Source of the DNA: Candidatus Hydrogenedentota bacterium
Lineage (GTDB): Bacteria > Hydrogenedentota > Hydrogenedentia > Hydrogenedentales > SLHB01
Assembly: GCA_029974275.1 (NCBI GenBank)
Contig: JARKSN010000039.1
Span: forward strand, 1-35,850
Length of the DNA stretch: 35,850 nt
Reading direction: 5' to 3'
Part shown: positions 1 to 35,850 of the stretch, one piece after another
Position numbering within the stretch: the stretch's first letter is position 1
Layout of the letters: every line of letters begins with the position of its first letter
Notes under the pieces: generated by a model
The model's input: the letters and a program-made list of their open reading frames with translations, nothing else
What the model was told of the DNA's origin: nothing
The model's database searches: none
Made by a program: the position numbers and the translations under genes

Positions 1-129
1 CCGGGCGACAACATCACGATGCGGGTGAAGCTGATCACCCCGATCGCGATGAACGAAAACCTGCGCTTCGCCATCCGCGAAGGCGGACGCACCGTCGGCG
101 CCGGCGTCGTAACCAAAATCATTAAGTAA
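1..129 (+). CDS. tuf: Elongation factor Tu, C-terminal fragment (5' truncated by window)
   Basis: Frame 1 reads [42 protein letters not shown], the canonical EF-Tu C-terminus; directly upstream of rpsJ. Confidence 0.97.
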
Positions 130-144
130 GGGAGAAGCGGGTTC

Positions 145-456
145 ATGGCGGCGACGCAAAAAATACGCATCAAGCTGCGGGCCTACGACCACCGGCTGCT
201 GGACCAGTCGACGCAAGAAATCGTGTCGGCGGCCCAACGAACGGGCGCGGCGATCAACGGTCCGATTCCGCTGCCGACGGCGCTATCGAAATACACGGTG
301 TTGCGTTCGCCGCACATCGATAAAAAATCGAGAGAGCAATTCGAGATGCGGACCCATAAACGCCTCTTGGATATCGTCAATCCGACCGCGCAAACGGTGG
401 ACGCCCTGATGCGTCTTGACCTGCCGGCCGGCGTGGACGTCGAGATTAAGCAATAG
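145..456 (+). CDS. rpsJ: 30S ribosomal protein S10
   Basis: [15 protein letters not shown]...GPIPLPT...[20 protein letters not shown]. Confidence 0.98.
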
Positions 457-593
457 TAGTTCCGCAGGGGCGGTGATGTCCCTGCCGAGAAGCGAGTGAG
501 GAGCGCCCCGTCGGAAGACAGGCGCAGGCAAGAACGGAACGCCGGCGACGACTAGCCGAACGTGGCCGCTCCGCTGCAAAGGATAACAGTTCA

Positions 594-1229
594 ATGCTGA
601 AAGGAATGCTGGGCAAGAAGCTGGGCATGACCCGTCTGTTCACGGAACAGGGTCATTGGATTCCCGTCACGCTTCTCGAAACGGGCCCGTGCAGCGTGGT
701 GCAACGCAAGACGGAGCTTCGCGATGGATACGAGGCCGTTCAACTCGGGTTTGGCGAGCGGCGCGAAAAGTGTTGCACCAAGCCGGAACGCGGCCATTTC
801 AAAAAAGCCGGCGTCACACCCAAGCGCCACGTGGTCGAGTTTCCCGTGGACCCCGCCGACGAATTCAAGCTAGGCGATCTCGTTCGCGTCGATCTGTTCG
901 CCGTGGGCGAGCGGGTGGACGTGAGCGGCGTCACCAAAGGCCGCGGCTTTGCCGGCGTCCATCGCCGCCACAAGTTTGGCGGAGGTCCGGGCGGTCACGG
1001 CTCCAATTTCCATCGGCGCCCGGGATCGATCGGTCAAAGCGCGGACCCATCCAAAGTATTCAAAGGCCTTCGCATGCCGGGGCACATGGGCGCCGCCCGC
1101 GTGACCACGCAGAACCTTGAGATTGTCAAGGTCGATGCAGAAAAAAACCTGTTGGTGATTCGGGGCTGCATTCCCGGCGCCACCGGCGGCATCGTGGAAG
1201 TCAAGAAGAGCGTGAAAGGGGCCAAGTAG
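594..1229 (+). CDS. rplC: 50S ribosomal protein L3
   Basis: GKKLGMTRLF...KGRGFAG...HRRPGSIG...MPGHMG; operon position. Confidence 0.98.
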   Translation: MLKGMLGKKLGMTRLFTEQGHWIPVTLLETGPCSVVQRKTELRDGYEAVQLGFGERREKCCTKPERGHFKKAGVTPKRHVVEFPVDPADEFKLGDLVRVDLFAVGERVDVSGVTKGRGFAGVHRRHKFGGGPGGHGSNFHRRPGSIGQSADPSKVFKGLRMPGHMGAARVTTQNLEIVKVDAEKNLLVIRGCIPGATGGIVEVKKSVKGAK

Positions 1230-1231
1230 CC

Positions 1232-1858
1232 ATGGCGTCGGCAAAACTATTCCGAATGGACGGGACCGAGGCGGGCTCGGTGGCTTTGAATGCGACGGTC
1301 TTTGACGTGGAAATGAATCCCGTTCTGGTGCACGAGGTGGTGTTGGCGTTGCAGGCGAGCAAGCGTCAAGGAAATGCGGACACGAAAACCCGCAAGGACG
1401 TGAGCGGCGGCGGCATCAAGCCCTACCGGCAGAAAGGCACGGGCAACGCCCGGCACGGCAGTTCGCGCGAATCGCAGATGCGCGGCGGCGGCACGGTGTG
1501 GGGCCCGCATCCTCGCAGCTACCGTCAGGACGTTCCGATCGCGTTCCGGCGCAAGGCGTTGTGTTGTGCGCTGAGCGATCGCGTGCGCGGCGAGGCCTTG
1601 TGCGTTCTGGAAAATTTCGCATGCGACGCGCCGAAGACGAAGCCGATGGCGTCGATGCTGGATAAGCTTTCCGCTGCGGGCCGCCGGACGCTGATCATCA
1701 TGGCGGATGCGGACAAGAACGCCGTGTTGTCGACCCGCAACATCCCGAAGGTGAGCGTGCGCACGGCGAGCGACGTGAATGCGTTGGACGTGATGACCGC
1801 AGCCCGCGTGATGGTGGCGCAGGATGCGCTGGCCAAGCTGGAGGAGCGACTGTCATGA
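1232..1858 (+). CDS. rplD: 50S ribosomal protein L4
   Basis: TKTRKDVSGGGIKPYRQKGTGNARHGS...GGGTVWGPHPR. Confidence 0.98.
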   Translation: MASAKLFRMDGTEAGSVALNATVFDVEMNPVLVHEVVLALQASKRQGNADTKTRKDVSGGGIKPYRQKGTGNARHGSSRESQMRGGGTVWGPHPRSYRQDVPIAFRRKALCCALSDRVRGEALCVLENFACDAPKTKPMASMLDKLSAAGRRTLIIMADADKNAVLSTRNIPKVSVRTASDVNALDVMTAARVMVAQDALAKLEERLS

Positions 1859-2139
1859 ACTCCGATCCCTATTACATCGTCAAGGCTCCGCTCTTGAGCG
1901 AGGAATCGACGATTCTGAGCACGACGAAGAACCAGTATGTGTTTCGCGTGGACCCGCGCGCCAACAAAGGCCAAATCCGCGACGCGATCGAACGCATTTT
2001 CAGCGTCAAGGTGGAGGCTGTCAACACAATGAATTACTTGGGCAAAGTTCGCCGGCGCGGCCGTCACGAAGGCCGCCGACCGGCATGGAAGAAGGCCATC
2101 GTCACGCTGCGCGCGGGCGATACGATTGAGCTTATCTAG
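1855..2139 (+). CDS. rplW: 50S ribosomal protein L23
   Basis: YVFRVDPRANKGQIRDAIERIFSVKVEAVNT...WKKAIVTL; ATGA overlap with rplD. Confidence 0.97.
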   Translation: MNSDPYYIVKAPLLSEESTILSTTKNQYVFRVDPRANKGQIRDAIERIFSVKVEAVNTMNYLGKVRRRGRHEGRRPAWKKAIVTLRAGDTIELI

Positions 2140-2154
2140 CGGGGAGCGCGGACG

Positions 2155-2985
2155 ATGCCGATAAAAAAATACAAGCCAGTCACCCCGACGCTGCGGTTCA
2201 CCAGCGTCTCCGACTATTCGGAAATCACCAAGGACAAGCCGGAGAAGTCGCTCACGCTGCCGCATCCGAGCAAGGCGGGTCGCAATGCCCAAGGCCGCAT
2301 TACGATGCGGCGGCGCGGCGGCGGCCACAAGCGACTGTACCGCGTGGTGGATTTCCGGCGCGACAAAGATGGCATTCCCGGCAAGGTGGTGGCCATCGAA
2401 TACGATCCGAACCGCACGGCCCGCATCGCGCTGGTGTCGTATGCCGATGGCGAGAAGCGCTACATCGTGGCGCCCGTGGGGCTGAGCGTGGGCATGGTGA
2501 TCAACAGCGGCGCCGAGGCGGAATACCAGGTGGGCAATAACCTGCCGATCGTGCGCATCCCGCTGGGCACGATGATTCACAACGTCGAACTGGTTCCCGG
2601 AAAGGGCGGACAGTTGGCGCGCGCGGCCGGAAACGGCTGCCAACTCCTGGCGAAAGAGGAGCGCTACGCGGTGCTGCGTCTTCCGTCGGGCGAAATGCGC
2701 CGCGTGCTTCTGGAATGCCGCGCGACCATCGGCCAAGTCGGCAACGAAGACCATTTGAACATCAGCATAGGCAAGGCCGGGCGCACGCGCTGGCTGGGCC
2801 GCCGCCCGAAGGTGCGCGGCGTCGTGATGAACCCGGTGGACCACCCGCACGGAGGCGGCGAAGGCCGCACCTCGGGCGGACGCCATCCGGTGACGCCGTG
2901 GGGCGTTTCGACCAAGGGGCACAAGACCCGCAAGCCGAACCGGCGGTCCGACATTCACATCATTCGTCGCCGGAACAAGAAGTGA
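2155..2985 (+). CDS. rplB: 50S ribosomal protein L2
   Basis: GRNAQGRIT...[13 protein letters not shown]...[17 protein letters not shown]. Confidence 0.99.
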
Positions 2986-3000
2986 TAGGAGAGACGAATC

Positions 3001-3288
3001 GTGCCACGCTCAGTTAAGAAGGGCCCGTTCATCGAGGAGTCCTTGATGGACAAGGTGAGAAAGCAGACCGCGACCGGCGATCGCCGCATAATCCGCACGT
3101 GGTCGCGCCGCTCCACGGTGGTGCCGGACATGGTGGGGCTGACGATCGCCGTCCACAACGGCAACAAGTTCATTCCGGTGTTCGTGACCGAAAACATGGT
3201 GGGTCACAAGTTGGGCGAATTCGCCCCGACGCGGACCTTCCGCGGGCATTCAGGCACGAAGGCCGACAAGGCGGCGAAGGGAGCATAA
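3001..3288 (+). CDS. rpsS: 30S ribosomal protein S19
   Basis: RSVKKGPF...TWSRRSTV...[16 protein letters not shown] start with AGGAG SD. Confidence 0.98.
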
Positions 3289-3292
3289 GGTC

Positions 3293-3643
3293 ATGGCGGA
3301 AGCGATAGCGCGGGCGCGATTCGTCCGCATAGCCCCGCGCAAGGCGCGGCTGGTGGCGGACTTGATCCGCGGCAAAAAAGTGAGCGAGGCGCGCGATACG
3401 CTGCGATTCGTGGTCAAAGGAGGCGCCCTCTACGTGGGCAAGGTGTTGGCATCGGCCGTGGCCAACGCCGAAAGCATCGCCGCCGAACAGCGCAAGCGCA
3501 TCAACACCGACGAATACGTCGTGAAAACGGTGCTGATCGATGGCGCGGCGACGATTCATCGACGGGGCGTGGCGCCGCGAGGGCGCGCGGTCCGCATCCG
3601 CAAACGCACCAGCCACATCACGCTGGTGATTAGCGAAAACTAA
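3293..3643 (+). CDS. rplV: 50S ribosomal protein L22
   Basis: RIAPRKARLVADLIRGK...SAVANAE...RGRAVRIRKRTSHITLV. Confidence 0.97.
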   Translation: MAEAIARARFVRIAPRKARLVADLIRGKKVSEARDTLRFVVKGGALYVGKVLASAVANAESIAAEQRKRINTDEYVVKTVLIDGAATIHRRGVAPRGRAVRIRKRTSHITLVISEN

Positions 3644-3655
3644 GGAGGCGCATCG

Positions 3656-4366
3656 GTGGGTCAGAAAGTACATCCCCTGGGATTCCGGCTGGGCGTGATT
3701 CGCAATTGGAGTTCCATCTGGTATGCAGGCAAGGACTACGCCAATCTGCTGCATGAAGACCTGAAACTGCGCAACTACATCAAGAAACGCTTGTACCAGA
3801 CCGGCGTGGCCAAAGTGGACATCGAGCGCGCGGGTCAGAAAGCGAAGGTGCACATCTACACGGCGCGGCCGGGCCTGGTGATTGGCCAGCGCGGCGCGGA
3901 GGTCGACAAGCTTCGCTACGAATTGGAAAAGCTGACCGGACGGGAATTGCTGATCAACATTCACGAAGTGTTGACTCCCGAACTGAACGCGCAACTCGTC
4001 GCTGAAGGCATTGCCTCCCAGCTCGAACGCCGCATCTCGTTCCGACGCGCCATGAAAAAGGCCGCCCAGAACACGATGCGCTTGGGCGCGAAAGGCATTC
4101 GCCTGCGCGTGGCGGGTCGATTGAACGGCGCCGAAATCGCGCGGCAAGAGCAGAACCGCGAAGGCAGCGTGCCGCTGCACACCTTGCGCGCGGACGTCGA
4201 CTACGGTTTTGCGACAAGCTACACGACCTACGGAACCATTGGCGTGAAATGCTGGATTTATCACGGCGACGTCGAGCCGGGCGAGAAAATCACGGGGTTG
4301 AGCGAAACGCGCATGCACGGACGCCGGGAGCGCGGCGAACGCCCCGAGCGGCAGCGCAGAGGGTAG
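3656..4366 (+). CDS. rpsC: 30S ribosomal protein S3
   Basis: [13 protein letters not shown]...ARPGLVIG...[10 protein letters not shown]...[12 protein letters not shown]. Confidence 0.98.
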
Positions 4367-4426
4367 TGCGGCCGATAACAGGCACAGGAACAGTCGGAAG
4401 AGGCTGCAAGCAGGAGTGATACGATC

Positions 4427-4843
4427 ATGTTAATGCCCAAGAGGGTGAAATACCGCAAGGTGCAGCGCGGCCGCCGCAAAGGATACACCAAGGGTGCGGC
4501 AAGCGTGGACTTTGGCGAGTATGGCCTGAAGGCCACGGAAGTGGGCTGGGTGACGGCGCGGCAGATAGAGGCGGCGCGCGTTGCGTTGACCCGTCACGTC
4601 AAGCGCGGCGGCAAAATATGGATACGGGTTTTCCCGGACAAGCCCATCACCAAAAAACCGGCCGAAACCCGCATGGGAAAAGGCAAAGGGGCCCCGGAAG
4701 AATGGGTGGCGGTGATCAAGCCGGGCCGGGTGATGTTCGAATTGGAAGGCGTGCCGGAAGAACTGGCTCGCGAAGCCGTCCGGCTTGCCGGGCACAAATT
4801 GCCGATTAGCACCAAATTCGTGGCGCGCGCCCACAGCGCCTAG
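4427..4843 (+). CDS. rplP: 50S ribosomal protein L16
   Basis: [11 protein letters not shown]...RQIEAARVA...ETRMGKGKG. Confidence 0.98.
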
Positions 4844-4855
4844 TGGAGAACCAAC

Positions 4856-5068
4856 GTGAAAGCGCATGATCTGCGAGAATTGACCGAACAGGAGCTCCGG
4901 CAGCGGTTGGCGGACCAACGGAAGTCGCTGTGGATGTTCCGCAAGCAGCTGACGACCGGCGCGGTGGAAAATGTGCGCGCGGCGCGCACCACGCGCCGTG
5001 AGATTGCGCGGATGAAAATGATCTTGCGGGAGCGGGAACTGACCGCACAGAAAGAGGCGACGAAGTGA
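4856..5068 (+). CDS. rpmC: 50S ribosomal protein L29
   Basis: [14 protein letters not shown]...[14 protein letters not shown]; lies between rplP and rpsQ. Confidence 0.93.
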
Positions 5069-5328
5069 TCATGGAAGAACGTGGCCGACGAAAAGAGCGC
5101 GTAGGCGTGGTGACCAGCAACGCGATGGCGAAGACCGTCACCGTGGCGGTGGAGCGCGTGGTGACGCACCCCTTGTACAAAAAGGCGACCAAGCGCACCA
5201 AGAAATTCAAGGCGCATGACGAGCAGAATGCCTGCCGCGAAGGCGATGTCGTGCGCATCCAGGAGACGCGCCCGCTCAGCAAGACCAAGCGGTGGCGCCT
5301 GGTTGAAATCGTCAAACGCGCCGATTAG
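5065..5328 (+). CDS. rpsQ: 30S ribosomal protein S17
   Basis: [14 protein letters not shown]...HPLYKK...AHDE...[13 protein letters not shown]; start GTG 5065 or ATG 5071. Confidence 0.97.
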
Positions 5329-5347
5329 CGGAGAAGGAAACACCCTC

Positions 5348-5716
5348 ATGATCCAGATTTACTCGAACCTCGAGGTGGCCGACAACACCGGCGCGCGCCG
5401 GATTCGGTGCATCCAGGTGATGGGCGGCACCCGGCGCCGGTATGCGCACGTTGGCGACATCATCACGGCTTCCGTGCGCGAAGCCTTGCCGAATTCGGGC
5501 GTGAAGAAGGGCGACGTCGTCAAAGCGGTCGTGGTGCGCACGCGCCAGGACACGCAACGCCCCGATGGGACAGTCATCCGCTTCGATTCAAACGCGGCGG
5601 TGTTAATCAACCAGAACAAGGAGCCGCGCGGCACGCGCATCTTCGGCCCGGTTCCCCGCGAACTGCGGGAAAAGGGCTTCATGCGCATCATCTCGCTGGC
5701 GCCGGAAGTGGTATAG
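5348..5716 (+). CDS. rplN: 50S ribosomal protein L14
   Basis: True start [16 protein letters not shown] at 5348 (inside ORF 5216..5716); [13 protein letters not shown]...IISLAPEVV. Confidence 0.98.
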
Positions 5717-5727
5717 GGGGCCGACCG

Positions 5728-6042
5728 ATGCATATTCACAAAGGCGACACCGTGGTGGTGATCGCCGGTCCGTACAAAGGCCGGCGCGGACGCGTTCTCC
5801 GCGTCCTTCCCAAAGACAACCGCGTGGTGGTGGAAGGCGTGAACATGATCAAGAAGCATTCACGGGCCACCCAACGCGCAAGCCGCGGCGGCATCGTCGA
5901 ACGCGAAGGAACCATTCACCTTTCCAACGTCATGCCCTGGTGCGCGGCGGTGAACAAGGCCTCCAAGATCGTCATCAAGCGACTGGAAGACGGCACCCGG
6001 GTTCGCATGTACAAAATCAACGGCGAAACGTTGAACGACTAA
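5728..6042 (+). CDS. rplX: 50S ribosomal protein L24
   Basis: MHIHKGDTVVVIAGPYKG (KOW motif)...VEGVNMIKKH...IHLSNV; start at 5728. Confidence 0.96.
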   Translation: MHIHKGDTVVVIAGPYKGRRGRVLRVLPKDNRVVVEGVNMIKKHSRATQRASRGGIVEREGTIHLSNVMPWCAAVNKASKIVIKRLEDGTRVRMYKINGETLND

Positions 6043-6056
6043 GAAGGACGGATACC

Positions 6057-6602
6057 GTGGCGGCGAGACTGAGAGACAAATACAAAAGCGCCATCGCGGC
6101 CGAAATGCGCCAGCAATTCGGCTACAAGAACGTGATGGAGATTCCGCACCTGGAAAAGATCGTGATCAACATGGGCGTGGGCGACGGCCCTGCGGACCCG
6201 CGGCTGCTGGAAGGCGCGACGTCCGAGTTGAGCGCGATCGCCGGCCAGAAGCCGAGCATCCGGACCGCGCGCAAGTCGATTTCGAACTTCAAATTGCGCG
6301 AAGGCGCGAAGATTGGCTGCATGGTGACGTTGCGCGGCGATCGCATGTACGAGTTCATGGATCGCTTGTTCAACGTGGCCATTCCACGCGTGCGTGATTT
6401 TCGGGGCATTTCGCCGACAGGGTTTGACAAGCAGGGCAACTATACCCTGGGCTTGCGCGAACAGACGATATTTCCCGAGATCAAGGTGGACGCGGTGGCA
6501 AAGGTTCGCGGCATGAACGTCACGTTCGTGATCAAGAACGCGCGTTCCGCGGACGAAAGCCGGGAACTGTTGCGCAAGTTTGGGGCCCCCTTCCGGGCGT
6601 GA
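6057..6602 (+). CDS. rplE: 50S ribosomal protein L5
   Basis: GTG start 6057 after AAGGA; LEKIVINMGVG...ARKSISNFKLREG...PRVRDFRG. Confidence 0.98.
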   Translation: MAARLRDKYKSAIAAEMRQQFGYKNVMEIPHLEKIVINMGVGDGPADPRLLEGATSELSAIAGQKPSIRTARKSISNFKLREGAKIGCMVTLRGDRMYEFMDRLFNVAIPRVRDFRGISPTGFDKQGNYTLGLREQTIFPEIKVDAVAKVRGMNVTFVIKNARSADESRELLRKFGAPFRA

Positions 6603-6633
6603 CCGGCGCTGAGCGCGGCATAAGGAGACGAAC

Positions 6634-6819
6634 GTGGCGAAGAAGTCCATGATAGCAAGGGCCAGCGGCCCGCAGAAATTCAAGGTCCGATCGTATCATC
6701 GCTGCCGGCTGTGCGGCCGGCCCCGCGCGTACATGCGGAAGTTCGGCATCTGCCGCATCTGTTTCCGCAACCTGGCGTTGGAGGGCAAGTTGCCCGGCGT
6801 GACGAAATCGAGCTGGTAA
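6634..6819 (+). CDS. rpsZ: 30S ribosomal protein S14, short zinc-binding (type Z) form
   Basis: 61 aa, RCRLCGRPR...GICRICFR with four Cys; ends PGVTKSSW. Confidence 0.96.
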
Positions 6820-6838
6820 TAGCGAGGGACAAGAGATC

Positions 6839-7240
6839 ATGTCGATGAGCGATCCAATTGCGGACCTGTTGAGCCGCCTGCGCAACGCGCTGGTCGCCGG
6901 CCACGATCACGTGGACATTCCGGCGTCCCGCATCAAGGAAGAAATCTGTTCGGTTTTGCTGCGGGAAGGTTTCATCGCGGCGTATCGGCTGATCGAGGAA
7001 GGCCCGCAAGGAACGCTGCGCGTTTCCTTGAAATATCAAGGCGAGAATCGCCGTCCCGTATTGCAGGGATTGCGCCGGGTGAGCCGCCCGAGCTTGCGCG
7101 TCTATGCAAAGAGCGCGGAAGTCCGTCCGGTGCGCAGCGGCCTGGGCATTTCGATTTTGAGCACGTCGCGCGGCGTCATGACGGGCAAACAAGCCCGCGA
7201 GGCCCACGTCGGCGGCGAAATTCTGTGCGAGGTATGGTAG
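6839..7240 (+). CDS. rpsH: 30S ribosomal protein S8
   Basis: DPIADLLSRLRNA...RVSRPSLRVY...GLGISILSTSRG...GGEILCEVW. Confidence 0.98.
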   Translation: MSMSDPIADLLSRLRNALVAGHDHVDIPASRIKEEICSVLLREGFIAAYRLIEEGPQGTLRVSLKYQGENRRPVLQGLRRVSRPSLRVYAKSAEVRPVRSGLGISILSTSRGVMTGKQAREAHVGGEILCEVW

Positions 7241-7275
7241 ACGACCGCGGCTAGGCGGCGAAAGGGAGTCGATCC

Positions 7276-7815
7276 GTGTCGAGAATAGGCAAGCTGCCGG
7301 TCATCGTGCCGGCCGGAGTGAAGGTCGAGCTCAAAGGGCTCCACCTCAAAATCGTTGGCCCCAAAGGCTCGTTGGAGCGCGATCTCCATCCCGACGTGGT
7401 GGTGACCGTGACGGACGGCGAGATTGCGGTGACGCGCCCGAGCGATAGGCCGGCCCATCGCGCCTTGCACGGGCTCACGCGGGCCCTCATCCAGAACATG
7501 GTCACCGGCGTGACCCAGGGGTTCGTCAAAACCCTCTTGATCCAAGGCGTCGGCTACCGCGTTTCGCTGCAGGGCAAATCGCTCAACCTGGCCGTGGGAT
7601 ACAGCCATCCGGTCATGATCGAACCGCCTCTCGGCATTGAATTCGCCGTGGAAGGAACGCAGACCATTCGGGTGTCGGGCATTGATCGGGAACTCGTCGG
7701 ACAAACCGCCGCCGATATCCGGGCCTGGCGCGAACCGGAGCCCTACAAGGGCAAAGGCATTCGCTACGAAAACGAATACGTGCGCCGCAAGGTAGGCAAG
7801 GCCGGCTCCAAGTAG
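7276..7815 (+). CDS. rplF: 50S ribosomal protein L6
   Basis: MSRIGKLPV...HGLTRALIQNMV...PEPYKGKGIRY. Confidence 0.98.
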   Translation: MSRIGKLPVIVPAGVKVELKGLHLKIVGPKGSLERDLHPDVVVTVTDGEIAVTRPSDRPAHRALHGLTRALIQNMVTGVTQGFVKTLLIQGVGYRVSLQGKSLNLAVGYSHPVMIEPPLGIEFAVEGTQTIRVSGIDRELVGQTAADIRAWREPEPYKGKGIRYENEYVRRKVGKAGSK

Positions 7816-7891
7816 ACGGTTCGCAAACGCGGCAGATTCTCTTGGCGGACAGATGCAGGGTGGCCATTGAGCCACGTAGGAGAGCAAGGGC

Positions 7892-8239
7892 ATGGCAGTG
7901 GGCAAATTGGAGCGCCTGGAACGGCGCACACGCCGGATGCGCAAGACCGTGACAGGCATGGCCGAACGGCCGCGCCTAACCGTGCACCGGACCCTCAAGC
8001 ACATTTATGCACAGATCATCGACGATTCGAGTCAGCGCACCTTGGCCGCTGCGTCGTCCGTCGCCTTGAAAATTTCGGGCGGCAACATCGACGCCGCCAA
8101 GGCGGTAGGCAAGGCGATTGCCGACGCGGCCAAGAGCCAATCGATTGCGCAGGTGTGCTTCGACCGCGGCGGGCGTTTATACCATGGGCGAGTCAAGGCC
8201 TTGGCCGACGCCGCCCGAGAATCCGGGTTGGACTTCTAG
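7892..8239 (+). CDS. rplR: 50S ribosomal protein L18
   Basis: [20 protein letters not shown]...[26 protein letters not shown]. Confidence 0.98.
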
Positions 8240-8399
8240 ATCGCATAGTTGCAATGCGTGCGATGGACGCGTACACTACTTGCCCGCTTGGCCGGACGAG
8301 CGGGGGCGCGCCGGAGACCGCAGACGGAAGAGATTCGGCATACGGGGCGGGCGAGAAGCCGTTGGACCCAGGGAAAGTCAGACTGACAGGAGAGCTACG

Positions 8400-8936
8400 T
8401 TGAGTACAGTGCGAGCGAAACGGGAACCGCGCGGAGATCGCCGCGGACGCGAATCGTCGGAGGCCGCTTTCATCGAATCGGTGGTGAAAATTTACCGCGT
8501 GGCCAAGGTGGTCAAAGGCGGACGCCGCTTCAGTTTCAGCGCGATCGTCGTAGTGGGCGACGGCAACGGCCGCGTGGGCGCGGCCTTGGGCAAGGCGGCG
8601 GAAGTCCCCGAAGCCATCCGGAAAGCCATCGAAAAAGCGAAGCGCACGATGACCGCCGTCCCCATCGTGAGCACGACGATCCCCCACGAAGTCATTGGCC
8701 GCGCCGACGCGGCCCGCGTGCTGCTCAAGCCGGCTTCGCTCGGCACGGGCGTGGTCGCGGGCGGCCCGGTGCGCGCGGTCGTCGAAGCGGCAGGGTATAA
8801 AAACATCCTGACCAAATCGCTGGGTTCCAACAACGCGACGAACGTCGTCTGGGCCACCCTGGAAGGGTTGCGCCAGCTCCGGACCGTGGAAGAAGTCGCT
8901 TCGATGCGCGACCTGCCCGTGGCGGCGGTGCTCTAA
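8400..8936 (+). CDS. rpsE: 30S ribosomal protein S5
   Basis: [23 protein letters not shown]...GTGVVAGG; probable TTG start at 8400 after AGGAG (GTG 8409 is an alternative). Confidence 0.96.
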
Positions 8937-8972
8937 GCGCCGTTCCAAGGCAAGACTACCAAGGAAACGATC

Positions 8973-9446
8973 ATGATGGATTTGAGCATGTTGACAACGG
9001 CCCCGGGCGCTCGAAAAACCCGCAAACGCGTGGGTCGGGGACCGGCTTCGGGAAGCGGCAAAACTTCGGGACGCGGACACAAGGGACAACGGGCCCGGTC
9101 GGGCTATTCGCAGCGGCCTGGATTCGAAGGCGGGCAGATGCCCCTCAACCGCCGCGTTCCCAAGCGCGGGTTTTATCACGAGACCCGGCGCCCCTTTACC
9201 ATCATCAATCTCGACGAAATCGAAACGTCGTTTCAAGCCGGCGCCGAGGTGAGCTTGAACGCCTTGGCCGAGCGCGGCCTGGCCCGCCCCCGGTCCGGAG
9301 GCTTGAAAATTCTCGGACGCGGCGAGATCACGATAGCCATCACGGCGATGGTGCAAGCGATCAGCGCCGGAGCCCGCGCCAAAATCGAAGCGGCGGGCGG
9401 CAAAGTGGAAATGCTTGGGGTCGAGACTCTGGGCGGGGAGGAATAA
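8973..9446 (+). CDS. rplO: 50S ribosomal protein L15
   Basis: RVGRGPASGSGKTSGRGHKGQRARSG...GFEGGQMPL...KIEAAGG. Confidence 0.98.
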   Translation: MMDLSMLTTAPGARKTRKRVGRGPASGSGKTSGRGHKGQRARSGYSQRPGFEGGQMPLNRRVPKRGFYHETRRPFTIINLDEIETSFQAGAEVSLNALAERGLARPRSGGLKILGRGEITIAITAMVQAISAGARAKIEAAGGKVEMLGVETLGGEE

Positions 9447-9449
9447 CAG

Positions 9450-10793
9450 GTGTCGGCGCAGCCGCTAGAAGCCTTCCGAAACGCGCTGAAAATTCCCGAA
9501 CTAAAACAGCGCATCATCTTCACGCTGGCATTGTTGGCCGTGTACCGCTTGGGCTGTCACGTGCCCACGCCGGGAGTGGACGGTCACGCCTTGGCGGAAC
9601 TGATCAAGAACACAGGCGGCGGGCTGCTTAACTTCTACGACTTGTTTTCCGGCGGCGCGTTCCACAACGCCACGATCTTCGCGCTGGGCATTATGCCCTA
9701 TATCAGCGCCTCGATCATCATTCAGCTGCTGACGGCCGTCGTGCCGCAGCTTGAAAAGCTGGCCAAGGAAGGCGCCGAAGGCCAAAAAAAGATCACCGAA
9801 TATACGCGCTACGGAACGGTGGGGCTGTGCATCGTGCAGTCCATCGGCATCGCCGCGTATCTGGTGGGCTTGAACCAGCAAGGCGAGACGACGATCGTGG
9901 CCAATCCGGGCCTCGGCTTCTACTTCATGTGCGTGCTGTCCTTCACGACCGGCACGGCCTTTATCATGTGGCTGGGCGAGCAGATCAGCGAATACGGCCT
10001 GGGCAACGGCATGTCCCTCATCATCTTCACCAGCATCGTGTCCCGCCTGCCGAACGCCTTCATCGCGCTAATCCGCATGATGGGCGCCGACCAGATCAGT
10101 CCCATCCAGGCCGGCTTCCTGTTCGTGTTGATGGGCGTGGTCATTGCGGGCGTCGTCGTGGTCACCACGGGCCAGCGCCGCGTTCCCGTGCAGTATCCCC
10201 GCCAAGTGAAGGGACGCAAGGTCTACGGCGGCAGCCGGAACTATCTGCCGCTGCGCGTCAACCAGGCAGGCGTGATCCCGATCATTTTCGCCAGTTCGAT
10301 ACTGATGCTCCCGGGCACGATATCGTCGTGGGCGGGCAGTCCCGCCGTGCGCGAGATTTTCGACGTGTGGTTTCGAATGGACGGTCTTCTCTACAACATC
10401 GTCGAGGCGGGCCTGATCGTCTTCTTCGCATTTTTCTACACCGCCATCACCTTCAATCCGATCGAGATGGCCGACAACATGAAAAAGATGGGCGGCGTGA
10501 TTATGGGCGTGCGGCCCGGCAAAGCCACTGCGGAATACCTCAACCGCGTGATGACCCGCATCACCCTGGTAGGCTCCCTGTTCCTGGCGGCCGTGGCCCT
10601 GCTTCCCAAAGGCGTCAACAACATGATGGGCGTGAACAACTGGGAAATCGCCAGTTTCTTCGGCGGCACCAGTCTGCTCATCTTGGTCGGCGTGGCCCTC
10701 GACACGGTGCGCCAAATAGAAACGCACCTGGTAATGCGCAATTACGAAGGCTTCATGAAAGGCGGCCGCCGCGTGCGTGGCCGCCGCATGTAG
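9450..10793 (+). CDS. secY: Preprotein translocase subunit SecY
   Basis: IFALGIMPYISASIIIQLL...GNGMSLIIF...AGVIPIIFASS...GGTSLLILVGVALDT; multiple TM segments. Confidence 0.98.
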   Translation: MSAQPLEAFRNALKIPELKQRIIFTLALLAVYRLGCHVPTPGVDGHALAELIKNTGGGLLNFYDLFSGGAFHNATIFALGIMPYISASIIIQLLTAVVPQLEKLAKEGAEGQKKITEYTRYGTVGLCIVQSIGIAAYLVGLNQQGETTIVANPGLGFYFMCVLSFTTGTAFIMWLGEQISEYGLGNGMSLIIFTSIVSRLPNAFIALIRMMGADQISPIQAGFLFVLMGVVIAGVVVVTTGQRRVPVQYPRQVKGRKVYGGSRNYLPLRVNQAGVIPIIFASSILMLPGTISSWAGSPAVREIFDVWFRMDGLLYNIVEAGLIVFFAFFYTAITFNPIEMADNMKKMGGVIMGVRPGKATAEYLNRVMTRITLVGSLFLAAVALLPKGVNNMMGVNNWEIASFFGGTSLLILVGVALDTVRQIETHLVMRNYEGFMKGGRRVRGRRM

Positions 10794-10811
10794 CCGGATT
10801 CAAGAGGGCAC

Positions 10812-11483
10812 ATGACGCTTCGAATCGTATTGCTGGGCGCTCCGGGCGCGGGAAAAGGCACCCAGGCGCAACGGCTGGCCGCGACGCACGGGCTGGTTCA
10901 TATTTCAACCGGCGACATGTTCCGCGCGCACCTCAAGCAAGGCACGGAGTTGGGCCAGCGGGTTCAGGACTATTTGAGCAGCGGCCGCTTGGTCCCGGAC
11001 GACCTGACCTGCGCGATCGTGACGGACCGCTTGGTTCAGCCGGACTGCGCCCAGGGGTACATTTTGGACGGTTTTCCGCGTTCCGCCCCGCAAGCCGAGG
11101 CATTGGACGCGTTTTTTACGGACAACGGCCAGAAACTCGATGTGGCGGTGGACATCGCCGTCGCGGACGAAGACATTGTAGACCGTTTGTCGGCGCGCCG
11201 GAGCTGTCCGGCATGCGGCGCGATTTACAACTTGAAATACGGCCCCTCGAAACGCGGGGGCCTGTGCGATCGCGAAAACTGCTCGGGCGAATTGATCCTG
11301 CGCGACGACGACCGCGAAGAGACGATTCGAAAACGGTTGCAGGTCTACCATCAAACGACCGCGCCCGTGATCGGCTATTACGGCAACCAGGGCATCCTGA
11401 AGACCGTGGACGCGACGGGCTTGACGCCGGACGACGTTTTCGCTCGCATAGAAGAGATTTTGTGCGGACTAAAGGGCGCATAA
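10812..11483 (+). CDS. adk: Adenylate kinase (zinc-lid type)
   Basis: GAPGAGKGTQA P-loop, HISTGDMFR, LDGFPR, lid CPAC...CDRENC. Confidence 0.97.
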   Translation: MTLRIVLLGAPGAGKGTQAQRLAATHGLVHISTGDMFRAHLKQGTELGQRVQDYLSSGRLVPDDLTCAIVTDRLVQPDCAQGYILDGFPRSAPQAEALDAFFTDNGQKLDVAVDIAVADEDIVDRLSARRSCPACGAIYNLKYGPSKRGGLCDRENCSGELILRDDDREETIRKRLQVYHQTTAPVIGYYGNQGILKTVDATGLTPDDVFARIEEILCGLKGA

Positions 11484-12259
11484 GCCAAGGCGTCCCGATC
11501 CGGACCGAGGAGGAGATTGCGATCCTCCGCGAGGCGAACCGGATCGTGGCGGATGTCCTGGCGGCGTTGGCCGCGCTCGTGAAGCCGGGCGTCACGAGCG
11601 GAGAACTGGATGCGCTGGGCGAGCAAATGATCCGACAGGCCGGCGCGACGCCCTCGTTCCTGGGGTACCACGGCTATCCGGCGTCGACGTGCATATCGGT
11701 GGATGCCGAGGTGATACACGGCATCCCTGGAAAACGGACGATCCGGGAAGGCGAACTGGTCAGCATCGACGTGGGCGCCTACTACAACGGCTATCACGGC
11801 GATGCGGCGGTGACGGTGCCGGCGGGCGAGGTGGATGCGCTTCGGACCCGGTTGATGACGACGACAGACCGGGCGTTGGCGCAGGGCATCCGCGCGGCGC
11901 GAGCGGGAAATTATCTGGAAGATGTTTCCCGGGCCGTGCAGAGCGTTTGCGAAGCAGAACGTTTTTCGGTGGTTCGGGCCTTCGTGGGGCATGGCATTGG
12001 CCAGCAGATGCACGAAGAGCCTCAGATACCGAATTTTGTGACGGGCGACCGGGGCCCGAGGCTTCGGCCCGGCATGGTGCTCGCGATCGAGCCCATGGTG
12101 AATGCAGGCAGCCCCGATGTGCGGGTGCTGGCCGACGGATGGACGGCCGTCACGCGTGACGGCAAGCCCAGCGCGCATTTCGAGCACAGCATTGTGGTGC
12201 GCGAAGGCGACGCGGAGGTTCTTTCGGTGTCGCCCTACCACCTATGGGGACAGGGCTGA
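11462..12259 (+). CDS. map: Methionine aminopeptidase type I
   Basis: 3' part of ORF 9827..12259: [13 protein letters not shown]...[31 protein letters not shown]; nearest in-frame start is GTG 11462, overlapping the adk end. Confidence 0.95.
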
Positions 12260-12276
12260 AAGCCGACGAAGAGGAT

Positions 12277-12495
12277 ATGCAAAAGGAAGACGCTATAGAG
12301 GTAGAAGGCACGGTGGTGGAACCCCTGCCCAACGCCATGTTCCGCGTTCAATTGAAAAACGGACACATGGTGTTGGCGCACATTTCAGGAAAGATGCGCA
12401 TGAACTTCATCCGCATCCTTCCGGGAGACCGCGTAAAGCTGGAGATGTCGCCCTACGATCTGACGCGGGGCCGCATCACCTACCGGTATAAATAG
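12277..12495 (+). CDS. infA: Translation initiation factor IF-1
   Basis: [24 protein letters not shown]...[17 protein letters not shown]...[20 protein letters not shown] before ATG 12277. Confidence 0.98.
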
Positions 12496-12542
12496 TCCGC
12501 CGGGGCCGGGACAGGCCGCCGAGGACGCGAATGGAGACGGCA

Positions 12543-12656
12543 ATGAAGGTGCGCAGTTCGGTGAAAAAAATTTGTGAAAAGTGCAAGATTATCCGCCGGT
12601 ATGGCAGCGTCCGCGTGATTTGCATCAATCCGCGGCACAAGCAGCGTCAAGGCTAG
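12543..12656 (+). CDS. rpmJ: 50S ribosomal protein L36 (zinc-binding form; not in ORF track)
   Basis: Hand translation [43 protein letters not shown]. Confidence 0.97.
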
Positions 12657-12672
12657 CAGGGAGACCCTTCGC

Positions 12673-13038
12673 ATGGCACGTATTGTAGGCATAGACCTTC
12701 CCCGCGACAAGCGCATAGAAGCCGGGCTCCAGTACATTCTGGGCATTGGCCCGACCCGCGCCAAGGAAGTGCTGCAAAAAACGGGCGTGAATCCCGACGC
12801 CCGGGTGCGCGACCTGACCGACGAGGAAGTCAGCAGACTGACCTCCTTCATCACCAACACCTACAAGGTGGAAGGCGACCTGCGGCGCGAAGTCACAGGA
12901 AACATCAAACGCCTGATGGACATCAACAGTTACCGGGGCCAGCGCCACAAGCGCGGGTTGCCGGTGCGCGGACAGCGGACGCACACGAATGGGCGGACGC
13001 GCAAGGGACCGCGCGGCGCCACGGTTAAGAAGAAATAG
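12673..13038 (+). CDS. rpsM: 30S ribosomal protein S13
   Basis: [10 protein letters not shown]...VEGDLRRE...[18 protein letters not shown]. Confidence 0.98.
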
Positions 13039-13052
13039 GAGGCACTGTTCAA

Positions 13053-13451
13053 GTGGCTAAGGAAAAACGGAAAGCCAAAACCAAAAAGCGCCGCAGCGCC
13101 CTAACGGTGACGTCGGGCGTCGCGCATATCCAGGCAACGTTCAACAACACCATCGTCTCGATCACCGATCTACAAGGCAACGTCGTGGCCTGGTCCAGCG
13201 CCGGCCAAGTAGGGTTCGTCGGATCGCGCAAAAGCACGGCCTTCGCCGCGCAAGTCGCCGCCGAAGCCGCGACCCAAAAAGCCCGCGAAGCGGGATTGCG
13301 CGACGTCAAAGTCGAGGTGTGCGGGCCGGGTGCGGGCCGCGAATCGGCGATTCGGGCCATTCAGGCCGCCGGCCTTGATATCACCCTGATTCGCGACGTG
13401 ACGAGCATACCGCACAACGGGTGCCGGCCGCCCAAACGGCGGCGCGTCTAG
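13053..13451 (+). CDS. rpsK: 30S ribosomal protein S11
   Basis: [15 protein letters not shown]...[12 protein letters not shown]...[14 protein letters not shown]. Confidence 0.98.
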
Positions 13452-13536
13452 TTCGGGTCGCAGGAACGAATCCGGTATTGCGGATTCTGGACGGGGCCGA
13501 GGCCCAAACACCCCGGTTGCCGGGAGGCGGGAACGC

Positions 13537-14598
13537 ATGATTGCTAAAGAATTTGTACTGCCAAGAACAGTCCGAATAGAAGAAGGCGCGACGGGTAGCT
13601 ATGCCCGCTTCGTCGTAGAGCCTTTCGAGCGCGGTTACGGCACGACCGTGGGGAACTCGCTCCGTCGCGTGTTGCTGGCCAGCCTGGAAGGCGCCGCCGT
13701 TACGGCGATCCGTTTTGAAGGCGTTCAGCACGAATTCTCGGCGATCCCGGGCATCAAAGAAGACGTCACGGACATCGTCCTGAACTTCAAGCAATGCCAG
13801 CTTCGGTTGAACCGGAACGAACCCATCATCTTTTCCTTCGTACACAAAGGCAAAGGCGAGGTGACTGCCGGCGACATCTTCCGCGATGTGGACGTCGACG
13901 TGTTTAACCCCGACAAAGTCATTTTCACCGCAACCGCGGCCACGGCCAACGTCGAGATGGAAATCAAAGTGGCCCACGGGCGCGGCTACGTCACCGCCGA
14001 CCATTTCGAGCTCGAGCACGCGCCCATCGGCACGGTCTACCTCGATGCCGGCTTTTCGCCGGTGACGAAGGTGAATTTTTTGGTGGAGGACGCGCGCGTC
14101 GGCCAGATGACCGACTACGATCGCCTCATTCTGGACGTGTGGACGAACGGATCGCTGACGCCGCAAGACGCCTTGCAAGAGGCGGCCAAGCTGCTGATTG
14201 ATCACATGCAAATTTTCGTGCGCGAAACCGAATCCTCCGAAGAAGCCGGCGGCAGCCTGATCGGCGTGGAAGACCCTGAGCTCATGCGCAAGCTCTCTCG
14301 CTCGGTGGACGAACTGGAGTTGAGCGTGCGCGCGGCCAATTGCCTGAAAGCCGCGAATATCCGGACCATCGCCGACCTTGTCGTGCGCCAGGAATCCGAA
14401 ATGCTCCACTTCCCGAACTTCGGGAAGAAAAGCCTCGACGAGATCAAGGTCATCCTGGAAACCTTGGGTTTGACCTTTGGCATGCAGGTGGCAGGCGTTG
14501 CCGCGCCATCCGTTTCGTTCCCCACGCTTTCGTCGCTCGGCGAAATCGACGACGACGAAATTTTCGATGACGATGAAGAAGAAGACGAAGACGAGTAA
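13537..14598 (+). CDS. rpoA: DNA-directed RNA polymerase subunit alpha
   Basis: EPFERGYGTTVGNSLRRVLL...HEFSAIPGIKED...alphaCTD ELELSVRAANCL...NFGKKSLDEI. Confidence 0.98.
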   Translation: MIAKEFVLPRTVRIEEGATGSYARFVVEPFERGYGTTVGNSLRRVLLASLEGAAVTAIRFEGVQHEFSAIPGIKEDVTDIVLNFKQCQLRLNRNEPIIFSFVHKGKGEVTAGDIFRDVDVDVFNPDKVIFTATAATANVEMEIKVAHGRGYVTADHFELEHAPIGTVYLDAGFSPVTKVNFLVEDARVGQMTDYDRLILDVWTNGSLTPQDALQEAAKLLIDHMQIFVRETESSEEAGGSLIGVEDPELMRKLSRSVDELELSVRAANCLKAANIRTIADLVVRQESEMLHFPNFGKKSLDEIKVILETLGLTFGMQVAGVAAPSVSFPTLSSLGEIDDDEIFDDDEEEDEDE

Positions 14599-14616
14599 CC
14601 GAAAGGATTACGACCG

Positions 14617-14991
14617 ATGAGGCATCGTAAGGAAGGCCGCCGGCTGGGACGAACGAGTTCGCACCGCGAGGCCACGATGAAAAATCTCGCCCTGGCGCTG
14701 TTCAAGTACAACGCTATCCGGACCACCGTGGCGAAATCGAAGGAACTGCGCAAATTCGCCGAGCCGCTGATTACGCTGGCGAAAACCGATTCCGTCGCGA
14801 ACCGGCGCTTGGCCTTCGCCGCTCTCCGGAGCGACGAAGTGGTTCGCAAGCTGTTCACCGAGATCGCGCCGTCCTATGCGCAACGGCCGGGCGGTTACAC
14901 GCGCATTTTGCGGCTGGACAATCGCCCTGGCGACGCCGCCCCCATGGCTCGCATCGAGCTGGTCGGCATCGGCGAATACAAGGCGGATTGA
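14617..14991 (+). CDS. rplQ: 50S ribosomal protein L17
   Basis: [17 protein letters not shown]...RPGGYTRI...[14 protein letters not shown]. Confidence 0.98.
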
Positions 14992-15088
14992 CGGCGGTCT
15001 GCGGGCGGCATATCCGAGAGGCCCGCGGAAACGCATTGAACTTCTGTCTTTTCGCGCGCGCCCCGAAGCCGCGAGATCATGAAACGCA

Positions 15089-15118
15089 GCGGGAGCAGGC
15101 CTGAAGGCCTGCTCCCGC
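15089..15118. terminator. Probable bidirectional intrinsic terminator between convergent rplQ and the surface-protein gene
   Basis: Perfect 13-bp stem GCGGGAGCAGGCC-TGAA-GGCCTGCTCCCGC, with short T-rich flanks on both strands. Confidence 0.7.
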
Positions 15119-15167
15119 GTTCGCTTACCTTTGGATGCACAAAGGCCCGCCCTTGCGCCCTCCGCTC

Positions 15168-18100
15168 TCAATACCAGTTCGGGGAAACGATGTAGAACAG
15201 GTTGTGCATCAGCATGAAATCCAGCCCATTGTAACGATTGCCGATGGCTCCGCCGTTGTTCTGCTGATCGATGGAATCCATGAACTTATTCGCGGTGCGC
15301 CATCCCGGCGCTGCATCGTCCGCAGGCCCCGAGGCAGGCGCGCTGGCGAGAACGGGAAGCGTCTCGGCGTCCAACGTGTTGTGGTGGCCAGGCCAATTCG
15401 GCAAGGTCGCCACATGCGGCCATAGGGCTGCGTACAGATACGGGTAGAGGTAGTAGTTCTGGACCGCCTTCAGCGACATCAGATGCTGCAGCGTGTCGTT
15501 GCCCCAGCCGTTGCCGATGGCGGCGATCGACATCACCATGTGCAGGTTGTCGGGGCCGCTGCCCGTGCTGGGGTATAAGAACGGCTGCCAGGCCTGATTC
15601 CAGAGCGTTTTGTAGGCGCTGTCCACGGACCCGACATAATCCACAAGGCCGTCGGTGATATAGACCAACTCCTTGTTCAGACCGTGCGAGTAAGCCCGGG
15701 CGTCATCGCCGCGCATGACATAGCTGTTCCAATCCCACGATGGATTCTTAATTCGCCAGCCTCCGGTTTTCACCCAAGTCACAATGAAATACGCGCGGTT
15801 GATCGCGCCTTGTCGCAGGTCGTAGCCGTTCACGACCGTGCCGGCAGGCACGAAGCGCTTCACCAACGAGAGGCCGATCAGGACGTGATAGACCTGGTCC
15901 TGACTCATCTCCTTGTTCTTGATGTTCGTGGAGGTGAGGTCGGACTCCATGCCGCCCATGCCGAAGTTGCCGTTGAAGCCGGCGTACACGTCGTCGCGAA
16001 TGAAGAAACCCGGCGTGTCGATGCCCCACGCAAATCCAACGGATTCCCCCGTGACGTCGAGACGGTCCATGGCGAGCAAGGCGTAGTAAAGCTCCGTCTT
16101 GGTCTGGTTAAGCCGGTTGGCGTCGCCCATGTTGAAGTTGGGGTAAATTTCCGGATGCGACAGCATATGGAATTCGGTGGCCAGCATGCCGATATACCAG
16201 CCGAGATTGCAGGTCGTGTCAGAGAACTTGATGAAATTGTACAGCGTGTTGCGGAATTCCGCCGGCAAGCTGTAGCCCTGGCCCGCGCCGACCAGCAAGT
16301 ACTGCGACGTCAGCCGCTGGCGATATTGCCAGTATTTTGACGTGTTGGCGCTTATCTTCAGCTGGAAGTTTGCGGCGATGGCCTTGTTGACATCCATCGT
16401 TACGGGCAAGGGATTCGCCGTGCCTGTGGTGCCGCCGCTCCAGCCGACGAAGTCCCAACCGTCCGCGGGGACCGCAGTGAGCAGGACGGTGTCGTTGACC
16501 GCATACGGCGGATTCGAGTCGGCTTCGATGCTGCCTTGGCCCACGGTGCTCAGGGTCAGGGTGCGCGTTTGCTGGGTGAAGGTCGCGACGACGGTCGTCG
16601 ACGCGCCCAACGTGAGAGAAACGGGATTCGCGGCGCCGCCGATCGCGCCCGACCAGCCCGCGAAATTCCAATCGGTTGCCGCGGTTGCGGTCAGCGTGAC
16701 GGAATCGCCTACGTAGTAGGGACCGGTGGGCGGATCAATCGTCACGTCGCCCTGCCCTATCACATCGACCTCGAAGTCGCTTTGCTGACCTCCCGTGAAG
16801 TGCGCGACCACGTCCGTATCGCCCGCCAGCGTGATGGTCTTGGGGTTGACTGATCCGGAGACGTCGCCCGACCAGCCCGCGAAAGACCAGCTCGCTTCGG
16901 GCACGGCCGTGAGGATCACGTTGTCGCCCGCGCGGTACGGTCCGGAGGGCGGCGTCACCTGCACGGTTCCGTGGCCTGTCTTCGAGACATTCAGCGCAAT
17001 TTCGCCGGATTCGAGACCAACGCCGGTCAGCGGCACGAGCATCGTCGGGACGTTCACGGCGTTTGTCGGGATCGTCAGCACGGCGTCACGACTCCCCGTC
17101 GCGCTTGGGTCGAAGGTCAATTGAACGTAGATGCTGGCTCCGGGTTTCACGCCTGCGGTGGTGAATCCGATCTTGGTGATCTTGAAATCCGCCGCCGCCG
17201 GGCCGCTGATGTTCAGCACGCCCTTGAGTTTCATCAAGGCGTCGCCGATGTTGCGCACCTGCAACGACACGGCCGCCGTCGGGCCCGCGTCGGGGAGTCG
17301 TGGCCCGAAATCGATCGAGGGAACGGGCAGGTCGATGACGGGGCCGCTATAGGCCGCCACATGCACGGTGCGGCTTTGCTGCGACGCTGCATTTCCTGCG
17401 GCGTCGTTCACGTCGTAGGTGACCGAGTAATCGCCCACGACCGCCGTGTTGACGTTGCTGTTCTTTACGATTTGCGCGGTGAGATCTCCGTCTATTGCGT
17501 CGATCGCCGTCGCGCCGGGATCGGTGAAGGTTCCGTTTTTCGCCACGGTCATGGCCGTATCGCCCAGTAGGGTGATGACGGGCGCTTCGCTGTCCATCAC
17601 AATCGAGGCGGACGTTGAGGCCGACCAGTTGCCGGCATGGTCCTTGTATTGGGCGTAGACCGTCTTGACGCCGTCGCCTGCCGACAGGGTCCATGCTTTG
17701 TTCGCTGCATAGGAGAAAGTTGTCCACGCGGCGTTGTCGTTGCTGAAACGCATCTGTGCGAGACCCGAGGTGGCGTCGGTCGCTGCCGAGGACAGCGTCA
17801 CCGAGGGGCCTGCCGTATAGGCCGCGCCGCCGTTGATGGTCAGTGTGCCTTTCGGGGCGCGTTTGTCGAGCGTGATTGTCGTCGTATAGGGGTTGGACCA
17901 GTTGCCCGCGCCATCGCCGAATTTCACCTGAACGGTCTTGAGGCCGTCGCCCGCGGCAAGCGTCCACGGCAACGAGGCTGCGTATGCGTACGTGGCCCAC
18001 GTGGATCCGGTGTTGCTCACGCGCATCCAGACAACGCCCGTTCCGCCGCTTGATCCGCCCGTGTCCGTGGCCGATAGCGCCAAGGTCACCGCTTGCGTGT

Positions 18101-19421
18101 TGGTGTAGAGCGCGCCTCCGGCGATCGCGACCGTTCCCGTTGGCGGCGTGGTGTCGGGCACGGGGATGAAGACGCCCGCGCTCGTTGCGGAATAGGCGCT
18201 CCGGTTGCCCATCGCGTCATATGCCTTTACGCGGCAGTAATAGGTGCGGCCCAACGCGCCGGTCACGGCATGGCTCGTGACGTTGCCAATGTCGCCGTTG
18301 GCAAGGTAATTTCCGAGATCGTCCCACACCTGCACATTGTATCCGGCTATGCCGCTGCCCACGCCGACATCGGCCACTTCGTCCCAATCAAAGCTGACCG
18401 TTGTGCCGTAGTAGTAGCCCGTGGGCGCGCCCGGGGCGGGCGGCGCGGCTGCGTCGCACAGGACGCCGTCGCTGTTTTCGGACATATCGCTCAAACGGCC
18501 CGCGTTGTCGACGGCGCGGACGCGGCAGAAATACGAGTTCCCGTCCACGCCGGGGAAACTGTACGAGTTGCCGGTGGTTGTGCCGCTGACCGGTAGAGTG
18601 GGCCAATCAGGCCAATTTCGAATTTCAACGATATAGTAGGCAACGCCCGACATGTCGAGAGAAGGAAGCCACTGGAACGTGACGGTGGCCGGGGCGAACA
18701 CGTTGCCCGCCGTGGGCTTGCCAGGGGTCGAGGGGTTGGTCAGATCGACGCGGATGCCCGGCGAACTAGCGGTCAGTGCGCTGGTGCGTCCGGCGTTGTC
18801 CTTGGCCAGCATCTGGCAATAATAGGTGACGCCGTCGCTGCAGTTTCCAATGGTGTAGCTGCCGGGCTGCGAGCCGATCCACCCCGAAAACTTGTCGGAA
18901 CCGCCCGGAAACGTTCCAACGAGCATGTAATAGTCGGCAATGCCGCTGGTTGCGTCGCTTGCGGTCCAATGGAAAGTCACCGAGTTCGACGTGGTGTACG
19001 GCGAGGCGATGGTTGGAGTCGTGATGACAGGATCGTCAAGGTCAACGCCGACCGTGTCGTACGCCGCCCCCGTCCCGAAAGTGGAGTCCATGAACTGGAC
19101 TTGCATGCCGTAGATCGCGCCGCCGACGGGATACAGCGTGTTGGTAATGGTGTAGGAGACCGTCTTGCCGCCGCCGATATAGGCCCAATCCGGAAAATTG
19201 CCGTTCGCGTCCGTCACGCGGGCCCACGTGATGTTGTTGCTGCTGGAAGCCGAGACCGCCACGGACTGCGTTCTGCTCGTCACCCAGGTCGCGCCGCCCG
19301 CGATGGTGGCGTTGGCGGTGAAGGCGTACGCCGCTTGGGGCAGTAGGGCCAGCGCGACAATCGCACAAACCAACAGTCTCGTTTGCGCGAAACGGACCGG
19401 TTTCGCACCCTGCTTCTTCAT
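15168..19421 (-). CDS. Large secreted multidomain protein (~1417 aa): signal peptide, FN3/Ig-like repeats, DUF5011/HYR-like domain, ASH/choice-of-anchor D-like domain, 3 divergent InlB B-repeats, ~395-aa uncharacterised C-terminal domain
   Basis: Likely start MKKQGAK...LLVCAIVALALLPQAAYA at 19421 with GGGAG SD; FN3-type YYCRVKAYDAMGN motifs; APVITLLGD...FTDPGATAIDAIDGDLT; DFG...VRNIGD...LTFDPSATGSR; repeated VTLTA.P..W.F.GWSG. Confidence 0.85.
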   Translation of the reverse strand: MKKQGAKPVRFAQTRLLVCAIVALALLPQAAYAFTANATIAGGATWVTSRTQSVAVSASSSNNITWARVTDANGNFPDWAYIGGGKTVSYTITNTLYPVGGAIYGMQVQFMDSTFGTGAAYDTVGVDLDDPVITTPTIASPYTTSNSVTFHWTASDATSGIADYYMLVGTFPGGSDKFSGWIGSQPGSYTIGNCSDGVTYYCQMLAKDNAGRTSALTASSPGIRVDLTNPSTPGKPTAGNVFAPATVTFQWLPSLDMSGVAYYIVEIRNWPDWPTLPVSGTTTGNSYSFPGVDGNSYFCRVRAVDNAGRLSDMSENSDGVLCDAAAPPAPGAPTGYYYGTTVSFDWDEVADVGVGSGIAGYNVQVWDDLGNYLANGDIGNVTSHAVTGALGRTYYCRVKAYDAMGNRSAYSATSAGVFIPVPDTTPPTGTVAIAGGALYTNTQAVTLALSATDTGGSSGGTGVVWMRVSNTGSTWATYAYAASLPWTLAAGDGLKTVQVKFGDGAGNWSNPYTTTITLDKRAPKGTLTINGGAAYTAGPSVTLSSAATDATSGLAQMRFSNDNAAWTTFSYAANKAWTLSAGDGVKTVYAQYKDHAGNWSASTSASIVMDSEAPVITLLGDTAMTVAKNGTFTDPGATAIDAIDGDLTAQIVKNSNVNTAVVGDYSVTYDVNDAAGNAASQQSRTVHVAAYSGPVIDLPVPSIDFGPRLPDAGPTAAVSLQVRNIGDALMKLKGVLNISGPAAADFKITKIGFTTAGVKPGASIYVQLTFDPSATGSRDAVLTIPTNAVNVPTMLVPLTGVGLESGEIALNVSKTGHGTVQVTPPSGPYRAGDNVILTAVPEASWSFAGWSGDVSGSVNPKTITLAGDTDVVAHFTGGQQSDFEVDVIGQGDVTIDPPTGPYYVGDSVTLTATAATDWNFAGWSGAIGGAANPVSLTLGASTTVVATFTQQTRTLTLSTVGQGSIEADSNPPYAVNDTVLLTAVPADGWDFVGWSGGTTGTANPLPVTMDVNKAIAANFQLKISANTSKYWQYRQRLTSQYLLVGAGQGYSLPAEFRNTLYNFIKFSDTTCNLGWYIGMLATEFHMLSHPEIYPNFNMGDANRLNQTKTELYYALLAMDRLDVTGESVGFAWGIDTPGFFIRDDVYAGFNGNFGMGGMESDLTSTNIKNKEMSQDQVYHVLIGLSLVKRFVPAGTVVNGYDLRQGAINRAYFIVTWVKTGGWRIKNPSWDWNSYVMRGDDARAYSHGLNKELVYITDGLVDYVGSVDSAYKTLWNQAWQPFLYPSTGSGPDNLHMVMSIAAIGNGWGNDTLQHLMSLKAVQNYYLYPYLYAALWPHVATLPNWPGHHNTLDAETLPVLASAPASGPADDAAPGWRTANKFMDSIDQQNNGGAIGNRYNGLDFMLMHNLFYIVSPNWY

Positions 19422-19734
19422 GGCATTCTCCCTTGTTGCGTTGAGCGGCGCCTTCACGAATATCATTGAGCGATCCATTTTGCACCATCCGTTGGGGGGG
19501 CCGTGGAGCGGCGGCGAAGCGGCACAGGGGGAATGGGGTGGCGGGATACAACCTCGCGCCAACGCGCGAACGGCGCCACACGAGCATTCCTCGCGTTGCC
19601 GTTTCGTGGTCACCTAATCATCGGCAAGACCCTCGGACGTTTGGGGCGGCCGTCGCGCCATCATGCGTCAGTGACATGACGGCGGCTTTTTCGCGTCATC
19701 GAGCCTGCGTCGCAACACAGACCCGTATGCGCAT

Positions 19735-19773
19735 GTCCTTGATTCTCAGGCGCGGCGCCTGAGAATCAAGGAC
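19735..19773. terminator. Long perfect inverted repeat just downstream of the PEP-CTERM gene (terminator or mRNA-stabilising hairpin)
   Basis: GTCCTTGATTCTCAGGCGC-G-GCGCCTGAGAATCAAGGAC, 19-bp arms, 12 nt past the stop at 19786; no clear U-tract. Confidence 0.55.
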
Positions 19774-19785
19774 TTACAAAACAGT

Positions 19786-20484
19786 CTACGCCAGCTTGCG
19801 CCGGATTGCCAGCCCGGCCAGTCCAAGGGCTAGCAAGGAAAACGTGACGGGCTCTGGAACGATGGCCGTGTCCGCAAAGATCGCTTGAAACGCCAAGTCC
19901 GGCGTATACGGCCACGTATCCCATGCGTAGTCGTTGGCATCCGCCAGGGTGGCGAGTCCCAAATCAGAGGCGTTCATGTACAGGAATTCGCCGCCCGCGT
20001 ATTGATCGTCCGCCCATGCCGCGACGCTCGCGCCCGCTTCCGGTCCGGCAGCGGAGAAAGCGTCCAGGACGATGAAATACAGGTTGCCTGCGGTTACGGC
20101 GATGTTATGCGTCACGCCGAAGGTCTGCATGGAAGCTTGGTTCGGAGAGAGTTCCAAATGCTGGGGCGTCGGGCCATTATATGTGTTGTAGAGAATGTTG
20201 GTCATGTCCGGAGCGAACAGACCGCCTCCCAGATCCAGCGCGCCCACGATCAACAGATCAAACAACAACGTGCCGGACCCGTCGCTGGCCAACGCCACGG
20301 AGAAACTGGCCAGTGTGTTGGCATCCGCCAGAACCCCCTGAGCATACAAGGAGGTGTCCGGAAAACCGAAGACTTCGGCCGTCGCGTCGCCGCCCGACAA
20401 GTCTATCATCGAAGCCTGTGACGTCGATGCCAGCATCAACGTCAACGCCAACCCTACCAGCAGCCCAACTTTACTCCTAGCCAT
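19786..20484 (-). CDS. PEP-CTERM sorting domain-containing secreted protein
   Basis: Start MARSKVGLLVGLALTLMLASTSQA (signal peptide) with AAGGAG SD; C-terminus VPEPVTFSLLALGLAGLAIRRKLA. Confidence 0.9.
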   Translation of the reverse strand: MARSKVGLLVGLALTLMLASTSQASMIDLSGGDATAEVFGFPDTSLYAQGVLADANTLASFSVALASDGSGTLLFDLLIVGALDLGGGLFAPDMTNILYNTYNGPTPQHLELSPNQASMQTFGVTHNIAVTAGNLYFIVLDAFSAAGPEAGASVAAWADDQYAGGEFLYMNASDLGLATLADANDYAWDTWPYTPDLAFQAIFADTAIVPEPVTFSLLALGLAGLAIRRKLA

Positions 20485-20645
20485 TGCACTTTCTCCTTGC
20501 TGTTTCGCACCATCTCGAACGAAAGACGCGTGTGTCTTCCTCGTTATGGAATGACCCCAGAAACATTTCCCCAATGTGCACCCCATCGTAGGAAATGCGT
20601 CAACAGTCCCCTTGTCTACCGCCTACCGCCAGACAGCGTACTATT

Positions 20646-20674
20646 AGCATACAACTTAGGCGGAAAAATGTCAA
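20646..20674 (-). promoter_or_regulatory. Sigma70-type promoter for the PEP-CTERM gene
   Basis: Minus strand TTGACA-17 nt-TATGCT, ~160 nt upstream of ATG 20484, in an AT-rich intergenic region. Confidence 0.7.
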
Positions 20675-21072
20675 GGTCTACTTTCTCTTTTGTAGTAGTA
20701 GAACCCTCAATTCCCTACGCCGCGCGAGGCATTCCCTTACGCGACAAAAAACCAACAACGATCCATTCTCGACTCGCGCTCTCAAAAAGAGCCAACGGTG
20801 TAACAGCATATTTCGTACCGCATAGGAACGTTCCGTCGCGCTTGGGATTAGTCTGGAAAACAAGACGAACGAATACTGTATATAGGGGAGCGCGGCGTGT
20901 GTTGATGCCAGTGGTAGGTTTCTGGGAGAATACTTTCCATCGTCTCGCCCCATTCGATATTTGATCGTAGAGCAATAAGTTCTCCAAATTGGCATACATA
21001 TGGTCTATTTTGAAATAATTATACGCCGCTTAGGAGATTATGGTGGGGTATGCAGCCAGAGATCGCTGTGAT

Positions 21073-21828
21073 TCACGCTACAGGGGGATTGTCAGCGAAG
21101 GTTTTGTGAGGGGCTGCGGCTGCGAGCAACGCGTCGTAGTGACGCGCCAGATCGGGATACTCCTCCAATGCGGCGATGCCTGTGGCGGAAAGCGCATAGC
21201 GGCCCCGTTCCGTGCGGGCGAACCAGCCGTATACGTTCCGGTATAGGATAGATAGAGTTTTGGGGCCGGTTCCGAAGGCGCGCAGTTCCTTGGGGGCGGC
21301 ATTTCCCCATCGGCGCAGACAGCAGGCGATGTGGATGGCGTTTTCCCGGTAGGCGGTGACCAACTTGCGGCGGGCGCTGCCGCCGAGGTTGAAATCGCCG
21401 GAGCGCCCTCCTGCTTCCTCCAGCAGAGCGCGACGCTGGGTCTTGCTTTGTTTTCGCTCGAGGGGTTGTGGATGGAGCACAACCTGCACGGCGGACGGAG
21501 GCGCGCACCGGACCAGGATGAGCCCGAGTTCCAGCCTGCGCAGGAGATGCAAGAAACCGCGCCACTCGCCGGGCCGCTTGATTCGGGCGGAGTCGGGAAC
21601 GGCGATATACACGGACTGGGAGATGCGTTGCCTCCGGGCCGCCTGCACCAAAAGAGACACGGAGAGAACGCGCTTGATCTCGATGAGAACGATGTCGTCG
21701 CCTCGGACCGCCGCGACATCGCAATGGCGCACTTCGCTGCGCACCGTGTATCCGCGCGCTTCCAGGTAGTCGCGAATCGGCGGGTACAGCGCCGTTTCGC
21801 GATCAGGCTGTTTCGGCGTAGGTCCCAT
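21073..21828 (-). CDS. DUF2161-family protein (putative PD-(D/E)XK phosphodiesterase)
   Basis: RETALYPPIRDYLEARGYTVRSEVRHCDVAAVR...IEIKR...VTAYRENA...ILYRNVYGWFARTERGRYALS matches my recollection of DUF2161; start uncertain (ATG 21828 chosen). Confidence 0.75.
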   Translation of the reverse strand: MGPTPKQPDRETALYPPIRDYLEARGYTVRSEVRHCDVAAVRGDDIVLIEIKRVLSVSLLVQAARRQRISQSVYIAVPDSARIKRPGEWRGFLHLLRRLELGLILVRCAPPSAVQVVLHPQPLERKQSKTQRRALLEEAGGRSGDFNLGGSARRKLVTAYRENAIHIACCLRRWGNAAPKELRAFGTGPKTLSILYRNVYGWFARTERGRYALSATGIAALEEYPDLARHYDALLAAAAPHKTFADNPPVA

Positions 21829-21896
21829 GTGCGGACGCGGTCCTGCCGGTTGCGGTTGCCAGGGCTGCGCGAGAAACTGGGCGCGCGGCGCGGCGG

Positions 21897-22595
21897 CTAC
21901 TCCTTGCGGACATAGGCATGCCCCTCGTGCAATTGTATCCACCGGTCCGAGCGTTCCGCCAGCGTCTGATCATGGGTGACGACGACGAGGGTGACGTTCT
22001 CGCTGCGGTTGAGGCTCCAGAGCAGGCGAGTGATGCCTTCGCCGGTGCTTTCGTCCAGGTTGCCGGTGGGTTCATCGGCAAGGACGAGCGCGGGCCGGTT
22101 GAAGAGGGCGCGCGCAATGGCCACGCGCTGCTGTTCGCCGCCGCTGAGCTGGCCCGGCTTATGGCGGGCGCGATCGGCCAGGCCGACCTTATCCAGCAGT
22201 TCTTCGGCGCGCGCGCGGCATGTGCGGCGCGACGCGCCCCGGGCCAGAGCGGGCATCATCACGTTCTCGAACGCAGTGAACTCGGGCAGCAGGTGATAGA
22301 ACTGAAAAACGAAGCCGATGCTTTTGTTGCGGACGTCGTTCAAGGTCCGCTGGCTCATCGCATGGATGGGCTGGCCGCGGAACAGCGTTTCGCCGTCGGT
22401 AGGTGTGTCCAGCGTGCCGAGAATATGCAGCAGCGTGCTCTTGCCCACGCCGGACGGACCGGTGATAACGAGGGATTCGCCTTCGTAGACGTGAAGATCG
22501 ACGCCGCGGAGAATCCGCAGCTCGCGCAAGCCGTCGTGGTAGGCCTTGCTCACGCGGCGGCATTCGATAAGGGGAGGGGCGGCGGGATTATTCAT
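21897..22595 (-). CDS. lolD: Lipoprotein-releasing ABC transporter ATP-binding protein
   Basis: [60 protein letters not shown]; overlaps the lolC/E stop. Confidence 0.9.
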
Positions 22596-23859
22596 AGCGC
22601 AGTGCATCCACGGGATTGAGTCGCGCCGCGCTCCAAGCGGGATACAACGTCGAGACAAAGGTCAGCGCGACGGCGCACAGGGTGATCCACAAGATGTCCG
22701 ACCATACCACCGCGACGGGGATATGGTCGAAATAGTAAATTTGACTGTTGAACAAGTCGATATGGAGCATCCACGCCAGAAACTCGGCGACGGGGGTGAT
22801 GTTGTACGCGAGCAAGGTCCCCGCAACGACGCCGATGGCGGTGCCGCTCAGGCCAACGTACAATCCCTCCAGGACGAACAGGATCAAAATGGAGGCGCTG
22901 CTGGCGCCAATGGTCCGCAAGATGCCGATGTCGCGCCGCTTTTCCATAACGACCATGATGAGGGTGCTGGTGATGTTGAAGGCCGCCACCAGGATGATAA
23001 ACACGAGAATGATGAACATCGCCACCTTTTCCTGCTTGAGCGCTTCGAAGAAGGGACGCTGATTTTCATACCACGTGGTGCAATGAAGCGCGGTGAATCG
23101 CTGGACGCGTTCCTTGACGCGGTTGGCGGTTTCAATGCTGGCGTCGGACAGGCGGCAGTGAACGCCGTCGACGCCGTCGACGGCGGTCAAGAGCTTGGCC
23201 GTGCCGAGATCGACGTAGCCGTAGATCGTGTCGAACTCGGACATCTGAGCTTGGGAAATGCCGCAGACCGTCACCCACACTTCCTGTCCCGCGCGCCGGC
23301 CGAAAGGCCCCACCTTGCCCTTGGGCGTGATGATGGCCACAGCGTCGCCCACGCCGACGCCCAGCGTCTCCGCCAGCAGATATCCCAGCACGATCTCTTT
23401 ATCCCGCGGGAGGCGCCCTTCTCCATAGACGCGCCCGCGCGCCGTCGTAAGATTCTCGCCTAGACTCGTCACGTCGCTTTCGCGCGCGGGATCGATCCCC
23501 AGGATATAAGCGCCCTTGTAGCGCTCGCCGTCTTCCGAGCTTTCCGTGCGGATGAGGGCCTCGACTTGAATGACGGGGCTGGCGGCGGTGATTTCCGGAC
23601 AGAGGCGGGTGATTTCCGCGATGACCTTCTCGGGATTCGCCATCGCGCCGTAACGGTCCTCGATAAACAGATGGGCGCGGTTGCCAATGATGGCCGCGGT
23701 GAGTTCCCGGTCGAAGCCGGTCATCACGCTCATCACCACGATCAACGCCATCACGCCGACCGTCACGCCGGCGATCGAGATGATCGTGATCAGGCTGACA
23801 AACCGCGTCTTGCGCTTGCCGCGCAAATATCGCATCGCCACGTAGGCTTCAAACCGCAT
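22588..23859 (-). CDS. lolE: Lipoprotein-releasing ABC transporter permease, LolC/LolE family (single copy here)
   Basis: [88 protein letters not shown]. Confidence 0.88.
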   Translation of the reverse strand: MRFEAYVAMRYLRGKRKTRFVSLITIISIAGVTVGVMALIVVMSVMTGFDRELTAAIIGNRAHLFIEDRYGAMANPEKVIAEITRLCPEITAASPVIQVEALIRTESSEDGERYKGAYILGIDPARESDVTSLGENLTTARGRVYGEGRLPRDKEIVLGYLLAETLGVGVGDAVAIITPKGKVGPFGRRAGQEVWVTVCGISQAQMSEFDTIYGYVDLGTAKLLTAVDGVDGVHCRLSDASIETANRVKERVQRFTALHCTTWYENQRPFFEALKQEKVAMFIILVFIILVAAFNITSTLIMVVMEKRRDIGILRTIGASSASILILFVLEGLYVGLSGTAIGVVAGTLLAYNITPVAEFLAWMLHIDLFNSQIYYFDHIPVAVVWSDILWITLCAVALTFVSTLYPAWSAARLNPVDALRYE

Positions 23860-23868
23860 GATGCCCCT

Positions 23869-25377
23869 TTATAACGTCCGCAGTTGCGGAAAGAAAATGA
23901 CTTCGCGAATCGAGGCCGAGTCGGTCAACAGCATGCACAAGCGATCGATGCCGATGCCCAGGCCTGCGGTCGGCGGCATGCCGACTTCGAGCGCCTGGAT
24001 GAAATCGTCGTCGAGATATTGCGCCTCGTCGTCGCCCTGTTCGCGTTGACGGAGCTGGTCCATGAAACGCTCGCGTTGATCAACCGGGTCGTTCAATTCG
24101 GAAAACGCGTTGCCGACTTCGAGCGCGCCGATGAACGGCTGGAAACGCTCGGTGATCGCTGGGTTGCCCCGTTTTTTCTTCGCGAGCGGCGAGATTTCGA
24201 GCGGATAGTCGTAGAGGAACGTCGGCTGGGTGAGCTTGGGCTGCACCTTGGCGGACATCACCTCGTCGACGATCTTGCCGTACCCCATGCCCTTCTCGAT
24301 TTCGACGTGAACGCTCTTCGCCAAGCGCGCGGCCTCCTCGCGGTCGTCCTTCAACGGTTCGAGGTCGATGCCCGCGTACTCGCGGATCGCGTCGAACAAC
24401 GTGAGGCGTCGCCACGGACGCGTCGCATCGATCTCGTGGCCTTGGTACATGAACTTCGTGCCGCCCACGACTTTTTCGATGATGGACACGAGCATCTCCT
24501 CGGTCTCGTCCATCAAGCCCATATAATCCTGGTAGGCCTCGTAGAGTTCCATCGTGGTGAATTCGGGATTGTGCCGCGTGTCGACGCCTTCGTTGCGGAA
24601 ACAGCGGTTGATCTCGAAGACCTTCTCGAAGCCGCCGACGATCAGTTTCTTGAGGTACAGCTCCGGCGCGACGCGCAGATAGAAATCGCGGTCGTAGGTG
24701 TTGTGATGCGTGACGAACGGACGTGCCGTGGCGCCGCCGGGGATGGGGTGGAGCATTGGCGTCTCGACTTCGAGAAAGCCGCGCGCCGTGAGCCATTCGC
24801 GCATCGTCTGGATCACCTGAATGCGTTTGCGGAAGGTGTCGTGAACCTCGGGATTCGCGACGAGATCAAGATAGCGCTGGCGATACCGCGTCTCGACGTC
24901 GGTCAGGCCGTGCCACTTTTCCGGCAACGGGCGCAGGGTCTTCGTCAACAACTCGAAGCGCGCGACGTGCACGGTGATCTCGTTCGTGCGCGTGCGAAAC
25001 AGTTTACCCGTTGCGCCGATGAAGTCGCCGATATCGAGGTCCTGCAAGGTCGCAAAGCCATCTTCGCCTAGATCATCTTTCTTGAAATAGACCTGCATGC
25101 GGCCGGTCTCGTCGCGCACCGCCGCGAACACGCTCTTGCCGTGCGCGCGAAATTCCGTCATGCGGCCCGCGATCGACGCCTCGACGAGGATCGCGGTCTT
25201 GTCCTCGGTTTCTGCTTCTGCTTTTTCGAATGCGGCGCGGGCCTCGGCGATCGAGCAGGAACGCGCATACAAATACTTGTACGGTTCGTCGCCCCGTTCG
25301 CGCATCTGCGCCGCCTTCGCGATGCGATGTTGGATGATGCCGTCGATGGTCGAATGATGTTCGTTTTCCTGCGTCAT
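23869..25377 (-). CDS. lysS: Lysine--tRNA ligase (class II)
   Basis: PLPEKWHGLTDVETRYRQRYLDL, GGATARPFVTHHN, LRVAPELYLKKL, FRNEG, GMPPTAGLGIGIDRL. Confidence 0.98.
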   Translation of the reverse strand: MTQENEHHSTIDGIIQHRIAKAAQMRERGDEPYKYLYARSCSIAEARAAFEKAEAETEDKTAILVEASIAGRMTEFRAHGKSVFAAVRDETGRMQVYFKKDDLGEDGFATLQDLDIGDFIGATGKLFRTRTNEITVHVARFELLTKTLRPLPEKWHGLTDVETRYRQRYLDLVANPEVHDTFRKRIQVIQTMREWLTARGFLEVETPMLHPIPGGATARPFVTHHNTYDRDFYLRVAPELYLKKLIVGGFEKVFEINRCFRNEGVDTRHNPEFTTMELYEAYQDYMGLMDETEEMLVSIIEKVVGGTKFMYQGHEIDATRPWRRLTLFDAIREYAGIDLEPLKDDREEAARLAKSVHVEIEKGMGYGKIVDEVMSAKVQPKLTQPTFLYDYPLEISPLAKKKRGNPAITERFQPFIGALEVGNAFSELNDPVDQRERFMDQLRQREQGDDEAQYLDDDFIQALEVGMPPTAGLGIGIDRLCMLLTDSASIREVIFFPQLRTL

Positions 25378-25420
25378 ACTTATTTGTCCTATGTCTCATT
25401 TATTTGCGGCGACTTTTCTC

Positions 25421-25447
25421 CAACGCAAAGGCGCAGAGAACGCAGAG
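25421..25447 (+). repeat. Left arm of 27-bp inverted repeat flanking the GxxExxY gene
   Basis: CAACGCAAAGGCGCAGAGAACGCAGAG; 23/27 identical to the reverse complement of 25853-25879; 9-nt periodic CGCARAG units. Confidence 0.85.
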
Positions 25448-25454
25448 TTTTTTG

Positions 25455-25820
25455 TCAGACTAGGTCATTAACGATACGTTTGATTCCTCTAGATAATACA
25501 GGCTCGTGAAAATTGATATTGAGACCTAAACGCTTCTTTGTCAGACGGAGATAGGTTAGCGTTTTAGCATGATCTTTCTCTGTCATCTCTTCCTTTGCTT
25601 TGTTGTCGACAACAACTTTGCCCTCTACAAGAAGGTCAAGGCGCAGGTCTGTAGCCAGTTTCACTCCCTTGTAGTCGATAGGGACGGGTTTCTGCCGTTC
25701 AAACGAAATGCCACGCAGGTGAAACTCATGACACAACGCTTCTTCATAAACCATTTCCAAAAGCCCTGGCCCCAAATGACGATGAACCTCAATCGCAGCG
25801 CCAATGATTCGCTCAGATAT
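25455..25820 (-). CDS. GxxExxY family protein (PD-(D/E)XK-like fold); start codon uncertain
   Basis: In-frame (ENE)ISERIIGAAIEVHRHLGPGLLEMVYEEAL...RLDLLVEGKVVVDNK...TYLRLTKKRLGLNINF; first ATG/GTG/TTG is the internal TTG 25775; ATA 25820 or ATT 25883 are candidate starts. Confidence 0.88.
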   Translation of the reverse strand: MSERIIGAAIEVHRHLGPGLLEMVYEEALCHEFHLRGISFERQKPVPIDYKGVKLATDLRLDLLVEGKVVVDNKAKEEMTEKDHAKTLTYLRLTKKRLGLNINFHEPVLSRGIKRIVNDLV

Positions 25821-25852
25821 CTCATTCTCGCGCTCTTCTCTTCCTTTGCGAT

Positions 25853-25903
25853 CTCCGCGCCCTCTGCGCCTCTGCGTTGAAATCCCCTCTGCGTCTTTGC
25901 GTT
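25853..25903 (-). repeat. Right arm(s) of the inverted repeat flanking the GxxExxY gene
   Basis: Minus strand CAACGCAGAGGCGCAGAGGGCGCGGAG (25879-25853), plus a second shorter copy AACGCAAAGACGCAGAG (25903-25887). Confidence 0.85.
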
Positions 25904-25914
25904 AGGCCTCCCGC

Positions 25915-27030
25915 TTACGCGGTCGCGGCTCGCCCCGCGAGTTTCCATTTCAAGTACGCTTCGATGAACATATCGATGTCGCCGTCCATCACGCGTTCGA
26001 CGTTGCCGACTTCGATGTTGGTGCGGTGGTCTTTCACGAGTTGGTAGGGGCAGAAGACGTAGCTGCGGATCTGGCTGCCCCAGGCGACGTCCTGGTGCCC
26101 TTCGCGTTGCGCGGCGAGTTCGGCCTCCTTCTTGCGTATCTCGATGTCGTACAGCTTGGACTTCAACATTTGCAGGGCCGTTGCGCGGTTGCGGTGTTGC
26201 GAACGCTCGATCTGGCACGCCACGACGATGCCGGTCGGCAGGTGCGTGAGGCGCACGGCGGAACTGGTCTTGTTGACCTTCTGGCCGCCCGCGCCGCTCG
26301 AACGGTACACGTCCATCTTGAGGTCTTCTTCGCGCACCTCGATGTCGATGTCTTCGTCCACCTCGGTGAGCACTTCGATCGCCGCGAACGACGTATGCCG
26401 GCGCTTGGCCGCGTCGAACGGCGAGATGCGCACGAGCCGGTGCACGCCCGCCTCGGACTTGAGGTAGCCATACGCGAACGGCCCGGAAATGCGTAGCGCG
26501 GCGCTCTTCAGGCCTGCCTCTTCGGCCTCCTGATAATCGAGCGCCTCCATGGCGTATTCGTGCCGTTCGCACCACCGGACGATCATGCGGTACAACATCG
26601 ACGCCCAGTCGCAGGACTCCGTGCCGCCCGCGCCGGGGTGAATGCTGACGAGGGCGGTCTTGTCATCGCGCGGATCGGTCAGCAGCGAATTGAGCTCGAG
26701 GCGATCGAGCTTCTCTTGCAACGAAATCGCAAGCGCCTCAAGCTCCGCCCCCATCGATTCGTCGCCTTCCGACTGTGCGAGCTCGACCAGCACCTGTGCG
26801 TCTTCGAGTTCGCGCAGCAGTTCATCCGGCGCGTTGACGATGCCCTTGAGCGCCTTGAGTTGCTGGACGGTTTTTTGGGCGGATTCGGGGTCGTTCCAAA
26901 AATCGCCCGCGGACATCTGTTGTTCGATAGCGGCGATTTTCTGTTTCGTGCCTTCGACGTTCAAACACCGGCGCAGCTCTTCGAGGCGCCGGGCGTAGCC
27001 TTGCACTTTTTCGGTTTCTAGTTCGTACAT
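25915..27030 (-). CDS. prfB: Peptide chain release factor 2 (no programmed frameshift)
   Basis: GAGGTESCDWASML, GVHRLVRISPFD (SPF motif), SSGAGGQKVN; continuous 371-aa ORF. Confidence 0.97.
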   Translation of the reverse strand: MYELETEKVQGYARRLEELRRCLNVEGTKQKIAAIEQQMSAGDFWNDPESAQKTVQQLKALKGIVNAPDELLRELEDAQVLVELAQSEGDESMGAELEALAISLQEKLDRLELNSLLTDPRDDKTALVSIHPGAGGTESCDWASMLYRMIVRWCERHEYAMEALDYQEAEEAGLKSAALRISGPFAYGYLKSEAGVHRLVRISPFDAAKRRHTSFAAIEVLTEVDEDIDIEVREEDLKMDVYRSSGAGGQKVNKTSSAVRLTHLPTGIVVACQIERSQHRNRATALQMLKSKLYDIEIRKKEAELAAQREGHQDVAWGSQIRSYVFCPYQLVKDHRTNIEVGNVERVMDGDIDMFIEAYLKWKLAGRAATA

Positions 27031-27067
27031 ATGCCCTTCCGTGTAATGAGAAAAACCGGAGGATGCG

Positions 27068-27913
27068 TCACTGCATGTTCAGCGGCATCACCACATAGTA
27101 CAGCATCGGCGCGGCGAACAAGAACCCGTCGCACCGGTCCAGCACGCCGCCGTGGCCCGGAAACATCATGCCGCTGTCCTTGACGCCCGCGTCGCGCTTG
27201 AGACACGACTCGGTGAGGTCGCCAAGCTGCGATGCGATGGACAGCAACAGGGCCGTCCCCCCGTACTCGGAGGCGCTCCACGCGGGCAATGCCAGCGCCG
27301 GAATGTAGCCCTTCAGTTGGTGCAGCAGCAGCATGCCGCCCACGGCGGCCAGCAAGCCGGCAACGGAGCCTTCCCAGGTCTTGTTGGGGCTCACCTTGGG
27401 CGCGAACTTATGACGCCCTATCGTCGACCCCGCAAGATAGGCGGCGGAATCCGTTAGGACCACCGACGTGAACAGCATGACAATCAGACCCGGTCCGAGT
27501 TTGGGCGTGCTGTGCAACAGCGTAATATGCGCCCCAAGCCACCCGACATAGAACACGCCGAACAGCGAACTCGCGAGCCCGGCCACGCTGTGCTGTCCGC
27601 GCACGATGTGCAGCGCCGATACGAGCAGGCAGCCGCCATAGAGCAAAAATCCAGCAAGCCATGCATTATGGAAATAGCCGCACAACACGATGAGCGTGCC
27701 CGCGAGAATGCCTCCGATGGTCTCCGGCGAAATCCGGCGACAGCGCACAATGGCGTAATACTCGTAGAGGCCTATGGCGGAGAGCGCGCCGACGAATGCG
27801 GCAAACCCGATGCGGCAATAGGCGGCGGGGGCGCACGTCAGCCATAGGACGGCGGGCAATACAATGACCGTCGTCGCCAGGCGAATCGCAAACGGGACCG
27901 CGCGCAACCCCAT
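27068..27913 (-). CDS. cdsA: Phosphatidate cytidylyltransferase
   Basis: DSAAYLAG...KVSPNKTWEG...GDLTESCLKRDAGVKDSG..FPGHGGVLDRCD; likely ATG at 27913. Confidence 0.95.
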   Translation of the reverse strand: MGLRAVPFAIRLATTVIVLPAVLWLTCAPAAYCRIGFAAFVGALSAIGLYEYYAIVRCRRISPETIGGILAGTLIVLCGYFHNAWLAGFLLYGGCLLVSALHIVRGQHSVAGLASSLFGVFYVGWLGAHITLLHSTPKLGPGLIVMLFTSVVLTDSAAYLAGSTIGRHKFAPKVSPNKTWEGSVAGLLAAVGGMLLLHQLKGYIPALALPAWSASEYGGTALLLSIASQLGDLTESCLKRDAGVKDSGMMFPGHGGVLDRCDGFLFAAPMLYYVVMPLNMQ

Positions 27914-27921
27914 CGCGCGCC

Positions 27922-28647
27922 TCAGCGTCCGCCGAAACGGCGGTTGCGCGACTGATAGATCGCGATGGCCTCGCGCAGATGTTTTTTCCGGAAATCCGGC
28001 CACAGGACTTCCGTCACGACCATCTCGGCATAGGACACTTGCCACAGCATGAAATTGCTGATGCGCATCTCGCCGCTGGTCCGGATCAACAGATCAACGT
28101 CCGGCAGATCCGGAAGATACAGGCGCTGGGCGAAACAGGCCTCGTCCACATGATCCGGATGCAGCCGTCCCGCCGCGACGTCCGCAGCGATGCGGCGGGC
28201 GGCGTCGGCGATTTCCGCGCGCCCCCCGTAATTGATGGCTAAATTGAGCGTCATCGCCGTGTTGTTGGCGGTGAGTTCGATGCTGCGGCGCAAGTCGTCC
28301 GCGGCGCGTTGCGGCAGGCCCTCGATCCGGCCCATCAAGGTCAGGCGAATATTTTCCTTGTGAAGATCGGCGACCTCGATGGAAATGTATTTGCTAAGCA
28401 AGCGGAACAGCGCGTTGATCTCGAGTTTCGAGCGCCGCCAGTTCTCGGTCGAAAAAGCATACAGCGAAAGGACTTTCACGCCGCCCAGTTCGCGACACGC
28501 CTCGACGGCGGCGCGGACGCTTTGGGCGCCGGCCTCGTGTCCGGCGGCGCGGGTCACGCCGTGGCGCTCGGCCCATCGCCCATTGCCGTCCATGATGATG
28601 CCGATATGGCGCGGCAGCCGGCTCTGATCCAGCTCTGGCACTCGCAT
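27922..28647 (-). CDS. uppS: Undecaprenyl diphosphate synthase (cis-isoprenyl transferase)
   Basis: PRHIGIIMDGNGRWA, YAFSTENWRRS, NYGGRAEI, DLLIRTSGEMRISNFMLWQ; likely ATG at 28647. Confidence 0.96.
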   Translation of the reverse strand: MRVPELDQSRLPRHIGIIMDGNGRWAERHGVTRAAGHEAGAQSVRAAVEACRELGGVKVLSLYAFSTENWRRSKLEINALFRLLSKYISIEVADLHKENIRLTLMGRIEGLPQRAADDLRRSIELTANNTAMTLNLAINYGGRAEIADAARRIAADVAAGRLHPDHVDEACFAQRLYLPDLPDVDLLIRTSGEMRISNFMLWQVSYAEMVVTEVLWPDFRKKHLREAIAIYQSRNRRFGGR

Positions 28648-28764
28648 AGAACCCTTTCGCAGATAGGCAGCCTGCGCACAAGCCGACGACCGCGCGCGCA
28701 TGCCCCGGAGGGGCAGCGCCGCGGCCGTCGCATTCCCCGGCGTGTTCCGCGGCAAGACCCGCGG

Positions 28765-29322
28765 TCACACCTCCATGATTTCCGCTTCTTTATGCTTCAG
28801 GATATCGTCGATTTTCGCGATGCACTCGTCGGTGATCTTCTGGATGTGCGCCGTCAGCTTGTGCGCATCGTCCTCAGGGATTTTTCCGTCCTTCTGCTCT
28901 TTCTTCGTCTCGTCCACGTAATGCCGGCGAACGTTCCGCACGGAGACCCGCGCCTCCTCGGCGAGCTTGCTGATCAGCTTGACAAGGTCCCGGCGCCGGT
29001 CTTCGGTCAGCGGCGGAATGGGGATGCGGATCAGCTTGCCGTCGTTCGCGGGATTCAGGTCCAACGGCGAAGCCAGGATAGCCTTTTCTATGGCGCGAAT
29101 TTGCGTCTTATCCCATGGCGTAATGGTCAGCAAGCGCGCTTCGGGCGCGGAAACCGTGCCCAATTGATTGAGCTTCATCTTCGAACCGTACACATCGACT
29201 TCGATGCTGTCCAGCAACCCCACCGAGGCGCGGCCTGTCCGGACGTTGACCAATTCGTGCTGGAAGGCTTCGATGGCCTTTTCCATTTTCTGCTTGGCTT
29301 CCTTGGCTAATGCATGCTCCAT
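28765..29322 (-). CDS. frr: Ribosome recycling factor
   Basis: VRTGRAS...IPPLTEDRRRDLVK...RVSVRNVRR...KEAEIMEV. Confidence 0.97.
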   Translation of the reverse strand: MEHALAKEAKQKMEKAIEAFQHELVNVRTGRASVGLLDSIEVDVYGSKMKLNQLGTVSAPEARLLTITPWDKTQIRAIEKAILASPLDLNPANDGKLIRIPIPPLTEDRRRDLVKLISKLAEEARVSVRNVRRHYVDETKKEQKDGKIPEDDAHKLTAHIQKITDECIAKIDDILKHKEAEIMEV

Positions 29323-29325
29323 GGA

Positions 29326-30045
29326 TCAATCTCCTCTTACCAGCGTTCCAATGCGCTCGCCGCGCAATGCCTTGATGATGCTTCCGGGCTGAGTGAGATT
29401 AAACACGAGGATCGGCAGTTTGTTGTCGCGACACAGCGAAATGGCCGTCGCGTCCATGACTCTCAACTGCCGGGTCAATACGTCCGTATACGTCAATTCC
29501 TCGAAGCGGATCGCCCTCGAATCCTTGTTCGGATCGCGATCGTAGACCCCATCCACCTTGGTGGCCTTGAACAGGATTTCCGCGCCGATCTCGCTGGCGC
29601 GCAAGGCGGCGGCGGTGTCCGTCGTGAAAAACGGATTGCCCGTGCCCGCGCCGAAGATGACGATCCGCCCTTTTTCCATGTGCCGGAGCACGCGGCGGCG
29701 GATATACGGCTCGGCGACCGGCCGCATCTCGATCGCCGTGACGACCCGCGTCGGAACGCCTTTCTTTTCGAGAACGGCCTGAATCGCCAGCGCGTTGATC
29801 ACCGTCGCCAGCATGCCCATGTAGTCGCCCGTGGGACGGTCCACGCCGTTGGCCTCGCCCCCCGCGCCGCGAAAAATGTTGCCGCCGCCGACCACTACCC
29901 CCAACTCGACGCCCATCGCATGGGCCTCGACCAACTCATCGCAAAACCGGCCTATGGTGGCAAAATCGATGCCGCCGTCGCCATCGCCTTCAAGGGCCTC
30001 GCCGCTGAGTTTCAGCAGGATGCGTCTAGGGGCCGCGTCTGACAC
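29326..30045 (-). CDS. pyrH: UMP kinase
   Basis: [50 protein letters not shown] start 30045 with AGGAG SD. Confidence 0.97.
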
Positions 30046-30061
30046 GCCGATCGTTCTCCTA

Positions 30062-30715
30062 CTACTGCTTGGCCAGTTCCGCCGCAACGTCCTCGGCAAT
30101 ATTGGCCGTGCGCTTTTCGATGCCTTCGCCCAGTTGGAAACGCACAAAACGGCGGACCGAAACCTTTTCGCCGATTTTGCCGCTGAGTTCCTTTGTGATC
30201 GTCTCGATCGTGACGTCGGGATTTTTCACGAAAGACTGCTCCATCAAGCAGACTTCTTTGTACCATTTGCCCAACATGCCCTCGGCGATCTTGTCGAGTA
30301 TGTTTTCCGGCTTTCCGGTCTCGCGGGCGCGGACGATGTAAATGCCCTTTTCCTTGGCGATCTCTTCCTGGGGCACGTCCTCGCGCTGAACCCACCGGGG
30401 CGACGCAGAACAGATTTGCAGGCAGATATCTTTGCAAAAATCCTGAAAATCGTCGGTTTTGGCGACGAAATCGGTTTCGCAGTTGATTTCGGCCATCACG
30501 CCGATCTTCCCGCCCATGTGAATGTACGACGTGACCCGGCCTTCCGACGCGACCCGGCCCGCGCGTTTGGCCGCGCTCGCGATGCCCTTTTCGCGCAGCC
30601 AGGTGACGGCCTTTTCCATGTCGCCGCCGTTTTCGTTGAGGGCTTTTTTGCAGTCCATCATGCCTGCGCCCGTTTGCTCTCGAAGGTTTCTGACGTCTTC
30701 CGCTGTAAAAGCCAT
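30062..30715 (-). CDS. tsf: Elongation factor Ts (short ~217-aa form)
   Basis: [38 protein letters not shown]; start MAFTAEDV at 30715. Confidence 0.97.
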
Positions 30716-30820
30716 GGCTGTATACGCTCCTATCATTAATTCCACGTGTGACATTCAACGCCCCAGCGCTGCGCAAGGGCCGCGCCGGACACGTCGCTAT
30801 TCCCGCCCTTCATGCCGCGC

Positions 30821-31636
30821 TTATTCGGCCTCGGGGCTTTCGTCCGTCGCGCTGGCGACCGGCGCGGCCGCCGCCGCTTCTTCCTGCTCCGGCTGGACCG
30901 TCGCCGCGCGCTGCTGCGCGAACCGCTTCTTCTCCTCCGCCCGGAATTTTTCCAACTGCGAACGCCCGTCGATGACGGCCTCCGCGATCACCGCACAATA
31001 CAGGCCCACGGCGCGAATGGCGTCATCATTGCCCGGGATGGGAATCGGAACCGATTCCGGATCGGCGTTCGTGTCAACCACGCCCAAGCACGGAATGCCC
31101 AGCCGTTCGGCCTCTCGCACGGCGATATACTCTTTTTTGGTGTCGATCACGAACATGACATCCGGCAAGCCGGGCATGCTCTTGATGCCGGCCAGGTTCT
31201 TGTTGAGCTTTTCCGTTTCCTGGCGCAGCTTGATGACTTCCTTCTTCTGACGCTTCTCGAAGGTGCCGTCCGTTTCCATTTCTTCGAGGCGGCGCAAGTT
31301 GCGGATGCTCTTCTGGATGGTCTCGAAGTTGGTCAGCGTGCCGCCCAGCCAACGGTTGTTCACGTAATACATGCCGCAACGCTGCGCCTCGCGCATCACC
31401 GGCTCTTGCGCCTGCTTCTTCGTGCCGACGAAAAGCACCGTGCCGCCCGCCGCCACCGAGTCGCGCACGAAATTGTAGGCGCGCTTGAGTTGACGCATCG
31501 ATTTTTGCAGGTCGATGATGTAGATGCCGTTGCGTTCGCCGAAAATGTAGCGGGCCATTTTGGGGTTCCAACGGCGGGTTTGGTGGCCGAAATGGATGCC
31601 GGCCTCGAGCAGGTCTTTCAACGTGACAGTGAACAT
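30821..31636 (-). CDS. rpsB: 30S ribosomal protein S2
   Basis: [48 protein letters not shown] 31636 with GAGGAG SD. Confidence 0.98.
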
Positions 31637-31647
31637 GCGACTCTCCT

Positions 31648-31730
31648 CATTGGGTTTTGCCTTGGGGTCTTTGCGGCAGACCTGGCGCAATGGCCCGGCA
31701 CCCATGCCGCGTTCTCGACAAGACCCCTGT
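31648..31730 (-). ncRNA. rpsB 5' leader, probable S2 autoregulatory RNA (t44-like)
   Basis: Minus strand has GGGTGCC...AGGCAAAACCC, resembling the conserved GGGUGC...GGCAUAACCC core of S2 leaders, plus a GGGGTCTT/AAGACCCC stem; immediately 5' of rpsB. Confidence 0.6.
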
Positions 31731-31748
31731 GAAATAATCAAGCGGGGA

Positions 31749-31778
31749 AATGTAGCACATACGGACGGGAGGGCGCAA
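31749..31778 (-). promoter_or_regulatory. Extended -10 sigma70 promoter of the rpsB-tsf operon
   Basis: Minus strand TTGCGC-18 nt-TACATT with TG-c before the -10, followed by GC-rich discriminator TCCCCGC. Confidence 0.5.
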
Positions 31779-31856
31779 CTCGCCTGCGAAGCAAGGTCAT
31801 CGCAGGGCGAACCGGGACGACGGGGCCTTCTCGATCCGCATCGGCGAGAGGCGCGG

Positions 31857-32240
31857 TCACGAGGAGTAGCGGGCGGCGGGAGGGAAGGCGTTTTCGTCGT
31901 CGGCGCCTTCGCGTTCGAAGGCTTCGCGCCAGGGGGCGGCGTATTTGGCGATCCAGTCGAGGAGCGCGTCGCGCCCCAAATCGCGATGGACCTTTTCGGA
32001 TTCAATCCACTTGTGGCGCAGCATTTCTTCGCGTTGGCGGGCCAGAAGCCGCGCCTGGTGCGCTTCCCGCCACGCCACGGCGCGGTTCGCCATCCAGTCG
32101 TCATAGGCCTCTTCGTAGGGAACGTCGCGTTGCGCCTCCTGCGACAGCAGGCGTTGGTGGCGTTCGATGGCCCGCATCTCGGCCGGGGTTATCGAACGCG
32201 TCATGTCCGTTATCCGTTCCCTCGTGTCCTCGCTTGTCAT
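31857..32240 (-). CDS. Small protein with two tandem DUF4032-like repeats
   Basis: [26 protein letters not shown]...WRE and [25 protein letters not shown]...WRE; AGGAG SD. Confidence 0.65.
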
Positions 32241-32470
32241 GGGCGATATCGTTCTCCTGGACGCTCTCGTCCGTTACGGCGCTCTCCGTTGCGGCGGCGC
32301 CTCCCAAGCGCCGCATGTACGCCGTATCTACAGTACACATGATAGCCCACGGCGTTGCATAGGTCCTGGTTGCCCGGCGGATGATGAATTCATTATAACG
32401 GAGACCGAGCGAGGAGCGAAGCAGCGCGGGGGAGATCAGGCCTGCGCCCGTGGGAAGGCCGGGAGGAGCG

Positions 32471-33991
32471 ATGGCGTCGCAGTGGGTGACGGTTCGTGAC
32501 GCGCAGGAGGGCGATGCCGCGCTGCTCCGCAGTTGGTGCGCCGCTGGCGAAATGGCCATTGCCGGGCGCCGTCTTGTCATGCCCGACGTGTCCGACGCGC
32601 AGGCGCGTTGGCGCGGGGGGCTTCTGGATCCCGGCCTCCTCTTGCTTTTGATCAGCCTGGACGGCGCGCCGGCCGGCGTTGTGCTTATTGCTCCGCACGC
32701 CGATCCTGCGGCGCGCGCGCTTGGAGTCGCGGTTTTGCCGGACGCGGCCCGCGCCGAGACGTTGCCCCGCATGCTTCGCGCGGCCTGCGTCCAGGCCGCC
32801 GCGCATCCCGAGATCAAGCGGTTGTGCGTGACGCTTGCCGTCGGCGACGCCGTTGGGGAAACCGTGTTTCAGGCGGCGGGATTTCGGGCATGCGGGCCGG
32901 GCGAGATGGAACTTGCCCTGCCGGTTCCGATTCCCCATAACCGCTTGACGCACGGCGAGCCCGAATCGCTTGCCGTTGCCGAGACGCTGGCCAGCGGACG
33001 TTGGGCCCAGGGACCGCGCGTCGCCGCGCTGGAAAACGCCCTGTGCACGGCGGGGGGCGTGGCCCATGCCGCGTGCGTGGCGTCGGGCGTAAGCGCGTTG
33101 CGCCTCGCGTTGTTGGCCCTTGGGGTGGGGCCAGGGGCGCGGGTGATTGTTCCCGCCTACAGTTGCGTGGCGCTCGCCAATGCCGTTCTTGCGTGCGGCG
33201 CCGAACCGGCGCTGGCCGATGTCGATCCAGAAACCTGGAACATCAGCCCGGAAACGCTGCATCGCGCGATGCAGGCCGGGCCGGTCGCCGCGATCATTGC
33301 CGTCAACACCTTTGGCGCGCCGGCTCCGATCCGCGCATTGCGCGCCGTGTGCGACGTCCCCATTGTCGAAGACTGCGCCCACGCGTTCGGCATGATCGCG
33401 GAAAACGCGCCGTTGGGAGCCCGAGGCGACGCCGCCGTGCTGTCGTTTTACGCGACCAAGCTTATGGGGGCCGGAGAAGGCGGGGCGGTGTTGACGTCGC
33501 GCCGCGCGATCGCCGAACGCGTGGCGCAATGGCGCGATTACGGCGATCAGCCGGCGCAGGGCGGACGCCTGAACGACAAGATGACGGATTTCGAAGCCGC
33601 GCTGGCTTTGTGTCAGTTGGATCGTTTGCCGCGCATGCTTGCCGCGCGGCAGGCCTTGGCCCAGCGCTACGCAGCGCGGCTCGCGCCGTACGCGGCTTCG
33701 GCGGGCTTTGTGTTGCCTGCGATGGAGGCGCCCCGCGTCTGGTACCGGTACGTGGTCGGACTGCGTCGGCAGGATGCGCGCCGGATCATCGCGGCCATGC
33801 ACGACGCGGGCGTGCATGCGGTGCATCCCGTAACGGATTGGCGCCGCCCCGGCGATGCGTCGTGCCCGAATGCCGATGCGGCCTATCGGAGTCTCATTAG
33901 CCTACCGCTCTACCCAACTCTTACGGAGCCAGAGCAGGATCGCGCCGCCGAGGCGTTTCTTCGGGCGTGCGTCCAGGCCGCCGGTTCGTGA
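32471..33991 (+). CDS. DegT/DnrJ/EryC1/StrS PLP-dependent sugar aminotransferase with an N-terminal GNAT-like domain
   Basis: SGVSALRLAL, VEDCAHAFG, SFYATKLMGAGEGG (PLP Lys), ISLPLYPTL; N-terminus VTVRDAQEGDAALLRSW...FQAAGF; ATG 32471 with GGAGG SD. Confidence 0.88.
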   Translation: MASQWVTVRDAQEGDAALLRSWCAAGEMAIAGRRLVMPDVSDAQARWRGGLLDPGLLLLLISLDGAPAGVVLIAPHADPAARALGVAVLPDAARAETLPRMLRAACVQAAAHPEIKRLCVTLAVGDAVGETVFQAAGFRACGPGEMELALPVPIPHNRLTHGEPESLAVAETLASGRWAQGPRVAALENALCTAGGVAHAACVASGVSALRLALLALGVGPGARVIVPAYSCVALANAVLACGAEPALADVDPETWNISPETLHRAMQAGPVAAIIAVNTFGAPAPIRALRAVCDVPIVEDCAHAFGMIAENAPLGARGDAAVLSFYATKLMGAGEGGAVLTSRRAIAERVAQWRDYGDQPAQGGRLNDKMTDFEAALALCQLDRLPRMLAARQALAQRYAARLAPYAASAGFVLPAMEAPRVWYRYVVGLRRQDARRIIAAMHDAGVHAVHPVTDWRRPGDASCPNADAAYRSLISLPLYPTLTEPEQDRAAEAFLRACVQAAGS

Positions 33992-34173
33992 AGCGGATGC
34001 GGCGGCGTTTTGCGTCGCATTCAAAACTTTGCACGGGCCGCGAGACCGCAATAAAAATCGATTAAATCGTTTTTATTGTTTTTAACCAAGCGATGCGGTG
34101 TCGATATTCCAAAATATCCACGACGCTTGCACTTATGCGCGGGCGCCATCCCTCCAAATTTAGAGCGGAGGGG

Positions 34174-34202
34174 TTGACAAGGGCGGGGTGGCATGTTACA
34201 CT
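34174..34202 (+). promoter_or_regulatory. Strong sigma70-type promoter
   Basis: TTGACA-17 nt-TACACT with extended TGn motif. Confidence 0.75.
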
Positions 34203-34497
34203 GACCCTTGAACAGTGGGGAAACCAATGTGCGGATTTCCTCATGCGCGCTCCTAGCTCAAGCCACACATGTGTAACGGGGCGTTGTTCAGTCCGGGCTC
34301 TGGGGCTGCGGCGGCTGAAAGGCCAACGCAAAACAGGGTGGAAGGCATTATCGCATACTGCACGGGCAACGTGCGGGTGCGGACGTGCTCTTTGCTTGAG
34401 GTAGCAACACTTCACGTAAAGGACGTGGGCCAGCGCACGCGTGCGTTGCGGTGGCGAAAGAAAAGCGAACCATAACGATGGAGAGAAGGAGATGGTT

Positions 34498-35598
34498 ATG
34501 AAGCAAGTATTTGCAGTGCTTGCCGGCGTGCTTATCGCAAGTAGTGCGTGGGCCGGCACAGCCTTTTACGGCGGCTATACGGGTGAGACGGGAACGCTCT
34601 TTGGGTTCAACAACGTCCCGGTGGCCCCGGAGTCGATCAGCTGGGTCGGGCACGAGGGATTTTATTCCATCGATGCGACGTCGGGCGCGGGCCGCGTGAA
34701 GTTCCAATTCACGTTGAACGATGGCACGACGATCCTGACGATTCCCGATGGAACGACCTATGACGTGACGGGGTACGTCATCAATCCGGGCAGCGGCCTG
34801 GACCCCGTGAACCGGAACTACCGTTTCTTCCTTGGGCCGACCACCTTCGCGCAGAACCTGGGCCACATCGGCCTTGAGTGGAACGTGGGCCAGGGCCAGT
34901 GGGTGTTGGCCAGCGACAACAACGCGCTCGTCGGCAACAGCACGAACCTGGGTGACGATGGCGCGGTGGCGATTCCGGCGAATTGGAGCACCTTCGCGGT
35001 GAAGGCGTCTCGCGATGCGTCGGCGAACCTGGTCCTCCAGTTTGCCGTCGACGGCGGCGCGTGGCGTCCGTTCTGGGTGAACGATGGCGTTCAGGCTCCG
35101 TTCTCCGCGAACAACAGCGGCACGATTGCGAAAGCCTTCCTGGATGCGTACAACGCCGATGCCGGCGGCCCGGATACTCCGTACATCAGCATCCGCGGGA
35201 CGTGGCCCTTCATCAGCGAGATGGTCATCACGGGTTCGGGCGTGACGGATGTCAATACGCCGCAGACCCCGATCGACATCAACGGCGACGCGGATGCGGA
35301 CGGCATTTCGCTGGTGCTCGAAGTCAAGAACGGTCTTAACCCCTTGGTGTCCAACGTCGGGTCCGATCTGGACGGCGATGGCGTTTCGGATGTGGCGGAA
35401 GTCGTCACGTACGGCTTGAATCCGAAAGATTCCGACTCGAACAACGACGGCTACAGCGACAAGGTCGCGGTGGCCCTGTTCCCCGAAAACACCGGCCAGG
35501 TCATCACGGCGAGCATGCTGCCGCTGTTTGGCTTGGGCGGCCTTGGGCTGCTGGGCCTTGGCCTTGCGGCGGCCGGTTTCCGTCGGATTCGCAAGTAA
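34498..35598 (+). CDS. Secreted protein with TSP3-like Ca-binding repeats and C-terminal membrane anchor/sorting signal
   Basis: Signal peptide MKQVFAVLAGVLIASSAWA with AAGGAG SD; DADADG, DLDGDGVSD, DSNNDGYSD; ends MLPLFGLGGLGLLGLGLAAAGFRRIRK. Confidence 0.85.
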   Translation: MKQVFAVLAGVLIASSAWAGTAFYGGYTGETGTLFGFNNVPVAPESISWVGHEGFYSIDATSGAGRVKFQFTLNDGTTILTIPDGTTYDVTGYVINPGSGLDPVNRNYRFFLGPTTFAQNLGHIGLEWNVGQGQWVLASDNNALVGNSTNLGDDGAVAIPANWSTFAVKASRDASANLVLQFAVDGGAWRPFWVNDGVQAPFSANNSGTIAKAFLDAYNADAGGPDTPYISIRGTWPFISEMVITGSGVTDVNTPQTPIDINGDADADGISLVLEVKNGLNPLVSNVGSDLDGDGVSDVAEVVTYGLNPKDSDSNNDGYSDKVAVALFPENTGQVITASMLPLFGLGGLGLLGLGLAAAGFRRIRK

Positions 35599-35648
35599 CC
35601 CATACGTAAGCGGATTCCGGGAAAAACGCCCGGAGTTCATCTGAGTTC

Positions 35649-35683
35649 GAGGCCGCCCTCTTCGGAGGGCGGCCTCTTCGTTT
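35649..35683 (+). terminator. Intrinsic terminator
   Basis: 12-bp stem GAGGCCGCCCTC-TTCG-GAGGGCGGCCTC (cUUCGg tetraloop) followed by TTCGTTT. Confidence 0.8.
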
Positions 35684-35776
35684 GGGGCGCCTTTTGACGA
35701 GGCGTTTTGACCTCCCAGGGCGTAGGCGTCCAACGTGAAAACGCGCCCGCCTCATCTCTTCGTAGCTTTGTGCGGG

Positions 35777-35850
35777 CATCCGTCCCGTAGCGCCCGGTCC
35801 CTGTGCCGTGCGTCCGTCTCGTAGCGCCCGGTCTCCGTGCCGGGCGTCCG
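35777..35850 (+). repeat. Tandem 34-bp GTAG-type REP-like repeats (array cut by window end)
   Basis: Units 35777-35810 and 35811-35844 are 29/34 identical and a third begins at 35845; core GTAG-CGCCCGG-tctccgtg-CCGGGCG. Confidence 0.7.

Follow-up and report, generated by a model that had tools for sequence, protein, structure and literature searches.

Here we show that the block separating prfB from lysS in the window (the whole stretch of DNA analysed, 35,850 nt, from a Hydrogenedentota genome) is bounded by inverted arrays of short words and encloses a gene of the GxxExxY family, a layout that recurs at GxxExxY loci across phyla. The block has the look of selfish DNA, one copy of a type that is widespread and as yet undescribed, and not of a device working on RNA. 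We give an even chance to its being a copy of a selfish DNA element, small in size, that works like the REP/REPIN-RAYT systems, with a nuclease that would recognise and mobilise the units. The ends of such an element would be terminal inverted repeats, each made of three phased 7-nt CGCARAG words, and its sole gene would encode a GxxExxY protein, a minimal PD-(D/E)XK nuclease. This nuclease is proposed to recognise the words of both arms as DNA and to cut at or near the arm ends, which would let both the gene-carrying units and the far commoner gene-less units built from the same words be moved or copied, a division of labour like that between REP/REPIN elements and RAYT genes, carried out by an enzyme of another fold. 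The copy in the window would have reached the tight prfB-lysS junction by horizontal transfer and then lost its start codon, the operon tolerating the insertion, and the 27-bp stem that its RNA is predicted to form would be a by-product of the inverted arms and not what selection maintains.

The GxxExxY/PF13366 family is large and, in the passages of PMC3424549 that concern it, has its function listed as 'Unknown' and is credited with multiple transfers. Among the passages surveyed in a full-text literature search (GxxExxY, PDDEXK_3, PF13366/TIGR04256/IPR026350), none describes arms around GxxExxY genes. If the protein does mobilise its own word-array repeats, several consequences would follow: (i) an enzyme class new to DNA transposition or homing, (ii) an explanation for the abundant intergenic hairpin repeats of many poorly studied phyla, (iii) an annotation rule for spotting such cassettes, together with the spurious ORFs encoded by their repeats, and (iv) possibly a very small, sequence-programmable DNA-recognition module. 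The broadest form of the proposal, for which our confidence falls slightly short of even, is that an undescribed class of miniature mobile DNA, present across phyla, has the GxxExxY proteins as its enzymes, in which a 125-aa nuclease reads 7-nt words and moves a cassette of ~460 bp along with swarms of gene-less hairpins, settling silently between co-transcribed genes, even the essential prfB and lysS. The REP/RAYT strategy would then have been invented twice, independently, and much of the intergenic repeat content of Hydrogenedentota, Acidobacteriota, Planctomycetota, Verrucomicrobiota, Chloroflexota and others would be accounted for.

The insertion between prfB and lysS

On the minus strand the gene order is prfB, GxxExxY ORF, lysS (Table 1). 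The two host genes are adjacent in 16 of the 20 relatives' loci that were fetched, with a spacer of no more than 55 nt in 12 of these 16, and in 36 of 48 further Hydrogenedentota-type loci. The spacer measures 30 nt in the closest relative (a Hydrogenedentales MAG, LysS 82%) as against 537 nt in the window, and locus L017 has a 26-nt gap. Searches by tblastn with three GxxExxY paralogs placed no GxxExxY gene between prfB and lysS at any of these 68 loci (20 + 48), all of which belong to other genera; the sole match among them lies ~400 nt downstream of lysS in L127. In 40 relatives, again from other genera, prfB and lysS aligned with the query and its middle found no match there. An initial reading made from the letters alone (the sequence-only reading) had described an AT-richer segment that splits prfB and lysS and might be a mobile cassette. 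The segment is indeed an insertion into a normally tight junction, and the empty junction which that reading had proposed to look for is present in relatives at the level of other genera.

Table 1. Positions of the cassette, its parts and the neighbouring host genes in the window.
Feature	Positions	Strand	Details
prfB (release factor 2), upstream host gene	25915..27030	(-)	TIGR00020, 516.4 bits
Extra partial arm of two words, outside the cassette, 11 nt past the prfB stop	25887..25903		able to pair with 25422-25438
Whole cassette (arm, GxxExxY ORF, arm); the unit common to other copies	25421..25879	(-)	459 bp
Gene-upstream arm (in the gene's sense)	25853..25879		minus-strand words CGCAGAG, CGCAGAG, CGCGGAG
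GAG codon at the position of the ATG start in the C163 paralog, L034 and L035	25833..25835	(-)	
GxxExxY / PDDEXK_3 ORF	25455..25832	(-)	stop codon 25455-25457; domain 25470-25823; intact except for the start codon
Gene-downstream arm (in the gene's sense)	25421..25447		plus-strand words CGCAAAG, CGCAGAG, CGCAGAG
AT-rich 43-nt spacer from the cassette to the lysS start	25378..25420	(-)	GC 0.37; lysS ribosome-binding region inside
lysS (lysine-tRNA ligase), downstream host gene	23869..25377	(-)	NF001756, 694.5 bits

Composition sets the block apart from its surroundings. GC content is 0.42-0.52 over 25400-25899 against ~0.6 on both sides (0.475 for the cassette, 0.616 for the window), and GC3 is 0.45 in the cassette ORF against 0.81 in prfB and lysS. 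Sequence comparison and composition identify the block as foreign DNA inserted at this site, and an essential, normally tight gene pair tolerates this insert of 0.5 kb. The spacer between the cassette and lysS shows no likeness to the prfB-lysS spacers of relatives.

The boundaries of the unit coincide with the arms. A paralog elsewhere in the same genome (C163:19969-20441) aligns with window positions 25417-25880 only, and in a four-way alignment that adds two relatives conservation is gone outside TCAACGC...GCGTTG(G), the outer arm ends; terminal inverted repeats bound the cassette unit, as in TIR transposons and MITEs. No target-site duplication was visible at the cassette ends in this alignment, the flanks being strongly diverged from the empty sites. 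The source genome is a MAG of 342 contigs, placed in Candidatus Hydrogenedentota by its LysS. Among contigs from four DNA runs, exact pieces span the cassette junctions and none bypasses the cassette; exact 32-mer scans with the prfB end (metagenome contigs) and with cassette-internal sequence (metagenome and genome contigs) found nothing. These contig and 32-mer comparisons yielded neither an empty site in the same species nor a near-identical cassette in another context. The joints that were seen in the contigs of the four runs are other repeat copies with different letters between them. Related elements, gene-less or non-coding, occur independently at the same prfB-lysS junction in L137 and L125.

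The arms are 27 nt each, 85% complementary (23/27) and separated by 405 nt, and each consists of three phased CGCARAG words at 9-nt spacing. The partial copy outside the cassette, 17 nt long, pairs at 94% with the partner given in Table 1 (89% as a direct repeat). Within the 537-nt intergenic region the best inverted-repeat score was 34, a value reached by none of 500 dinucleotide shuffles (mean 17.0, sd 2.1, max 26). The inverted arms, their 9-nt units and the further partial copy had all been picked out in the sequence-only reading, and they stand as described there. Neither arm alone folds on itself.

The GxxExxY protein

The family assignment, likewise made from the letters at the outset, is confirmed by a match of the minus-strand ORF to the full TIGR04256 model (137.7 bits, cut-off 35; positions 1-116 of 116) and by a match to PF13366 (128.3 bits, cut-off 22). 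These are the only family matches of the cassette, and no transposase domain lies inside it. The window copy contains both the GxxExxY motif (GLLEMVY) and the PD-(D/E)XK catalytic residues (D...DNK). For comparison within the family, loci were collected by a degenerate-pattern scan with one genome per species, and the best 80 of 562 relatives were kept. An internal stop is absent in 77 of these best 80 loci, and over the same 80 sequences G23, Y29, D66 and K78 do not vary and E26 is kept in at least 90%.

An AlphaFold2 model built from the 80-sequence alignment has a pLDDT of 95.8. Its best fold matches (Foldseek, VIA-align) are all PD-(D/E)XK nucleases, at modest scores and with no subfamily distinct: Cas4 is the best Foldseek match (E 2.9e-3), BpuSI has the best Z (7.8), and Hjc reaches Z 6.5. 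A PDB sequence search with a five-sequence profile gave 0 matches at E up to 1. The protein shares with PD-(D/E)XK homing and junction nucleases (the I-Bth0305I catalytic domain, archaeal Hjc) a minimal core of similar size in which D...(D/E)xK is kept, but the matches are weak and generic, and the cassette is without the intron or intein context of such enzymes.

While the body of the window ORF is well preserved, its start is not. No in-frame ATG, GTG or TTG lies upstream of the domain, and the first in-frame start-like codon, a TTG at 25775, is already within it. In the four-way alignment the C163 paralog and the two relatives read ATG CAC GAG AAY where the window reads GAG CGC GAG AAT, which indicates that the start codon was lost by substitution; the 124 codons that remain are open. 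Since it has no start codon, the window copy cannot itself be active as annotated. It belongs to the family by sequence, its normal translation seems improbable, and the copy is probably inactive or decaying. Compared with the C163 paralog, the window ORF has 86% amino acid identity and 70% nucleotide identity, with dN of 0.129 and synonymous sites that are saturated, for which reason no dN/dS figure is given. Low dN combined with saturated synonymous sites indicates that purifying selection has acted on the protein through a long period of separate descent.

Word-array arms across phyla and in the source genome

At 67 of the best 80 GxxExxY loci (of 562 relatives), a set drawn from 19 phyla, the flanking inverted repeat scored higher than the 95th percentile of shifted controls, compared with 7 of 146 controls. 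Paired arms are therefore present at other GxxExxY loci, and the suggestion in the sequence-only reading that nuclease and cognate repeats form a unit extends to a layout recurring across phyla. With softer scoring, 71 of 84 loci pass (the 80 plus four from the source genome itself), the purine-rich arm coming first in 58, the reverse order being found in 4 and a mixed one in 9. The arms follow a common grammar in which a lead such as TTCAAC or TCACC is followed by C[GA]C[AG][AG]AG words every 8-9 nt, and one small word vocabulary, CRCRRAG, serves all loci. The words resemble ribosome-binding sites.

The two arms of a locus co-vary, the majority word being identical in both at 53 of 63 loci (shuffles: mean 17.3, max 28). 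Arms and protein co-vary as well: on a quick ML tree of the 80 proteins, built from a short alignment of 124 columns, the CGC/CAC word class changes 9 times, compared with a minimum of 13 and a mean of 18.8 in 1000 shuffles, an association that is also expected from simple co-inheritance of the unit. The phylum changes 35 times on the tree for 71 rows from 19 phyla (minimum in shuffles, 43); as far as the protein sequences tell, the intermixing of phyla is horizontal spread. Locus L034 is labelled Nitrospiraceae; the LysS of its MAG is 74% identical to that of the window and is placed among Hydrogenedentota, so the 84% match to L034 is probably not a cross-phylum one.

Of the five GxxExxY genes in the source genome, four lie within inverted arms 27-46 nt long, and the fifth starts 50 nt from the end of a contig. 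Two-word arms number 119 genome-wide, against 25 raw matches in the reversed genome, and most of them surround cores of 50-250 nt that hold no gene. There are 32 arm pairs in the R..Y layout (purine arm, core, pyrimidine arm), 30 of which enclose gene-less cores of about 20-200 nt, and a further 16 junctions, where the order is reversed and the loop measures 14-31 nt, mark the places at which tandem units meet. Three word families map one-to-one onto the paralogs' arms: a CGC type in the arms of the window and C163 genes (65 two-word runs genome-wide), a CAC type in those of the C191 gene (39 runs), and a CACAGAT type in those of the C141 gene (19 runs). Gene-less units are often mosaics of the three. 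It had been suggested at the outset that a motif scattered genome-wide independently of such genes would speak against a mobile element. The motif is indeed scattered, but arms that lie away from GxxExxY genes fit gene-less derivatives and are not evidence against the element. Matches to Acido-Lenti-1 (RF01687) in this genome proved unrelated to the arms, and no link to the four-helix-bundle 'IVS proteins' was found, the single TIGR02436 gene of the genome having no word arrays in its flanks by eye. The assembly contains no 23S rRNA gene.

The abundance of gene-less arms could also be read in another way, namely that the arms are REP-like repeats which serve the host or are neutral (mRNA stability, protein binding, genome architecture), the nuclease being a passenger with another role (defence, toxin-like, repair) or one whose translation the arms control. 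Most arms are indeed not beside a GxxExxY gene (119 arms for 5 genes), the start codon of the C141 copy lies under its upstream arm, the C163 and C191 copies have GGAG-like and AGAGG-like arm words adjoining their start, and a GxxExxY domain adjoins a CRISPR-like RT gene in the system treated in the relevant passages of PMC8934634. We nevertheless regard a host-serving or neutral repeat as unlikely, given that every paralog has its own matching arm family, that gene and arms travel between phyla as a single unit, and that gene-less units are lineage-specific insertions, for example the one in L137 at the very junction occupied in the window.

Tandem arrays with short Y-loop-R junctions, such as C193:10365-11171, would also suit an integron-like gene cassette, in which the arms would be halves of attC-type sites and a tyrosine recombinase from another locus would move the cassette; the arm ends ..CAAC / GTTG.. 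resemble attC core sites. The arrangement makes this exceedingly improbable, for the ORF has one complementary half on each side and not both of them side by side at its downstream end, homology stops at the arm ends with the outer halves absent in the window, and the arms are word arrays unlike the attC box layout. A DNA element whose own nuclease recognises the arm words is the reading we carry into the comparison with RNA-level explanations.

RNA pairing, DNA words and known systems

From the four differences between the arms, all of them G.U on the transcribed strand, the sequence-only reading had concluded that selection acts on RNA pairing. The observation itself is correct for the window copy: on the minus (sense) strand the arms form 23 Watson-Crick pairs, 4 G.U and 0 A.C. 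In minus-strand RNA of 25378-25920 they are predicted to pair as one long helix within a minimum-free-energy fold of -169.9 kcal/mol (z -2.70; 1 of 100 shuffles equally good). As the cassette lies in operon orientation and no promoter-like or terminator-like site was found on its minus strand, it is expected to be transcribed together with the host genes. Across the family the upstream neighbour shares the gene's strand at 54 of 67 loci, as does the downstream neighbour at 46 of 68, orientation being assigned by a longest-ORF heuristic. This co-orientation bias suggests that expression depends on host transcripts, and hence that a role at the RNA level is possible; the gene would usually ride host transcripts, with the stem forming there, and looping-out or RNase III processing of such a co-transcribed stem is physically plausible in the modelled fold.

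These features together favour an RNA-level intervening element, in which the arms would pair in the prfB-cassette-lysS transcript and RNase III or the encoded nuclease would cut there, or the ORF would simply be looped out, leaving the operon unharmed as do the ORF-bearing intervening sequences (IVS) of 23S rRNA. The 23S IVS of Coxiella burnetii, in the portions of PMC4990558 that treat it, is 428 nt long, bears an ORF, is excised by RNase III and is decaying in the start region of that ORF, a parallel to the lost ATG here. On the same partial account, the Coxiella IVS with S23p and the cassette are alike in length (~430-460 nt), in having pairing ends that enclose a small ORF, in lying in a host transcript and in having been horizontally acquired; they differ in that the cassette lies between protein genes (prfB/lysS) and the IVS in helix 45 of 23S rRNA, and in that the cassette ORF belongs to PF13366 and the IVS ORF to a four-helix-bundle family. 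The cassette family also lacks the excess of wobble pairs that selection on an RNA helix should leave, the stem here being a predicted one.

It is on the scale of the family that the case for selected pairing fails. Sense-strand mismatches at 58 loci of the R..Y type comprise 74 G.U and 90 A.C (binomial p 0.24), and those inside word arrays only comprise 69 and 84 (p 0.26). Taken locus by locus, G.U exceeds A.C in 17, the opposite holds in 31 and the two are tied in 23, and the arms of the C191 paralog have 0 G.U and 2 A.C. A family-wide strand bias of G.U, the check proposed by the sequence-only reading itself, is absent, and the four G.U out of four of the window copy do not extend to the family. 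With the upstream arm alone used to define words, the arms agree in 1225 of 1317 word columns (93.0%) as against 162 of 312 spacer columns (51.9%), and the variable word positions agree between arms at 93%, 73% and 89%. The spacer figure exceeds the rough chance level and may reflect either a degree of constraint on pairing or recent copying from one arm to the other. Pairing alone requires no vocabulary shared across 19 phyla, so the common CRCRRAG words count against selection on RNA pairing. Words that are conserved, inverted and present on both sides, more so than an unbroken helix, show the behaviour of terminal repeats recognised by a protein. The RNA-stem reading, tempting at the window, does not hold across the GxxExxY family, and we consider an RNA-level intervening element distinctly unlikely. 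A covariance-model search against Rfam gave 0 matches at E up to 1 for window positions 25300-26000; for the C193 array and L125 it gave sub-threshold miRNA-hairpin rows only.

A selfish DNA element read by its own nuclease has a close counterpart in the REP/REPIN-RAYT systems of Pseudomonas and Enterobacteria. RAYT studies reportedly find several gene/repeat families per genome, in which every gene is matched by a repeat type of its own, and the source genome likewise has several families, each paralog with its own arm type. Both systems, as far as the relevant passages of PMC3116915 and PMC3337134 describe RAYTs, place a nuclease-type gene between inverted short repeats that are also dispersed as gene-less, hairpin-forming units. 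In the same passages RAYT genes are mostly vertical and single-copy, in contrast to GxxExxY genes with 5 copies in this genome and a spread over 19 phyla. The enzymes and repeats differ in kind: GxxExxY proteins are 125-aa PD-(D/E)XK folds whereas RAYTs are HUH Y1 (IS200/IS605-like) transposases, and GxxExxY arms are phased arrays of 7-nt words whereas a REP is a single imperfect palindrome.

Bacterial MITEs offer a further comparison. Correia/NEMIS elements in Neisseria and ERIC elements in enterobacteria are MITEs that lie in operons and fold in the transcript, bounded by TIRs and mostly gene-less. To our knowledge, neither has been linked to an element-encoded protein of the GxxExxY kind. 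The units described here are like them in being short, TIR-bounded elements between co-transcribed genes, most copies of which are gene-less, and are unlike them in that a gene-carrying form is present and the repeats are arrays of words.

Gene-less word-array elements

At the prfB-lysS junction of two other Hydrogenedentota-type metagenome-assembled genomes (loci L137 and L125), 7-nt CACGAAT words were found in arms that enclose no evident gene (see table). The L137 hairpin, which takes up the 114-nt spacer, is an element of the same kind as the window cassette, acquired independently at the same junction. The core of the L125 unit holds no convincing ORF, but a separate inverted repeat lies inside it (GGGTGCCACCC...GGGTGGCACCC), and an Rfam search of this unit gave no match above threshold. 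In the window's own genome (G000), all four units of a tandem array on contig C193 enclose the same core of ~180 nt, of which one further copy lies at C59:17142-17391; Rfam matches to the array were hairpin rows only, all sub-threshold. Elsewhere in this genome, the Acido-Lenti-1 RNA motif (RF01687) was matched at C334:27006-27051 (41.6 bits, gathering score 37), and was rejected as a relative of the arm repeats, to which it is unrelated.

Word-array elements and other features at prfB-lysS loci of relatives and in the window's own genome
Feature	Location	Context
Hairpin, arms of phased CACGAAT words	L137:1353-1468	fills prfB-lysS spacer
Unit of ~440 nt, CACGAAT-word arms at its bounds	within L125:670-1492	inside 821-nt prfB-lysS spacer
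Tandem array, four units of ~243 nt	G000:C193:10365-11171 (L194)	CGC-type arms around common core
Tandem repeats, 9-nt unit (CATAACTCC-like), ~4 copies	L007:1981-2097 (= L135)	occupy prfB-lysS spacer
Tandem repeats, 14-nt unit (GAGTTGTGAGTTCT), ~10 copies	L009:1999-2258	occupy prfB-lysS spacer
1.9-kb insertion	L026:563-2496 (G010)	directly after prfB
Insertion	L011 (G030)	downstream of prfB
Distant GxxExxY homolog	L127:3407-3757	~400 nt downstream of lysS
Long hairpin, GTGGAC/GTCCAC words, 9-nt spacing	L125:3068-3154	immediately downstream of lysS

Other content around prfB and lysS

Short tandem repeats occupy the spacer in further relatives, and the insertions in L026 and L011 show that larger cargo is also accepted at this junction; their first ORF carries a P-loop (GPNGSGKST or GANATGKST) and resembles AAA/OLD-type ATPases. 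Downstream of lysS, the GxxExxY homolog of L127, from another Hydrogenedentota genome, is 32% identical (E 6e-16) to the own-genome paralog on C141. The long L125 hairpin at 3068-3154 represents an additional word family with unchanged phasing.

A programmed +1 frameshift site is common in prfB of many bacteria. The window prfB (25915-27030) is a single uninterrupted ORF of 371 codons, matched by the RF2 model from position 4, and therefore lacks such a site.

Taxonomic label of L034 and L116

LysS from the genome holding L034 and L116 (CAYOCT01... records), labelled Nitrospiraceae, is 74% identical to the window LysS and clusters with Hydrogenedentota records. Judging by this protein, the label is probably wrong, which affects counts of cross-phylum transfers.
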